From: Desulfobacterales bacterium
GTDB taxonomy: Bacteria; Desulfobacterota; Desulfobacteria; Desulfobacterales; UBA5852
Reading direction: 5' to 3'
Length of the DNA: 64,000 bases
NCBI GenBank assembly: GCA_963674755.2
Contig: CAXXVS010000003.1
Coordinates: forward strand, 192,001-256,000
A program made the translations under genes and the position numbers. The notes beneath the pieces were generated by a model. The model made no database searches. It saw nothing but the letters and a program-made list of their open reading frames with translations, and was not told where the DNA came from. Positions 1 through 64,000 of this stretch are shown here, in pieces. Within the stretch, counting starts at the first letter, position 1, and each line of letters begins with the position of its first letter.

Positions 1-1
1 G

Positions 2-895
2 GGCGTGGTGATCGCCAACGGGGCTCTGTCCGAGCCTAACCGGCCCCGCTTCGAAGGCACCTTCAGCGGCCGCCTGATGCACGCCGCGGAATACAAGACG
101 CCTGCCATCTTCGAGGACAAACGGGTTTTGATCGTCGGCGCCGGCAACAGCGGCTGCGACATCGTGGTGGATGCCGTGCACCGGGCGCGCTTTGTCGGAT
201 TGAGCGTACGCCGGGGCTACCACTTCGTTCCCAAATACGTCTTCGGTCGCCCGGCGGATACGGTGGGCGGACGCATCAAACTGCCCTTTCCACTGAAGCA
301 GCGCTTGGACAAACTCCTCCTGCGCTGCTTCATCGGCAACCCCCAACGCTTCGGCTTTCCGCGCCCCGACCATGACCTGTACGAGTCCCACCCCGTCGTC
401 AACTCCCTGGTGTTGCACCACCTCGGGCACGGCGATATCACCTTGTTCAAGGACGTGGCCCGGCTGGACGGCGATACGGTCGTCTTTCGGGACGGCACCC
501 GCCAGGCCTTCGATCTGGTGCTGACCGCCACGGGCTACAAGCTGCACTACCCCTTTATCGACCGACGCTACCTCAACTGGCGGGGCGCGGCACCCCACCT
601 CTACCTGAATGCCTTTCATCCCGACGATGACAATCTCTTTATGGCGGGTCTGGTGGAGGCGGCCGGCCTGGGCTGGGAAGGGCGCAACGAACAGGCCGAG
701 CTGATCGCACGCTACATCAAAGGCATCAATGAGCAAACACCGGCCGCCCTGGCTTTCCGCCGGCTGAAGCGCGGCGCCTTTCCGGACATGCGCGGCGGGG
801 TTCGCTATCTCAAGCTCGACCGCATGGCCTACTATGTCCATAAAGACACCTACCGGGCTGCCGTCCGCCGCCACATCCGCGACCTGCAATCCTGA
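2..895 (+). CDS. Flavin-containing monooxygenase (FMO/class B flavoprotein monooxygenase), 5' end outside window
   Basis: FMO fingerprint FxGxxxHxxxYK (FSGRLMHAAEYK), NADPH-binding GAGNSG, and ATGY motif. The frame is open from the window edge. Confidence 0.9.
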   Translation, partial: GVVIANGALSEPNRPRFEGTFSGRLMHAAEYKTPAIFEDKRVLIVGAGNSGCDIVVDAVHRARFVGLSVRRGYHFVPKYVFGRPADTVGGRIKLPFPLKQRLDKLLLRCFIGNPQRFGFPRPDHDLYESHPVVNSLVLHHLGHGDITLFKDVARLDGDTVVFRDGTRQAFDLVLTATGYKLHYPFIDRRYLNWRGAAPHLYLNAFHPDDDNLFMAGLVEAAGLGWEGRNEQAELIARYIKGINEQTPAALAFRRLKRGAFPDMRGGVRYLKLDRMAYYVHKDTYRAAVRRHIRDLQS

Positions 896-1191
896 GCGAA
901 AAACAGTTGCAAATTTTTCCGGGCCTGCTATTATGGTCTTATGCTCAATACTTGCATGTCGTCTTGAGCGCTTGGCATCTCTCCTCCAGACGCGGCATCG
1001 GTCGCCGATTTGGCACCTATGCCGCGTTCCTATCTTCAGGCCGGCCCCCGAAGCCCTTCGTCGAAGGCGCGTGACAGTGACGGACAAACCCGTTATGGTA
1101 GCCCGTTCTTGAAATTGAAAAGAGGCGCCCCGGCGGGGCACCCGCCGGAGCAAGCTGGAAACCGCCTATTGACGCAGGAAGGGAGACACAC

Positions 1192-2691
1192 ATGGGAAGA
1201 TTCGAAGAATACGATCGCCACGACGCCCTGGGATTGGCCGAATGCGTCCGTCGGGGCGACGTCACGGCCGGAGAGCTCTGTGAAGAAGTCATTCAGCGCA
1301 TCGAAAAGATCAATCCGCAGCTCAATGCCGTGATTACCCCCATGTTCGAGATTGCCCGCGAAACCGGGCGCCAACCGCCGGCGGAGGGACCGTTCGCCGG
1401 GGTGCCGTTTCTGCTCAAAGACCTGCTGCTGGCCTATCGCGGGGTACCCATGGCCAGCGGCTGCCGGGTCTATCGCGATTATAAGCCGGACTATGACAGC
1501 ACCATGGTGGCCCGCTACAAACAGGCCGGCTTGAATATTCTCGGCAAGACGAACGCGCCCGAGTTCGGGTTGATGGGCATCACCGAACCGGAGGCCTTCG
1601 GCCCCTGCCGCAATCCCTGGAACACGAACCATACGCCCGGCGGCTCCAGCGGGGGCAGCGCCGCGGCCGTTGCGGCCGGCATGCTCCCCATGGCCGCCGG
1701 GGGCGACGGGGGCGGCAGCATCCGCATTCCGGCGGCCTACTGCGGCCTTTTCGGCCTGAAGCCCTCCCGGGGGCGCAATCCCAGCGGACCCCACCACGGC
1801 CGGGTCTGGCAGGGGGCGGTGCAGGAGCATGTGATTTCCCGCTCGGTGCGCGACAGCGCCGCGGCGCTGGATGCCACCCAGGGCGCCGATACGGGAGCCC
1901 CATACGAGATTCGCCGGCCGGCCCGACCCTATCTGGAAGAAGTTGGGCAGGACCCCGGCAAGCTGAAGATCGGCTTTACCACCACCTCCCCCATCGGCAC
2001 CCCGGTCCACCCGGACTGCGCGGAGGCCGTGACGGCAACGGCCCGTCTGCTGGAAGAACTGGGCCACCGGGTGGAGGAAACGGAAACCGGCGTCGACGGC
2101 CAGGCCCTGGCCAACAGCTACCTGGCCCTCTATTTCGGTGAAATGGCGGCCGATCTGGAAGAAATGCGGACCTACCTCGGACGCAAAGTGACGCCCCGCG
2201 ACGTGGAACCCCTGACCTACATGCTGGCCTTGTTGGGTCAAAGCTATTCATCCGGGTCGTTTGTGCAGGCCATGCGCTGCTGGGATACTGCCGCCCGGCA
2301 AATGGGCCGCTTTTTTGAATCCTACGATCTTTTCCTGACGCCAACCACGGCTTTCCCGCCCGCCGAAATCGGCACCTTGCAGCCCTCTGGAGCGGAAAAA
2401 ACGCTAATGACCGTCGTCAACAAGCTGGGGCTGGGCGGCCTGCTCAAAGCCTCGGGCATTGTGGATCAACTGGCCCGGAAAAGCCTGGAGCGTACGCCCT
2501 TCACCCAGTTGGCTAACCTGACCGGTCTTCCTGCCATGTCGGTGCCCCTTTTCTGGAGCGACGACAACCTGCCCTGCGGCTCCCATTTTATGGCGCCCTT
2601 CGGCGAGGAAGCCCGTCTGTTCCGGCTGGCCGCCCAACTGGAACAGGCCCGGCCCTGGTTCGATAAACGACCGGCCGTTTGGGCCGGCTGA
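1192..2691 (+). CDS. Amidase signature family amidase
   Basis: GVPFLLKD (catalytic Lys), [11 protein letters not shown] and [11 protein letters not shown] (Ser-cisSer-Lys triad); GGGAG RBS upstream. Confidence 0.93.
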
Positions 2692-2734
2692 GGCCCGCTG
2701 GCCGCCGTCCTCATTATCCGCTAACACACATTCG

Positions 2735-2994
2735 GTTGAATCCCCTTTGCGCGAAGACAAGGGGATTCAACATACCCTGCGGCGCCCGGGCCCCCAATTC
2801 ACACAGGCTCGGTGTACCCTCCCAGCGGTCACGCCCTTTCGGCACCTTTCAGCATCGGCGGGACGGACGGATTAAAGCACGCGGACTGCTTGTCCGCCGA
2901 AGGCTTGCCGCAGGCGGGACGGAATACGAGCGTTTGAAGCCTGTCACGCCGAGGCGTGATTGCTTTCATTTTCTTGCACGTGCAAGAAAATGAA
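2735..2994. repeat. Hairpin-rich intergenic element (MITE/REP-like remnant or structured RNA)
   Basis: 13-bp inverted repeat GTTGAATCCCCTT/AAGGGGATTCAAC (2735-2771); TCACGCC-GA-GGCGTGA (2944-2959); perfect 30-bp palindrome TTCATTTTCTTGCACGTGCAAGAAAATGAA (2965-2994). Confidence 0.5.
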
Positions 2995-3090
2995 GAATCC
3001 GCTTGCAAAAACGCTCCCCGGATCGGTCGAACCTCTCCGGGTCCTCCACCAGAGGTGAACGGTTTAGATCAAAACTGAAGAGGGATTGAT

Positions 3091-3570
3091 ATGCACCGCT
3101 ATTTTCTGCGCCACGCCGTACGTTGCCCATTCAACCGAAGCATTCTGCCTCTGACTGCCGCGGCTCTGATTTTTTTCGCCGCCTGCACACCTCGGCCCCC
3201 AACCGCCGCCTTCGACCCCCGAACCTGCCTGGACATCATTCCGGAGCATGTGGACGGTCTTCAAATTCTGGCCGGCCCGCGATCTGTCCGCAATATCATC
3301 CGGGACATGGTGCCGCCGGTCTGCAGCGGCCGCGCGCTTTTTCGGTCCATGCAGGCCCGGGACCCGGGACTCGGCCCCGGCATGGTGGTCTTCCGTGTGG
3401 CGGTAGAATACACCGGCGAGGTCGCGGCCGTGTCGGTAGTGGAAACCACCATCGGATCGGACGCCTTTCTGCGAAAACTGCGCGACTTCATCATGGATGC
3501 GGATTTCACCCCCTGGGCCCGCAGCGACGAAGACAGCCTTTTCATCTATCCGGTCCGCTTCGGTCCTTGA
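3091..3570 (+). CDS. Lipoprotein with TonB-C/AgmX-PglI-like C-terminal domain
   Basis: Lipobox-like FFAAC after a hydrophobic stretch; C-terminus GMVVFRVAVEYTGEV...IYPVRF fits the TonB-C-like pattern. Confidence 0.6.
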   Translation: MHRYFLRHAVRCPFNRSILPLTAAALIFFAACTPRPPTAAFDPRTCLDIIPEHVDGLQILAGPRSVRNIIRDMVPPVCSGRALFRSMQARDPGLGPGMVVFRVAVEYTGEVAAVSVVETTIGSDAFLRKLRDFIMDADFTPWARSDEDSLFIYPVRFGP

Positions 3571-3670
3571 GACTGCCGGTCGTCTTCTCATCCAGGGACA
3601 ATAAAAGAGGAGGCGCGTGTTGACACACCTCCTCTCAATCAATCCTTCCGTTCCCGGTCGATCCGGCAGT

Positions 3671-5368
3671 TTACAACCGCCGGAGAATCTTCACCGCCTG
3701 TTGGGACACATACGCTTTTCCGGTCGCCGGGGCGTAGACCGTCAATCCGGGCAGCTGAATGCTGCGGGTCCTGCCCTTGTGCTCGATCAACATGATGTCT
3801 TTGCTGACCGGCAGTTTGGCACCCTTGACCAGCAGGACCGGATTGGTCGGATCCGATTCATCGATGTGGAACGCCAACCCCGCATCCTCGAGATCGACAT
3901 AGAGATAATCCGATGCTTTCGCCAGATCGGCCCCCATGGCATCGGCCGCCATGTAGGCTAGATCCGTATTGTCGATAATGCCCACCGGCGCGTCGGCACC
4001 CTGGATCCAAACCGGAACGGTTTCGCCATTGTGGCCGTGGGTGGTCCAGCCGATGACCGTATAATTGTTGCTGAGAACCCGTGCCAGGGCATACGCCAGG
4101 CCCACGGTGGGTTCAAGGCTGCGGATCGCGGCCACGTCGTCGTCCGTTATGTCCAGGCGCCAGTATTGGGCGACTTTGGCCTTCAGCTCCGCATCGCTGT
4201 CGTTTTCCAGCATCGCCACCAAACCGACCGAAGAGATGGTCATGCCCTGGAGAGGCGCCACCAGATCCTCGATCTTGGTTTCCGTGTAATCCACCGCGGT
4301 GGTGTAGTGGCCGATCTTCATGCCGCCCGTGTTGTGGTCCGGGAAGGCCAGCACGAGGGTGCGTCCGTCGGTTTCGGCAAAATCACAGGCCACTTTGACG
4401 GCATCGTCGAAGGCGATGAAATCCCTGACCATATAGATCGGGTCGTTGTTGTGGCCGGCCCAGTCCACCTGGGAACCTTCCACCATCAAGAAGAAGCCGT
4501 CCTTGTCCTGGGAGAGAAGCTCGACGGCTTTGGCCGTCATCTCGGCCAAGGACGGTTCGTGCTCCGCAAAGTACGGGCGGTCCATGTCCGGCTGCATATG
4601 GCTGTCGTCGAACATGCCCCACACCGGACCCTCCCGCAGGGCCAGCATGTCATCCCGGTTGTCCACAAAGGCATAGCCGCGCTCCTGGAGGACCCCCAGC
4701 AGGTTTTCCCCGTCCGTGCGCTTGCCGCCCCATTCGTCACCAAAGGTGGTCGTGTAGCTTTCGCCGCTCGGGATCAGATGGCGGGCTCCCCCGCCGAAGA
4801 CGACGTCTACATTGTTGTATACCATGTGCTCCATGATCTCGTTGTCCCAGCCGCGGTCTTCAATATGGCAGGCAAAGGCGGCCGGGGTGGCGTGGGTGAC
4901 CCGTGAGGTGGCCACGATCCCCGTGGCTTTGCCTTTGAGTTGGGCCGCTTCCAAAATGCTGGCCACCGGGGCATAGGGTGCCGCCGTGGGTTCGAACCCG
5001 GTCAGCAGGTCCGCGGTGCGTGGCCCCACGCCGAGAAATCGCACGGTGGTTTTGTGCCCGGTGGCGAACGCCGTTGCGGCTGCCGCCGAACCGGTGATGA
5101 TCGAATTGGCCATGTGGATCTTCACGCCGCCCCCCACCATGCGGTCCACCTGCAGATCTTCGCCTTTATACCAACGGGCGACGGTCTGCACGGTTTCATC
5201 GCATCCGTCGGGAATCATGACGATAACATTCCGGAAGCCGCCATGGCGGTGTCCTTCGCGCAGTCCCTTGTCCTTGCCGTTGAACCCCATAGCGCCGGGA
5301 GCCGCCATAAACATCATGACCGCCAGCACCAGGGCCGTAATCGCCGTTGCTGTTCTTCTTCTGTACAT
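3671..5368 (-). CDS. phoA: Alkaline phosphatase (PhoA family), secreted
   Basis: Signal peptide; NVIVMIPDG, TGSAAAATA (catalytic Ser), HATPAAF, EGSQVDWAGH, DH and GH metal-ligand motifs. Start chosen at the ATG 5368 with GGAGG RBS. Confidence 0.9.
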   Translation of the reverse strand: MYRRRTATAITALVLAVMMFMAAPGAMGFNGKDKGLREGHRHGGFRNVIVMIPDGCDETVQTVARWYKGEDLQVDRMVGGGVKIHMANSIITGSAAAATAFATGHKTTVRFLGVGPRTADLLTGFEPTAAPYAPVASILEAAQLKGKATGIVATSRVTHATPAAFACHIEDRGWDNEIMEHMVYNNVDVVFGGGARHLIPSGESYTTTFGDEWGGKRTDGENLLGVLQERGYAFVDNRDDMLALREGPVWGMFDDSHMQPDMDRPYFAEHEPSLAEMTAKAVELLSQDKDGFFLMVEGSQVDWAGHNNDPIYMVRDFIAFDDAVKVACDFAETDGRTLVLAFPDHNTGGMKIGHYTTAVDYTETKIEDLVAPLQGMTISSVGLVAMLENDSDAELKAKVAQYWRLDITDDDVAAIRSLEPTVGLAYALARVLSNNYTVIGWTTHGHNGETVPVWIQGADAPVGIIDNTDLAYMAADAMGADLAKASDYLYVDLEDAGLAFHIDESDPTNPVLLVKGAKLPVSKDIMLIEHKGRTRSIQLPGLTVYAPATGKAYVSQQAVKILRRL

Positions 5369-5518
5369 CCTCGTGCCTCCTCTCTCAGGTTGAACTGCCA
5401 TTGGGTGGCGCCCCGATCAGGACGCACACGTCCCGGGGGCCTTTGACTGATAAAAATCCCTGGGGAATGAACTGCCCCGCCGCAAACGGCGGGATTGGGG
5501 GAAGGATGGCGAACGGGA

Positions 5519-5556
5519 ATTAAGTGCCCATTACAGGCCGGTTAGAAAATCGTGAG
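5519..5556 (-). promoter_or_regulatory. Pho-box-like direct-repeat array upstream of phoA
   Basis: On the minus strand CTCAC-N6-CTAAC-N6-GTAAT-N6-TTAAT: four half-sites at an exact 11-bp period, typical of PhoB/OmpR-family sites. Confidence 0.55.
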
Positions 5557-5572
5557 AGGGTGTGCCGACGGT

Positions 5573-5601
5573 TTGACATCGAGACCAAAATGGCCCATCT
5601 T
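5573..5601 (+). promoter_or_regulatory. Putative sigma70 promoter of RND operon
   Basis: TTGACA-17 bp-CATCTT about 40 bp upstream of the MFP start. Confidence 0.35.
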
Positions 5602-5640
5602 TACGATTCAAATGTTCATTTAAATTCGTGGTGAACCAAG

Positions 5641-6777
5641 ATGCGCATGTGGAAAAAAGTCTTGCTGGCCTTTTGCGGCGTATTGCTGGTGGCAGGCTTA
5701 TTGGGCGGCATCAAATTCTTGCAGATCGACCGCATGATCGCCCAGGGCAAAGCGTTTGTTCCGCCCCCGGCCACCGTGACCGCCACTGCCGTGACCGCCG
5801 CCACCTGGGAGCAACGGCTGACGGCGGTGGGGTCCCTCGACGCGGTGCAGGGGGTGACCGTTACGGCCGAATTGAGCGGCAAGGTGGCCCATATCGCTTT
5901 CGAACCGGGAAGCTATGTCAAGGCCGGGGATCTGCTGTTGCAGCAGGACGTATCCTCCGAATCCGCCCAACTGCGGTCCGACGAGGCCACCCTGGCGCTG
6001 AAAAAGGCTAACTACGAACGCTCCAAGGAGCTGTTGGCCCAAAAGGTGGCCACCCGGGCTACCTACGACCAGGCCCTGGCCGAATACCGGCAGGCCCAGG
6101 CGGGCATCGACAGCATTCGCTCCGTCATCGCCAAGAAAACCATCCGCGCCCCCTTTGCCGGACGGTTGGGGATCCGGCTGGTCAATTTGGGACAGAATCT
6201 GGAAGGGGGCCAACCCATCGTATCCCTCCAGTCCCTGGACCCGATCTTCGTCAACTTTTCCCTGCCCCAGGAGGATGTGGCCCGGATCCAGCCGGGTCTT
6301 ACCGTCCGCGTTGCCACCGACGCCCTGCCCGGTGAAGAGATCGAAGGCCGGATCACGGCCATCAACCCCCAGGTGGACGAGGCCACGCGCAATATCCGCA
6401 TCCAGGCCACGGTGGAAAATCTTCAGGAACGGCTGCGGCCCGGCATGTACGCCACCGTAAGTGTCATCCTGCCCGACAAGAACGCGGTCCTGGTGATTCC
6501 CACCACGGCGGTGCTCTACGCACCTTACAGCGATTCGGTCTTCGTCTTGGAGGAGACGCCTTCCGAGGGCCAAAATTCTTCCGACCTGAAGATTCGCCAG
6601 CAGTTTGTCCGTCTGGGCGAACAGCGTGGCGACTTCGTGGCGGTGGTCTCGGGCCTCAAACAGGGGGACACCGTGGTGAGCACAGGCGTGTTCAAATACC
6701 GCAACGGGCAAAATGTCGTCGTGGACAATACCCTGGAACCGGAGTTCCGTTTGTCGCCCAACCCCCAGGACCGGTAA
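5641..6777 (+). CDS. RND efflux periplasmic adaptor (MFP) subunit
   Basis: N-terminal anchor, lipoyl half-motifs, IRAPFAGRLG, LRPGM; directly upstream of an RND permease. Confidence 0.93.
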   Translation: MRMWKKVLLAFCGVLLVAGLLGGIKFLQIDRMIAQGKAFVPPPATVTATAVTAATWEQRLTAVGSLDAVQGVTVTAELSGKVAHIAFEPGSYVKAGDLLLQQDVSSESAQLRSDEATLALKKANYERSKELLAQKVATRATYDQALAEYRQAQAGIDSIRSVIAKKTIRAPFAGRLGIRLVNLGQNLEGGQPIVSLQSLDPIFVNFSLPQEDVARIQPGLTVRVATDALPGEEIEGRITAINPQVDEATRNIRIQATVENLQERLRPGMYATVSVILPDKNAVLVIPTTAVLYAPYSDSVFVLEETPSEGQNSSDLKIRQQFVRLGEQRGDFVAVVSGLKQGDTVVSTGVFKYRNGQNVVVDNTLEPEFRLSPNPQDR

Positions 6778-6857
6778 GGGGCCTGCCCCGTCGAATTTCG
6801 TGAAAAAAAACCGCTGCCCACGATAACGCACCACCTGCTTCTTGAGCGAAATGTTGT

Positions 6858-9800
6858 ATGAAATTCACTGACATCTTCATCCGGCGCCCCATCCTGGCCC
6901 TGGTCATCAACCTCGTGATCATTATTGCCGGCCTGCAGGCCATCCGGTCCCTCAATGTCCGCCAGTACCCCCGCAGCGACAATGCCTCCGTGACGGTGAC
7001 CACCATCTATGTGGGCGCCAATGCGGATCTCGTGCGCGGGTTCATCACCACGCCCCTGGAGCGCGCCATCGCCGCCGCCGACGGAATCGACTACATCAAA
7101 TCCGAAAGCCGCCTGGGCCTTTCCACCATCACCGTGCGGCTGAAGCTGAACTACGATCCCATCAAGGCCCTCTCGGAAATCAGCTCCAAGGTGGACCAGG
7201 TGCGGGGCGACCTGCCGCCGGAGGCCGAGGTGCCCATCATCAATGTGGAGTCCGCCGACAGCCAATTCGCCTCGGCCTACCTGAGCTTCACCTCGGATGT
7301 CCTCAAACAGAACGAGATCACCGACTACCTGGTGCGCGCCGTGCAGCCCCAGCTCTCGGCCCTGGAAGGCGTCCAGCGGGCGGACATCCTGGGAGCCCGC
7401 ACCTTTGCCATGCGCATCTGGCTGAAGCCCGAACGCATGGCCGCCTATCACATCAGTCCCGTCGAGGTGCGCCAGGCCCTGGCAGCCAACAACTTCCTGG
7501 CGGCCGTGGGCCAGACCAAGGGGTCCCTGGTCCAGGTCAACCTGATCGCCAATACCGACCTGCGCTCGGTGGAGGAATTCAAACAACTGGCCATCCGCCA
7601 GCAAGGTGGTGCCATCGTCCGCCTGCAGGATATCGCGGACGTCGAACTGGGGGCCGAAAATTACGACGCCCAGGTCCGTTTCTCCGGACAGACGGCGGTC
7701 TTCATGGGCATCTGGGCCCTGCCCAACGCCAACTCGCTCGACGTCATCAGCCGGGTCCGCACGGCCATGGAGGCCGTTCAGAACCGCCTGCCCAGCGGCT
7801 TGCAGGCCCGCATTGCCTACGATGCCACCGACTATATCCGCAATGCCATTCACGAAGTCGTCAAGACCCTGAGTGAAACCCTCCTGATCGTCATCGTGAT
7901 CATTTTCCTTTTCCTGGGATCCCTGCGCTCGGCCGTCATCCCGGTGGTGGCGATCCCCCTGTCCCTCATTGGCGGCGTGTTTCTCATGCAGGTCTTCGGG
8001 TTCACCATCAACCTGCTGACCCTGCTGGCCATCGTCCTGTCGGTGGGACTGGTGGTGGATGATGCCATCGTGGTGGTGGAAAATGTCGAACGGCATCTGC
8101 ATGAGGGCCAGTCACCGATGCAGGCCGCCATCCTGGGGGCCCGGGAACTCGTCAGCCCGCTGATCTCCATGACCATTACCCTGGCGGCGGTCTATGCCCC
8201 CATCGGCCTGCAAGGCGGTCTGACCGGCTCCCTGTTCCGCGAATTCGCCTTCACCCTGGCCGGAGCCGTCGTCATCTCCGGCATCGTCGCCATCACCCTC
8301 TCGCCCATGATGGCCTCCCGGCTCTTGCGCAAAGGCATGTCCGAAAAGGGGTTTGCAGGCAAAATCAACCGGGATTTCGACCGCCTGCGCGGGCGCTACG
8401 GCCAGCTGCTGGATGCCACCCTCGACGCCCGTCCGGCGGTCTACGTGGTCTGGATCGCCATCAGCCTGCTGGCCATCCCCATGTACCGCATGTCGGCCAA
8501 AGAGCTGGCCCCCAAAGAGGACCAGGGCATCCTTTTCGGCATCGTCGAAGCGGCCGCCAATTCCACCCTGGACCAGACCAGCCGCTATACCGCCGCCGCC
8601 AACGATATCTTCTTCCAGACCCCGGAAACGGATTTCTCCTTCCAGGTGACCCAGCCCTCGTCGGGATTCGCCGGCATGGTGGTCAAACCCTGGGACGAGC
8701 GGGAGCGCACCATCGAGGAGATCCTGCCGGAAGTGCAGGGCAAACTCGGCACCATCCCGGGCATCCGCATGTTCGCCACCACGCCCTCGGCCCTTCCCGG
8801 CGGGGGGCAGTTCCCGGTGGAATTTGTTATCGCCTCCACGGCGGAGCCCGATCAGATTCTGGCGTTTGCCCAGCAGATCCAGCGCAAGGCGATGGCAAGC
8901 GGCATGTTCGCCTTTCCTCCCATCATCGACCTCAAGATCGACCAGCCCCAGTCCGAACTGATCATCGACCGGGACAAAACAGCCGATCTGAACTTGAGTC
9001 TCGAACAGGTGGGCAACGACATCGCCTCCATGATGGGCGGCAACTACGTCAATCGCTTCAACATCGCTGGACGCAGCTACAAGGTCATCCCCCAGATCAA
9101 ACGCATCGATCGCCTCACCCCGGGCCAGTTGAAAAACATTTACGTCACCGGCCCGGACGGCGGGCTGATCCCCCTCAGCACCATCGCCACCCTCCGCAAC
9201 GAGACGGTGCCCCGCGCGCTGCTGCGTTTCCAACAGCTCAACGCCGTCACCATCAGCGGCGTTGCGGTGCGCCCGCTGGACGAGGCCCTGCGTTTTCTCG
9301 AGGACCAGGCCGCCCAGATCCTGCCCAAGGGCTACGTGCTGGACTATACCGGAGAGTCGCGTCAGCTGCGGGTCGAGGGCAACACCTTTATCCAGGCCTT
9401 CACCCTGGCGGTCATCCTCATCTTCCTGGTGCTGGCGGCCCAGTTCAACAGCTTCCGGGACCCCTTCGTCATCCTGGCCGGATCGGTGCCCCTGGCCATG
9501 TTCGGGGCCCTGGTGTTCACCTTCCTCAAAATGCCCGACCCCAACGTAGCCTTCTGGACCAAGGGCTGGACCACGACCCTCAACATCTACTCCCAGGTGG
9601 GCCTGGTGACCCTGGTGGGTCTGGTGTCCAAAAACGGCATCCTGATCGTGGAGTTCGCCAACAAGCTCCAGGAAACCGGCTTGAGCAAACGCCGGGCCGT
9701 GCACCAGGCGGCCCTGACCCGCCTGCGGCCCATCCTCATGACCACCGGCGCCACCATCGCCGGCCATTTCCCCCTGGTGCTGGTGAGCGGGGCCGGAGCC

Positions 9801-9941
9801 GCGGCCCGCAACTCCATCGGTCTCGTCCTGGTGGGCGGCATGGCCATCGGCACCTTGTTCACCCTCTTCGTGGTCCCCTCGATCTACATGCTGGTAGCCC
9901 GCGACCACTCCATCAAAGCCCAGCCCGAGGTGGACGTCTAA
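6858..9941 (+). CDS. RND efflux permease (AcrB/AcrD/AcrF; MexW/MexI-like)
   Basis: 1027 aa; FIRRP start, GLVVDDAIVVVEN, KNGILIVEFAN, RLRPILMT. Confidence 0.95.
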   Translation: MKFTDIFIRRPILALVINLVIIIAGLQAIRSLNVRQYPRSDNASVTVTTIYVGANADLVRGFITTPLERAIAAADGIDYIKSESRLGLSTITVRLKLNYDPIKALSEISSKVDQVRGDLPPEAEVPIINVESADSQFASAYLSFTSDVLKQNEITDYLVRAVQPQLSALEGVQRADILGARTFAMRIWLKPERMAAYHISPVEVRQALAANNFLAAVGQTKGSLVQVNLIANTDLRSVEEFKQLAIRQQGGAIVRLQDIADVELGAENYDAQVRFSGQTAVFMGIWALPNANSLDVISRVRTAMEAVQNRLPSGLQARIAYDATDYIRNAIHEVVKTLSETLLIVIVIIFLFLGSLRSAVIPVVAIPLSLIGGVFLMQVFGFTINLLTLLAIVLSVGLVVDDAIVVVENVERHLHEGQSPMQAAILGARELVSPLISMTITLAAVYAPIGLQGGLTGSLFREFAFTLAGAVVISGIVAITLSPMMASRLLRKGMSEKGFAGKINRDFDRLRGRYGQLLDATLDARPAVYVVWIAISLLAIPMYRMSAKELAPKEDQGILFGIVEAAANSTLDQTSRYTAAANDIFFQTPETDFSFQVTQPSSGFAGMVVKPWDERERTIEEILPEVQGKLGTIPGIRMFATTPSALPGGGQFPVEFVIASTAEPDQILAFAQQIQRKAMASGMFAFPPIIDLKIDQPQSELIIDRDKTADLNLSLEQVGNDIASMMGGNYVNRFNIAGRSYKVIPQIKRIDRLTPGQLKNIYVTGPDGGLIPLSTIATLRNETVPRALLRFQQLNAVTISGVAVRPLDEALRFLEDQAAQILPKGYVLDYTGESRQLRVEGNTFIQAFTLAVILIFLVLAAQFNSFRDPFVILAGSVPLAMFGALVFTFLKMPDPNVAFWTKGWTTTLNIYSQVGLVTLVGLVSKNGILIVEFANKLQETGLSKRRAVHQAALTRLRPILMTTGATIAGHFPLVLVSGAGAAARNSIGLVLVGGMAIGTLFTLFVVPSIYMLVARDHSIKAQPEVDV

Positions 9942-9949
9942 TCCTGATA

Positions 9950-10385
9950 TTCCCGAATCAAGGTGTATGGATTATGAGGAGCGCGGTTTTCTTCCGTACA
10001 CCTTAGCGATGATCGATACACGCAACACGGATATGGGAGGAGTGTGCTTCGGAACTTTCAAGCGCAAGGCCTGAGAAAGGAGGCGTACGCCAGTACGCCG
10101 CACCGACGAGGGGCCGCCGTGCAACGCCCATATTGGACTATCTCACTGAGGGCTTCGTAAACGTTCAAGATCAAGGCGCGCAAGGCCTGAGAAGGGAGGC
10201 GTACGCCAGTACGCCGCACCGACGAGGGCCGCCGTGCAACGCCCATATTGGGCTATCTCACTGAGGGCTTCGTAAACGTTCAAGATCAAGGCGCGCAAGG
10301 CCTGAGAAGGGAGGCGTACGCCAGTACGCCGCACCGACGAGGGCCGCCGTGCAACGCCGATATTGGACGTTTACGGAGCCCTCAG
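9950..10385 (+). repeat. Tandem array of a ~115-125 bp palindromic repeat element
   Basis: Near-identical units with 115-bp period (partial 10062-10145, then 10146-10260 and 10261-10385), plus a degenerate copy at ~9955-10040. The last unit has terminal inverted repeats CTGAGGGCTTCGTAAACGTTCAA/TTGGACGTTTACGGAGCCCTCAG and a core hairpin GGCGTAC-GCCA-GTACGCC. Confidence 0.9.
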
Positions 10386-12097
10386 AGGAAGTAGAAGCCG
10401 AGGGCCGCGTCGTACGGATCCGTGCCGTGAAACTGGCAGCCCACCGTATCCGCGAAAACCGATCGTACCACCCCGGTCTTTTTGATGAGGGTCTGGTTGG
10501 CGTTATCCAGATTGAAGCGCACCTGCAGCTGATCGCCCACCCGCAGCAGTCCGGCATTGCCGCATTTGAACTGCAGCCCGGTTTTGGAGAGGTTCTGCAC
10601 CACCATGGGACCCCACACATCCCCCGAGGCCAGCTTGTTGCCGCTGTGCCGGGACTGGGCGAAATAGCCCTCCAGCCGCACCTCCTTACGGAAGTTGGTC
10701 CGCAATTCCCGGATGATGCGAAAGCGGTGGCGGCAGGGGCACTGCACCCGTACGGCCGACCCCATGAGCTCGAAAAGCTTCTCGGGCACGGCATCCTGAA
10801 ACCCGCATTGGGGGCAGGTCATCTCGTACTTGCCGTCCAGGCCCGGGAAAACCGACGTGCGTCCGTCGCTTCCCGCCTGTTTGTCGGCGGCAAACTTCAT
10901 CCGCGGCCTGACTTTACCACCGGATCGCGTGTTCTGGGACGCGGCCAGCCGGCGGCGGGTGGCCGGGGCCGCCGGTGCTGGTTCGTCGATGATCTCGATA
11001 TCGGCGATATCGATGGTTTCCACGGCGGATTCGGCGGTTTTCTCCCCCGGAGCGGGAGAGGCGCCTGGGCGGGGCTGAATCAACGCCGGGCCGGGCCGGG
11101 CATGGGGCAGGGCTTCCGCCATGAGCCGCCCGGCCAGTTTGACCAGGGAAATGGCATAGTCGACCCAGCGCATGGGATGGGAAGAGGCCACGCCGATGAT
11201 GCCGATCGGCGTCTGCTTGCGGAAGATGACGTGGCAGAGGATAGCGCTCAGGTCCATCTGATGCCACGCCCGCAGCGCTTTGCGCTCCAGATGGGAAAGC
11301 GTCCCCGTATCGTTGACCACCCATTCGCGATTTTTGTTAAGCTGGCTGTAGATGCGGGCCATGAGCGCCAACGGCATGGGCGGGGGCGGGGGCGGGGGCG
11401 CGCTTTCCTGGGGGGTCAAATGCCAGTTGAAATCCGTCACCAGGCACTGCTCTTTGACGTCGACGCGGCTGACAAACCCGTATTGGGCCCCGGCGAAGAG
11501 ACCGATTTTCTCCAGCGCGCCGCCGATCGTGATGGCGGTCCCCACCGTCCGGGACGGGTCAAAGGCATCCACCCAGCTGAAGATCAGATTCACCAGATCC
11601 TGCACGGTCTGGGCATCCTGCATGGCCAGGCGCAGGTCCGTGATATCGGAGAGGGCCAGGTGAACGCGGGGCGCCCGATCGCCCTTGCCGCGCAACAGCC
11701 CCAACTCGATCTGGGCGTGGCGGGGGGTGCCGGGTGCCGCTACCAGTTCGACTTCCACGCTCTGGCGCTTGGCCGAGCGCTGGAGTTCGTTCCAGTGGGA
11801 GTAGAACACCACCAGGTCGTCGATCTTGACGAACAGGGAAAAGGGTTTGCCTTTGACCGTGCCGGCGTTCTGCCCGATGATCTTGAGAGCCTTGGCGTCG
11901 GCCGCCAGGATGAGGCCGGCCCGGTCCAGCAGCAGGGAGCCCACGTCCACCAGGTTGCGCCCGCACTGACCGCAGTATTTGAAAAAGGGAGGATTGATCG
12001 TGCCGCATCCGGGGCAGGCGTTCTTCAGCTGCGCTCCGCATCCGCCGCAGTAGTTCTGGCCCTCGGCTGTTTCGGCACTACATTTAGGGCAGCTCAT
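10382..12097 (-). CDS. Multidomain signalling protein: double zinc ribbon - PAS-like - GAF-like - Cys4 zinc finger - PilZ
   Basis: Four N-terminal CxxC pairs; PAS- and GAF-like segments; CPQC...CPC; PilZ motifs RTNFR (RxxxR) and NLSKTG ([D/N]xSxxG). Confidence 0.75.
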   Translation of the reverse strand: MSCPKCSAETAEGQNYCGGCGAQLKNACPGCGTINPPFFKYCGQCGRNLVDVGSLLLDRAGLILAADAKALKIIGQNAGTVKGKPFSLFVKIDDLVVFYSHWNELQRSAKRQSVEVELVAAPGTPRHAQIELGLLRGKGDRAPRVHLALSDITDLRLAMQDAQTVQDLVNLIFSWVDAFDPSRTVGTAITIGGALEKIGLFAGAQYGFVSRVDVKEQCLVTDFNWHLTPQESAPPPPPPPMPLALMARIYSQLNKNREWVVNDTGTLSHLERKALRAWHQMDLSAILCHVIFRKQTPIGIIGVASSHPMRWVDYAISLVKLAGRLMAEALPHARPGPALIQPRPGASPAPGEKTAESAVETIDIADIEIIDEPAPAAPATRRRLAASQNTRSGGKVRPRMKFAADKQAGSDGRTSVFPGLDGKYEMTCPQCGFQDAVPEKLFELMGSAVRVQCPCRHRFRIIRELRTNFRKEVRLEGYFAQSRHSGNKLASGDVWGPMVVQNLSKTGLQFKCGNAGLLRVGDQLQVRFNLDNANQTLIKKTGVVRSVFADTVGCQFHGTDPYDAALGFYFL

Positions 12098-12267
12098 AAA
12101 AGTGCTCTATAGCCCATTATTTCCCAATAAATCAAGACGATGTTGTAATTTCATCCCACCCGCTCCTCACCATGTCACCCGCCATGGAGACCGGTTGCAA
12201 CAGGGCGCCGATCAGGCTATGGATACCCCAGCGGCTCGGCGGCGAGCCGCAGACACGGGAGGGCACC

Positions 12268-13182
12268 ATGGCCCCGCGCGACCCCCAGGAAGGGCTAATT
12301 TTCGACGTACAGCGATTTTCCCTGCACGACGGGCCGGGCATCCGGTCCACGGTGTTTTTCAAGGGCTGCCCCTTGCGCTGCCGTTGGTGCCAAAATCCCG
12401 AATCCCAAACGCGCACCCCGGAAATGGCTTTTTACCAAGAGCGCTGCCAGGCCTGCTTCTGCTGCGAGGCGGTCTGCCCCGAACAGGCCATCACCCGCCG
12501 ACCTGAGGCGCGCATCGACTTTGTCCGCTGCTCCGCCTGCGGCGCCTGCGCCGCGCGCTGCGATCCCCAGGCAATCGTGACGATCGGACAGCGCTGGCCG
12601 GTTGACCGGCTGGTGGCTGAGATCGAAAAGGACCGTGATTTTTTCGAAGACTCGGGAGGCGGGGTAACGTTCTCCGGGGGGGAGCCCATGGGGCAACATG
12701 CCTTTCTGGCCTGCCTGCTGCCGGCGCTTAAAGCACGCGGCCTGCATGTTGCCCTGGAAACCTGCGGCGTGTTCACCTGGCAGCAGATCGAGCCCCTGTT
12801 GCCCCATCTGGACCTGATCTACTTCGACCTCAAGCACATGACGCCGGACATCCACAGGGCCCTGACCGGAAGGGACAATATCCTCATCCAGGAGAACTTC
12901 AGGCGGCTTGCGTCGCGCTTTGCCGGCCTGCGGGCGCGCATGCCGCTGGTGCCCGGCATGAACGACGATGAGGCCAATCTGCGGGCCACGGCCCGTTTTC
13001 TCGCAGTAAACCGGCACGACCGCATCCATTGCCTGCCCTACCACAACCTGGGCGAGGCCAAGCTGGCGCGGCTGCAGACCGCGCTGCATCCCTTGAAAAC
13101 CGATCGGCCGACGCCCGAACGACTTGCGTGGGTGGCGGATATCTTTGCCCAGGAGGGGATCCATGCCCTTATCTACGATTGA
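12268..13182 (+). CDS. Glycyl-radical enzyme activating enzyme (radical SAM with ferredoxin insert)
   Basis: HDGPGIRSTVFFKGCPLRCRWCQNPE, two CxxCxxCxxxC ferredoxin motifs, GGVTFSGGEP; ATG 12268 with GGAGG RBS. Confidence 0.95.
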   Translation: MAPRDPQEGLIFDVQRFSLHDGPGIRSTVFFKGCPLRCRWCQNPESQTRTPEMAFYQERCQACFCCEAVCPEQAITRRPEARIDFVRCSACGACAARCDPQAIVTIGQRWPVDRLVAEIEKDRDFFEDSGGGVTFSGGEPMGQHAFLACLLPALKARGLHVALETCGVFTWQQIEPLLPHLDLIYFDLKHMTPDIHRALTGRDNILIQENFRRLASRFAGLRARMPLVPGMNDDEANLRATARFLAVNRHDRIHCLPYHNLGEAKLARLQTALHPLKTDRPTPERLAWVADIFAQEGIHALIYD

Positions 13183-15556
13183 CCGGACGGAAGAATGCCC
13201 TCCGGACTGCCGCATCCAACGCCTCAAAGAAGCGGTTCAGGGCGCACGTCCCGGAGTCTGCACCGAGCGGGCTCGGATCTGGACCCGCTATCACCGCCTG
13301 GCCACCAACCGCCGCAAGCCGGCGGCCATCCAGATGGCGGAAGCCCTGCGGGAGGTGCTGCGCGGTAAATCCATCACCATTTACCCGGATGAACTGATCG
13401 TGGGCAATTTCTCTTCCAAGCGGGTGGGCGGCTCCCTCTATCCCGAACTGCACGGCGTTCCCATGCTGGAAGATCTGCTCAAATTCCCCCGACGAAAAAC
13501 CAACCCCCTCCGGATCTCCTCCAAAGAACAGCGGCAGCTGGCCGCTTTGATCCCCTTCTGGTCCCGCCGCTTCCTGGCCTACCGCGCCTTCCGGTCCCCG
13601 GCCCGCCGCTGGCGGTTTATCCTCCACCAGCTCCAGGGCCAGGACTACCTCATCAACGAGTCCGGGGGCATTGCCCATCTGGCACCGGACTATGCCACGC
13701 TCCTGCGGTTGGGGGCGGACGGCATCGCGGCCCGGGCGAAAACCCGCCGGAAAGAGACGCCGGAAGACTCGGAAGCCGATCTTTTCTACGAGGCCGTCCA
13801 GATCATCGCCGAAGGGCTGGCCCGTTTCGGAGAACGCTATGCCCGCCTGGCCCAAGACATGGCCGGCCGGGAGCCCGACCCGGATCGCCGCGAAGAACTA
13901 TACGGGATTGCCGCCGTCTGCCGCCAGGTGCCCCGCCACCCGGCGCGCACCCTGCAGGAAGCTCTCCAGAGCCTCTTCTTCGCCCAGATCGCCCTCAATT
14001 TGGAGAGCCTGGACAACTCCATCTGTCCGGGCCGCATGGACCAATACCTCTACCCTTTCTACGAGCGGGACGTGCGCAACGGCCGCCTGACCCCGGACCA
14101 GGCCCGGACGCTGGTGGCGGCCTTCTCCATCAAAATGGCGGAAATCGTGCCGGTTTTCTCCGAGCGCCTGACCCGCTTTCACGGCGGCCTGTTCAACGGA
14201 CAGGTGGTCACCGTGGGCGGGACCACGGCCGACGGGCGGGATGCCGTCAACGACCTCACCATCATCTTCCTGGACGTCATGAACACCCTGCGCATGCGGC
14301 AGCCCAACTATCATGCCCGCCTCCACCGGAACACCCCGCCGCACTACCTGGCCCGCATCCGGGACATCCTGGCCGACGGCAGCAATTCACCGGCCCTCTA
14401 CAACGACGACATCATCGTGGAGACCATGTGCCGTCAAGGTTATGCGCTGGAGGACGCCCGCGACTACACGGCCGTGGGCTGCGTGGAGCCGGTCTCCCAG
14501 GGCAGGAGTTTTTCCTCCACCGATGCCGCCCTGGTCAACGTGCCCCTCCTGCTGGAGCGGGCCTTGAACGAAGGACGACGCTTCGGGGCCCGGCGGCGCT
14601 CCGGCGCCCGAACCCCGCCGGTGGCCCGCATGACCGCCATGGCGGATGTGACGTCGGCCTTCCAAGCCCAGCTCGAGCAGCAGATCTCCCGCCTGGTCCG
14701 CGATCTGCACGCCGTGGAAGCGGCCAACCGGCGCTACCACCCCACCCCGCTTACCAGCATGCTGTTGGAGGGCTGCCTGGAGCGGGGCATCTGTTCCACC
14801 GCCGGGGGCGCCCGTTACAACTTCTCCGGTGTGCAATGTGTGGGACCCGCCGACACCGGAGACGCCCTGTACGCCATCGAACAGGCCGTTTTCAAGGATC
14901 ACCGGCTCTCCCTTGGGGCGCTGGTGGATCAGCTCAAGGCCAACCTGTCCGACGAGGCGCTTCGGGCCTACCTGAGGGGGCTTGCAAAATTCGGTAACGA
15001 CGCCCCCGAGGCCGACCGCTGGACCCGCTGGGTGGTGGAAACCTTTGCCCGGGTCCTGGCGCAACACCGCAACACTCGCGGCGGGGCCTATGTCACCGGA
15101 CTCTATTCGGTGACGGCCCACCAGGCCTTTGGCAGCGTCACCGGCGCTCTGCCCCAGGGCCGCCGGAAGGGGGCGCCCTTTGCCTCCGGCATCGCCCCCG
15201 GCAACGGGCTGGACCGCAAGGGGCCCACGGCCTTGCTGAACTCCCTCAACCGGCTGGATTTCTCCAAAACCGCCAACGGCGTCAACTTCAATCTCAAGTT
15301 CGACAAGCAGACCCTGCGCGGGAAGGCCGGGCGCATGGCCTTGCAGAGTCTGATCAAAACCTACTTCCGGCGGGGCGGGATGCAGATGCAGGTGAATGTC
15401 TTCGATGCGGACGAGCTGCTGCGGGCCTACCGCCATCCCGAGGCCTACCCCAACCTGCTGGTGCGGGTTTCGGGGTATTCGGCCTATTTCAACGATCTCA
15501 CACCGAAGATGAAAGAAGAGATCATCAGGCGGCAGCTGGTAGCCTGCGGCCCCTGA
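13163..15556 (+). CDS. Glycyl-radical enzyme (PFL-like/eliminase class), substrate unknown
   Basis: Active-site loop AVGCVEP, glycyl radical motif LLVRVSGYSAYF, GRMDQYLYPF. Start overlaps the activase 3' end and follows an AGGAGG RBS. Confidence 0.92.
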   Translation: MPLSTIDRTEECPPDCRIQRLKEAVQGARPGVCTERARIWTRYHRLATNRRKPAAIQMAEALREVLRGKSITIYPDELIVGNFSSKRVGGSLYPELHGVPMLEDLLKFPRRKTNPLRISSKEQRQLAALIPFWSRRFLAYRAFRSPARRWRFILHQLQGQDYLINESGGIAHLAPDYATLLRLGADGIAARAKTRRKETPEDSEADLFYEAVQIIAEGLARFGERYARLAQDMAGREPDPDRREELYGIAAVCRQVPRHPARTLQEALQSLFFAQIALNLESLDNSICPGRMDQYLYPFYERDVRNGRLTPDQARTLVAAFSIKMAEIVPVFSERLTRFHGGLFNGQVVTVGGTTADGRDAVNDLTIIFLDVMNTLRMRQPNYHARLHRNTPPHYLARIRDILADGSNSPALYNDDIIVETMCRQGYALEDARDYTAVGCVEPVSQGRSFSSTDAALVNVPLLLERALNEGRRFGARRRSGARTPPVARMTAMADVTSAFQAQLEQQISRLVRDLHAVEAANRRYHPTPLTSMLLEGCLERGICSTAGGARYNFSGVQCVGPADTGDALYAIEQAVFKDHRLSLGALVDQLKANLSDEALRAYLRGLAKFGNDAPEADRWTRWVVETFARVLAQHRNTRGGAYVTGLYSVTAHQAFGSVTGALPQGRRKGAPFASGIAPGNGLDRKGPTALLNSLNRLDFSKTANGVNFNLKFDKQTLRGKAGRMALQSLIKTYFRRGGMQMQVNVFDADELLRAYRHPEAYPNLLVRVSGYSAYFNDLTPKMKEEIIRRQLVACGP

Positions 15557-15567
15557 AGTCTTCCGTC

Positions 15568-15792
15568 TCAACAGCGGCAACCCGCCGAACCGCAGCGCCC
15601 GGCCGCACTTCCGGTCCGCCCACCAAGGAATCGAAGGATCCCTTTGCCGCCGCCTTTGAGCCGCTTCGCAAAAGGCCACCATGGATGCCGCCCACACGCT
15701 TGTTTCAGCAGCTGCCGGCGCCGCACCTCCCTGTCGATGGCACGGGCGCGCTCCCGGACCAGGCATTCCAACCCATAATAGGTATCCGACAT
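15568..15792 (-). CDS. Small basic Cys-containing protein (74 aa)
   Basis: GAGGAGG RBS just after the methyltransferase stop; MSDTYYGLEC...GCRC. Confidence 0.5.
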   Translation of the reverse strand: MSDTYYGLECLVRERARAIDREVRRRQLLKQACGRHPWWPFAKRLKGGGKGILRFLGGRTGSAAGRCGSAGCRC

Positions 15793-15803
15793 GTCCGTCC
15801 TCC

Positions 15804-16436
15804 TCAGGCCGTTCCGGTGGCCATAAAGATGCCCACCGCCGCCCGCTCGGCCCCGCATCGTGAATCCGCGCAGCACTGCTCGCCTGGAACCCCGTTGACG
15901 ATGATATTGGAAAAACCCGCCGCCATGAGCCAGTGGCGGATATCGCTGCGGTAAAACCCCATCCAGCGGTCGTGGTGTTCTTCTCTTAAAAATTGGAACG
16001 CATGTTTGTCCAGATCCGTGATCACCAGGCGGCCGCCGGGCTTCAGGATGCGCTTCATTTCCAGAATCGCCCGGGAGGGCACCTCGCTGTGGTGCAGCAT
16101 CATATTGGCAAAGACCCCGTCCACGCGCCCATCTTCGATGGGAAGCCGCTCTGCTTCCAGAAGACGGGTCTCGACGGCGTCCGCCCGGCCGAATTTGCGG
16201 CGCAGTTCTGCCAGCATGTTGGCGGAAGGATCCACGGCGATCACCCGGGCCCCGGCGGCCACCAGCCCCTCGGTCATGAAGCCGGTGCCGGCCCCGATGT
16301 CAGCGGCCAGATAGCCCGGCCCCACCCCGGCCACCCCGATGGCGAAATCCCGCACATGGGAAGAGAAAAAGCTTCGCCGCATGGCGTCCCATTCCGGCGC
16401 CGCCGTTTCAAAATAGGCGTTGGCCTCCATGATCAT
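15804..16436 (-). CDS. Class I SAM-dependent methyltransferase (UbiE/ArsR-methyltransferase-like)
   Basis: ADIGAGTG motif I, ANMMLHH, LKPGGRLVITD, C-terminal CC..C. Confidence 0.9.
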   Translation of the reverse strand: MIMEANAYFETAAPEWDAMRRSFFSSHVRDFAIGVAGVGPGYLAADIGAGTGFMTEGLVAAGARVIAVDPSANMLAELRRKFGRADAVETRLLEAERLPIEDGRVDGVFANMMLHHSEVPSRAILEMKRILKPGGRLVITDLDKHAFQFLREEHHDRWMGFYRSDIRHWLMAAGFSNIIVNGVPGEQCCADSRCGAERAAVGIFMATGTA

Positions 16437-16464
16437 CTTCCTTTCCGAATGAGATATCGTGGGA

Positions 16465-16638
16465 TCACAAAAGATTGCCGATCACCAGGGAGATGGCGAC
16501 GGCCATGGCGCACCAGAACACGGCTTTCAGCGACAAGGCGCGCGGTCGCATGCTTACGGCAGGCGGCGCCGGATTCCGCCAGGCCGTTTCCTCCGGTCGA
16601 AACAGTTCATGCATCCATGAAACCCTTCTTTCTGCCAT
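16465..16638 (-). CDS. Possible small membrane protein (57 aa)
   Basis: MAERRVSW... ending in a hydrophobic helix (AVFWCAMAVAISLVIGNLL); first ORF of the unit divergent from LysR. Confidence 0.35.
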   Translation of the reverse strand: MAERRVSWMHELFRPEETAWRNPAPPAVSMRPRALSLKAVFWCAMAVAISLVIGNLL

Positions 16639-16726
16639 GCTGCTTTTCCTGTCCGTCTCGTTGCCGCGATGGAACCATCGCCCCCTGTCTGGACGCCAAC
16701 TTAAGTCTTCCGATGCCTCAGATCCA

Positions 16727-16763
16727 ATACGGATTGCTGATGACGGTCTTCCGAAATCCTGAT
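16727..16763 (-). promoter_or_regulatory. Putative LysR-type regulator binding sites
   Basis: Two related 15-mers ATCAGGATTTCGGAA and ATCAGCAATCCGTAT (T-N11-A) 22 bp apart in the divergent intergenic region. Confidence 0.4.
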
Positions 16764-16850
16764 TTGACAGGTATCGCCTGTCGGCGATAGAAGTCTCACC
16801 AGCCCGCCTTGGGCCCTGGCACACGTAATGATCATGAGAGGACCTGCGAA

Positions 16851-17789
16851 ATGGAACTCTACCAGCTTAAAACCTTTGTCACCGTGGCTGAAGAAGGACA
16901 TCTGACCCGGGCCTCGGAGCGGCTGCACACCAGCCAGCCGGCGGTCAGCGCCCATATCAAGGCCCTGGAGGAGGAAATGGGGGTGCCACTTTTCATCCGG
17001 ACCCCCAAGGGCATGCTGCTCACCCGGGAGGGCGAAATCCTGCAGGCCAGGGCCCAGGCCGCCCTCGACACCATCGACGCCCTCTACCGGGAAGCTTCCC
17101 AACTCAAGGCGGATGTCGTGGGCACGGCCCGCATCGGTCTGCACATCGATCCCCAGTTTCTCAAGATCGACTGTTTTCTCTCCCACATGCGGCGGCACTA
17201 TCCGAAACTGGACTTTCATCTGCTCCAGCGCTGGTCATGGCAGCAGCCCGAGGCCTTCAAAAAGGGCGACCTGGACGGCGGCTTCGTCTACGGCGATCCC
17301 GGCTTGACCGAACTGGAAGTAATCGCCCTACGCACCTTCAATGTGGTCGTGGTGGGCCCGGCGGATTGGGAGAAACGGATAAGGGGGGCCGGCTGGGAAG
17401 ACGTCGCCCGTATGCCCTGGATCTGGACCCCGCCCAACTGCCGCTTCTGCCAGATTGCGCTGGAAGCCTTTGAAAGCCGGGGCTTGCAGCCCCTGCGGGT
17501 GACGGTGGCCGATCAGGAACCGCTCATCCGGACCCTGGTGGCCGCGGGCATCGGGCTCTCCATCATGATCGAGGAAGAAGCGCGCCGGAGCCAAAAGGAA
17601 GGCCGGGTCGCCATCTGGGAAAAAGCCCTCGGCAGCGTGGATCTGGGGTTCATCTATCCCCGTCGCAGGGCTTCCGAACCGCTGATCCGGGCGCTGGTGG
17701 AAGGCATCCGCCAGGTGTGGCAGGTCCCGGAAATCAAAACCGCCTCCCCAAACCGGCCGACAATCGCAAAACAAGGAGCATTGCCATGA
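16851..17789 (+). CDS. LysR-family transcriptional regulator
   Basis: MELYQLKTFVTVAEEGHLTRASERLHTSQPAVSAHIKALEEE helix-turn-helix. Confidence 0.95.
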   Translation: MELYQLKTFVTVAEEGHLTRASERLHTSQPAVSAHIKALEEEMGVPLFIRTPKGMLLTREGEILQARAQAALDTIDALYREASQLKADVVGTARIGLHIDPQFLKIDCFLSHMRRHYPKLDFHLLQRWSWQQPEAFKKGDLDGGFVYGDPGLTELEVIALRTFNVVVVGPADWEKRIRGAGWEDVARMPWIWTPPNCRFCQIALEAFESRGLQPLRVTVADQEPLIRTLVAAGIGLSIMIEEEARRSQKEGRVAIWEKALGSVDLGFIYPRRRASEPLIRALVEGIRQVWQVPEIKTASPNRPTIAKQGALP

Positions 17790-18916
17790 AAACCGACACC
17801 CGCTGCGTTCACAGCGGCAGTTATTTCGACAAGACCACGGGCGGCATCAACACGCCCATCTTCACCTCCTCGGCCTACGACTACCTGGACCGGGAAGAAG
17901 CGCCTTATCCGCGCTATTTCAACACCGTCAACCAAGACGCGGTGGTGAAAAAACTCTGCGCGCTGGAAGGGGCCGCCGGCGGGGTGCTCTTCAGCTCCGG
18001 CATGGCCGCCATGACCACCGCCATCCTGGCCTTGGCCGGCGCCGGGGACCACGTGGTCCTCATGGACGAACTCTACGGCGGCACCCATGCCTTCGCCACC
18101 GACACCCTCGGACGTATGGGCATCGGCTATGCCTTCACCGCAGGCAACGCGGCGGCCATCGCCGCGGCCGTCAGCGACCGCACCCGGGTCATTGTGATCG
18201 AGTCCCCCACCAATCCGCTCCTGACCGTGGTCGACATTGCCGCGGTGGCCCGCTTCGCCCGCTCGCGCGGCATCACCACCATCATGGACAACACCTTCGC
18301 CAGCCCCATCAACCAGACACCCCTTGCATTGGGCATCGACATCGTGGTGCACAGCGGCACCAAATACCTGGGCGGTCACAGTGACCTGTGTTGCGGTGTG
18401 GCGGTCTCTTCGCAACCCAACACCGAAAAAATCCTCCATGTGGCCCGCCACCTGGGGGGCAGCCTGAATGCCGCCTCCTGCTACCTGCTCGAGCGCAGTC
18501 TCAAGACCCTGGCCCTGCGGGTGGGACACCAGACCGCCAATGCCCGGAAGATCGCGGAATACCTGGAGGGACATGCCAAGGTCCGCCGGGTGTTCTATCC
18601 CGGGCTGCAGAGCGCCTCCGGGCACGACCTGGCCCGGGCCCAGATGACGGGCTTCGGCGCCATGCTGTCTTTCGAACTGGATTCCCGGCAGATCCAAATG
18701 GACCGCTTTATGCGCCACCTCGAACTCATCCGGCCGGCGGTCAGCCTGGGCGGGGTGGAAACCACCATCTGCGCCCCGGTGGTGACCTCCCACGCCAAGA
18801 TGACTGCCGAGGAACGGGCCCGCATCGGGATAACGGACGACTTGCTGCGTCTGTCCGTGGGCATCGAAGATCCGGAGGATCTGCTGGACGATCTGGCGCG
18901 GGCTTTGGCGGGTTGA
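17786..18916 (+). CDS. PLP-dependent trans-sulfuration enzyme (cystathionine beta-lyase/gamma-synthase family)
   Basis: FSSGMAA, ESPTNP, DNTFASP, HSGTKYLGGHSD, RLSVGIE; ATGA overlap with the LysR stop. Confidence 0.92.
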   Translation: MKTDTRCVHSGSYFDKTTGGINTPIFTSSAYDYLDREEAPYPRYFNTVNQDAVVKKLCALEGAAGGVLFSSGMAAMTTAILALAGAGDHVVLMDELYGGTHAFATDTLGRMGIGYAFTAGNAAAIAAAVSDRTRVIVIESPTNPLLTVVDIAAVARFARSRGITTIMDNTFASPINQTPLALGIDIVVHSGTKYLGGHSDLCCGVAVSSQPNTEKILHVARHLGGSLNAASCYLLERSLKTLALRVGHQTANARKIAEYLEGHAKVRRVFYPGLQSASGHDLARAQMTGFGAMLSFELDSRQIQMDRFMRHLELIRPAVSLGGVETTICAPVVTSHAKMTAEERARIGITDDLLRLSVGIEDPEDLLDDLARALAG

Positions 18917-18971
18917 CCACCGCCAAGTCGAATTCGCGGCCCGTTCCTGTAGCTCAGGGAACAGATGGGGT

Positions 18972-19574
18972 ATGAATAACGCCGGGCTAAAAAGGGGCCT
19001 CGCTATCCGCGATCACCTACCCGAAAAAAATCTCCGGGAGGGAGCGGCCCTCTACTACATTGGCCTGCAGGCCAAACTGGCGCCCGTCTTCGGACCGCCG
19101 GAGACGGCCCTGGCCGTTCTGCCCCAATCGCTGTGGCGTTCCCGCTGCCTGACCGCCTTCGAGAATTCGAAACTGATCGGCATCCTGGGGATTCACGACG
19201 CCCGGGGGAGCTTTCTGGAGCCATCCCACCAGACCATGGTCCGGCACTACGGCGCCGTGATGGGCATGACGCGCATGATGTTGCTCATGCTGCTGGACCA
19301 CAAACTGCCGCCGGGGGATCTCTACCTGGACGGCCTCGTCGTGGCCGAACCGTACCGTGGGCAGGGGGTCGGCCGCGCCCTCATGGCAGCCTTCGAAGCG
19401 CGCGCCCGGGACAACGGATTTAAAACCGTCTCCCTGGAGGTTATCGACACCAATCCCCGGGCCCGCAGCATCTACGAGCGCCTGGGGTACGAATCGATTG
19501 CCACCCACACCATGGGGCCCTTTGCCCGCCTCTTCGGCTTCCGCACCACCCACCGGATGATGAAGCTGTTGTAG
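18972..19574 (+). CDS. GNAT family acetyltransferase
   Basis: YRGQGVGRAL acetyl-CoA motif; NPRARSIYERLGY. Confidence 0.88.
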   Translation: MNNAGLKRGLAIRDHLPEKNLREGAALYYIGLQAKLAPVFGPPETALAVLPQSLWRSRCLTAFENSKLIGILGIHDARGSFLEPSHQTMVRHYGAVMGMTRMMLLMLLDHKLPPGDLYLDGLVVAEPYRGQGVGRALMAAFEARARDNGFKTVSLEVIDTNPRARSIYERLGYESIATHTMGPFARLFGFRTTHRMMKLL

Positions 19575-19742
19575 GAGAAGGATAAGAAGTCGATGGGCTG
19601 AGGGGAAACCGTGAGCCGAACAAGCCTCGTTTAAAAACTTGAAAAGAAAATGATCCCCATAACCACCTGGGAAATGGTAGAAAAATAACCCTTGATGCCT
19701 TGCCCCCCGGGACCCTCGGACCCTATTTTCGTAAATAGTTTT

Positions 19743-19875
19743 CATCCAGAGGTGGTAAATTTTGGTTTCTGGCAAGGCCGCAGCCGACGGGCGCCCACAG
19801 GCGTAGCCCGGCTACGCCGAGGACCGACAGGACGCGAGAACGCCACCAGGGACCGAAAGATGCCATTTATGGATG
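19743..19875 (+). repeat. Palindromic repeat element (same motif order as the 10-kb and 35.7-kb repeats)
   Basis: Imperfect terminal inverted repeats CATCCAGAGGTGGTA...TGCCATTTATGGATG enclose CAAGG, the hairpin GGCGTAGCC-C-GGCTACGCC and AACGC. Confidence 0.7.
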
Positions 19876-19949
19876 GACATTAAATAGTGAAAGCCTATCG
19901 TCTGACCGCTGACATGACAGCAACCAACACCCGGGGAGGAACTCCCGCC

Positions 19950-20870
19950 ATGCCCCCCATCACATCCATCGCCATTCTGGGTGCCGGCGCCATGGGCGGT
20001 GCCTATGCCGCTATGCTGGATACCGTTCCCGAATTTGAAACCGTGTTCGTGGCCCGGGGCGCGCGGGCTGCGCGCCTGGCCCGGGAGGGCCTGATCGTCA
20101 ACGGCCGGCCCCTGAACCTCCCGGTGGTCCGGCCGGAACAGTCCACGGCGCCCGTCGACCTCATCATGGTGGCCCTGAAGCACCACCATATGGCGGAAGC
20201 CCTGCCCGATCTGGCACCTTTCATCGGCGGGCAGACCACCATCATTTCCATCATGAACGGCCTGGAAAGCGAGGAGACCATCGGCGCCCGCTACGGCATG
20301 GACAAAGTGCTCCTGGCCATTGCGGTGGGCATTGATGCTCTGCGGGAGGGCAACCGTATCTCCCACCGGAGCGCTGGCCGCCTGATCTTCGGCGAGGCTG
20401 AAAACAAAGCCATCAGCCCCCGGGTCCGGCGGTTGCAGGAAGCCTTCACCCGCGCGGGCATACCCCATGAAACGCCCGAGGACATGCGACGCGTCCTGTG
20501 GTGGAAATTCATGGTAAATGTGGGCATTAACCAGGCCTCGGCCGTCATGCGAGCGCCCTACGGTATCTTTCAGACATCAGAGGATGCCCGGTCGTTGATG
20601 CTGACCCTCATGGAAGAAGTCGTCACCCTTGCCAAAGCCAGGGGCGTGAACCTGTCTCAAAAGGACATCGAAGACTTTCTCGCCATCCTGCCCGGCCTGT
20701 CCCCGGATGGCAAAACCTCCATGCTCCAGGACATGGAAGCCGGCCGCCCCACCGAGGTGGACATATTTAGCGGCAAGGTCGTGTCCCTGGGCCGCGAACT
20801 CGGTGTCGCCACCCCGGTCAATGCCGCCCTGCTGAAGATTATCCGCGTTCTGGAAACGCAAACGTCGTAA
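19950..20870 (+). CDS. panE: Ketopantoate reductase family protein
   Basis: ILGAGAMGG, NGL, LWWKFMVNVGIN, SMLQD...GRPTEVD; GGAGGA RBS. Confidence 0.85.
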   Translation: MPPITSIAILGAGAMGGAYAAMLDTVPEFETVFVARGARAARLAREGLIVNGRPLNLPVVRPEQSTAPVDLIMVALKHHHMAEALPDLAPFIGGQTTIISIMNGLESEETIGARYGMDKVLLAIAVGIDALREGNRISHRSAGRLIFGEAENKAISPRVRRLQEAFTRAGIPHETPEDMRRVLWWKFMVNVGINQASAVMRAPYGIFQTSEDARSLMLTLMEEVVTLAKARGVNLSQKDIEDFLAILPGLSPDGKTSMLQDMEAGRPTEVDIFSGKVVSLGRELGVATPVNAALLKIIRVLETQTS

Positions 20871-21168
20871 TCGGAATCGAAGGGCGGCAGCCTGGGAGAT
20901 ACGGGAAGGCGCCCTGCGCAGCCTTGAAGTCCCATCGGTTTCTTGCTACATAAAACCAATCCTGCGCCTGTCAGGTGCCAAGCCGGCATGCCCCTCCAAA
21001 CCGCGCAATGCGGCGGCGCCCGCGAAAGGGCCTTGCAGACAACCACCAATGCGCCTTGACGTTGCGATGACAGGCGCTTGTCCCGAAAAAAAGCAACGGG
21101 CGGCCAATCCTGCTTTGCGGTCATCCGGCCTTTTTGCTTCCGTAGCGTAAACCTTCCCGGGAGTCGCC

Positions 21169-22455
21169 GTGGCCTTACATCTGTTGGACGACCATATCCG
21201 CACCCTCACCCGTAAACTGCCCACCCTCTATCGAAGACGCGTGCTGGTCCTGCTGAGCCTTTTGGCCCTGCACCTGTTTATCGTTACGCCGTTCGTGCGC
21301 CTGTCCACGGATGAACAGCGCTACCAGGCCGAGGCCGCCTCGCTGGCAACCCGTATCAGGCATCTGCAGGCGGTGGAAACCGATGTCCACCGCGCTCTGG
21401 ATCAGGTCGACCGGCAGAAAACCCTCCTGCTGGACGACCTGGTGGCCCGCTTCAAGGACCTCAACGACGTTCGGGACGCATTGCGCGCGCCAATGGAAGA
21501 CCAGCCCCAAGAACCCCCTTTCCAATCAGACCGTCAGTTCCAAGGCAAGTCAGGGCAGGGACATGAAGCGAACACGGCCCTGGCCGAAGCGGTGGCGAAA
21601 GCCGAAAACGCCGGCGACAAGACCGCGGCCTATCGCCTGCTGATTCATGATCTGATCATTGACCCGGCGTTCACCCAGGCCAACCAACGCTGGCAGGATG
21701 AAAAAACAGCCATCGAAGCCGGCTTGAAGCGTATCCGCGACGGGCTGCCCGCCGCCCAAACGTTCCGGGGGATCGAGGAACTTTTGACCAGGATCGACGA
21801 CGAGGTGCGGCGCTATCGCTTTACAGCCCCGGAGGGCGACTGGTGGATGACCGTCTCGGGCAAGGAAGCCGTGCTCGACAGGAATCTCGATCGGATCGCC
21901 GGCACCTTGAAGGAGGCGATTCTGCCCCTGGCGGCCGACCGGGACAAGCTCCGCCAGGAAATCGAGAAGAAAAGGGCTCTTCTGGCGGCGACGCGCCGGG
22001 AAAAGGAAGCGCTGGCCGCGCGCGCGGCGGAAAATTTTCTCCGCATCGAAAAATCCCTGAACATCGCCGTGATCGACGGTGTGCAGGCCATCGCCTTTTT
22101 TCCCACCCTGCTCGCGGTGGTTCTGGGGTTGATGACGGCCGACATCTGTCGCTGCCTGCAGGAACTGACCCGCTGTAAGAAACAGGTGGATGCCGGTCTC
22201 CGGACGGAAATCGTCCAATGGCTGGCCATCGCCGCCCGTCCGCCCTACCTGCTGGACTTTATCATGGCCCTCTGGATTTTTCTCGCCGTCGTGCAGGTTC
22301 GTCCACTGAATGCGGACAACACCCTCTATGCCGGCCAGATCCTGTTCGGTGCGCTGGTGCTGGCAACCGTCGCTATCTGGGAAAGTGCCGCCCGACGTCA
22401 GGCCATGGCAGTGGTAGCAGGCGAGGAGGCACAAACAAATGATACGTCCGTCTAA
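21169..22455 (+). CDS. Hypothetical membrane protein with long coiled-coil region
   Basis: 428-aa ORF with an N-terminal TM helix, coiled coil and three C-terminal TM helices; no family recognised. Confidence 0.7.
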   Translation: MALHLLDDHIRTLTRKLPTLYRRRVLVLLSLLALHLFIVTPFVRLSTDEQRYQAEAASLATRIRHLQAVETDVHRALDQVDRQKTLLLDDLVARFKDLNDVRDALRAPMEDQPQEPPFQSDRQFQGKSGQGHEANTALAEAVAKAENAGDKTAAYRLLIHDLIIDPAFTQANQRWQDEKTAIEAGLKRIRDGLPAAQTFRGIEELLTRIDDEVRRYRFTAPEGDWWMTVSGKEAVLDRNLDRIAGTLKEAILPLAADRDKLRQEIEKKRALLAATRREKEALAARAAENFLRIEKSLNIAVIDGVQAIAFFPTLLAVVLGLMTADICRCLQELTRCKKQVDAGLRTEIVQWLAIAARPPYLLDFIMALWIFLAVVQVRPLNADNTLYAGQILFGALVLATVAIWESAARRQAMAVVAGEEAQTNDTSV

Positions 22456-22486
22456 GTTTTGCGATTAGCGAGGGAAGAGAAATACA

Positions 22487-22780
22487 ATGTCGGTTTACAT
22501 GATTATCGATGCAACGGTTAAGGACCGCAGGAAATACGACCAGTATCTGGATCAGGTGCGACCCATCGTCGAGAAGCACGGCGGACGCTACCATGTGCGT
22601 GGCCAAAACATCCGCCCCCTGGGGGCCTGGCGTCCTGAACGAATCATCGTGATCGAGTTCCCGTCCGAGGATGCCATCCGGCGCTGGCTGGCATCGCCGG
22701 AATACACCGCTATTGCCTCGCTGCGGGAGGAAGGCGCCGACGCCCAGGCCATTCTGGTCGAAGGCTATCCTGACCACTAA
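22487..22780 (+). CDS. DUF1330 domain protein
   Basis: HGGRYHVRG...IIVIEFPS...WLASPEY pattern. Confidence 0.85.
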   Translation: MSVYMIIDATVKDRRKYDQYLDQVRPIVEKHGGRYHVRGQNIRPLGAWRPERIIVIEFPSEDAIRRWLASPEYTAIASLREEGADAQAILVEGYPDH

Positions 22781-22833
22781 AGCAAATCGCAGCGGAATAA
22801 TACGTTCTGATGAAGAGCGAAAGAATATCAACC

Positions 22834-24306
22834 ATGCGTTTAGCATTGAGGATTGCCCTTGCCTTCGTGCTGCTGACGGCCGCCGGCCTTGCACTGGCCT
22901 ATCTTTACCTGCCGGTCAATCGCGTCGCGATCACATCCGAACTGGTCATGCTTGGTGATCTCAATAATGACAACCAATGGAATTTGAAGGATGCGGAAAC
23001 GCTATCCGATGTGCTCGCCGATCCATTCCGGTCCGATCGCCGGATGATGCTTAAAATCGATGTCAACCGCAACGACCTGATAGACGAAGAAGATGTGTCA
23101 TTTCTGAGACATTTGTATCAGTTTTCCGATCCTTATCTGGCTGAACAAAAGGCGGGGGAACGGGGAGTTTATTTTCCCCGGCCGAGGGAATTTTTCAAGT
23201 ATCTGCCGACATACGAATATGTTCAGCGGCCGCTTTTTGCCTTGCACCCGGTCGCCAGGATGTCGCCCTTTGCTTTTCTGCCGGCGATGTCATCTGAAAG
23301 CGCGGACACACCCTACGAAAAGCAGCTTCTGATTGAAATCTACAACGAGGCCCTGCGCTTTTCATCGGCCTATACGGTCCGGAAAGATCAGCTCGACGCC
23401 ATCGAAAGCGACTATGCCCAGGGGAAAATCCGGCACTGCAACAATCTTTTTGATGCCGGGCAGTATTACCCGCTGCTGCTCAACCTGATCAGCCTGGTGG
23501 AAGACGCGGAAACATTGTCGATCGCGGACCAGTCCGAGTTTATAAGAAAGATATTGTATTTTCGCGATCACCTGAAAGCATTGCTGCTCTCCGATGAATT
23601 CGCGCAATTCAAACAGAGCCGGATTCCCTATACAGTGATCTACCAGAGAATCGAGGCCGCCCTTAAGGCCGACCTGGACCTTTCCGTGGACCTGGCGTCC
23701 CTGGCGCCGCCCAGGGATTTTACGAATCTGCAAAACTATCTGGATCGCGCCGAGTGGCAAGCTTACAAAAGCAAAACCCGCAAGGAGGATTTCAGGCAGC
23801 TTGTTTTATATGCCCAATACGACCGCCGCTACCTGCGAGCCGTCTCCAACACATCCCCCAAACAGCAGGACACTCAGCTGCAAAACCACAACCTGCCGAT
23901 GATTCTGTTGTTCCGCGAAGCCCTGCGCATTTCCGGCAACGATAAAAAGGCTGCGGTCGCCCTTCTCGATGAAGCCATCCGCATCCCTTTGGGGTGGGTG
24001 AAACGCATCCCGACAGATCTCCTGCCCAATTCCATCGCCCTGGAAAATTTCCTGTTGCCGGGCAACAAAGAGGACGGCCTGGATAAAAGCCGGCACTGGA
24101 ACGTGTTCGGAGGCATTGCGATCTACAAGTCTCCGCAGGAAGCCTTGATGCTGGCCTTGAAACGGGAAAACCTGGACTTGCAAGAGCAGAACTTTGCGCC
24201 GGAGGCCATGCAGGAATTCATTCGCGATACCATTGCCAATATCAACGGCATCTATTATGTCATATCGATTGACTCAGAGCACATTCCAGGGCTCGAAGGT
24301 CTATAA
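22834..24306 (+). CDS. Membrane-anchored hypothetical protein with dockerin-like Ca-binding repeats
   Basis: N-terminal TM helix, then GDLNNDNQWNLKD...DVNRNDLIDEED duplicated F-hand pattern. Confidence 0.7.
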   Translation: MRLALRIALAFVLLTAAGLALAYLYLPVNRVAITSELVMLGDLNNDNQWNLKDAETLSDVLADPFRSDRRMMLKIDVNRNDLIDEEDVSFLRHLYQFSDPYLAEQKAGERGVYFPRPREFFKYLPTYEYVQRPLFALHPVARMSPFAFLPAMSSESADTPYEKQLLIEIYNEALRFSSAYTVRKDQLDAIESDYAQGKIRHCNNLFDAGQYYPLLLNLISLVEDAETLSIADQSEFIRKILYFRDHLKALLLSDEFAQFKQSRIPYTVIYQRIEAALKADLDLSVDLASLAPPRDFTNLQNYLDRAEWQAYKSKTRKEDFRQLVLYAQYDRRYLRAVSNTSPKQQDTQLQNHNLPMILLFREALRISGNDKKAAVALLDEAIRIPLGWVKRIPTDLLPNSIALENFLLPGNKEDGLDKSRHWNVFGGIAIYKSPQEALMLALKRENLDLQEQNFAPEAMQEFIRDTIANINGIYYVISIDSEHIPGLEGL

Positions 24307-24339
24307 TCGTGTCGTGCTCTTGTTGGGGAAATCGACTGC

Positions 24340-24684
24340 ATGAACTTTAATCTTAAAGATAAAGTAGCCATCGTGACGGGTGCAAGTGCGGGACTAGGCA
24401 AGGCAATCGCCTTCAGTTTGGCATAGGAAGGCGCGAAAGTAGCGATTTCGGCCCGCCATCCAACCGCATTAAAGCAGACAGCAACGGGAATTGAATCTGC
24501 TACGGGAAAAGGCTTACTGGCCGTTTCCGGCGATATGTCCAAAGCCGCGTCGGTGAAGGATCTAGTTAATAGAGTGGTCGCCGAATATAAGACGTTCCAC
24601 ATTCTTGTTAACAATGTCGGACAGGCCAGTTACATCTCCGGCCAAAATATAATCGTTGATGGCGGCTTAAGTCGGGCGTTTTGA
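24340..24684 (+). pseudogene. SDR oxidoreductase pseudogene
   Basis: VAIVTGASAGLG start; in-frame TAG at 24424-24426; LVNNVG is joined directly to ASYISGQNIIVDGG, so the catalytic YxxxK region is deleted. Confidence 0.85.
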
Positions 24685-24726
24685 TGCGACTGTCACATCT
24701 CAACGGAGTCGTTCGAGAGGAGATCA

Positions 24727-26058
24727 ATGTCAAATAATCAAGACCTCGTCAAAAAGACAACGACTTACATCAAGCGTTCAATAACGCTTAAGATCGTTTC
24801 TGTGGGCATCCTGATTTTACTGCTACTGATACCCACTGCAATGGTTCAGAATCTGATAAGCGAAAGACAAGCGCGGCGTGATGCCGTCGTTAGGGAAATC
24901 AGCCAAAAATGGGGCGCCCCTCAAACGATAACCGGCCCCTTCATGACCATCCCCTATAAAGTGTTTTTCACAGACGCTGCCGATCAGACACGATTTAACC
25001 TGAAGTACCTGCATCTTCTGCCCGAAACACTGGATATCTCGGGCGAGATAGGGCCGGAAGTACGTTATCGAAGCCTTTTCGAAGCGGTTCTCTATAATAT
25101 CAGGCTCAAATTCAGGGGCAGCTTTAAACTGCCGCCGCTGAATCAATTGAACATCGATTCAAACAACATCCTGTGGGACAAGGCAAACCTATCGCTGGGC
25201 CTGACCGATATGCGCGGCATACAGGATAAGATTTTAATGTCGTTCAATAAATCCGTTTATAACGCCAACCCGGGACTAAAGACGACCGATTTGGCCGCCG
25301 GCGGCGTCAGCACACTGATCAATTCCTTAATGCTGAATGAAGCCAACAATTTTTCATTTGATTTGAACCTTAATGGCAGTGAACAAATAAGCTTTATTCC
25401 CGTTGGCGAATCCAATACCGTCCAGATTGGCTCGCGTTGGCCTTCGCCGAGCTTTAATGGTGCCTTCCTGCCCGCCAACCGCGAGGTTAAAAAGAGCGGA
25501 TTTATCGCCAACTGGCGCATTCTGCATTTAAACCGGAACTATCCCCAATTCTGGGAAGGCGCTCAGTATAAAGTCACGCCATCGGCTTTCGGCGTAAAGC
25601 TGATCCTGACGGCCGATATTTATCAGAAGTCAATGCGACTGGCCAAATATTCGATTATGTTCCTTGTCTTCACCTTTGCCGCTTTTTTCTTCTCCGAAAT
25701 CGTTAACAAACAAAGGATTCATCCCATCCAATACATTCTGGTCGGAATGGCCATCCTGATTTTTTATACGCTGGTGTTGTCGCTGTCCGAGTATATGCAT
25801 TTTAATTTTGCCTACCTCTTATCGGCCGCTGCGGTCACGCTGATCATCTCAGGCTATGCCAAAGCGATAACACGCAATCCAAGGTTTGCCTTAACCATCT
25901 TAGGCATATTGGCCGTCCTGTATGGCTATCTGTTTATTGTTTTGCAGCTCGAAGATTACGCCCTCATCATGGGCAGTATCGGGCTTTTATTGATACTGGC
26001 CATGGTGATGTACATTACGCGCAAAATCAACTGGTATGAAATCGAGACAGGCGCTTAG
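24727..26058 (+). CDS. creD: Inner membrane protein CreD
   Basis: LLIP...ERQ.R, W...QTITGP, WPSPSFNG.FLP, HPIQYILVG, SLSE, EDYALIMGS; visibly AT-richer than its neighbours. Confidence 0.9.
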   Translation: MSNNQDLVKKTTTYIKRSITLKIVSVGILILLLLIPTAMVQNLISERQARRDAVVREISQKWGAPQTITGPFMTIPYKVFFTDAADQTRFNLKYLHLLPETLDISGEIGPEVRYRSLFEAVLYNIRLKFRGSFKLPPLNQLNIDSNNILWDKANLSLGLTDMRGIQDKILMSFNKSVYNANPGLKTTDLAAGGVSTLINSLMLNEANNFSFDLNLNGSEQISFIPVGESNTVQIGSRWPSPSFNGAFLPANREVKKSGFIANWRILHLNRNYPQFWEGAQYKVTPSAFGVKLILTADIYQKSMRLAKYSIMFLVFTFAAFFFSEIVNKQRIHPIQYILVGMAILIFYTLVLSLSEYMHFNFAYLLSAAAVTLIISGYAKAITRNPRFALTILGILAVLYGYLFIVLQLEDYALIMGSIGLLLILAMVMYITRKINWYEIETGA

Positions 26059-26122
26059 CTGGGGAGGGCGTATTTTCGCGACGGCGACACCACCCTGGGG
26101 ACCACGTCCAAAAGGTTAAAAG

Positions 26123-26818
26123 ATGCACAAAAAAATCGGCATCATCGGTGGGCTCAGCCCGGAATCGACGATCAGTTATTATCTGCACATCACCCGCACC
26201 TATGTCGAACGCTTCGGCGATCACAGCTATCCCGAGATCATCATCTACAGCGTCAATCTGGAACAATACCACCGCTGGCGCAGCGCGAACCGATGGGATT
26301 TGGTTGCAGACGATCTCATCACTTCCGCGCAACGGCTCCGAAAGGCCGGGGCCGATTTCGCGCTGATCGCAACGAATACCATGCATAAGGTGTTCGACGC
26401 GGTGCAGGCCGCCGTCGATTTCCCGCTGATTCACATTATCGACGCCACGGCCGTGAAGGCCAGGGAACTCGGATTGAAAACCCTGGGGCTGCTCGGAACG
26501 CGGTACACCATGAGCGACGGGTTTTATCACGACCGCATCGCCCAAAGCGGGCTGTCATTGGTCGTTCCCCCTATTGAGGACCAGACCGTCGTTCATCGTG
26601 TCATCGTGGAAGAGCTGATCCAGGGGCGCTTGCAGGAAAGCTCCCGAGCGTCCTACCGACGCGTTATCGAAGCATTGATCGACCGGGGCGCCGAAGGCAT
26701 CGTCCTGGGATGCACGGAGATTCCGCTGCTCATCAAACAGGCGGATGCACCGGTTCCGCTTCTGGATACCGCCGCCCTCCATGCCGATGCCGCTCTGGAT
26801 TTTGCTTTGGCAGGTTAA
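26123..26818 (+). CDS. Aspartate/glutamate racemase family (YgeA/RacX-like)
   Basis: IGIIGGLSPEST, ATNTMH, LLGTRYTM, LGCTEI. Confidence 0.9.
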   Translation: MHKKIGIIGGLSPESTISYYLHITRTYVERFGDHSYPEIIIYSVNLEQYHRWRSANRWDLVADDLITSAQRLRKAGADFALIATNTMHKVFDAVQAAVDFPLIHIIDATAVKARELGLKTLGLLGTRYTMSDGFYHDRIAQSGLSLVVPPIEDQTVVHRVIVEELIQGRLQESSRASYRRVIEALIDRGAEGIVLGCTEIPLLIKQADAPVPLLDTAALHADAALDFALAG

Positions 26819-26859
26819 CCATGATGAACTTGTAGAAGGTCCCTGAAAGAGCTGTTTCG

Positions 26860-27339
26860 ATGAAAATCGTCAAGGCCTTGGAAGAAGACGCCTCACAGAT
26901 CGCCGCTATCATCCGCGAATCGCATCAGGACGTCGCTCGGATGTTCGCCATTACGGAAGAAAATAACCCCAAACATCCCTCTTTTTGCGCCACGGACTGG
27001 GTATTGAAGGATTTTCGAAGAGGTGAAGAATACTTCCTTTGCAAGATCGGCGATACCGTTGCCGGATGCGTAGCCTTCGAACAGCCGGACGCCCAAACCG
27101 CCTACCTGAACCGGCTGTCCGTCTTGCCTGGATACCGTCATCAGGGCCTCGGCGCGGCTCTTGTCCGCCACATTCTGGCATATGCCCGATCCAGGCCGGT
27201 CAGCATTGTCAGCATCGGCATCATCGCCAGCCACGAAGGCCTTAAAACATGGTATGCCGGCCTCGGCTTTGTCGAAAAAGATACGCGCACGTTCGCGCAC
27301 CTGCCGTTCGATGTAACATTTATGCAGTATGGCATCTGA
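26860..27339 (+). CDS. GNAT family acetyltransferase
   Basis: LNRLSVLPGYRHQGLG; WYAGLGF. Confidence 0.88.
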   Translation: MKIVKALEEDASQIAAIIRESHQDVARMFAITEENNPKHPSFCATDWVLKDFRRGEEYFLCKIGDTVAGCVAFEQPDAQTAYLNRLSVLPGYRHQGLGAALVRHILAYARSRPVSIVSIGIIASHEGLKTWYAGLGFVEKDTRTFAHLPFDVTFMQYGI

Positions 27340-27456
27340 ACGCGATACATGGTGATCGAAACGTTCAAACCGGGCCTGGCGGGAAAAGCCTAAGAGCGCT
27401 TCCGGGAAAAGGGGTGCCTGCTGCCGGAGGGCTGGGTCGCTATCGACTCATGGCTC
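27340..27456 (+). pseudogene. DUF3303-like gene remnant
   Basis: RYMVIETFKPGLAGKA*ERFREKGCLLPEG...IDSW with an in-frame TAA at 27391; similarity is lost after that. Confidence 0.6.
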
Positions 27457-27775
27457 TTCTGGGATAGAACCACCTTTCTTCAACCCGTGGCGGCGGACCG
27501 GTCTTCCCCTGGCAGGCGATAGCGGCCTTCCTCTCCCCCGCAAGACGGCAGCGGCCCCGCCGCCCCTGTAATTGCATCTTCGTATACGATCGCATGTAGG
27601 GTTTACCCACCACCCCGGGTAAGTCAAAATATAGGAATTTTACCATATTTCTAATAGGTTATACGACAATGACCGGACGAAAACGACCTCTCACGACCAT
27701 TAGAGCCCGAATACTCCATTTCTTCCGATAGTTAACCGTTCTCCGCGAACCCCGGATAACCAATATGAACGCTTT

Positions 27776-27791
27776 TGGCATTCATATTGCT
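27776..27791 (+). promoter_or_regulatory. Sigma54 (-24/-12) promoter
   Basis: TGGCATTCATATTGCT (GG-N10-GC), 70 bp upstream of the ATG at 27861. Confidence 0.65.
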
Positions 27792-27860
27792 CTTCGCCTC
27801 CCGGGTATGACTACGTCGACCCTTTTCCGGTCGGCGCATTACGCTAGGAGGTAACGCCCT

Positions 27861-28367
27861 ATGAATACCGAAGAAGTGACCGAACCGCTCCTTTCCGTCT
27901 CCGACAGCCGTTTTGCCGCGCTAAGATGCCGGATGAAGATGATGATGGCCCTGCTGTTCTCCATTATCTTCAAGTGCATTTCCGCGACCCTTGTGATTTT
28001 GGGGATCTGGCAATTCTTTCATTCGGTGGCGGGAGGCGAAAATGAGTTCATTTCCGTCATCGTCAAGTCGGTGAATACCTTTGTCATCGCCCTGGCCATA
28101 TTCGAGCTGGGCACCGGCGTCGGAAAAGAGTATACCGTCTCCGACGAGGGCGAAAACATCTATCATAACATCCGCCGGACCATCACCCGCTTCGTCGGCA
28201 CGGTCTGCATCGCCCTCGTCCTGGAGGCCCTGATCATGATCATCAAGTACAGCCAGCTCGAACTGGCCGGCAATCTTTTCTATCCGGTGGGCATCCTGCT
28301 GGGGGGCAGCGCCCTGCTCGTAGCCTTGGGCATTTTCCTGAAGCTGACCCGGGGCCATACCGAATAG
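27861..28367 (+). CDS. Hypothetical 4-TM membrane protein
   Basis: AGGAGG RBS; four hydrophobic helices; IRRTITRF...ALVLEAL motif. Confidence 0.75.
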   Translation: MNTEEVTEPLLSVSDSRFAALRCRMKMMMALLFSIIFKCISATLVILGIWQFFHSVAGGENEFISVIVKSVNTFVIALAIFELGTGVGKEYTVSDEGENIYHNIRRTITRFVGTVCIALVLEALIMIIKYSQLELAGNLFYPVGILLGGSALLVALGIFLKLTRGHTE

Positions 28368-28437
28368 GCGCCCGACGGGAAGCGGTTTATCACGACGCTA
28401 AATCGACGATTAGCCGCAACCAGGGAGGTTGGAATTC

Positions 28438-28977
28438 GTGACGATTGCGCTGCTTGTTATTGACGTCCAGCGGGGCCTCTGTACAGGTCAAAACCCGGCC
28501 CATGATGCGACCACTATCATCGCTCGGATCAATCGGGTGGCCGCCCAGGCGCGGCGTGCGAATATGCCTGTCATCTTCATCCAGCATGAATCCGCATCCG
28601 GGATGCTGACATATGGCACGGCCGATTGGCAGCTGGCCCAGGGCCTGGAGGCGACACCGGAGGATCTCCGGGTTCGCAAGACAACGCCGGATGCCTTTCT
28701 CAAAACGGATCTGGAAGCCATGCTCAAGCGCCGCGGAGTGACCGAACTGGCCATTTGCGGCATGCACACGGAGTTTTGTGTCGACACCACGACACGACGC
28801 GCGCTTGCTCTAGGCTATCCGGTGATCCTGGTGGGCGATGCCCACACGACCGCCGGTAACGCCGTCCTGACGCCTCGGCAAATCATCGACCACCACAATG
28901 AGACTCTGATGCAGATCGCAAGCTTCGGTCCGCGGGTCCGGGCCGTGTCAAGTGCTGACATCACGTTTGACGACTGA
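28438..28977 (+). CDS. Cysteine hydrolase (isochorismatase family)
   Basis: ALLVIDVQ, K..PDAF, GMHTEFCVDTT, DAHTT. Confidence 0.9.
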   Translation: MTIALLVIDVQRGLCTGQNPAHDATTIIARINRVAAQARRANMPVIFIQHESASGMLTYGTADWQLAQGLEATPEDLRVRKTTPDAFLKTDLEAMLKRRGVTELAICGMHTEFCVDTTTRRALALGYPVILVGDAHTTAGNAVLTPRQIIDHHNETLMQIASFGPRVRAVSSADITFDD

Positions 28978-29009
28978 CCGCGGCGCTGTCACCGCAACCG
29001 CGGTCATTT
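28975..29009 (+). terminator. Putative intrinsic terminator
   Basis: TGACCGCGG...CCGCGGTCA 9-bp inverted repeat followed by TTT at the stop codon. Confidence 0.4.
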
Positions 29010-29181
29010 CCTGGACACGGTGGTCCATCGGGCCTCTCATCCGCGGCTAGGAAATGATGCCTTGGATGCGTATATCGATAAGATTTTTGCAGCTCCCGCC
29101 CTAAAAGCACAAGAATCGGTATGACATGCGAAAAGGCGGCATTATATTACCGTCATTCGCTATTGGAGGTGGAGGAAGAAA

Positions 29182-29466
29182 ATGGCAAACCAGGCCTGCA
29201 ACAATACCTACTACCCGGAACGGCGCTGTTGCTTGCGGACCCCATACCGTACCCCGGTACGCTATTCCAATGCCTTGTTGAACGGTTCCGGATTCGTGAA
29301 AGATATCAGCTCCTACGGCATGTTTATGGAAACCCTGGTCCCCCCCGACGTCGGGGATCAGATCCGCATCGCTTTCCAGCTGCGCAATTCCAGACACGCC
29401 ATGGATATCGAGGGGGAGATTGCCCGCAGGGCGCAATCCGGTGTCGGCGTCAAATTTTTATGGTGA
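29182..29466 (+). CDS. Stand-alone PilZ domain protein
   Basis: ERRCCLR (RxxxR), DISSYG (DxSxxG), GVGVKF; GGAGG RBS. Confidence 0.85.
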   Translation: MANQACNNTYYPERRCCLRTPYRTPVRYSNALLNGSGFVKDISSYGMFMETLVPPDVGDQIRIAFQLRNSRHAMDIEGEIARRAQSGVGVKFLW

Positions 29467-29496
29467 TCGTCTTGGATAGGCGCTATCGAACAGGAT

Positions 29497-29691
29497 TTGC
29501 CCTCCCCTGAACAGGGACGACGACGGGACTGTATCATGACCTTTGAATCCTTGCGGAATGTCATCGATTTCCAGGGTGAAAACTATCAGCGTTGCTATGT
29601 GCCCACGGCTGCGCAGCAGATCCTTAAACGGTGGGATCAGGAGTCAACGCATTACGAGCTGATCGAAACAAGAACGTATAAAAACAGCTAA
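29497..29691 (+). pseudogene. C-terminal fragment of an antibiotic biosynthesis monooxygenase-like protein
   Basis: IMTFESL..V..FQGENYQRCYVP..AQQILKRWD..STHYE is the C-terminal half of this family; no N-terminal half or good start. Confidence 0.5.
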
Positions 29692-29783
29692 TCCATCAAC
29701 TGCGTTTTTCCGCCCTGCGCCATAAGGGTCCGGCAATCCCTTCGCCATCCAGCCAATGCTGAGCGACACGAATCCGCAGCTTG

Positions 29784-30482
29784 CTAGTGGTATCCGATCC
29801 CCGGATAGAGCAACGACACAAAAAAACAGTGCGCCGGACTGAACATAAAATCCAGGAGCTTCCAGGCCACAAAAATCCCCACGAACCCGAAGGGTCCGCT
29901 GTGGATGAAATCCATGTAGGCCACCGCCTTTTCCTCACTCAGGACGAGCGGAATGATGCCGCTGCCGTCCAGAGGCGGCAGGGGAATGAGGTTAAACACG
30001 AACAGCAGCAGGTTCAGGGAAAACAGAATGCTCAAAAGGGTAGCCACGCCGGTCAGGACGCCATCCTGTCGGGCGGCGACCATGTGGGAGGACGAAATCC
30101 AGTCAGGGGCGTAAAACAGGCCCAGGGCGATGCCCAGGTGAATCAGCACGGCCACCGCCACGATCACTACAAGATTGGCCAAGGGGCCGGCCAGCGCCAT
30201 CAGGGCCGAGCGCTGGGGGTAGGTGCGCGCCCACAGCGGATCGTAGGGCGCGCTGGCCCATCCGATCATCCATCCTCCTGCCAAAAAGGAGAGCAGCGGC
30301 ACCACCACCGTTCCCAGGGGCTCCCGCTTGATGTGGGGAAGGGGATCGAGGGTGACCTGGCCCCCGTCGTAGGCCGTCGGATCGCCCAGTTTCATAGCGG
30401 CATAGGCATGCGAGGCTTCATGTACGACCACCGAAAAGAGAAATGCCAGATACCATAAAAAGCCTTCCGAAAGATTGGGCAT
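29784..30482 (-). CDS. Site-2 protease (M50) family membrane metalloprotease
   Basis: HEASH, GDPT, AGPLAN, NLIPLPPLDG. Confidence 0.92.
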   Translation of the reverse strand: MPNLSEGFLWYLAFLFSVVVHEASHAYAAMKLGDPTAYDGGQVTLDPLPHIKREPLGTVVVPLLSFLAGGWMIGWASAPYDPLWARTYPQRSALMALAGPLANLVVIVAVAVLIHLGIALGLFYAPDWISSSHMVAARQDGVLTGVATLLSILFSLNLLLFVFNLIPLPPLDGSGIIPLVLSEEKAVAYMDFIHSGPFGFVGIFVAWKLLDFMFSPAHCFFVSLLYPGIGYH

Positions 30483-30499
30483 GTCAACCACCTCCGCTT

Positions 30500-31399
30500 T
30501 CAGGCGACAGGTCCGACCTTGCGCCGTTTGAAAATTTTGGAAAAGAATCCGGCCACGGCCAGAAAACCGATGATGATAAATTTCTTGAAGACCACCAGCA
30601 CCCCCCCCAGCTTGGCCAGAAGTCCGACTTTGGCGGCCACCTTACCACCGATCAGGGCCGCCAGACCGTAGGCCGCCACTTTATCGACACCGGGATCGAA
30701 ATCGCTGTAGCGATGGCCCTCTTTGAAATTGGTGAAACCGATCACCTGCTCCATGCCGTCCTCTACCAGCGGCAGCTGTTCCATATCGGCAACCGCATTG
30801 AGAACCAGGACGCCTTTCCGTCCCAAGATGCGCACGTTGTAGTTCAAGGTGTGCTGGGGGTTGTCCCCGAACCGGAGTTCCTTGGCCCAATAGAGCTTTT
30901 TGGCCTCGCTGTCGTAGTAGGGCGATGCGGCCCAGCCCACAATCGTTACCGGTTCGTACCCCTGCTCGGTACGGGCGTCATTGCCCTCCCGCGCCGAGGC
31001 CTGCATTGAAGCCAACAATTCATCGTAGTCGATCTGGCAGGCATCCTTGTCCGACACATAGCCGTCTTCCTCGTAGCTGATGACCACGGCCCAGCCGCTG
31101 CTGGTGAAAAGGTCTGTGTCGGTGGGCAGCAACATCCCGATCTGGCCGGACCCGTCCGGATTGCCCCAACCTTCCTCCAGAAAGCGTCGGCTGTCCTCAG
31201 GCCCGATATAGCGAAAGGTTTCCGGTACTTCCAGCATGGCCACCCCGTTGGGAAGGTCGACGCTTCCCGCTTTTAAATCGAAGCTGTCGAGAAAGTCTTG
31301 GGCGCTTTCGTAACGCTGCTCCGCTGATGGCGTTCCCCAGGCCGGCGCAACCAGAAGCAAAAGTAAGACAAGGATGGCTACAAACTGAAATCGTTTCAC
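30500..31399 (-). CDS. DUF2167 domain membrane protein
   Basis: Signal peptide; WGNP, GYVSDKD, LYWAKE, LNYNVRILGRKG, G.RY.DF, DKVAAYGL. Confidence 0.85.
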   Translation of the reverse strand: MKRFQFVAILVLLLLLVAPAWGTPSAEQRYESAQDFLDSFDLKAGSVDLPNGVAMLEVPETFRYIGPEDSRRFLEEGWGNPDGSGQIGMLLPTDTDLFTSSGWAVVISYEEDGYVSDKDACQIDYDELLASMQASAREGNDARTEQGYEPVTIVGWAASPYYDSEAKKLYWAKELRFGDNPQHTLNYNVRILGRKGVLVLNAVADMEQLPLVEDGMEQVIGFTNFKEGHRYSDFDPGVDKVAAYGLAALIGGKVAAKVGLLAKLGGVLVVFKKFIIIGFLAVAGFFSKIFKRRKVGPVA

Positions 31400-31840
31400 G
31401 ATATCCTCCGTTCCCTGAAGGTAAAAGGGGATCTGCCAACCCGAAGGTTAGGACCACAAATTGTATGTTCCGGGCGGCATCGCCGCAGCCATTGTGGTGA
31501 TAGGGGAGGTGAATTCCGGAATCGGAAGTGCAAGATTTAAACCATCTTGAGGACTTCAGCGCGCCACTATATCTTGTGCCTTTTGCTGAAAGGCGCACCA
31601 TATTAGGCGGGTAAACCTGCCGCAAATTGTCGATGATATTGACAAATGACGGCACCAGGGCGGCCGCCGACCCCTGAAAATTAGCCATGCGGCGCCTTCT
31701 CCTGCTGTTGACAGCATCGAACCGCGGTATAGCTTTCCTTCCAGGCGTTTGGCCGTTACCGGCCTGAAAGCCGCAGGCCGCTGACGCCTTAAGCGTCTAT
31801 ACCTTGTCAGATTCTTTCCCCATGGCTGAAAGGAGCGCCC

Positions 31841-32770
31841 ATGAATCCTTGGCCGGCGTTTGACCGTATTTCCGCCCAGGCGTTGAACAAGTGTCTGCAG
31901 CAGGCAAACGCGCCCCTTCTAGTGGATACCCTGAGCGACGACCATTTTAAGCAGGTGCACCTGCCCGGTGCCCAAAATGCCTGCGTATTCCAGGTGACCT
32001 TCCTGGACCGGATGACGGCGCTGGTGCCGGACAAGGAGGCCGCCATCGTGGTTTACGGTTCCCGTGCCGGAACCCTGGACGCCGAGTCCGCGGCCGGCAA
32101 GCTGCTGCGGGCCGGCTACACCCGGGTAGCGGTCCTGGAGGGCGGCCTGGCGGCCTGGCACGCAGCCGGCTATCCCCTGGAGGGCACAGCGCCTGACGAC
32201 CTTGCCGCGTCCCCTCATGCACCGGTTATCGACAAGCGGCGCTACACCGTGGATACGGCCAACAGCATCATCCATTGGGTGGGGCGCAACCCCAACACCC
32301 AGCACACCGGCAGTCTGCGCCTCTTCGAGGGGTTCCTGGATACGCGGGCGGAGGGTGTCAGCGGCCGGTTCGTCATCGACCTGGCCTCCATCAGGAACAC
32401 CAGCCTTGAGGGGGACCCGAATCAGCCCGTCCTGATCGCCCACCTGCTCTCGGACGACTTTTTCTGGATCGAGCGTTTCCCTACGGCCACCTTCAGGCTG
32501 GAAGGCCTCACCCCTATTGCCGAAGGCCATCTCACCACCCCCAATTTCACGGTGAGCGGCTCACTGGAAATGATGGGCCTGCGCGCGCCGTTGCAGTTCC
32601 CGGCCACGTTCACCACGTTGCCGGACCAGCGACTGGCCGCGGAAGCCCATTTCGACTTCGACCGCACCCGCTGGAACATTGTCTACGGTTCCAGCCGCTT
32701 TTTCGACCACCTGGGGATGCACCTGGTGTTCGACCTCATCAGCGTGCAGCTCAAGCTGCTGAGCCTGTAA
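31841..32770 (+). CDS. Rhodanese-like + YceI fusion protein
   Basis: HLPGA...LEGGLAAW rhodanese domain, then YTVDTANS.I.W, HL.SDDFF, FDRTRW YceI domain. Confidence 0.85.
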   Translation: MNPWPAFDRISAQALNKCLQQANAPLLVDTLSDDHFKQVHLPGAQNACVFQVTFLDRMTALVPDKEAAIVVYGSRAGTLDAESAAGKLLRAGYTRVAVLEGGLAAWHAAGYPLEGTAPDDLAASPHAPVIDKRRYTVDTANSIIHWVGRNPNTQHTGSLRLFEGFLDTRAEGVSGRFVIDLASIRNTSLEGDPNQPVLIAHLLSDDFFWIERFPTATFRLEGLTPIAEGHLTTPNFTVSGSLEMMGLRAPLQFPATFTTLPDQRLAAEAHFDFDRTRWNIVYGSSRFFDHLGMHLVFDLISVQLKLLSL

Positions 32771-32857
32771 AGGTTGCCAAGCCCCCTCTCGTGGCTATGT
32801 TGCCATGAAGCAGGGACAAGGTCCCTATTAACCTCAACCCACAACAAGGATAACACC

Positions 32858-32992
32858 ATGGAAAAACCATACGCACAGGACTACTTCAAAGACGACGACG
32901 AAGGTCATGCCGATACCCGCGAACAAAACTTCCGCTGCGAAAGCCCCGACCCCCATCTGGGATGCGATCCGGGAATCGACGTGGCGGGATGA
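32858..32992 (+). CDS. Putative small acidic protein (44 aa)
   Basis: AAGGA RBS; MEKPYAQDYFKDDDEGHADTREQNFRCESPDPHLGCDPGIDVAG. Confidence 0.45.
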   Translation: MEKPYAQDYFKDDDEGHADTREQNFRCESPDPHLGCDPGIDVAG

Positions 32993-33010
32993 AACCCCAG
33001 GAGGTGCCTT

Positions 33011-33103
33011 ATGATAGGAATTTTGCTGACCATCGCGATCCTTGGGTATTATATCAACAGCTGCATCAGCAGCGTTCATTCATATGCCGCCTGCAAGATC
33101 TGA
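33011..33103 (+). CDS. Putative small hydrophobic peptide (30 aa)
   Basis: Strong AGGAGGT RBS; MIGILLTIAILGYYINSCISSVHSYAACKI. Confidence 0.45.
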   Translation: MIGILLTIAILGYYINSCISSVHSYAACKI

Positions 33104-33198
33104 GACAGCCGCGCGGCAATTCTGCACCTATTAAACGACGGCCCCGTTGACCAGAACGAAAGGGCCTCCCACAAGCTGACCCGGAAATGAAAAACAGC

Positions 33199-33228
33199 GG
33201 CAGAGCCTCAAAGAGGCTCTGCCTTTTT
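33199..33228 (+). terminator. Intrinsic terminator
   Basis: GGCAGAGCCTC-AAA-GAGGCTCTGCC followed by TTTTT. Confidence 0.75.
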
Positions 33229-33368
33229 AGTGTTTGCTTCTGTATTTCTTCCCATTTCTCGTTTTCGACCCCGGAGTTGACCTCACGGATCATCTGTCAT
33301 AGGATCGCCTCTTTTTCATTTTCCGGCGGTGCCGGAACAGACCGCGATCAAACATGAGGAGGTAGTTC

Positions 33369-33938
33369 ATGGTAGCATCCAAGGTGGGCCCGCGGATGGC
33401 GAAGTACATGGCCCAGAACGACATTTCCATGGAAACCCTGGCCGAACGCACCGGCCTGTCCATCACCCTACTGACATCCATCCGGGATGACGAGGTCTAC
33501 CCTTCGCTGGGCCCCCTGGTGAAAATCGCCCGGGCTTTGGGCGTGCGGCTGGGCACCTTTCTCGACGACCAGGGCAGCGTCGATCCCCTGATCGTGCGCC
33601 GCAGCGACCGCCGCAGCGCGCTCTCCACCCTGCGGGCCAAGGACAAACCCATTGAAACCAAATTCTACTCCCTCGGGCGAGGCAAGACCGACCGTCACAT
33701 GGAGCCTTTCTTCGTAGAGCTGCTGCCCGAATCCGCGCAAGAAAAAGAGCTCTCCAGCCATGAAGGCGAGGAATTCATCGTCGTAATGGAAGGCCAGGTG
33801 GAAGTGGTCTACGGCAAGGAAACCCATCGGCTCGATGTGGGCGACAGCATCTACTACAACTCCATCGTGCCCCATCATGTGGGCTGCATCGACGAAACCC
33901 CTGCTGCCATCTATGCCGTCCTGTACATCCCTGAATAA
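33369..33938 (+). CDS. XRE-family HTH regulator with cupin domain
   Basis: [27 protein letters not shown]...[11 protein letters not shown] cupin. Confidence 0.92.
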
Positions 33939-33954
33939 CAGCCAAGAGGATCCG

Positions 33955-35607
33955 ATGACTGAACACGATCTGAAACAGGCCACCCTGGGCCTACTGCTCG
34001 ACCAGGCCATTGCCGCCCATCCCGACAACGATGCCGTCATCTATGTGGACCGCAATTTCCGCCTCACCTATCGCGAGTTCGGCGAGCTGGTGGACCGCCT
34101 GGCCAAGGGACTCATGGCCCTGGGCGTGGTCCGGGGCGAGAAAGTGGCCGTGTGGGCCACCAACGTGCCCTACTGGGTGGCCCTGCAATTCGCCACAGCC
34201 AAGATCGGCGCCATCCTGCTGACCGTCAACACCAACTACAAGAGCGCCGAACTGGACTACCTGCTGCGCCAATCGGAAACCGAAACCCTTTTCATCATCG
34301 ACGGTTTCCGGGACACCGACTACGTCCAGACCCTCTACGAACTCGTGCCGGAGCTCAAGGCCCAGGAGCGCGGCTATCTCAAGAGCGAGACCTATCCGCA
34401 CTTGAAGCGGGTGGCCTTCCTGGGGCCGGAAAAGCACCGGGGCATGTATGCCATGCCCGAGATTATGGCCCTGGGCGTCATGGTGGACGACGCCGACTAT
34501 CTTGCGCGTCAGGAGAGCCTCGATCCCCACGAGGTGGTCAACATGCAGTACACCTCGGGCACCACCGGGTTTCCCAAGGGGGTCATGCTGACCCACTACA
34601 ATATCGGCAACAACGGGTTTTGGATCGGCGAGAACCAGCACTTCACCCATAATGACCGGGTCTGCATTCCGGTGCCGCTCTTCCACTGCTTCGGCTGCGT
34701 CCTGGGCGTGCTGGCCGCTGTCAGCCATGCGGCCACCATGGTGCTGCTGGAAACCTTCGATCCGGTGGAAGTCATGGCCTCGGTGGAGGAGGAGCGCTGC
34801 ACCGCCCTCTACGGCGTGCCCACCATGTTCATCGCGGCGCTCCAGCACAAACTCTTCAGGAAATTCGACTTCTCATCGCTGCGCACCGGCATCATGGCCG
34901 GCTCGCCCTGTCCCATCGAAGTCATGCGCCAGGTGATCGACCAGATGAACATGTCCGAAATCACCATCTGCTACGGCCTCACCGAAGCCTCGCCCGTGAT
35001 CACCCAGACCCGCCCGGACGACGACATCCGCCTGCGGGTGGAATCCGTGGGCCGCGCCATGCCGGGCATCGAGGTCAGGATCGTCGATCCCGATACCGGC
35101 GCAATCCTGGGACCGGGCGAACAGGGTGAAGTCTGCTGCCGGGGCTACAACGTGATGAAGGGCTACTACAACATGCCCGAAGCCACGGCCGAGGCCATCG
35201 ACGCCGACGGCTGGCTGCACTCGGGGGACCTGGGCGTCATGGACGAAGACGGCTACCTGGCCATCACCGGCCGCCACAAGGACATGATCATCCGGGGCGG
35301 GGAAAACATCTACCCCCGGGAGATCGAAGAGTTCTTATATCGTATGGAAGGCATCGCCGACGTTCAGGTGGCGGGCGTGCCCAGCGAAAAGTACGGCGAA
35401 GAGGTGGGGGCTTTCGTTATCCTAAAGGAAGGCCAGGAGGCCTACCAGCCCGAGGACATCAAGGACTTCTGCCGGGGTCAGATCAGCCACTACAAGATCC
35501 CCAAGTACGTGGCCTTCGTGAAGGACTATCCCATGACGGCCAGCGGGAAGATTCAGAAGTATAAGCTGCGGGAGATGGCGGAGACGCTGTTCCCCGACCG
35601 AATATAG
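33955..35607 (+). CDS. AMP-binding acyl-CoA synthetase
   Basis: [50 protein letters not shown]. Confidence 0.95.
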
Positions 35608-35614
35608 AAGCCGG

Positions 35615-35743
35615 GCGGTTTCGCAAAAAACCCGATATCGGCGTTACGCGAATCTTTCGTCATTGCAGCGTACCTGGCGTACGCTTCACTCCTCAAGATT
35701 CGCAAGCCTTGATCTGGAGCCAAAATCCAATTTTTGAGGCCGC
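35615..35743 (-). repeat. Palindromic repeat element, reverse copy (diverged)
   Basis: On the minus strand GATCAAGG...AGCGTAC-N5-GTACGCT...AACGCCGATAT, the same motif order as the 10-kb repeat. Confidence 0.75.
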
Positions 35744-35755
35744 TTCTGAAAGCAA

Positions 35756-35879
35756 GACGGTTTCGTCAAATGTTCAAGGTCAAGGCGTGCAAGTTCTGAG
35801 GCGTGAGGCGTACATCAGGTACGCCGCAACAACGAAGAAGGCCGCACAACGCCGAGATTGAGCATTTGACGAAACCGTC
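35756..35879 (+). repeat. Palindromic repeat element, forward copy
   Basis: Perfect 17-bp TIR GACGGTTTCGTCAAATG/CATTTGACGAAACCGTC; TCAAGG; GGCGTAC-ATCAG-GTACGCC; AACGCC. Confidence 0.85.
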
Positions 35880-35883
35880 GGAT

Positions 35884-36051
35884 CTATCGATAGCGTTCCA
35901 CCAGCTTGTCACGCTCCTCGTCCGGCAAAGATCTCAAATATCCCTTCCAGCCGGGACACCAACCCGTGTGCCATTTCCAGAGGCGGCCCAGGATGGAGCG
36001 CGGGTTTTGGTCGTATTTGGCGCGGAATTGACATTTTTCGCATTTGGCCAT
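35884..36051 (-). CDS. Small Cys/Trp-rich protein (55 aa), absent from the ORF track
   Basis: GGGGAG RBS; MAKCEKCQFRAKYDQNPRSILGRLWKWHTGWCPGWKGYLRSLPDEERDKLVERYR. Confidence 0.7.
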   Translation of the reverse strand: MAKCEKCQFRAKYDQNPRSILGRLWKWHTGWCPGWKGYLRSLPDEERDKLVERYR

Positions 36052-36213
36052 GGTAACAAGACTCCCCGATATACGTTGGTTTTATGGCGAGACATCACCT
36101 TCCTGCCCCTGCCCCCTACCACCCCCATATTAGCTTTTTGATAGGAATGTCATCAACAGCCCAAAGTGGCGCCCGAATAGGACCCACCACCCCTTATGGT
36201 GCGGGGATGTCGA

Positions 36214-38718
36214 TCACCGCGGCCCGCTGCGGTTGATCTTCAGGATCACCAGCGTAATGTCGTCATCGGACTTGCGGCCGCGCGTGAAATTCATGACATC
36301 GCGGTAGACGGCATCGAGGATATCCCTGGCCGGGGCGCTGGCATGCCGGCGCAGCAGCTCCCGGAAACGCCTTTTGCCGTACATTTGCCCATCCTTGCTG
36401 AACGCCTCCCATATGCCGTCGGTTCCCACGGCCACCACCTGGCCATCTTTCAGCCCTTCTTTATGACTTTCCTCGAAAACATAGTTCGCATCAACACCCA
36501 GGACCATGCCTGGCCCGTCTAATTCCTCGAAGATATCCTGTTCCGGATCATACAGAAGCGCGGGGTCGTGGCCGGCCCGAACCCAGTGAAGGGCATCCCC
36601 GGCCGGATCGACCACCAGATAGAAAAGCGTCATGAAGCGGCCGCTGTCCAGTACGTCCTGGACCATCTGAACGTTCATGGCCGCTACGATTTCCGATACC
36701 GTGCCGGGTTGGGAAACCCGCATGTGTAAAAAGGCGCGGGCCGAGGACATGAGCAGGGCCGAGTCGACACCGTGTCCCGTAATGTCGCCGACCACGATGC
36801 CGAACGGCTCCTGGGGCGATTCACGACGCCAGAAGAAGTCAAAGTAATCGCCGCCGATCTCGTCGCAGGAGACATTCCGGCCGGCAACATCGAAGCCCGG
36901 GATGGCCGGGTCCTTCTGGGGCAGGAGGCTTTTCTGGACCTCGCCGGCCAGGGCCAGCGCCTTTTTGTGTTCGGTCATATCCGTTACAAGGGCCATATTG
37001 CCGATAACGGCCCCGGCATCGTCCTTCAGCCGGTTGCCGTGAATCAGGATGGGCACATGGCGGCCGTCCTTACGCACCAGTACGCTTTCGAGGCTGCGGT
37101 ATTCCGGTTCCAACAGCTTTTCCTGCCCCGCCAACAGGATCTGCCGGTATTCCTCCGTAGTGAAATCAAGCGGATTACGACCCAGCAGCTCCTCCCGCGT
37201 GTAACCCAGCAGACGGCAATAGGCCTCGTTGACGTCCACGATGGTGAGGTGCTCGTCCGTCAGGACAAAGCCCTCGCCGGCCGTTTCGACGATTCGGCGG
37301 TATTTTTCCTCGCTTTTGCGCAGGGCGGCGTCCTTTTGCAAAATTTCGAGCCGGGCTTCTTCCACCTCCCCGATGATGGTGCGGTGCATGGCGGCGTTGA
37401 GGTCCTTGAGCGCCTCGATCCGCTTACGGTAGGCCTCGGAGCGTTCCAATTTATGCTTCAGATAGGCATTCTCCGTGGCCAGCGCTTCCCGACCGGGCAA
37501 CGCCTGGGTTCCGACGGCAATAACGTCGGACGTGTCCGCGGCGGCCCCGGCTGAAAGGGGGGCGTCGTCCTTCTGACCCACCAGCAGCGTTACCAGGGTG
37601 GCACCGTGCAGCCGCGTGGGCTGGCGGCGTTCGAGGGGGGCGATTTCGCCAAAGCTGTAGAAACCGCCGATTGGCAGCCCCGGCGGGAGAACGTCGCGTA
37701 AAATCGCCAATTCCTCCGGGGTGCGCGTGCCCAGAATATCCTTGCGAAAGGCACACGAGAACGCCACGCCGAACCGTGGTTGAAAGGCAAGATCACGCGT
37801 CAGGGCTTCGGCGGTGCGACGGGTATCCTGTAATATGACGTCGCGGATCGCCTCTGTCAGTTGCACCACAGCGCCCTGGGGAACGGTTTCGGAGAAGGTA
37901 ATGCTGCCATCCGGATTGTAGGTGATGGGCGCCCGCAGGTAAGCCTGGGCCCCTTCGCCCTCGGACACCGCCAGGATGAACTCACGGGCCGGTTCGGTAT
38001 GTTCGCCCAGATAGTGCCGGTAGAAATCGACAGCCGTCATCGATCCGATGCGACCTACGGTGCGGCCTTGGGAGGCCGTGACGGTCGCCTTCTTCCCGAC
38101 CGGTTTCCAGCTGTTGGCAATGCCAAAAGCGTACTCGACGGGTCCGGCCCAGAGCAGCAGCGGCAACGCGTCTTCCAGGACTTCGTTGCGGTAAAACTGC
38201 TTGGCGTTCTGCTCTTCGGTCCACAGCATCCCGGCCGCCCCCCCGAAAACCGGGCAATCAAGTCCCAGCTCCTGGTTGAGGATCGTCAGGATGGGATCGA
38301 AATGCTTGTCGTAGCCGTCCGGAAAGGCCAGACCGAACTGCGGTTCGCCCGACAGCCTGTCGCGGGCCTGGGCCACGGCCGACCGGACTGCGTCCTCCGG
38401 CGCCTGCGTCAAATGGCGTCCGACACCGGCGCGGATCTCCACGTCATCGGATTGAAACAGCATCAGGGTGACGGCATCGTCGCTGAAGCCCAGGCGGGTG
38501 GCAAAATCGCCAGCGCTGGTGCAGCCCACCAGATCGAGATCCGGAAAGGCCTGCAGGATGCTGTCCAGCATCAACTGATGGTCAAAATGGACGGCCGCGA
38601 ACACGATCCCGGCGCCCGGCCTAACACCGCCAAGTTGGGCGCGGCATTGGGTCAGCACGTCCCGAACGACGTTCCGGGTGTCAATTCCTTCGGCCTGACC
38701 GATGGCAATCGTAATCAT
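36214..38718 (-). CDS. FIST-N/FIST-C - PAS - PP2C (SpoIIE/RsbU-type) phosphatase
   Basis: GCTSAG, FGGAAG, FSCAFR and GFYSFGEI (FIST); SEEKYRRIVE...PAS; IGGDYFD, GDITGHG, RAGH, TDG, DDIT (PP2C). Confidence 0.92.
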   Translation of the reverse strand: MITIAIGQAEGIDTRNVVRDVLTQCRAQLGGVRPGAGIVFAAVHFDHQLMLDSILQAFPDLDLVGCTSAGDFATRLGFSDDAVTLMLFQSDDVEIRAGVGRHLTQAPEDAVRSAVAQARDRLSGEPQFGLAFPDGYDKHFDPILTILNQELGLDCPVFGGAAGMLWTEEQNAKQFYRNEVLEDALPLLLWAGPVEYAFGIANSWKPVGKKATVTASQGRTVGRIGSMTAVDFYRHYLGEHTEPAREFILAVSEGEGAQAYLRAPITYNPDGSITFSETVPQGAVVQLTEAIRDVILQDTRRTAEALTRDLAFQPRFGVAFSCAFRKDILGTRTPEELAILRDVLPPGLPIGGFYSFGEIAPLERRQPTRLHGATLVTLLVGQKDDAPLSAGAAADTSDVIAVGTQALPGREALATENAYLKHKLERSEAYRKRIEALKDLNAAMHRTIIGEVEEARLEILQKDAALRKSEEKYRRIVETAGEGFVLTDEHLTIVDVNEAYCRLLGYTREELLGRNPLDFTTEEYRQILLAGQEKLLEPEYRSLESVLVRKDGRHVPILIHGNRLKDDAGAVIGNMALVTDMTEHKKALALAGEVQKSLLPQKDPAIPGFDVAGRNVSCDEIGGDYFDFFWRRESPQEPFGIVVGDITGHGVDSALLMSSARAFLHMRVSQPGTVSEIVAAMNVQMVQDVLDSGRFMTLFYLVVDPAGDALHWVRAGHDPALLYDPEQDIFEELDGPGMVLGVDANYVFEESHKEGLKDGQVVAVGTDGIWEAFSKDGQMYGKRRFRELLRRHASAPARDILDAVYRDVMNFTRGRKSDDDITLVILKINRSGPR

Positions 38719-39014
38719 GGGACGGTTCCTTGGGATTGGGAGGGCCACACCTTCGGCGGCGGCCGTCTCGGCAACGGACAGCGGCCGCCGCATCGGATAC
38801 CGAGCTGCTGTTGCACCAGGCCCCCTAAAGGGCTTAAAAACCAAAAATATTACTCGAATAGGGTAAGTCGTAGCGTCCTGCAAGTAAAGAGGCAGCCATC
38901 ACCACACCCCCATACTGGCATTTCGATAGCGATGTCGCCAGGAGCCCAAAACGGCACCATATTCAGCAGAATGTGTGATTATTAATCTATAGCGTTTCAA
39001 CCGGAGGAAATCCT

Positions 39015-39407
39015 ATGAGTTCAGCCGTCAGCAGGCCTCCCGCGGCAGAGCCCGCGCGGGCATTAAAACATTTCACAAGCTTGCTCGAATTCGAAACCGA
39101 TTGCTGGGATGTTCACCACGCCATCACCAATGATCGAAAAGACTTTGTTCTGCTGGATGTCCGTGGTGAGGCGCTTTATGCGCGGGGCCACATCGAAGGC
39201 GCCATCATCCTGCCGCACCCACGGATCAATGCCGATACCCTCAAAGAATATCCACCCGATACGCTGTTTGTGGTCTATTGCGCCGGCCCCCACTGCAATG
39301 GTGCCGATAAGGCCGCCGTTCGCCTGGCCAAACTCGGGCGGCCGGTGAAAAAGATGATTGGCGGTGTAACGGGCTGGCTTGATGAAGGTTTCAGCCTGAC
39401 CCCATAG
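39015..39407 (+). CDS. Rhodanese-like domain protein
   Basis: LLDVR, GHIEGA, VVYCAGPHCNG, GGVTGW; GGAGG RBS. Confidence 0.9.
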   Translation: MSSAVSRPPAAEPARALKHFTSLLEFETDCWDVHHAITNDRKDFVLLDVRGEALYARGHIEGAIILPHPRINADTLKEYPPDTLFVVYCAGPHCNGADKAAVRLAKLGRPVKKMIGGVTGWLDEGFSLTP

Positions 39408-39580
39408 AGTCCTTATCTATCCGAGGGACATATATCGCTTGTACACCAAAAGGGGGCGCCGGAAGACCTCTAAACCAGACTGGCCGGACGGGAAGCCCCG
39501 CGTAGCAGGAAAATCCCCGTCCCCGGCCGTCCTCCCATTTCCTTATTCCGATACCCATGACTTGGACCGGGAAAGGCCTT

Positions 39581-40894
39581 TCATGGGGTGCATTTATCGC
39601 CCGCAATATCCTTATTGAACACCTCCATCCCCTTTTTCATGGCGCAAAAATCCCCGCACATGGTGCATGTTTCGGCTTGCTCCGGCTGACGGCTGTCACG
39701 GATCGCCTGGGCCGCTTCCGGGAAGAGCAAAAGGTCCTGGAGATCGTCCCAGCGCATATCCCGGCGGGCCATGGCCGCCTGGCGGTCGCAATCCCGTCGC
39801 TGGGGATATTTGCTCAGGTCGCCGATATGCACGGCCAGCCGGGTGACCCGGACGCCTTCGCGCACATCGGCTTCGGTGGGCAGGGCCAGGTGCTCGGCCG
39901 GGGTGATGTAACAGATCAGATCGGCCCCGTGCCGCGCCGAGGCAGCCGCGCCGATGGCGGCTGTGACATGGTCGTAACCAGCCCCCAGGTCCGTCGGGAT
40001 CGGACCCAGCATATAGTAGGGAGCGCCCCCGCTCATGCGCTTTTCAAGCATGATGTTGCCGGCGATTTCGTCCAAGGGAACGTGTCCCGGGCCCTCGACC
40101 ATGGTCTGGCAGCCCATCTCGCGCCCGATCTCAGCCAGTTCGCAGTTGATGATCATCTCGGCCATCTGGGCGCGGTCGTGGCTGTCATGGATGGCGCCCG
40201 CCCGAATGCCGTTGCCCAGGGAAAGCACGGCGTCGTATTGCTTCATCAGGTTGCAGACCCGGTCGAACTGCTCGTAGAGGGGATTCTCTTTTTTGTTCAT
40301 GTCCATCCAGGCCACCATGAAGGTCCCGCCCTTGGAGGCGAGACCCCCATAGCGAAACCCCTGTTTGCGCAGTCGTCGGATGGTGTACTGGTTAATGCCG
40401 CAGTGGATGGCCATGAAACTCAGGCCGTCGGCCAATTGCTTTTCGATGAGGTCGAAGAGGTATTCGGGGTCCATCTTGGCGGGGTTGCGGGTTTTGCGGA
40501 TCGTTTCTTTGAAAGCCTGGTAGAGGGGGACGTTGCCCACCGGCCGGGATGTGGCGGCCAGCACCGCACGCCGCACGGTATCCAAATCACCTCCGGCGGA
40601 CAGTTCCATGAGGGTGTCGGCCCCCTCCTCCTCGGCAGCGAGGGCTTTGCGCACCTCCTGATCGATGTCGCAGATATCCGACGAGGTGCCGATCGACGCG
40701 TTGACCTTGGTCCGCAGGCCGCGGCCGATGCCGACCGCTTTCTGTCCCTTGCGAAAGGGGTTGTTGGGGATCACGATCCGGCCTTGGGCAACCCGCCTGC
40801 GGATGATGTCCGCATCGATCTTTTCATCATCCGCCACGGATTGCATCTGGGGGCTGATAACGCCTTCTTTAGCCAATTCGATCTGTGTCTTCAT
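39581..40894 (-). CDS. bzaF: ThiC paralogue, probable 5-hydroxybenzimidazole synthase
   Basis: ThiC fold (TKVNASIG, EGPGHVP, YITPAEHL, CTMCGDFC) but with ASKGG and GNGIRAG in place of ThiC's VSRGG and GDGLRPG; preceded by a cobalamin riboswitch rather than a TPP riboswitch. Confidence 0.8.
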   Translation of the reverse strand: MKTQIELAKEGVISPQMQSVADDEKIDADIIRRRVAQGRIVIPNNPFRKGQKAVGIGRGLRTKVNASIGTSSDICDIDQEVRKALAAEEEGADTLMELSAGGDLDTVRRAVLAATSRPVGNVPLYQAFKETIRKTRNPAKMDPEYLFDLIEKQLADGLSFMAIHCGINQYTIRRLRKQGFRYGGLASKGGTFMVAWMDMNKKENPLYEQFDRVCNLMKQYDAVLSLGNGIRAGAIHDSHDRAQMAEMIINCELAEIGREMGCQTMVEGPGHVPLDEIAGNIMLEKRMSGGAPYYMLGPIPTDLGAGYDHVTAAIGAAASARHGADLICYITPAEHLALPTEADVREGVRVTRLAVHIGDLSKYPQRRDCDRQAAMARRDMRWDDLQDLLLFPEAAQAIRDSRQPEQAETCTMCGDFCAMKKGMEVFNKDIAGDKCTP

Positions 40895-40949
40895 GGGATG
40901 TCCTCCTTTTGGGCTCGGAACGGGGCGCCGGGCGGGTTTGCCGCCCCAC

Positions 40950-40992
40950 AAAAAAACCCCGGACCGAAAATGAATTTTCAGCCTGGGGTTTT
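40950..40992 (-). terminator. Leader terminator (riboswitch expression platform)
   Basis: Minus strand CCCCAGGCTGAAAATTCATTTTCGGTCCGGGG followed by TTTTTTT, between the aptamer and the bzaF start. Confidence 0.7.
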
Positions 40993-41019
40993 GCCATCAC
41001 CACCAAGACACATCGCTCC

Positions 41020-41195
41020 ACGGCAGGTCTTCTGACTTGCGGATCGCTCTACCGGCTGCGCCTTCCCGCATCGTTTCGGACAATTTCACACGATGCAGTG
41101 GCTGCTGCAGCCCTCGTCCCCGCTCACAGCGACGGGTTCGTCCCGGACTTGCACCGGGTTCCCTATTATCCTTTAAACGTAAAAGGCACCGTGAA
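41020..41195 (-). ncRNA. Cobalamin riboswitch
   Basis: Minus strand GGTGCC...AATAGGGAACCCGGTGCAAGTCCGGGAC...CCCGTCGCTGTGA...GCCACTG...GGGAAGGC...AAGTCAGAAGACCTGCC (B12 box). Confidence 0.93.
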
Positions 41196-41616
41196 GCATC
41201 ATTGAATTTGGACGCCAAACTGTGATGAAAGACGGGGGCTTGTCAATGGTTTTTTTGACCGCCTGGTGTGGAGCGATTATCTGAAAAGGCAGAATTGAAA
41301 AGTGAATCAGACCTTTTGCGAAAGGCTGCTACGCGGGGAGCGTCTACGTGGCCTTGGCAGCAAGGTACTCTATGATCTTACTTTCAATAGCAAAATCGCA
41401 GTAATAAGAGCCACTATGCAATTTTAAGGCTAATTGCAACTACTATCAGTAGATTGGCTTGGGGCGACCTGTCTCCCAGGTCGAAGATCTAACGGACAAC
41501 CAAATAGGCCTTCCAATTAGATTGCACCCTAAAAAACAGCTCGGACGGATCCGGCCGTCAAAAGCAACAAACCTTCATAGGTCATTTTGAGGGTTATCGG
41601 GATGCAGTCAGTCCGA

Positions 41617-44136
41617 TTAAAAGCCGACCGGGACTTCCACCGCAATACCTAATTCCGTGGCTACGGGTGTATAAAGGTCCACGGTTTCCTCTGGGGTGGT
41701 GATGGACACCACCAAGCTGTACCGGGTACGGCTGGCCCACTTTCCCAAATGCGCACGCTCCCGCCACCAGCCGATGACGGGATAGATTCCAATCACATTG
41801 GATTCTGCCAGATCAGCAGCGGACCCCTCCCAAATGTCGGAGTGGATCGAACCTCTGTTTCTACCGGTCGGTCCGATGACCCAATTTTTCGAAGTGGCAT
41901 GGGAAGATCCATCCTCATCGCTTTCCTGCTGTGCAGCTGCGTTGATACTCCGGAGGAATTCACCGCTGGTTTCGGTCGGAGCTTTAACCCTGAACCGCAG
42001 CCCGTAAGATGCATACCGGTACCGATCTTTCCAGCCGATCTCACCAGGGCCTGGTTCGATGAAATAGGAAAGCGTGACGCGCATCGACACCGGGGTTGTT
42101 GGATCAAGAGCAAGAAGCGCATCCTTTGGCCATGGCAGGTCGTAGAGGTGCATGTCCCTAGTCCGATAGCCGCTGCCCTTTTCCTTCCTATCAAACGGCT
42201 GCAGCTCGACCTCGGAGATGAGTGTGAGAGAGTTGGACGCGCTGAACAGGGCGGCGTTCAGGTCCGGGACCCCGTACCCGCAGATCCGCAACAGTTTGGC
42301 ATAGTCGGTCCTTCCAGTGCTGCCTTGGAGGAACTGCTCTTTCATGGTGTCCGTCCAGTTTGCCGAATGAACCATGAGCGCCCGAATCGTTTCCGGCCAT
42401 AGATTGGGATACCCGCTTTGCAGCTGGGCCGCGAACCATGCAGCCTGTGCAGCTGCTGCGCTTGTCATGTAGAATGGCCAGAAGTGGCTTTCTACTGGCC
42501 GGTAATACGTAGACAGAACAGAAAGGTCTTCTATCTCAGATGGAAAGTCACCCGGACCGCGGCCCAAATTCCCGCCTTCCATCACGATGTCGGGCTTATT
42601 CGGCCACTTGTTCTCCCAGATATTGGATGTCGTACTGTAAGGTGAGAGGCCTTCCCGTGGAGCAACCGGGGAATAGCCTGCGTATTCCTTAGATACGATT
42701 TGATCGTATTCTGTATAGGCACCGACCGTAAGAGCATTCCAGGATTGCCCAGGATCATGAATCGAGTCTGTCACCTGGGCTTCGGGATAGGTAATCGCAT
42801 CCGACAGGCTGGAAATGTTCCCCGCACTAAGAATGAACAACCTTCGCTTACTGTCATCATCATCAGAACCGGAAGCCAGTTGATCAATCTTGCCGGACCA
42901 GGAAGTGGGACGACCACGGTCTCGGTTGTCGGCTGCAGTAACCGGCATGCACAATGCCCGGCGTCTTTCGGGTCGAGAAATCTCCACGAGGTAGACTCCC
43001 TGGGCTGTGATGAAACCCCAAAGATCCGGATGATTCTCATTTGGCGGTGGTGGGAGGATCTTCGACGATTCAAGCCTATGCTGAACAATGACAGGTTCCC
43101 TTCCGGTCACACACGATTTCAGATTGCCATAGCACGCTACCCCGGCCATAAGTGTCCCGTGCTTGTCGTGATCTTCAACACCCCACGCGGGATCCACGGA
43201 ATGACAATCTTCATCTGCAAGCGCCGGCGCCAGAAGGGGGTGCCCGTTGTTTACCCCGGTATCCAGAAGGCAAACGGAAGTTTGAGCGTCCGGTTGAACA
43301 TACAGACGGCTCAAAAGATCCTCAACCCATTCGGCCTGGCCCGCGTTGTCCATTTCGGTTAGGAATGATGCTGTCGTTTTTGCAAGCCGGTATTCTGCGA
43401 TGTCATCCGACCGGGCGGAGAGTCTTTCCAGTTGTATTCTGGTGGCCCGAACCACTTTCACCGCACGCTCCGGGAACGATATGGTTCCTTTTCGGGATTC
43501 AATTCCTTCCTCTTCCAACAGCTTTTCGAATCGGGAAACAACCTCCTTGCTGTCGCTGCTCAGCCAAATCTCACACCACTCCGGTTCCTCTTTTGGGATG
43601 AGAGCCTTGTCATCGGTCCAGAATGATTCGACACGGAGCGCCTTCCGGATATCCCCGATGCTTTGAACCAGTTCCCACTGCGAGGGTTTTCCCGTTGGAG
43701 TCTCCTTCTCCGCGAAAGCCTCCAGCCGATCCAAAAAATAGTTTCTCATGTCGTTCGCAACAAATACAGTTGCAAAAGTGGTGACCTTGCCAACGGTCTC
43801 GCCAGTTACAGGATCTTCCGATTCCGAAACCTCGGTCCGCACGTTTAAAAGCCGCACTCTTCTGGTTCGAAACTCTTCGAGTTTACGAATCGAAAGGTCG
43901 AAATCGGGATCGCTCTGGAATTCGACATAAACACCGTGACGATCAGCATGAAACACGGCGCGTTCAGAGTTGGCCTTCTGCCATGCTTCTTCAAATTTTT
44001 TTATAAGGAATTGACTGTGATGCTGACGGTCTCTTGGAGGGATGCGGGGTTTGGCTCCCCGGGTTGGTCTTGTGGTGTAGGCTATTGCGGCAGGTGGACG
44101 CTCCAGGACGATGTGACGCCACTGTTCATGTGCCAT
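41617..44136 (-). CDS. ietS: S8 subtilase-family serine peptidase (IetS-like)
   Basis: CLLDTGV (Asp), HGTLMAG (His), SAGN, KPDIVMEGGN, TSAAAA (Ser), PETIRALMVHSA, GYG.P; no signal peptide; immediately downstream of an AAA ATPase. Confidence 0.8.
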   Translation of the reverse strand: MAHEQWRHIVLERPPAAIAYTTRPTRGAKPRIPPRDRQHHSQFLIKKFEEAWQKANSERAVFHADRHGVYVEFQSDPDFDLSIRKLEEFRTRRVRLLNVRTEVSESEDPVTGETVGKVTTFATVFVANDMRNYFLDRLEAFAEKETPTGKPSQWELVQSIGDIRKALRVESFWTDDKALIPKEEPEWCEIWLSSDSKEVVSRFEKLLEEEGIESRKGTISFPERAVKVVRATRIQLERLSARSDDIAEYRLAKTTASFLTEMDNAGQAEWVEDLLSRLYVQPDAQTSVCLLDTGVNNGHPLLAPALADEDCHSVDPAWGVEDHDKHGTLMAGVACYGNLKSCVTGREPVIVQHRLESSKILPPPPNENHPDLWGFITAQGVYLVEISRPERRRALCMPVTAADNRDRGRPTSWSGKIDQLASGSDDDDSKRRLFILSAGNISSLSDAITYPEAQVTDSIHDPGQSWNALTVGAYTEYDQIVSKEYAGYSPVAPREGLSPYSTTSNIWENKWPNKPDIVMEGGNLGRGPGDFPSEIEDLSVLSTYYRPVESHFWPFYMTSAAAAQAAWFAAQLQSGYPNLWPETIRALMVHSANWTDTMKEQFLQGSTGRTDYAKLLRICGYGVPDLNAALFSASNSLTLISEVELQPFDRKEKGSGYRTRDMHLYDLPWPKDALLALDPTTPVSMRVTLSYFIEPGPGEIGWKDRYRYASYGLRFRVKAPTETSGEFLRSINAAAQQESDEDGSSHATSKNWVIGPTGRNRGSIHSDIWEGSAADLAESNVIGIYPVIGWWRERAHLGKWASRTRYSLVVSITTPEETVDLYTPVATELGIAVEVPVGF

Positions 44137-44151
44137 CGATTCCTCTCTCGG

Positions 44152-45117
44152 TTATCTGATGCGGTATGCTGCATGTCGTTCCTGCAAGAGCGTGTGGAAT
44201 GCTGTGAATGAGACGCTGCTTTTGTTGCCAAGGATGCACAGCTTGATCGCATCCCTGCAAGTGGTGTCGATCTCAGAATGGCTTAGTCCCTCCCCCTGCT
44301 GGGCAGCTTTCTCCAAGGGGAATCGCTTGCCGAGGAAAGTTCCCAATAGATTCGCTATTAGCCGCTTTCGCTGGTCTATATCCGGCATTTGGTAGTGGAG
44401 GATGTCATCGAAACGCCGGAAAAGAGCCCGGTCCAGTAACCGTGGATTGTTTGTGGCAGCGATGATGAGGTTGTCGGAGGGGTCGTTTTCGATGAATTGT
44501 AGAAAGGCGTTGAGCACTCGGCGCATCTCTCCAACGTCGTTGCCGAGATCACGCTCTCCTCCGATGGCGTCAAATTCATCAAAAAAATACACGCCCGGGG
44601 CGATTCGGATCCGGTCAAAGATCTGTCGGAGCTTGGCACCGGTTTCCCCCATGAACTTCGTCACCAGCCGATCCATCTGGATGATGTGCAGGGGCTGCTT
44701 GAGCTCGGAGGCCAGCACCTGGGCGGTCATAGTCTTGCCGGTTCCCGGAGGGCCGGACAACATCACCTTCCTGCGATGGGATAGGCCGTGCTTTTTCAAC
44801 CGGCCTTGCTGCCGGAACTCGGTAATAATCCGATCGATACGCTGTTTCAGATCGTCATGCACCACCAGGGACGCCAGCGGTCGGGAGGGCTCCTCCGATA
44901 GGATCAGTCCCGCCATGTCCTGGGGAAAGGCCAAAACCTTGGGGGATGTCGACCGACTCCGGGCCTTGTCCACCAGGTCCCGGATCTCGTACGCCAATCC
45001 ACTGTGGCCCTGTCTCGCTTCATGGGCCGCAATCTGCAATGCGGAAGCGTAGAACTGCTCAGTGTTATCATTCAGGTGTGACCGAATCAGGGACTTGATC
45101 TGTTCCGCTGTGGCCAT
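44152..45117 (-). CDS. ietA: AAA+ ATPase (IetA-like)
   Basis: MATAEQIKSLIRSH start, GPPGTGKT Walker A, FFDEFD Walker B, AATN, LDRALFRRFD. Confidence 0.85.
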   Translation of the reverse strand: MATAEQIKSLIRSHLNDNTEQFYASALQIAAHEARQGHSGLAYEIRDLVDKARSRSTSPKVLAFPQDMAGLILSEEPSRPLASLVVHDDLKQRIDRIITEFRQQGRLKKHGLSHRRKVMLSGPPGTGKTMTAQVLASELKQPLHIIQMDRLVTKFMGETGAKLRQIFDRIRIAPGVYFFDEFDAIGGERDLGNDVGEMRRVLNAFLQFIENDPSDNLIIAATNNPRLLDRALFRRFDDILHYQMPDIDQRKRLIANLLGTFLGKRFPLEKAAQQGEGLSHSEIDTTCRDAIKLCILGNKSSVSFTAFHTLLQERHAAYRIR

Positions 45118-45178
45118 GACGATACCTCGGATGTGCTGTTTCCCTTGCCGGTTCAGTAAGGGCAGATGAGTAGCTCTG

Positions 45179-45207
45179 ATCTTACACAGAGCCCCTCTCC
45201 TTGTCAA
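45179..45207 (-). promoter_or_regulatory. Sigma70 promoter of the ATPase/protease operon
   Basis: TTGACA-17 bp-TAAGAT on the minus strand. Confidence 0.6.
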
Positions 45208-45385
45208 AACCTCCAAGAGGTCTTCACCGTATCAGCCTCCCGCTTCCCACAACTAAAAGTGAAAGGCAAGGTAGGGAACGTCTATGTTATCATGTTTTTT
45301 AACCGAGGGTGAATTTCTCGTCGGTCATATACCCACTATGTCAGCATCTGGAGGGATAGAGGTGACATTCCATATTCCCCTGAGT

Positions 45386-47683
45386 TTATCTACGCTCGTC
45401 TGCGCTATCGTTCCCCCAGGCCCAATCCTTCCTCACTTCCTCGACTTGCGCGAGGGTAGATGCCGCCAGCATCTGCCGGGCATACGCTTCCGCCCGGGTT
45501 ACCGACATGGCGCGGATGGTTTTTTGCAGGACGGGCAGAAATTGGGGATCCACGCTTAGCCGCCGGATGCCGATGCCGATCAAGAACGGAACGAAATCCT
45601 TCTGGTGGGCTACTTCACCGCATACGGAGACCGGGACCTGGCTGTCCGTCGCCCTTTGAATGATGCGGGCCAAGGCGCGCAGGACGGAGGGATGGTAGGG
45701 TTGGTAATAGGCCGCAACATGTTTGTTCGTGCGGTCGGCCGCCAGCATGTACTGGGTGAAATCATTGGTGCCGATGGAGAGGAAATCGGCTTCCCGGGCC
45801 AGCTCGTCGATGATCTCGACCAGGGCAGGCAATTCGATCATGGCGCCCAGCTGTGGTTCGCCATGGTGCGGCAGTTTTTCTTCGTTCAGCGCTGCCATGG
45901 CTTGCCGGACGGTCTGTCGCGCGGTCCTGAATTCATCGATGGAGGAAATCATGGGAAACATGATGCCCAATGACGGGGAGCGCGCCCCGGCCCGCAAAAT
46001 GGCCCGGATCTGCTGATCGAAGATGTCGCGGTAGCGCAGGGAGAATCGGATGGAGCGCAATCCCAGTTCCGGGTTGTCTTCCTGGAGCGTATCGAGATAG
46101 GGAAGCACTTTGTCGCCGCCCACATCCAACGTTCTGATCCAGACCGGGCGCTTGTCCATCTTATTGAACAGCTGCTCATAGACCAGCCGCTGTTCTTCTT
46201 CCGAGGGCAAACCGGCGCGAACGATAAACGGAAATTCCGACCGATAAAGTCCGATGCCCTCGGCTTTGAGCTCCCGGGCCAGGTCCAGCTCGCTCAACAA
46301 ATTGATATTGGCCATCAGGTGGATGCGCACCTTGTCCCGGGTCAGGGTTTCGGGGGCCATTTTTACCCCGGGGCCGGAGGTTTTGCGGAGGGCCCGGTTG
46401 CGCTGGTCATACTGTCGGCAGACATCCCGGGAGGGATCGACATAGAATGTTCCGACATCGGCATCCATGAGCACAGGGGTATCATAGGGGATCTTCAATA
46501 AATCAGGATACAGGGCGATGATGGTGGGTATCTTCAGGGACCGGGCAATGATGGTGACATGGGAGGTGACGCCGCCGCCGGCCAGAATGATGCCGGCCAC
46601 CGACTCGGAGGCCAGTTTAAGGATGTCCGAGGGATAAAGCTGATTGGCGATGACAATGCGGCCCTCCATGGGGCTCTGCCCGGTCATCGTGTGCTTGCGC
46701 AGGTTGAACAGCAGCCGCCGCACCAGATCTTCGATATCTTTTGATTTCTCCCGGATATAGGCGTTGGGACTTCTTTCGAACAGGTCGATAAAATGGCGGG
46801 CCACACGGCGAATCGCCGCCGGTGCGGACAGCCCGTCGCTTATGAGCTGCGCTATTTGTTGAACGAACCGGGGATCTTTCAGAATCATGTGGTGGGCTTC
46901 GAAGATCAACACCGCGCTTTCCGGCAGCCGGCGGACCATTTCCTCCTGGAGCTGGGTGAGTTGATCGACGGTTTTGGCCATGGCGTCCTGAAAATGCCCT
47001 AGCCCGGCATTGAATTGATCGTCGGCAACATCCTCCATCAGGGGATCGGACGAATGCATGGTCATCGCCGGTGCCAGGGCAAACCCATTGACCGCGGCTT
47101 CGCCCTTAAACATTTGCATGCCGACTGGCATGGCTGGCGCGTCGGCCATGGTGGCCGAAGGGGTGAGGGACATCATCAGGCGCGCGTGGGCAATGGTGCC
47201 GGCCAATTGGGCGGCGATGGCTTTGAGCGCCATCACATCCGCCGGGGTGAAAAAATCGGCGTCGGTGTGCTGGACAACCAGAACGCCTGTTTTTTCAGCG
47301 CCGTAACTGATGGGAACCGACAGGAATGATTTGAAGCGTTCCTCCATCGAGCTTTCAAAATATTTGAAGCGCGGATTATGGCAGGCGTCGCCGTCGCAAA
47401 CCGGGGCCATCTGTTCGAGGGTCCAGCCGACCAATCCCTCGCCGATTTCCATCCGCACCCGCTCCACAGAATCGGGGTGCAGCCCCACCGTGGCTTTGAG
47501 TACCAGGATGCCCGAGTCGGCTTCCAAAAGGTAGATCGATCCCACATCGGCGTGCAAGTGCAAGGCCACGAGGTGGACGGCCTGTTGCAGGAAGTTGTCG
47601 ATGTCTTTGCTTTCCGACATCAGGTTGGACAATTCGCCGATGTCGCAAATCAAGCTCAGGTGCTCCGTTTTGGCTTTCTCCAT
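45386..47683 (-). CDS. ptsP: PEP-protein phosphotransferase EI-Ntr (GAF + EI)
   Basis: N-terminal GAF domain; TSH phospho-His, GIGLYRSEF, RTLDVGGDK, NPELGLR, SIGTNDFTQY, VCGE. Confidence 0.93.
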   Translation of the reverse strand: MEKAKTEHLSLICDIGELSNLMSESKDIDNFLQQAVHLVALHLHADVGSIYLLEADSGILVLKATVGLHPDSVERVRMEIGEGLVGWTLEQMAPVCDGDACHNPRFKYFESSMEERFKSFLSVPISYGAEKTGVLVVQHTDADFFTPADVMALKAIAAQLAGTIAHARLMMSLTPSATMADAPAMPVGMQMFKGEAAVNGFALAPAMTMHSSDPLMEDVADDQFNAGLGHFQDAMAKTVDQLTQLQEEMVRRLPESAVLIFEAHHMILKDPRFVQQIAQLISDGLSAPAAIRRVARHFIDLFERSPNAYIREKSKDIEDLVRRLLFNLRKHTMTGQSPMEGRIVIANQLYPSDILKLASESVAGIILAGGGVTSHVTIIARSLKIPTIIALYPDLLKIPYDTPVLMDADVGTFYVDPSRDVCRQYDQRNRALRKTSGPGVKMAPETLTRDKVRIHLMANINLLSELDLARELKAEGIGLYRSEFPFIVRAGLPSEEEQRLVYEQLFNKMDKRPVWIRTLDVGGDKVLPYLDTLQEDNPELGLRSIRFSLRYRDIFDQQIRAILRAGARSPSLGIMFPMISSIDEFRTARQTVRQAMAALNEEKLPHHGEPQLGAMIELPALVEIIDELAREADFLSIGTNDFTQYMLAADRTNKHVAAYYQPYHPSVLRALARIIQRATDSQVPVSVCGEVAHQKDFVPFLIGIGIRRLSVDPQFLPVLQKTIRAMSVTRAEAYARQMLAASTLAQVEEVRKDWAWGNDSADERR

Positions 47684-48016
47684 GAAACAGCTCTTTCTAT
47701 GGATAACCGCCCTTGAGGACGGCAATCAAGGAACGGCTTAGGGACGTCTTTGTCGGGTTTTCCGGTCTGACCAAGCTAAAATGAACTCCATGACTAATCG
47801 ACTTGAAAATTTCCGTCAAGGTACTCCGATAACCCTCTTTTAGGGTCCAAAATCACGGTGGATGCAGCCCCCGCCGCGGCCCGGGCGAAAGATAAGCATC
47901 AAGCCACGGCGGGCGGTGGCCCAATTCCCAAAGGCCAACCCTAAAATCTTTCCGATCGCGAACGGGCCAAAACGGCACCCGCTTGTCAGATGAACCATTA
48001 GGTGTAAAATAAACGC

Positions 48017-48130
48017 ATGCCAAAATGGTTTCTTTTACCCGGTATGGGCGCAACACCGGCCATGTACGATGCGTTGCGCTCCGTGATTGATTTTGAGGTC
48101 AACTTCCCCGATTGGCCGGTGACCCCATGA
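48017..48130 (+). pseudogene. Truncated alpha/beta hydrolase N-terminus
   Basis: MPKWFLLPGMGATPAMY...DWP, then a stop after 37 codons. Confidence 0.45.
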
Positions 48131-48204
48131 TTTTATGCCTATCTGGAATCAGTAAATACCAGTGAAAAAAACACGCAGGCACCTTAAACGAAGGGAGCAT
48201 CCGA

Positions 48205-49971
48205 ATGGTTCGGCAATTTGCGAAAACGATGATAGGATTTTTGCTGCTTGTGCTGGTTTTTCCCGTCGCAGGGGGTGCGGATGTTCTTGAATACGAATTG
48301 TCCTGGACAGGGAAGAACGGATACCAGGTAAGGGGCTCCTTCGCTTTCGACAACGCCAAAAACTATGGGTATATCATTGACGAGACGGAACTGAAGGCCT
48401 TTCAGGTCACGGCTTACACCCCCGAGGGCAAAGCGTTAAAAACCTATACGCTCAAAAACCAGAACCGGTTTAACTTCAATTTCGACATTCGCACCGAGAC
48501 CATTCTTCAGGAGCGCAAAGCATCGCGATCCGCGGAGAGCGGCATCAGCATCGGCGAAATCGCAAAGGGAGATTCGGGACAGCTCATAATCGAAGATCCT
48601 GGAATGTATGTGTTCACCGGTTTCGTCGGCTGCGGAGGCGCTTTTCCCCGATCGGAAGGCCCCGAGCTGCTGGTGACAAACGGATCCTGCAAGGGGTATG
48701 CGCTTGATTACGGGGGCACCAAAATCACTGCGAAACTGATCAACATCTTGTCCTGGCAAGCTCCGGAACTTTCGTCCTTGCCTCCGGCCGAACTTCAGGA
48801 AAAGACCATGGCGATCGACCAAAAAATGAACAACCAATACACGGCACTGGAATCACAACTGAATAAAGATCTCTTTGCCCAACTCCAAAAAGCGCAGCGG
48901 CAGTGGATCGCCTACCGGGATCAGGTGTGCGGATTCGAAAAACAACTCTCGGTGAAAAACCCAAACTGGGTGGTGCAACAGACCGAAGGGGATCAAAGCC
49001 TGGCCTGTCTCTACCGGCTAACGCAGCAGCGGCTGCAGGATTTCGAACACTATCGGCGGACAATCAAAAACAAGCCTGAGCGTGTTCCTGAGACAGTCGG
49101 CGACATCCGGTTAGAAAATTGTAGATTCATTAATGTACCGGACGATGTGAAAGTCTATGGCATCGGCACTTACAGCGGCCTTGTCCCGTCGGATTACCAG
49201 CTAGGCGACAGCGGGCACACGGTAAAAGAGATCGAAGTCATCGTAAACAAGCCGAATGAAGCGCTGATCCTGGTGTTAATGGCCTATGATCCGGTCATCT
49301 GGAAGGTGAAACAGACGCCCCAAAGCCATATTCTCGGCGTGATCGTCGCTGGATACCATTCCCAGGCCCTTCTGGGCGTCACGAAAAAAACGCCGCGGTT
49401 GTTCGCGGTTAACGAAGAAAAAACCGCATGCAAATACTTTTACGCCTACAAGGCAGGCAATAAACTCGACAAGGCGATCCAACGAATCCGGGAAATCACG
49501 GGCGCTGAGCTGACCGAGCTGGTCACATCGCCTCACAATCAAAAATTTTATATCGGCGCCTATGAAACGATCGACCCGGCTTCTCTGCGTTACGGGACAG
49601 AGTTGACCATGGAGGACTATTCGGTAACCGGCCGCTTTCCTCCCGGTGAGAAAGGGCTCGACCTTCTGGTCAAACAGAACAAGATCCGGCCGGCCAACCA
49701 GGAGGACATTTTCCGCTGGGTCGAAAAGGCAAGCGCAAAATATCAAAAATATAACCCGGGCCTGAAGGTCGAACATCACATGTATCCGGAGAGAACATAC
49801 GTGGTGCTGGCGGATTTTGAGCTGCCCACCGGCCTCTACGGCGCAAATTCGCGATCCTTCATTATCCCCGAGGGCCGAAACATGCCTACGGGTCCCAGGG
49901 GCCACAATACCTTTTACTTTGTCGAAGACGGCCGATGCGTCGGCGCCGCACCGGAGTGCCGGAATCGCTGA
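48205..49971 (+). CDS. Secreted multidomain protein with a central LprI (DUF1311) domain
   Basis: Signal peptide; LQKAQRQWIAYRDQVC...CLYRLTQQRL LprI motif; flanking domains unrecognised. Confidence 0.75.
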   Translation: MVRQFAKTMIGFLLLVLVFPVAGGADVLEYELSWTGKNGYQVRGSFAFDNAKNYGYIIDETELKAFQVTAYTPEGKALKTYTLKNQNRFNFNFDIRTETILQERKASRSAESGISIGEIAKGDSGQLIIEDPGMYVFTGFVGCGGAFPRSEGPELLVTNGSCKGYALDYGGTKITAKLINILSWQAPELSSLPPAELQEKTMAIDQKMNNQYTALESQLNKDLFAQLQKAQRQWIAYRDQVCGFEKQLSVKNPNWVVQQTEGDQSLACLYRLTQQRLQDFEHYRRTIKNKPERVPETVGDIRLENCRFINVPDDVKVYGIGTYSGLVPSDYQLGDSGHTVKEIEVIVNKPNEALILVLMAYDPVIWKVKQTPQSHILGVIVAGYHSQALLGVTKKTPRLFAVNEEKTACKYFYAYKAGNKLDKAIQRIREITGAELTELVTSPHNQKFYIGAYETIDPASLRYGTELTMEDYSVTGRFPPGEKGLDLLVKQNKIRPANQEDIFRWVEKASAKYQKYNPGLKVEHHMYPERTYVVLADFELPTGLYGANSRSFIIPEGRNMPTGPRGHNTFYFVEDGRCVGAAPECRNR

Positions 49972-49993
49972 AAATCCCGGAAAGGACCCTGCC

Positions 49994-52156
49994 ATGGTCG
50001 AGCGAAAGGCCAGCAAAGGCACCGGCAAATCCACCCGCACCCTGCTGGTCGTTTTGCTGATCATCACGACCTTGAGTGCCGCCGTCTACGCGGTTTTGGA
50101 CCGTAAGCGCATCACGGCACAGCTTTCCAACACGGCCCTGGAAAACGGAAGGTTTGATCTGGCCGAGGCGCTATCGCGGTTGGGAGGCCATTCGGTCCGG
50201 ACGCGGCGGTTTCTGGAGAAAGCCATTGAGATTGACGATGCCGAACGGGTAATTCGTTATCTGGAGGCCGGCGCCGACCCGGATGGAATTGCCGCTGCCG
50301 GAAAGCCTATGGTCTACCTCGCAGCGGAAAACGGGGCCGAGGCAGCGCTGGAGGTCTTGGCCGCCCGGGGTGCGAATTTGGACTACCACCCCGAGAAACG
50401 GAACCTGCCCTTGCTGTTGATGGCCAATAGAGCAAAAAGCCGGCAGGCGTTTCGACTTTTGCTCAAGCATGGCAGCGACCCGAACGTGATCAGCGACTAC
50501 GGCTATCCCTTGGTGTACATCTGCCTGCGGCAGAAGCAGTACGCCTGGTTCGATCTTCTGGTCGCCCGAGGCGCTGATCTTTCCTATATCAGTCCGACAC
50601 GGCGCTCGCTGGCGGACGATGCGCTATGGACCGGTCATGAGGAGAGCATTGCGCTGCTGCTTGATAAGGGCATACCGGTGATGAAAACGAGGGGCGAAAG
50701 CAACGAATTGAACGAGGCCGCCAGGGTCGGAGACGTCAGGACATTTATCGAGCGGCTCGAAGCCGGCGACAGTCCCTATCTGAGAGATGGATACGACCTG
50801 AATGCCCTGGAGACGGCCATCTGGTCGCAATCCCCATCCTGTGTAAACGCCTTGCTTGAAGCCGGCGTGGATCCCAACGTGCCGTTCGGTGCGCCCCTCA
50901 GGGCGGCCGTAAAAAAAGGAAACCTGGCTTTGGTAAACCTGCTGCTGGAAAACGGCGCGCAGCCGGATGCCCGGGAAAAGACCGTCTACCGGACCGCCCT
51001 CCATGAAGCGGTGTGCCGGTCGCTTCCCATCGTGCAGACCCTGGTAGCGCATGGCGCCGATGTGAACGCTACGCATGCTTCGGATCACAAAACCCCGCTG
51101 TGGTGGGCGATCAACTGCGGAGAGGCGGAAACAAAAGCATTTTTGGAAACGCATGGCGGCCAATACAAGGTATATAAGGCCTGGTATCGAATGGGAACGC
51201 CTTTTGAAAGGGCGGCCGCCGACGGGGACATCAAAGAGATGGCCCGCATGCTGGCCGCCGGGCATTACATCAACGAGCGGGATGCCTTCGGGGATACGGC
51301 CTTTCACTATGCCGCCGCCGGAGGGAGCGTCGCCGCGATGCAGTTTCTGAAAGAACACGGAGGACTGCCGATGTTCCGGGGAGCCCTGACCCGTACGCCT
51401 CTTTTCTGGGCGGCTTTTCACGGCCGGATCGAGGCCTGCCGCTATCTGCTGAAAAACGGCTGCCGGTTGGTAGACCGGGACGCCTTCGGCGAAACGCCGC
51501 TGCATTTTGCGGCAAAGGGCAATCAGGTGGAAGCGGTGAAGCTCTTTATCGCGCTAGACGCGGATGTCGACGCCAATGTCGAAAAGGACTCGCCCCTCGC
51601 GGAAGCTGCCGGCGACAATGCCGCCGAAGCGGTGCGGCTGCTCATCGAGCACGGTGCGGCGGTAAACGCCCACGGCGGTTTCGGTCGAACAGCACTTCAT
51701 CGTGCCGTATTGCGAGGCGGCGCAGATGCGGTGGCGGTGTTGCTCGAGCTCGGTGGCGATATCCATGCCGGCGACAAGCAGGGCATCTCACCGCTGGATT
51801 TCGTGTCGGCGTATAGGGACCAGCAGGGAAACAGCGCGGTGTATGTTCAGATGATGGCGGCTTCCGGCAAGCCGGTGCGGCCCGGATTTGACTGCACAAG
51901 GGCCGCCACCACAGCGCAGCAGTTGATCTGCGCGGATATGGAGCTTGCCGAAATGAGTGCGGCTGCACACCGCGCCACGGCAGCGCTGGAAAACTCCGGC
52001 CGCCGGGCCGCAGAGCAGTATTTGGAGGCAGAGCGACAAAAGTGCGTCTTTTCCCCGTACCACTATCCAGAAGATAAGGCCTTTTACAAGGCTCTCGATT
52101 GCCTGAAAACGGTCTATCGGGACCACCTTCAGGAACTGAAACGGGTCGCCCCCTAG
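49994..52156 (+). CDS. Membrane-anchored ankyrin-repeat protein with C-terminal LprI-associated Cys motif
   Basis: N-terminal TM helix; many TPLH/TALH...GAD ankyrin repeats; PGFDCTRA...QLICAD. Confidence 0.85.
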   Translation: MVERKASKGTGKSTRTLLVVLLIITTLSAAVYAVLDRKRITAQLSNTALENGRFDLAEALSRLGGHSVRTRRFLEKAIEIDDAERVIRYLEAGADPDGIAAAGKPMVYLAAENGAEAALEVLAARGANLDYHPEKRNLPLLLMANRAKSRQAFRLLLKHGSDPNVISDYGYPLVYICLRQKQYAWFDLLVARGADLSYISPTRRSLADDALWTGHEESIALLLDKGIPVMKTRGESNELNEAARVGDVRTFIERLEAGDSPYLRDGYDLNALETAIWSQSPSCVNALLEAGVDPNVPFGAPLRAAVKKGNLALVNLLLENGAQPDAREKTVYRTALHEAVCRSLPIVQTLVAHGADVNATHASDHKTPLWWAINCGEAETKAFLETHGGQYKVYKAWYRMGTPFERAAADGDIKEMARMLAAGHYINERDAFGDTAFHYAAAGGSVAAMQFLKEHGGLPMFRGALTRTPLFWAAFHGRIEACRYLLKNGCRLVDRDAFGETPLHFAAKGNQVEAVKLFIALDADVDANVEKDSPLAEAAGDNAAEAVRLLIEHGAAVNAHGGFGRTALHRAVLRGGADAVAVLLELGGDIHAGDKQGISPLDFVSAYRDQQGNSAVYVQMMAASGKPVRPGFDCTRAATTAQQLICADMELAEMSAAAHRATAALENSGRRAAEQYLEAERQKCVFSPYHYPEDKAFYKALDCLKTVYRDHLQELKRVAP

Positions 52157-52246
52157 CCGATCTGTCATGGCGACCCCCTTGACACCGTTAAGAATCAAGG
52201 TTGGCGTATTCATCTTTTCTCCAGATAATTTTGTTGAGGAATTAAG

Positions 52247-53116
52247 ATGAAGAAAAACGAAACCCCCCTGGATATAAACTGGCTAAACAGCAGGGCAAAA
52301 TATGACCGACAAGCCAGGAGCCCGGAAGTGCTTGATGCTTTTCTTGCGGAGGTGGAGAAAGCCCATATAACCTTGGCCGATTTAGGATGTGGGACGGGAA
52401 GCAATGCCCTGTTCTTATCGGAGAATTTGACTTCCCGCCACGCGGAATTTCATTTGGTGGAACGCGAAACATACCTTCTGGAAGAAGCCCGGCGACGCAT
52501 CAGGGAGAAAAATGCAGGATGTTGTGAGGAACACAATAATGCCGTTTATCTGAAAAATGGCGAATATCAGCATGCCTTTTATTTTTACAACGAACTGACA
52601 AGTGAATTTATGCGTCGCAAGGTAGACTTGCAGGTCGTATGTGCCAGTGCGCTCTTCGATTTGTTCACGGAGGATGAATTCCATGATCTGCTCAAGGGTT
52701 TGAAGCGGAGACATATGTCACTCTATGGCGTACTGAATTATTGCGGAACGGAATTTTCCCCATCGTGCGGAAGGGATGAAAAATTTGTAGGCTTATATGA
52801 AAACCATATGTCCCGCTTGCTGCGTAAAGGGCGCCCTATGGGTAAACGAACGATGACCTGTATTCAGGATGTGCTGAATCCGGAAAACGGTTGGAATTTA
52901 ACCGTTTCAGATAGCCCGTGGCTATTGGGTGCCAAAGAATCCGCTTTTATTTCCCAGAATCTGGCTTTTTATAAAAATGCGGTGCCGGAGTTGATATTGA
53001 ATCAGGAAGAGCAAACTGAATTCAATGAATGGATGGTGGAAAAGAAGAGAATGATTGCGGAACGAACGCTTGCAATGCGCGTTTATCATCAGGATTTTTT
53101 CGCAAGGTGTCTATGA
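52247..53116 (+). CDS. Class I SAM-dependent methyltransferase
   Basis: WL..R..YD..ARS, DLGCGTGSN, ASALFDL, SPW.L; AT-richer sequence. Confidence 0.8.
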   Translation: MKKNETPLDINWLNSRAKYDRQARSPEVLDAFLAEVEKAHITLADLGCGTGSNALFLSENLTSRHAEFHLVERETYLLEEARRRIREKNAGCCEEHNNAVYLKNGEYQHAFYFYNELTSEFMRRKVDLQVVCASALFDLFTEDEFHDLLKGLKRRHMSLYGVLNYCGTEFSPSCGRDEKFVGLYENHMSRLLRKGRPMGKRTMTCIQDVLNPENGWNLTVSDSPWLLGAKESAFISQNLAFYKNAVPELILNQEEQTEFNEWMVEKKRMIAERTLAMRVYHQDFFARCL

Positions 53117-53952
53117 TCGTGTCTCACAATATACGCCGCTACTACGAGCATAACGAAAAAAAGTTCCGAAGACTTGGTATTGATACCAGAGATCACAATA
53201 TTCACCAGCCACTGTGGGACCGCAACACCAAAACAAAACGGCAGGCAGCCAATTACGCGAATCATTTGATGTTAAGGATCATCAAAGATACCTTAACGGG
53301 AGGAAAAAACCGAATTAACGTCCTGGATCTCGGCTCAGGATATGGCGCAACAATCAAGTATATTTTATCCAATGCCGATGCGGCTGCGCTGGAATTCTCC
53401 GGCATCACGATCAGTAGAGCACAAGCCGGTTTTGCCAGAGAGAAACTGGGTGAGCGTGTACGCATTGTTTGCAAAGATTATCATGACCTTTCCCGCTATT
53501 TCAGGGGCATGGATATCGTATATGCGATTGAAAGCGTTGTTCAAGCCCGGAATCTATCCGTTTTGTTGCGTGAAGTTTCCAGGGCTTTAAAGCCAAATGG
53601 CCTCTTTGTGGTTATCGATGATTTTATTGATGATCAAAGGGATCCCGAAATTGCCGATAGGCGGATAATTCATGACTATCAGGCCAACTGGTTTGCGGAC
53701 GGTTTGATGGATTCTAAATGTTTTCAGGCACTAGCCCTGAAAAACGGGCTGCGGCTGAAAAGAGCTGACAATTTAAACCCATACGTGAAGTGGTCTATGA
53801 GGTCGCGGGTGACGGCGTTATTGTATCTAGCGGGTTTGCGGCACGCTGACAATCTTTACTTGAAGTCATTGATCGGCGGCGGGGCGCGACAAGTGGCGAT
53901 CAAGAGGGGGATCCTGAATTATCGAATGGCCCTGTTTACCAAATCCCCGTGA
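53113..53952 (+). CDS. Class I SAM-dependent methyltransferase (sterol/tocopherol MT-like)
   Basis: VLDLGSGYG, GITIS..Q, YAIES, LKPNG; ATGA overlap with the previous gene. Confidence 0.85.
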   Translation: MIVSHNIRRYYEHNEKKFRRLGIDTRDHNIHQPLWDRNTKTKRQAANYANHLMLRIIKDTLTGGKNRINVLDLGSGYGATIKYILSNADAAALEFSGITISRAQAGFAREKLGERVRIVCKDYHDLSRYFRGMDIVYAIESVVQARNLSVLLREVSRALKPNGLFVVIDDFIDDQRDPEIADRRIIHDYQANWFADGLMDSKCFQALALKNGLRLKRADNLNPYVKWSMRSRVTALLYLAGLRHADNLYLKSLIGGGARQVAIKRGILNYRMALFTKSP

Positions 53953-54123
53953 CGGGGAGCGCGGTCGATCATCAACAAAGATCTCCCATTATCGCTCCCG
54001 ACCGCGCTGGCATACAAAAACCCCGGCAGGCTCCTTTTGGGCCTGAAGACATGGAATAATGGGAGCGGTCCATTCTTCCCCCTTCGTGGCCACACATTTG
54101 ACCTTCCACCACAAATCCGATAA

Positions 54124-54160
54124 TGCCAAATTTTGGCAAAACAATTGCCGAAAATTGGCA
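54124..54160 (+). promoter_or_regulatory. Paired palindromic enhancer-binding-protein sites
   Basis: TGCCAAATTTTGGCA (54124-54138) and TGCCGAAAATTGGCA (54146-54160), 22 bp apart and about 70 bp upstream of a sigma54 promoter. Confidence 0.6.
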
Positions 54161-54231
54161 TTCTATTATATGGGCTACCCCACAACATCTCGAAAACATA
54201 GGAATTACATGTAAAATCGAATTGTTTCACA

Positions 54232-54247
54232 TGGCATTGATCTTGCT
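54232..54247 (+). promoter_or_regulatory. Sigma54 (-24/-12) promoter
   Basis: TGGCATTGATCTTGCT (GG-N10-GC). Confidence 0.65.
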
Positions 54248-54315
54248 CTGACTTCCCTGCTATCGTGTAAAGCGCGTCCCTTAACAACAGATCCCAATCG
54301 CATCAATCCGACATC

Positions 54316-55755
54316 ATGAAACAATTCTGTCATTATCACCCTGCCAAGCCGGCCTACTGGTCCTGCCAAAGATGCGGCAAGACCATGTGCCAGGAGTGTG
54401 TCGAAGCCCGGGATATGGGGGGCCACCGCCAGGGACAAAAGCTCCACGTCTGCCCCAACTGCAACCTGCCGCTCCATTGGCTGGGCGTCGGCAACATCAT
54501 CGATCCCTTCTGGAAACGTATCCCCAGGTTTTTCCTTTATCCTCTCTCCCTCCGGCCGCTGACCTTGATGCTGGGATTGTCGGTGGTTGCGGCCCTGCTG
54601 CCCAAGGCAGGAATCCTGGCCATCGTGGGGGCCGTCGGGATTTGGGGGATGGCGTTCAAGTACGCCTATGCGATCCTCAAAAACACGGTGGGCGGCGACC
54701 TCACCGCGCCGCCTCTGAATGCAACGAACCTCTATAAGGATTTCGGACCGGTCGCCAAGCAGGTCGGCATCTATGCGGCGTTCTATTTTGCGGTGGGGTT
54801 TGTGTTCATAGAAATCGGCCGGGGCGTCGGAATCCCCTTCCTGATGCTGGCCACGCTGTTTTTGCCCGCCATGATCATGCTGCTGGTCTGCACCGAATCC
54901 CTGCTGGCCGCGCTCAATCCGCTTATGTTCGTAAGGCTGGCCGTGAAGATCGGGTGGGGCTATCTGTTGATGTACTTCTTCTACAGCACCCTTGCCGGAG
55001 CGCCGGCCTTGCTCGGCCATCAGGTGCTGCCCCTTTTGCCGCCGCTGCTGCACGTTTTTCTCTTCACGCTCCTTCAAATCTACTACACCTTCATATCCTA
55101 CCACCTTATGGGATATGTTATCCTGCAATACCACGAGGCCCTTGGCTACCAGGTTGATTTCGAGGATTTCAAAACCCCGGATGCGGGCCAGGGGGGCGAC
55201 GCCGCTGCGGCCGATTCCCCCGAGGCCCACTTGCTCAAGCGGATCAATCAACAAATCAAGGACGGCGACCACGATGGTGCGCTGCGAACCATTGAGAGGG
55301 AAACCGGCGGAAAGAGGATTTCCGATCCGCTCCTTTCCGAGCGCTATTTTACCCTGCTGAAGATGACCGGCGCGGAAGAGCTGCCGTCACACGGGCGCCA
55401 CCACCTGGAGCTTCTGGTACGCGGACAGAAAAAAAGCGCGGCGCTCAGCGTCTATATGGACTGCCGGTCCGCAGACCCCGCCTTTGCGCCTTCGGCCGGA
55501 AGCCTGTTCAAGCTTGGCGGGTGGCTCGATGAAGCCGGTCAATCCAAGGAAGCCGTGGCCGCCTTCAGCACATTGACCAAGGCCTATCCCCAGGATCCGC
55601 TGGTGCCCAAGTCCTATTTCCGGGCGGCGCAGATCATCCACGCCCGGCTCTTGAACCCGAACAAAGCCCGGACGATCCTGGCGGGTTTGATCAAAAAGTA
55701 TCCCCAACACGACATCATCCCGTTTGTGGAGCGCTACCTGGCCCAGATGGGCTAA
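54316..55755 (+). CDS. B-box zinc finger - DUF4013-like membrane domain - TPR-like protein
   Basis: C.YHP...C..C....C..C...CPNC; PFW.R; several TM helices; C-terminal TPR-like ..YP repeats. Confidence 0.75.
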   Translation: MKQFCHYHPAKPAYWSCQRCGKTMCQECVEARDMGGHRQGQKLHVCPNCNLPLHWLGVGNIIDPFWKRIPRFFLYPLSLRPLTLMLGLSVVAALLPKAGILAIVGAVGIWGMAFKYAYAILKNTVGGDLTAPPLNATNLYKDFGPVAKQVGIYAAFYFAVGFVFIEIGRGVGIPFLMLATLFLPAMIMLLVCTESLLAALNPLMFVRLAVKIGWGYLLMYFFYSTLAGAPALLGHQVLPLLPPLLHVFLFTLLQIYYTFISYHLMGYVILQYHEALGYQVDFEDFKTPDAGQGGDAAAADSPEAHLLKRINQQIKDGDHDGALRTIERETGGKRISDPLLSERYFTLLKMTGAEELPSHGRHHLELLVRGQKKSAALSVYMDCRSADPAFAPSAGSLFKLGGWLDEAGQSKEAVAAFSTLTKAYPQDPLVPKSYFRAAQIIHARLLNPNKARTILAGLIKKYPQHDIIPFVERYLAQMG

Positions 55756-55779
55756 CACGGACAAGACCGGGCAGGCTTC

Positions 55780-57249
55780 TCAGCGGGCGCCGTCCGCTTT
55801 ATGGATGATGGCCGCCTCCGCGGAATCCGGATACCGTTTGCGGATCAGGCGTCGGTAGTCTTCCCAGCGGTCATGCCGGCCTTTTTGCCGAAAGGCCTGG
55901 GAAAGCTTGACCAGGCTCGACGGCAGACCCGGCGTCTGGGGCTGCTGCTTCATGATGGCCAGGATGATTTTCTCGGCCCCGTCGATATGGCCGGCCGTTA
56001 CCATGGCCCCGGCCACCTGCAGGTACAGCGGAATCGCGAGACGTGGACGGCGGGCCAGGTCGGCATACGCCCCATAGCATTCAACGGCGGCGGCATGATC
56101 GGCCCGATTGCGCAGCAGGACGTGCAGCCGCCGGCGGGCCGTGTCGTGGAAAACCTCGGATTGGGGATTGAGTTTATGGATATTGAAGAGATGTTTGAGG
56201 GCCTCCGGGTCTTCGGGTGACAACACGAGCACCTGTTCCAGCAGGCGCCGGGCCTCGGTCATCTCCAGTTGACCCATGTGTTCCAGGGCCTGATGCATCA
56301 AGCGCTGGGCTTGTTCTTGCGGCGACGCCTTGAAACTGTCCCGGTCAACACGGCTTAACCATCGTTTTGCGGCCACGGCCAGCAGCGCGCCGGTGACAAT
56401 GCCGCCGATATGCGCCACGTAGGCCACCTGGGTGGCATCGCTGAAATAGAGCTGATAAACTTCATTGGCCAGCCAGAGCGGAAGGAGCAGGATGGCCGGA
56501 ATTGCAACCGTGTCGAAGAAGAACCCGAGGGAATAGAAGACATTCACCCTTGTCCTGCCATACAGCACCGTGTAAGCCCCCATCAACCCCGCAATCGCCC
56601 CGGAAGCCCCCACCAGCGGCGTGGTACTGGAAGGATAGACCGCGCAAAATGCGGCTGCCGCCGCCAAGCCGCTCGCCAGATAAATGACGAGAAACAGAAC
56701 GCGGCCGGCACCGATCTCCAACATGCATCCCAGGATCCATAAAAAAATCATATTGCCCACAAGGTGCCCGACATCGCCGTGCAGAAACATGTGGGTAAAG
56801 AAGGTGGCGGGTCGTGGATAGGCCGGCCGGAGCCCGAAAGAAAACGCCGTGCTCTGGTTGCGATGCCGCTCGTAGGTGTGACGGGATGATTGCCATAGCG
56901 CAAACTGGGAATCTTCGCGCGGAATAACGCCGCCGTCCCTAAGGCGGTCAAGAAAAGCCGCATCTTCTTCCATCGCCATATGGACCGCCATGGCGGCTTC
57001 CACATCCATGGCTTCGATATCCTGCTGCTCGGGGGTGGTCTTGCCCTCTGCCTTCAGATAGTCGACATAGAGGGGTATTTCGATCTCGGCCAGGCCCGAG
57101 TCAAAATAGTACTGCTCGGCGGCAATCCTGTTCTCGCCGTCGTTTAATTGAAACACGAAGAAAACAAGACAATTGACCACCAGAAGTGTCAATGTGGCCA
57201 GCGGCGGGTTTTTCCATCCGATTTTCCCGGATACAGGTATAATGAGCAT
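55780..57249 (-). CDS. Rhomboid intramembrane serine protease with TPR-like C-terminus
   Basis: FLHG..GHL.GNM, GASG (catalytic Ser), AHIGG (catalytic His). Confidence 0.92.
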   Translation of the reverse strand: MLIIPVSGKIGWKNPPLATLTLLVVNCLVFFVFQLNDGENRIAAEQYYFDSGLAEIEIPLYVDYLKAEGKTTPEQQDIEAMDVEAAMAVHMAMEEDAAFLDRLRDGGVIPREDSQFALWQSSRHTYERHRNQSTAFSFGLRPAYPRPATFFTHMFLHGDVGHLVGNMIFLWILGCMLEIGAGRVLFLVIYLASGLAAAAAFCAVYPSSTTPLVGASGAIAGLMGAYTVLYGRTRVNVFYSLGFFFDTVAIPAILLLPLWLANEVYQLYFSDATQVAYVAHIGGIVTGALLAVAAKRWLSRVDRDSFKASPQEQAQRLMHQALEHMGQLEMTEARRLLEQVLVLSPEDPEALKHLFNIHKLNPQSEVFHDTARRRLHVLLRNRADHAAAVECYGAYADLARRPRLAIPLYLQVAGAMVTAGHIDGAEKIILAIMKQQPQTPGLPSSLVKLSQAFRQKGRHDRWEDYRRLIRKRYPDSAEAAIIHKADGAR

Positions 57250-57314
57250 GACGTTCTTCCCTGGAAGCCAGAATGATGCCGTTTCAAAATGTAAAACGCT
57301 CACGCTTGAGGGAA

Positions 57315-57343
57315 ATTAAAAAGGCAATCATCCCATATGTCAA
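57315..57343 (-). promoter_or_regulatory. Sigma70 promoter of the rhomboid gene
   Basis: TTGACA-17 bp-TTTAAT on the minus strand. Confidence 0.5.
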
Positions 57344-57500
57344 ATGCTAATACCGGCTCCCCTGCGATCAGCAGGTTCTCCCGCCAGTCGTAGCGGCCGG
57401 TTAGGGAGGGCGGGGATAGGTCTGTTCGGTGGGAATTTCGGTGCATCAATCCACTCCCGTTTGAGTTTGCCAATTTGCCGGATGACCACCCGGCTTTCGC

Positions 57501-58001
57501 CTACCAGCCGTAGATGCGCACCACAGCGCGTTGCAGCAATAGGCGCAGGGTGGCCGCGTCGGTGTCGCTGAGGGGACAGCGGGCCTTTTTAGCGCCCCTG
57601 CTCAGGGACATAAAATAGCCGAAGCGCTCACCCCGTTGCAGCTGCAGACAACTCTTCGGCAGGGTGCCGTCGCTGCCGCCGCCCCGGACCTTGTTCGGAT
57701 CGTGAACAATTTGGCAGGTCCGGCCCTCCAAGCCCGCCAGAATATGCTGGATATCCGTGTCGGAAAGCTTCATCACGACCTTGCCGGCCCAGTCGTAGAC
57801 GAGGTTGCCGTGTCGGTCGGCTTGGTCGACGGCATTGGCCATCTCGACCATTAGGTGGCCCTTTTTCAGGACATGGACGTCGCCGTCGCGGGCGGCAAAG
57901 ATCTCGCCGTCAAAATGGGCCGGCTTCAGGGTAAACTGCACCGCTCCGGTGCGATTGTGGATCTTGAATGACGGGCACTGCATCTGGGGTTGATCACTCA
58001 T
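57501..58001 (-). CDS. Whirly-like single-stranded nucleic-acid-binding protein
   Basis: AGGAG RBS; ordered motifs FKIHNRTGAV, KKGHLMVEMA, YDWAGK...LS.TDI, CQIVHDPNK, GYFMSLS, PLS..DAA.L and terminal GW match the plant Whirly domain as I recall it. Confidence 0.75.
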   Translation of the reverse strand: MSDQPQMQCPSFKIHNRTGAVQFTLKPAHFDGEIFAARDGDVHVLKKGHLMVEMANAVDQADRHGNLVYDWAGKVVMKLSDTDIQHILAGLEGRTCQIVHDPNKVRGGGSDGTLPKSCLQLQRGERFGYFMSLSRGAKKARCPLSDTDAATLRLLLQRAVVRIYGW

Positions 58002-58044
58002 GGGTCGCTTCTCCTGGTTGGGATTTTAATAGCGACCGAATATT

Positions 58045-58060
58045 AGCAATTTTCGTACCC
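58045..58060 (-). promoter_or_regulatory. Putative sigma54 promoter of the Whirly-like gene
   Basis: Minus strand GGGTACGAAAATTGCT (GG-N10-GC), 44 bp upstream of the ATG. Confidence 0.45.
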
Positions 58061-58259
58061 GCATACCGCTTGCCCGGTCCCCCACATTCGTGGCCGCCGG
58101 ATGGCCATCGGCCACGCCTTGCGGCTACGGGCTTTTTCCCACGCGCCGGCGATGGTCTTTATGGTATCCTTATACGTGGTTTGGTATGGGTACCCCCATG
58201 CATTGCCCGGTTTTCAGTGCAGCACCGCCCATTTTTAAGCGCGTCCTTGCAGGGGAGAA

Positions 58260-58922
58260 ATGAAAAGCGCTATCGGAATTTTGCTTTGGTCCGCCATCGC
58301 TCTGGCGGCGCTGTTGGGTATCGCCGGAACCGCGGCGTGGTGGAATGTTTGGGTGTTCCTTGCGTTCATGGGCGTGACCGGTGCCGCAACGCATCGTCTC
58401 ATTCAAAACGCCCCGGGCCTGGCCGAAGAGCGCCGCACCGCGGCGGCCCGAGCGCCACATTGGGATGTAAACGTGGTTCGCATGGTTAACCTGGCATTGC
58501 CAGTCATGCTGGTTGTCGCGGCGCTCGACATGCGGTTTCGATGGTTTCCTCCGGTGTCGGCGGCTGTTTCGATGGCGGCGTTGGCCGCCATGATCCCGGC
58601 GGCCATGCTCACCTACCGCGCCATGGCCGCCAACCTCTTTTTCTCCAGCCACGTACGCATCCAACAGGACCGTGGGCATGCTGTGGTGTCAACCGGACCG
58701 TATCGCCTGATTCGCCATCCCGGATACGCTGGAGCGGCGCTTTTCAATCTGTTGGCGCCTTTGGCCCTAGGCGCTTGGGCGGCATGGGTGCCGGGAATCG
58801 GCACAGCGTTGCTTCTCATATTTCGCACCGCCAGGGAAGACCGCTTCCTCATGGCGGAGCTTCCAGGATACAGCGCGTATGCGGCCAAGGTGCCGCACCG
58901 GCTGGCCCCTGGTATATGGTAG
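58260..58922 (+). CDS. Isoprenylcysteine carboxylmethyltransferase/PEMT-family membrane protein
   Basis: N.FFS..VRIQ.DRGH.VV.TGPY..IRHPGY, ED..L..ELPGY..Y, RL.PGIW. Confidence 0.88.
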   Translation: MKSAIGILLWSAIALAALLGIAGTAAWWNVWVFLAFMGVTGAATHRLIQNAPGLAEERRTAAARAPHWDVNVVRMVNLALPVMLVVAALDMRFRWFPPVSAAVSMAALAAMIPAAMLTYRAMAANLFFSSHVRIQQDRGHAVVSTGPYRLIRHPGYAGAALFNLLAPLALGAWAAWVPGIGTALLLIFRTAREDRFLMAELPGYSAYAAKVPHRLAPGIW

Positions 58923-58937
58923 AAGAGGGGGATATTG

Positions 58938-59223
58938 TTGACCGAAAGCATACGCGTTCAAGCTGATACTTTCAATCAAGGGAAACCATCGCAGGCGCGG
59001 TTTGCAAGGCCGTGACAACTTCGCCCCAACGTGCGGCTTGCGTCTTGGTGGGCTCACTTCGCGGATCAATCGGCGCCTGGCCGCCTTGGAGGCTTGCAGG
59101 GGCCACCTCGAAGCCATGGGCCCTGAATTCCAAATAGGGTGCCGCCGCTTCTTCCAACCACAATCCTGCAGGGTGACTGTCATCGATATGGTAGTGACTG
59201 GTGACCACCATTAATATCGTTTT
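58938..59223 (-). pseudogene. DJ-1/PfpI (type 1 glutamine amidotransferase-like) gene remnant
   Basis: KTILMVVTSH...GLWLEEAAAPY..F...G.EV..AS..GG..PIDPRS; start lost, frameshifted near 58975 and truncated before the catalytic Cys. Confidence 0.7.
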
Positions 59224-59226
59224 TGT

Positions 59227-60348
59227 CTATCGGCCGGGGAATAACTTTAAAAGACGACCATCGGAACCGTCTTCCAGTACGTACAAGGCCCCTTCCGGTC
59301 CCTGCTCCACCTCGCGGATGCGCTCTCCCCATTCAAAGCGTTCGGCTTCTTGGGCCGTGTCCCCCTTCAAGTCGACACGAATTAGAGCTCTCGATACAAG
59401 CCCGCCGATCAGCGCATCGCCTTTCCAATCGGCAAACAGCTCGCCGTCATAAATAACGAGGCCGGACGGGGCTATGGAGGGCACCCAATACGCTTTGGGG
59501 GCTTCGAATTCAGGGCGGGTGTCATGGTCGGGGATGGGCTTGCCCGAGTAGTGGTCGCCGTTCGATACGATGGGCCAGCCGTAATTCCTGCCGGCCATGA
59601 TCAGGTTCAACTCGTCGCCGTGGCGCGGCCCCATCTCGTGGACCCACAACCGTCCATCGGCATCGAAAGCGATGCCCAACATGTTGCGGTGTCCCATGGT
59701 CCAGAATTGTTTGGCGATCTCACCTTGATTTTGCCACGGATTGTCCTCGGGCAGGGTGCCGTCGTCGTTCAGGCGAATCACCTTGCCCAGATTACCGTCA
59801 AAGACCTGGGCCGGTTCGAATTTCTGGCGCTCGCCGGAGGTGATGAACAGCTTGCCGTCTGGGCCGAAAGCGATGCGATGGCTGTAATGCCCTTTGCCGG
59901 TGACTTTGGGCTCCTGAACCCACAGTCTTTCCACACCTTCCAGCTTGAGCGGGTTGTTCTTAAGATCGAGCCTGGCGCGAACCACCACCGCACCCCGTGC
60001 AGCGTCATCCATCCCGTATTCGGCATAGGACAAATAGACCCAGGCATTGTGTTCAAAATCCGGATGCAGCACCACATCGCCCAAACCGCCCTGACCGCCA
60101 TAGGCAACCTCCCACAGGCCCTGCACTTCGCTTTTCGATCCGTCCTGGGCCACATGCCACAACACGCCTTTCTTCTCGGTAACCAAAAGGGTGCCGTCAG
60201 GCAGGAAGGTCATGGCCCAGGGCTCGTCGAAGGTCGCGATCCGCGCGGCCGCCAGTTCGGTGCCCCGGGTACCCTCGATGGGGAAAGCGCCGCATGCCAC
60301 CGGGGCCGCAAGTGTCATGATAGCTAAAAAGAGGATAAATATGCGCAT
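59227..60348 (-). CDS. PQQ-dependent sugar dehydrogenase (YliI/Asd family)
   Basis: Signal peptide; [30 protein letters not shown]...G.NYGWP, PSG, RIR.V. Confidence 0.92.
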
Positions 60349-60601
60349 AGGAATGAATCCTTTTCCGCTTTGGATAAATTAACGCCCTCTGGACCGTGAC
60401 GTTAAAAAAAGTTAGCAGGGGCGTCGCTCCCGTGCCGACGGAAGTCCGGAATGATATGCGATGACGGAATCTCCGCACGAGGATGACGATCCCTGCGGCC
60501 AGCGACTTTTTACCGCTTTGGAAATGAGGTATCAGCGACAAGCTAGGCGGCCCAATGCACGCTGTCAAACCGTCCACTTATTATAACCAAGCGGATCTCG
60601 A

Positions 60602-61240
60602 TCAGCTCTCGAGTTCGACAGCCTCCACCAGGACACGGGCCGTGCCCTTCTCGTAAAAGCCGAGCTTCCTGGCCGCGCCGGCGCTCAAATCGATGATCCG
60701 ACCCTCGACGAAGGGGCCGCGATCGTTGACCCGCACGATGATTTCCCGATGGTTCTCAAGATTGACGACGCGTACGAAGGTGGGCAGGGGCAGATGTTTG
60801 TGGGCCGCGCTCAGGCCGCGGGGGTCGAAGGCTTCGCCGTTGGCGGTCATGTGACCGCCTTCTTGATGGTAGGTTTCGTAGCCGTACCAGGAGGCGATGC
60901 CGGTCTCGCGATAGGTTTGGGCCTCCTCGACGCTCATGGGCACGTAGCGCTTGCCGTTGACCACGTAAGGCGAGGTTTTGACCCGTCCCAGGCGAATGGC
61001 TTCTTTGGGCGGCAATCCGTCGATGGTTTCGAGGTCGTCGTTCGTCAGGGGCCAGCTCAGGGGGGCCATGACTACGGTAAAGGTGAATTTGCCCACGTAG
61101 TAGACGGTCTTGCCGGCGAATTTGGTGACCTGATAGCCCAGCTTCAGAGTGCCGACTGTAACATCGTACGTGGTTTCGATGATGCTGCAGGCCAGCAGGC
61201 CCAGGCAGGCGGCGATCAGGATAAGTCGGGGCAGCGACAA
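60602..61240 (-). CDS. rlpA: Septal ring lytic transglycosylase RlpA family lipoprotein
   Basis: Lipobox LLAC; GIASWYG, TANGE, AAHK.LPL, VRVNDRGPF..GRIIDLS. Confidence 0.9.
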   Translation of the reverse strand: MSLPRLILIAACLGLLACSIIETTYDVTVGTLKLGYQVTKFAGKTVYYVGKFTFTVVMAPLSWPLTNDDLETIDGLPPKEAIRLGRVKTSPYVVNGKRYVPMSVEEAQTYRETGIASWYGYETYHQEGGHMTANGEAFDPRGLSAAHKHLPLPTFVRVVNLENHREIIVRVNDRGPFVEGRIIDLSAGAARKLGFYEKGTARVLVEAVELES

Positions 61241-61537
61241 GGTGGTGGTTCCCGGTTTTCGACGATCAACGGCATTGAAAGCTCTGCGCCGGTCAAGAAA
61301 GAGGACGGCGGTTTATATATCATAGTTTTTCCGTCGGCGCATGACCGGCTGCAACGGCCGTGATAGGTGCAGCGCTTCGGGTACCCTTCCTCAAAGCGGC
61401 AATGCCCTTCTATCGAAGAGATACTCTTATCTCCCGATGGCCAAAGGACATCCTTTCGCACCCGCGTCCCCTTGACCTACCGGGATTTCAGTCCAAGGTT
61501 CTTATCCCATAGGACAATTCGAGATGCAGGGGGAGTT

Positions 61538-63019
61538 ATGACGCCCGACAATATACCAAGCCGCCCGGAGGCGGGCTGGAACTTCGATAACAGCTATGCA
61601 CGCTTGCCGGAGGCCTTTTATGTCCGGCAGAATCCGGTACCGGTGCGCACGCCGGAACTCGTGGTATTCAATGTACCGCTGGCCCAGGCTTTGGGACTCG
61701 AACCCGAGGCCCTGCAAGGCGGGGAGGGCGCCGCCGTTTTGGCAGGCAACCGGATTCCCCCGGGGGCCGAACCGCTGGCCCAGGCTTATGCAGGCCATCA
61801 ATTCGGTTATTTCACCATGCTGGGCGACGGGCGGGCCATCCTGCTGGGCGAACAGGTCACACCCACGGCCGAGCGCTTCGACATCCAGTTCAAAGGGTCC
61901 GGCCGGACGCCGTTTTCGCGGCAGGGCGACGGGCGGGCGGCCCTCGGGCCCATGCTGCGGGAATACATCATCAGCGAAGCCCTGCACGCCCTGGGGGTCC
62001 CCACCACCCGCAGCCTGGCGGTGGTGACCACGGGGGAGCCGGTCTTCCGGGAAACCGTCCTCCAGGGGGCGATTCTCACCCGCACGGCCGCCAGCCACAT
62101 CCGTGTGGGCACGTTCGAGTTTGCGGCCACGCGGGGCAAGCCCGACGAACTCCGGGCCCTGGCCGACTACACCATCCGCCGCCACTTTCCCGACCTGGCC
62201 ACGGCCGAAAATCCCTATCTGGCCCTGCTGGAAGCCGTCATGGAGCGGCAGGCTTCCCTGGTGGCCCGCTGGCTGCTGGTGGGCTTCATCCACGGCGTCA
62301 TGAACACGGACAACATGGCCCTGGGCGGAGAGACCATCGACTACGGCCCCTGCGCCTTCATGGACACCTACGATCCGCAAACCGTCTTCAGTTCCATCGA
62401 CCACCAGGGCCGCTACGCCTACGGCCGACAGCCGCAAATCGCCCAATGGAATCTGGCCCGGTTGGCCGAGACCCTCCTGCCGCTCATGCACGCGGATCAC
62501 CAAGAGGCCCTATCCATGGCCAGCGCGGCCGTCTCCGGATTTCCCGATCTTTTCCGCCGGCACTGGCTGGCGGGCATGCGGGCCAAGCTGGGTCTGTCGA
62601 ACCAGGAAACCGAGGACGGCACCTTGGTGGAAGACCTGCTCGACGGCATGCACCGCCGCGGCGCGGATTTTACCAACACCTTCCGCGCGCTGGCTTCCGG
62701 CGCCCGGCCGGAGACCTCCCTTTTCCAGACCCCGGAATTGAAGCCCTGGTTCACGCGCTGGCAGGCCCGGCTGAAACGGCAGCCCGCTGCGTGGGAGGAC
62801 TCCCGCCGTCTCATGAACAGCCACAACCCGGCCGTCATTCCCCGCAACCACAAGGTGGAAGAAGCGCTGGCGGCGGCCGTGGAACGGTCCGACTACACTG
62901 TCATGGAAAAGCTGCTGGAGGTTCTGTCCCATCCCTATCAGGAGCCGCCGGAAGAGGGCGGCTATCACCTGCCCGCACCCCCTTCGGCGCAGCCCTACCG
63001 CACCTTCTGCGGGACCTGA
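61538..63019 (+). CDS. selO: Protein adenylyltransferase SelO (YdiU)
   Basis: YAGHQFG...[39 protein letters not shown]-terminus. Confidence 0.95.
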
Positions 63020-63201
63020 ACCGCTGTCGTGACATTGTCGATGCTGTAGGCCAAACACGGATAGCAAGAAGCGCGAATGGCCTACAAAAAAATCGGAAGA
63101 AACCGGATGGCGGTTCTGCGGCAATGACCCTAGTGTTTCGGGTATACTTCGAATCGTTGCCGGAAGGCCGAGACCATCGGGCGCAGAAAGGGGAATTAGG
63201 G

Positions 63202-64000
63202 ATGTCTGAAACAGCCGTTCAACCAAGACCAGGCAAGCGGGCGCCAGACCGCCTGTCCAAAACCACGAACCAAGGAGACGCGTCGAATCGCGACGGCCGT
63301 CTTCATAGCCGCAAAACACTATCCGGCTTCCTGTGGCCCAGGAGCGGACCAGGGATTCTCTGGATCACGGTCGTCCTGGTGCTCCTGTTAACGGCCGGCT
63401 TGGGAGCGCCGGCTTTCGGTGGGCGTACCGGCCCCGGCAATGACGTCCTGCGCACCACCCTGCCCAACGGATTGCGGGTGGTGATCGTGCACAACCCCAT
63501 CGCACCGGTCGTCACGACGGTGATGAACTACCTGGTGGGTTCCAACGAAGCGCCCCCTGGGTTTCCCGGCACCGCCCATGCCCAGGAACACATGATGTTC
63601 CGCGGAAGCCCCGGACTTTCCGCCGACCAGCTGGCCGACATCGCGGCCGCCATGGGCGGGATGTTCGATGCCGACACCCAGCAGGCGGTCACCCAGTATT
63701 TCTTTACCGTTCCGGCCGAAGACCTGGATGTCGCCCTCCATATCGAAGCCATCCGGATGCACGGCGTCCTTGACAGTGAAGCACTGTGGCAGCAGGAGCG
63801 CGGCGCCATCGAGCAGGAAGTGGCCCGGGATCTTTCCAGCCCGACCTACGTGTTCTACACAAGGCTGTTGGCGGCCATGTTCAAGGGGACATCTTACGCG
63901 CACGATGCCCTGGGCACCCGGGCCTCCTTCGACAAAACCACCGGTGCCATGCTGCAACGGTTCCACGAGCAGTGGTATGTGCCCAACAACGCCATTCTCG
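63202..64000 (+). CDS. M16 (pitrilysin) zinc peptidase, 3' end outside window
   Basis: Signal-peptide-like segment; TTLPNGLRV, VGS.E..G.PG.AHAQEHMMFRG (HxxEH), ERGAIEQE. Start codon uncertain; no stop in the window. Confidence 0.88.
   Translation, partial: MSETAVQPRPGKRAPDRLSKTTNQGDASNRDGRLHSRKTLSGFLWPRSGPGILWITVVLVLLLTAGLGAPAFGGRTGPGNDVLRTTLPNGLRVVIVHNPIAPVVTTVMNYLVGSNEAPPGFPGTAHAQEHMMFRGSPGLSADQLADIAAAMGGMFDADTQQAVTQYFFTVPAEDLDVALHIEAIRMHGVLDSEALWQQERGAIEQEVARDLSSPTYVFYTRLLAAMFKGTSYAHDALGTRASFDKTTGAMLQRFHEQWYVPNNAIL

Follow-up and report, generated by a model that had tools for sequence, protein, structure and literature searches.

Within the window, the whole 64,000-nucleotide stretch of a Desulfobacterales genome analysed here, a minus-strand gene assigned to the Whirly family is preceded by a ribosome-binding site and, further upstream, by a predicted sigma54 promoter and two copies of a palindromic operator (Table 1). 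The open reading frame starts with ATG and its product ends in IYGW; its coordinates and the presence of a ribosome-binding site, of the AGGAG type, agree with the initial annotation. An AGGAG or GGAGG core is also present 5' of the start codon in the upstream regions of homologues. The host-like, GC-rich codon usage reported at the outset was confirmed, with a GC content of 61% and a GC3 of 78%, the latter inside the range of neighbouring genes (rhomboid, 71%; ICMT, 70%; selO, 83%). Phage or mobile genes were said to be lacking beside the gene, and none of the nine neighbouring ORFs tested (49.8 to 63 kb) is of that kind; they match ankyrin, TPR, rhomboid, ICMT-like, GSDH, DPBB_1, SelO and, in two cases, methyltransferases. 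The gene is under purifying selection, with a dN/dS of 0.11 against a same-genus copy and of 0.25 against a distant copy. It is not an assembly artefact, since a near-identical gene and promoter were found again in contigs of two other public runs (X4 and X5; 2 and 3 differences).

Table 1. Features of the Whirly locus, with positions in the window.
Feature	Position	Strand	Basis or remarks
Whirly-family gene	57501..58001	minus	166 aa, 18.4 kDa, pI 9.2, without transit peptide or acidic tail
Ribosome-binding site, AGGAG core	58008..58015	minus	similar core 5' of the start in homologues
Sigma54 (-24/-12) promoter, GG-N10-GC, predicted	58045..58061	minus	12/13 consensus positions, 60 bp 5' of ATG
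Proximal 18-bp palindromic operator, TGC(A/C)C-N8-G(G/T)GCA, predicted enhancer for sigma54 activator	58204..58221	unstranded	matrix score
Distal degenerate operator copy, 22 bp from proximal	58226..58243	unstranded	matrix score

Several overlapping contigs of one run stack at 57337-57435, 3' of the Whirly stop codon, suggesting a short repeated intergenic element. In the one RNA run, which covered 6% of words, three short pieces were recovered, one of them spanning 193 nt across the gene end and the repeat, and these give no evidence of expression. Further along, two SAM methyltransferase genes (52247-53952) have a low GC content (46-47%, GC3 about 50%). The same two genes directly adjoin the Whirly gene in another genome (G004, locus L005), so the TPR and rhomboid genes lying between them in the window (54316-57303) were either inserted in the host or lost in G004.

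The product had been proposed to be a complete Whirly domain with the motifs of the plant WHY proteins in their usual order. In a Pfam search, Whirly (PF08536) was the sole family match (47.9 bits for a cut-off of 23, E 1.6e-12), and phmmer against PDB sequences returned plant WHY proteins as the six top matches (AtWHY3, 2.7e-5; PBF-2, 1.3e-4). A profile built from 33 clade members gave 6 matches in the PDB sequences, all of them WHY proteins (E 2.6e-7 to 2.5e-5), and aligned YDW..K, HDP.K, G.F.SLS and the terminal GW in register. Residues R17, D70, W71, K74, H100-D-P-N-K104, F127, F130 and G165-W166 are invariant in 33/33 clade sequences. The structure predicted by AlphaFold2 from a 60-sequence alignment (pLDDT 95, pTM 0.87) consists of strands, a helix at 81-91, further strands and a helix at 146-163, that is, two sheet-helix repeats in one chain. 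PBF-2 was the top Foldseek match (TM 0.77, E 1.5e-10), and the best 13 matches listed were all WHY entries. In a wide fold search of 48,161 chains, StWhy2 ranked first (Z 17.5, rmsd 2.0 over 147 residues), followed by PBF-2 (Z 17.0) and, as third fold match, MRP1/2 (Z 14.0), with Pur-alpha at 8.4. Profile, motif order and duplicated fold of the predicted monomer all bear out the original proposal, and the 166-aa protein is almost certainly a true member of the Whirly family.

Plant organellar Whirlies (StWhy1/PBF-2 p24, StWhy2, AtWHY1-3; PDB 1l3a, 3n1h, 4koo, 4kop, 4koq) share with the bacterial protein a PF08536 match above cut-off and a duplicated sheet-helix fold in a single chain (TM 0.70-0.77, Z 17.0-17.5), at 17-24% sequence identity. 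Whereas the plant proteins have a transit peptide, the first strand of the bacterial protein begins at residue 12 and clade members measure 163-168 aa. The plant KGKAAL motif is replaced by NRTG(A/S)V in the bacterial clade, its second lysine aligning to T18 (MAFFT) or A20 (HMMER) and never to a basic residue. The initial description therefore stands: the protein is a stand-alone Whirly that lacks a transit peptide and has a changed version of KGKAAL. Plant WHY proteins bind ssDNA as tetramers; cooperative binding and 24-mers depend on the KGKAAL lysine, whereas binding of the tetramer to short ssDNA does not (PMC3245945). Because this lysine is replaced, the bacterial Whirly is expected to form tetramers without 24-mers. 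Algal Whirly-like proteins also lack KGKAAL, according to a review (PMC9070903). Two more distant Whirly-like proteins (L089 and L090; Pfam 23.2 and 26.9 bits) have a GGKAAL or GKNAAA start nearer to the plant motif and perhaps form another subfamily. Unlike plant WHY, all 33 clade sequences (33/33) end at GW, with neither an acidic or aromatic tail after it nor the acidic C-terminal tip of an SSB-type hub. The bacterial Whirly very probably binds ssDNA.

The trypanosome proteins MRP1/MRP2 and Pur-alpha (type I PC4-like fold) have the same superfold, but at about 11% identity, with an rmsd of 4.5-4.6 and no sequence-profile match to the bacterial Whirly. An RNA-binding or RNA-chaperone protein, comparable to MRP1/2 or to the RNA-associated pool of plant WHIRLY1, would fit with the third rank of MRP1/2 among the fold matches, with the association of plant Whirlies with intron RNA (PMC9070903) and with the RNase H gene lying directly 3' of two homologues (L095, L132). 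We consider it improbable, as both identity and rmsd place the protein nearer to WHY (24 and 20%; 2.0-2.2) than to MRP (11%; 4.5), and as the regulon and gene neighbours described below are DNA-centred. The same superfamily includes, in prokaryotes, the PC4-like ssDNA binders YdbC, S. pneumoniae SP_0782, Borrelia Bpur and T5 PC4, as well as the sPC4/Whirly-fold domains of Shedu and Menshen; such bacterial fold relatives are described in PMC7549692, the Shedu preprint and PMC12065111. According to PMC7549692 and the Shedu preprint, these are single-repeat dimers or fused sensor domains, whereas the bacterial Whirly has two repeats and a sequence-level PF08536 match.

We identified 39 close prokaryotic homologues with 55-93% identity, bearing Desulfobacterales-type names where named, which points to this order for the host, most likely a relative of sulfate reducers. 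The host-type clade is patchy, being present in 5/41 relatives and, within the order, in 13/351 genomes that cluster in four families; 400 further genomes of the host phylum gave four weaker matches. When all 50%-level representatives were scanned, 69 proteins were obtained, a few of which are repeat artefacts. Scanning genomes with an archaeal-type alignment produced 131 loci, of which 80 were kept (14 archaeal, mostly Micrarchaeota, and 66 from Verrucomicrobia), and evenly drawn genome samples contained Whirly in 12/201 (class of G745) and 24/201 (phylum of G746) cases. None of the 14 control genomes, Synechococcus and Caulobacter among them, gave a match (0/14). The broad alignments A2, A3, A5 and A6 were without a conserved stretch usable in such locus scans. 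As the closest relatives of solved structure come from plants, contamination or a recent acquisition of the gene from a plant or alga might be invoked; either is hardly conceivable in view of the 39 close prokaryotic homologues, the host-like GC3, the bacterial promoter and ribosome-binding site, the dN/dS of 0.11, the recovery of the gene in contigs of other runs and the separate branch (97) formed by eukaryote-like proteins in the tree described below.

The family is also well represented in viruses. IMG/VR contained 18 Whirly loci, some of them duplicates and all of other clades, including large phages, and 43-100% of the ESM Atlas neighbours of the family are viral. In our viral searches for the host clade itself (alignment A1), 62 stretches were obtained and none was confirmed; no viral contig carried the nearest sister set (A8), tblastn against 50,697 GenBank phages gave no match to the host clade, and 0/15 proteins matched PHROGs. 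A phage origin of the host clade was rejected on these grounds. A domesticated phage SSB, acting as a nucleoid factor or as an anti-phage factor that binds phage ssDNA and unrelated to DNA uptake, would agree with the many viral clusters of the family, with the patchy distribution (13/351 genomes of the order) and with the proposal that sPC4/Whirly-fold domains are sensors in Shedu and Menshen (Shedu preprint, PMC12065111). We regard this as quite improbable, given that no viral contig has the host clade or its nearest sister set, that the protein has neither effector domain nor defence neighbour, and that the relationship to the domains of Shedu and Menshen is one of fold, these not being established as PF08536.

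A quick tree (80 rows, 149 columns), whose backbone is open, joins the host clade (97) to eight unassigned proteins (96). One branch (97) unites the 13 eukaryote-like rows, of which two carry names from their source and the others were assigned by us, and the row closest to it is P0108 (94). Sisterhood of the host clade with plant Whirlies was not seen in this tree, so that the clade is not an evident donor of the plant Whirly, and the direction of transfer is not given by the tree. The initial annotation had suggested that the gene bears on the origin of the plant family: a prokaryotic Whirly is real, but the clade is not the closest to the plant proteins and its bearing is indirect. P0108, a tail-less protein of 159 aa with a Pfam Whirly score of 94.8 bits, is a lead for the donor of the plant Whirly.

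Whirlies have been called plant-specific or plant-unique (PMC9070903, PMC6963530, PMC4154389, bioRxiv 10.64898/2026.10.24.761589), and an ancestral-state study placed their origin in the Chloroplastida ancestor (PMC11135702). At the superfamily level, the Whirly/Pur-alpha family spans three domains (PMC13392464). The label 'Whirly transcription factor' is already attached to a phage and an archaeal protein in UniProt and NCBI. The suggestion of an undescribed bacterial factor thus holds for a sequence-level Whirly but has to be narrowed, since the protein represents a single clade within a family that is widely but patchily distributed among prokaryotes and phages and is partly auto-labelled. 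The occurrence of the family outside plants is already visible in databases; what is new is the sigma54 promoter and an operator common to comEA, intI and a putatively autoregulated activator. In the accessible literature, mostly from non-subscription journals, no account of PF08536-level prokaryotic proteins or of the operator was found, and the supplementary motif tables of PMC4641369 may contain the operator.

No operon or set of neighbours is conserved in the host clade, where neighbours vary between genomes. The neighbourhood and phylogeny check called for by the initial annotation found genes for ssDNA enzymes next to Whirly in other clades, in counts that include related genomes and are not independent. 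priA adjoins Whirly in 34/66 Verrucomicrobia loci (divergently where checked), and a RecJ-like DHH gene lies near 7/14 and 8/24 archaeal loci. In one set of phages, RNase H, DHH, RecA or ribonucleotide reductase genes are near most Whirly loci; in another phage clade (L102-L108), Whirly ends a glycosyltransferase cluster, outside any DNA module. A distant Whirly with an SSB-like acidic tip (L088 / L110, G079:C1:957258) lies between dnaG and a UvsW-like helicase gene.

Promoter and operator are conserved in the host clade. A sigma54 element scoring at least 11 of 13 was found within 400 bp at 17/21 non-duplicate clade loci (identical or truncated loci being excluded) and within 300 bp at 13/21; in the host, 2419 upstream regions, each 300 bp long, gave a background of 3.6%. 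Three of the four loci without it belong to one subclade in which the gene is placed after another ORF. The sigma54 consensus used for this search agrees with the published tGGcacg / tTGCt (PMC4641369), and rpoN is present in the host genome. With its -24/-12 element, rpoN in the genome and enhancer-type sites upstream, the Whirly gene is predicted to be sigma54-dependent. At three loci (L120, L142, L144), long 7-base tandem-repeat tracts separate the sigma54 element from the ribosome-binding site of Whirly.

About 160-180 bp upstream of the sigma54 element, the clade loci carry two 18-bp palindromes, 21-23 bp apart. We built an operator matrix from 19 sites of 10 other genomes and ranked 219 host sigma54 sites by their tandem score (mean -9.4, SD 7.0). 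The integron integrase gene intI came first (26.2) and Whirly second (24.2), with a Sel1 protein, a large secreted protein and a membrane enzyme in places three to five. A tandem score of 14 or more, attained by 0.1% of 2000 random host windows, was found at 14/21 Whirly loci, consisting of the 10 training loci and 4/11 held-out loci (another scored 13.8), and three of the four passing held-out loci are close to a training locus. At this threshold the operator was also present at comEA (7/30, in six families and including the host; control, 1/29), at intI (4/30 scored loci, from three genomes; 2/32 loci were too short to score) and at orthologues of a response-regulator sigma54 activator gene (9/10; downstream control, 0/10), the host's own copy having one strong site and a tandem score of 8.2. 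Among the seven comEA genes with the operator, only one also has a sigma54 site. A fixed operator pattern occurred at 11 and 12 sites in two genomes (G527 and G583), against one control match in 15 genomes. Its sites are followed 3' by comEA-like HHH_3 genes, integrases, one IS91-type transposase, the response-regulator sigma54 activator and unrelated genes.

The activator gene (G000:C3:498207-499559; L300:4207-5559, minus) is divergent from a histidine-kinase-like ORF. Its product is likely the protein that binds the operator and may be the master regulator of a regulon not described before. G005, G010 and G038 have the activator but lack Whirly, and the integron integrase is absent from 4/5 Whirly genomes tested. 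Loss of the activator in family f7 (0/5 at E 1e-125) was considered but not retained: one f7 comEA has the operator (30.1), and the E threshold therefore probably misses a divergent f7 activator. PilR was discarded as the activator because the major-pilin-like gene has a sigma54 site (12) and no operator, and the NtrC regulon because a glutamate-synthase-like gene, named by eye, scores 1.0. LexA control of Whirly found no support in these comparisons: lexA is present in the host, but operator scores upstream of lexA and recA were 1.8 and -5.6, and no motif common to the upstream regions of Whirly and lexA/recA was apparent by eye.

The host intI encodes a true integron integrase (TIGR02249, 415 bits). 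At G000:C2:2330000-2340600 (L303, L198), the integrase with its sigma54 promoter and tandem operator is followed by about a dozen small co-oriented cassette-like ORFs, forming an integron. Two broken integrase copies retain operator sites (C1:180959 and C3:1409143).

Since Whirly shares its operator with comEA and the integron integrase gene, the protein most likely coats incoming or recombining ssDNA, and the promoter evidence points to this rather than to a nucleoid role. In the mechanism that we propose, an unspecified signal would lead to phosphorylation of the response-regulator-type enhancer-binding protein encoded at G000:C3:498207-499559. The activator would then occupy the tandem operator and sigma54 RNA polymerase would transcribe Whirly, presumably co-induced with comEA and intI. 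Whirly tetramers would bind ssDNA without sequence preference, beside the canonical SSB and not instead of it. They would coat ssDNA arising from uptake or cassette recombination, shielding it from nucleases and mis-annealing, and might assist RecA as an SsbB-like accessory factor; plant WHY proteins stimulate RecA strand exchange in vitro (bioRxiv 10.64898/2026.10.24.761589). Replacement of SSB by Whirly was ruled out, as canonical SSB is encoded in the host, a further difference from plant WHY together with the sigma54 promoter, and in both Verrucomicrobia tested. We would put at about even the chances that the protein is an inducible accessory factor protecting incoming or recombining ssDNA.

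SsbB of Streptococcus and Bacillus is an OB-fold protein. It resembles the bacterial Whirly in being a second ssDNA binder beside an essential SSB, co-regulated with uptake genes (PMC7145681). The bacterial protein differs from it in its Whirly fold, in its sigma54/activator operator and in a regulon from which dprA and comEC are excluded. The PC4-fold protein SP_0782 is up-regulated eight-fold at pneumococcal competence (PMC7145681), which parallels the link of the bacterial Whirly with comEA.

The operator set is not a full competence regulon, because no operator was found upstream of dprA, recA, ssb, lexA or comEC, nor upstream of pilin-like ORFs (0/15, best 9.7). At the threshold used, 23/30 comEA and 26/30 intI loci are without operator, which speaks against the proposed role, and the set also includes genes without DNA link (Sel1, TPR, SDR, methyltransferase, large secreted proteins). 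The scarcity of sigma54 sites at operator-bearing comEA genes, the low recovery of held-out Whirly loci, the genomes with activator but no Whirly or with Whirly but no integrase, the variable neighbours in the host clade, the replaced KGKAAL lysine and the phage clade beside glycosyltransferase genes also count against it. Whirly could instead be a general accessory SSB for repair or fork restart; the operator would then mark a wide-ranging stress or surface regulon that comEA and intI merely accompany. The mixed content of the regulon and the core uptake genes lacking the operator are compatible with such a function, and so are the genes found next to Whirly in other clades (priA, RecJ-like, dnaG/UvsW, RNase H, RecA). 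We nevertheless hold it to be rather unlikely: the operator is missing at recA, ssb and lexA, inspection by eye showed no motif in common with lexA/recA, the DNA genes that do carry the operator all act on incoming or recombining ssDNA, and Whirly has no acidic tail for recruiting repair enzymes.

Returning to the coating of incoming or recombining ssDNA, a broader scheme, possible but doubtful as a whole, can be formulated. Part of the order would possess an undescribed sigma54 'foreign-DNA' regulon, in which one autoregulated activator controls the DNA receptor ComEA, the integron integrase and a Whirly tetramer acting as chaperone of incoming ssDNA and attC substrates, so that cassette shuffling would escape SOS control in favour of this regulon; the plant Whirly would derive from the prokaryote-phage family by transfer into the green lineage and would not be an invention of plants. 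The promoter suggests that anaerobes may link the uptake of DNA, the shuffling of integrons and the protection of ssDNA independently of LexA. The Whirly promoter offers a direct handle on function, and the small tail-less bacterial Whirlies may serve as models of the fold. The presence of sequence-level Whirlies in phages, Micrarchaeota, Verrucomicrobia and an order of deltaproteobacteria makes it testable whether the plant family came from a prokaryote or a virus. Finally, a strong single operator-like site was observed elsewhere in the host genome (G000:C3:1994222), where it follows a sigma54 element and precedes the start of a gene recognised by eye as nifH-like.
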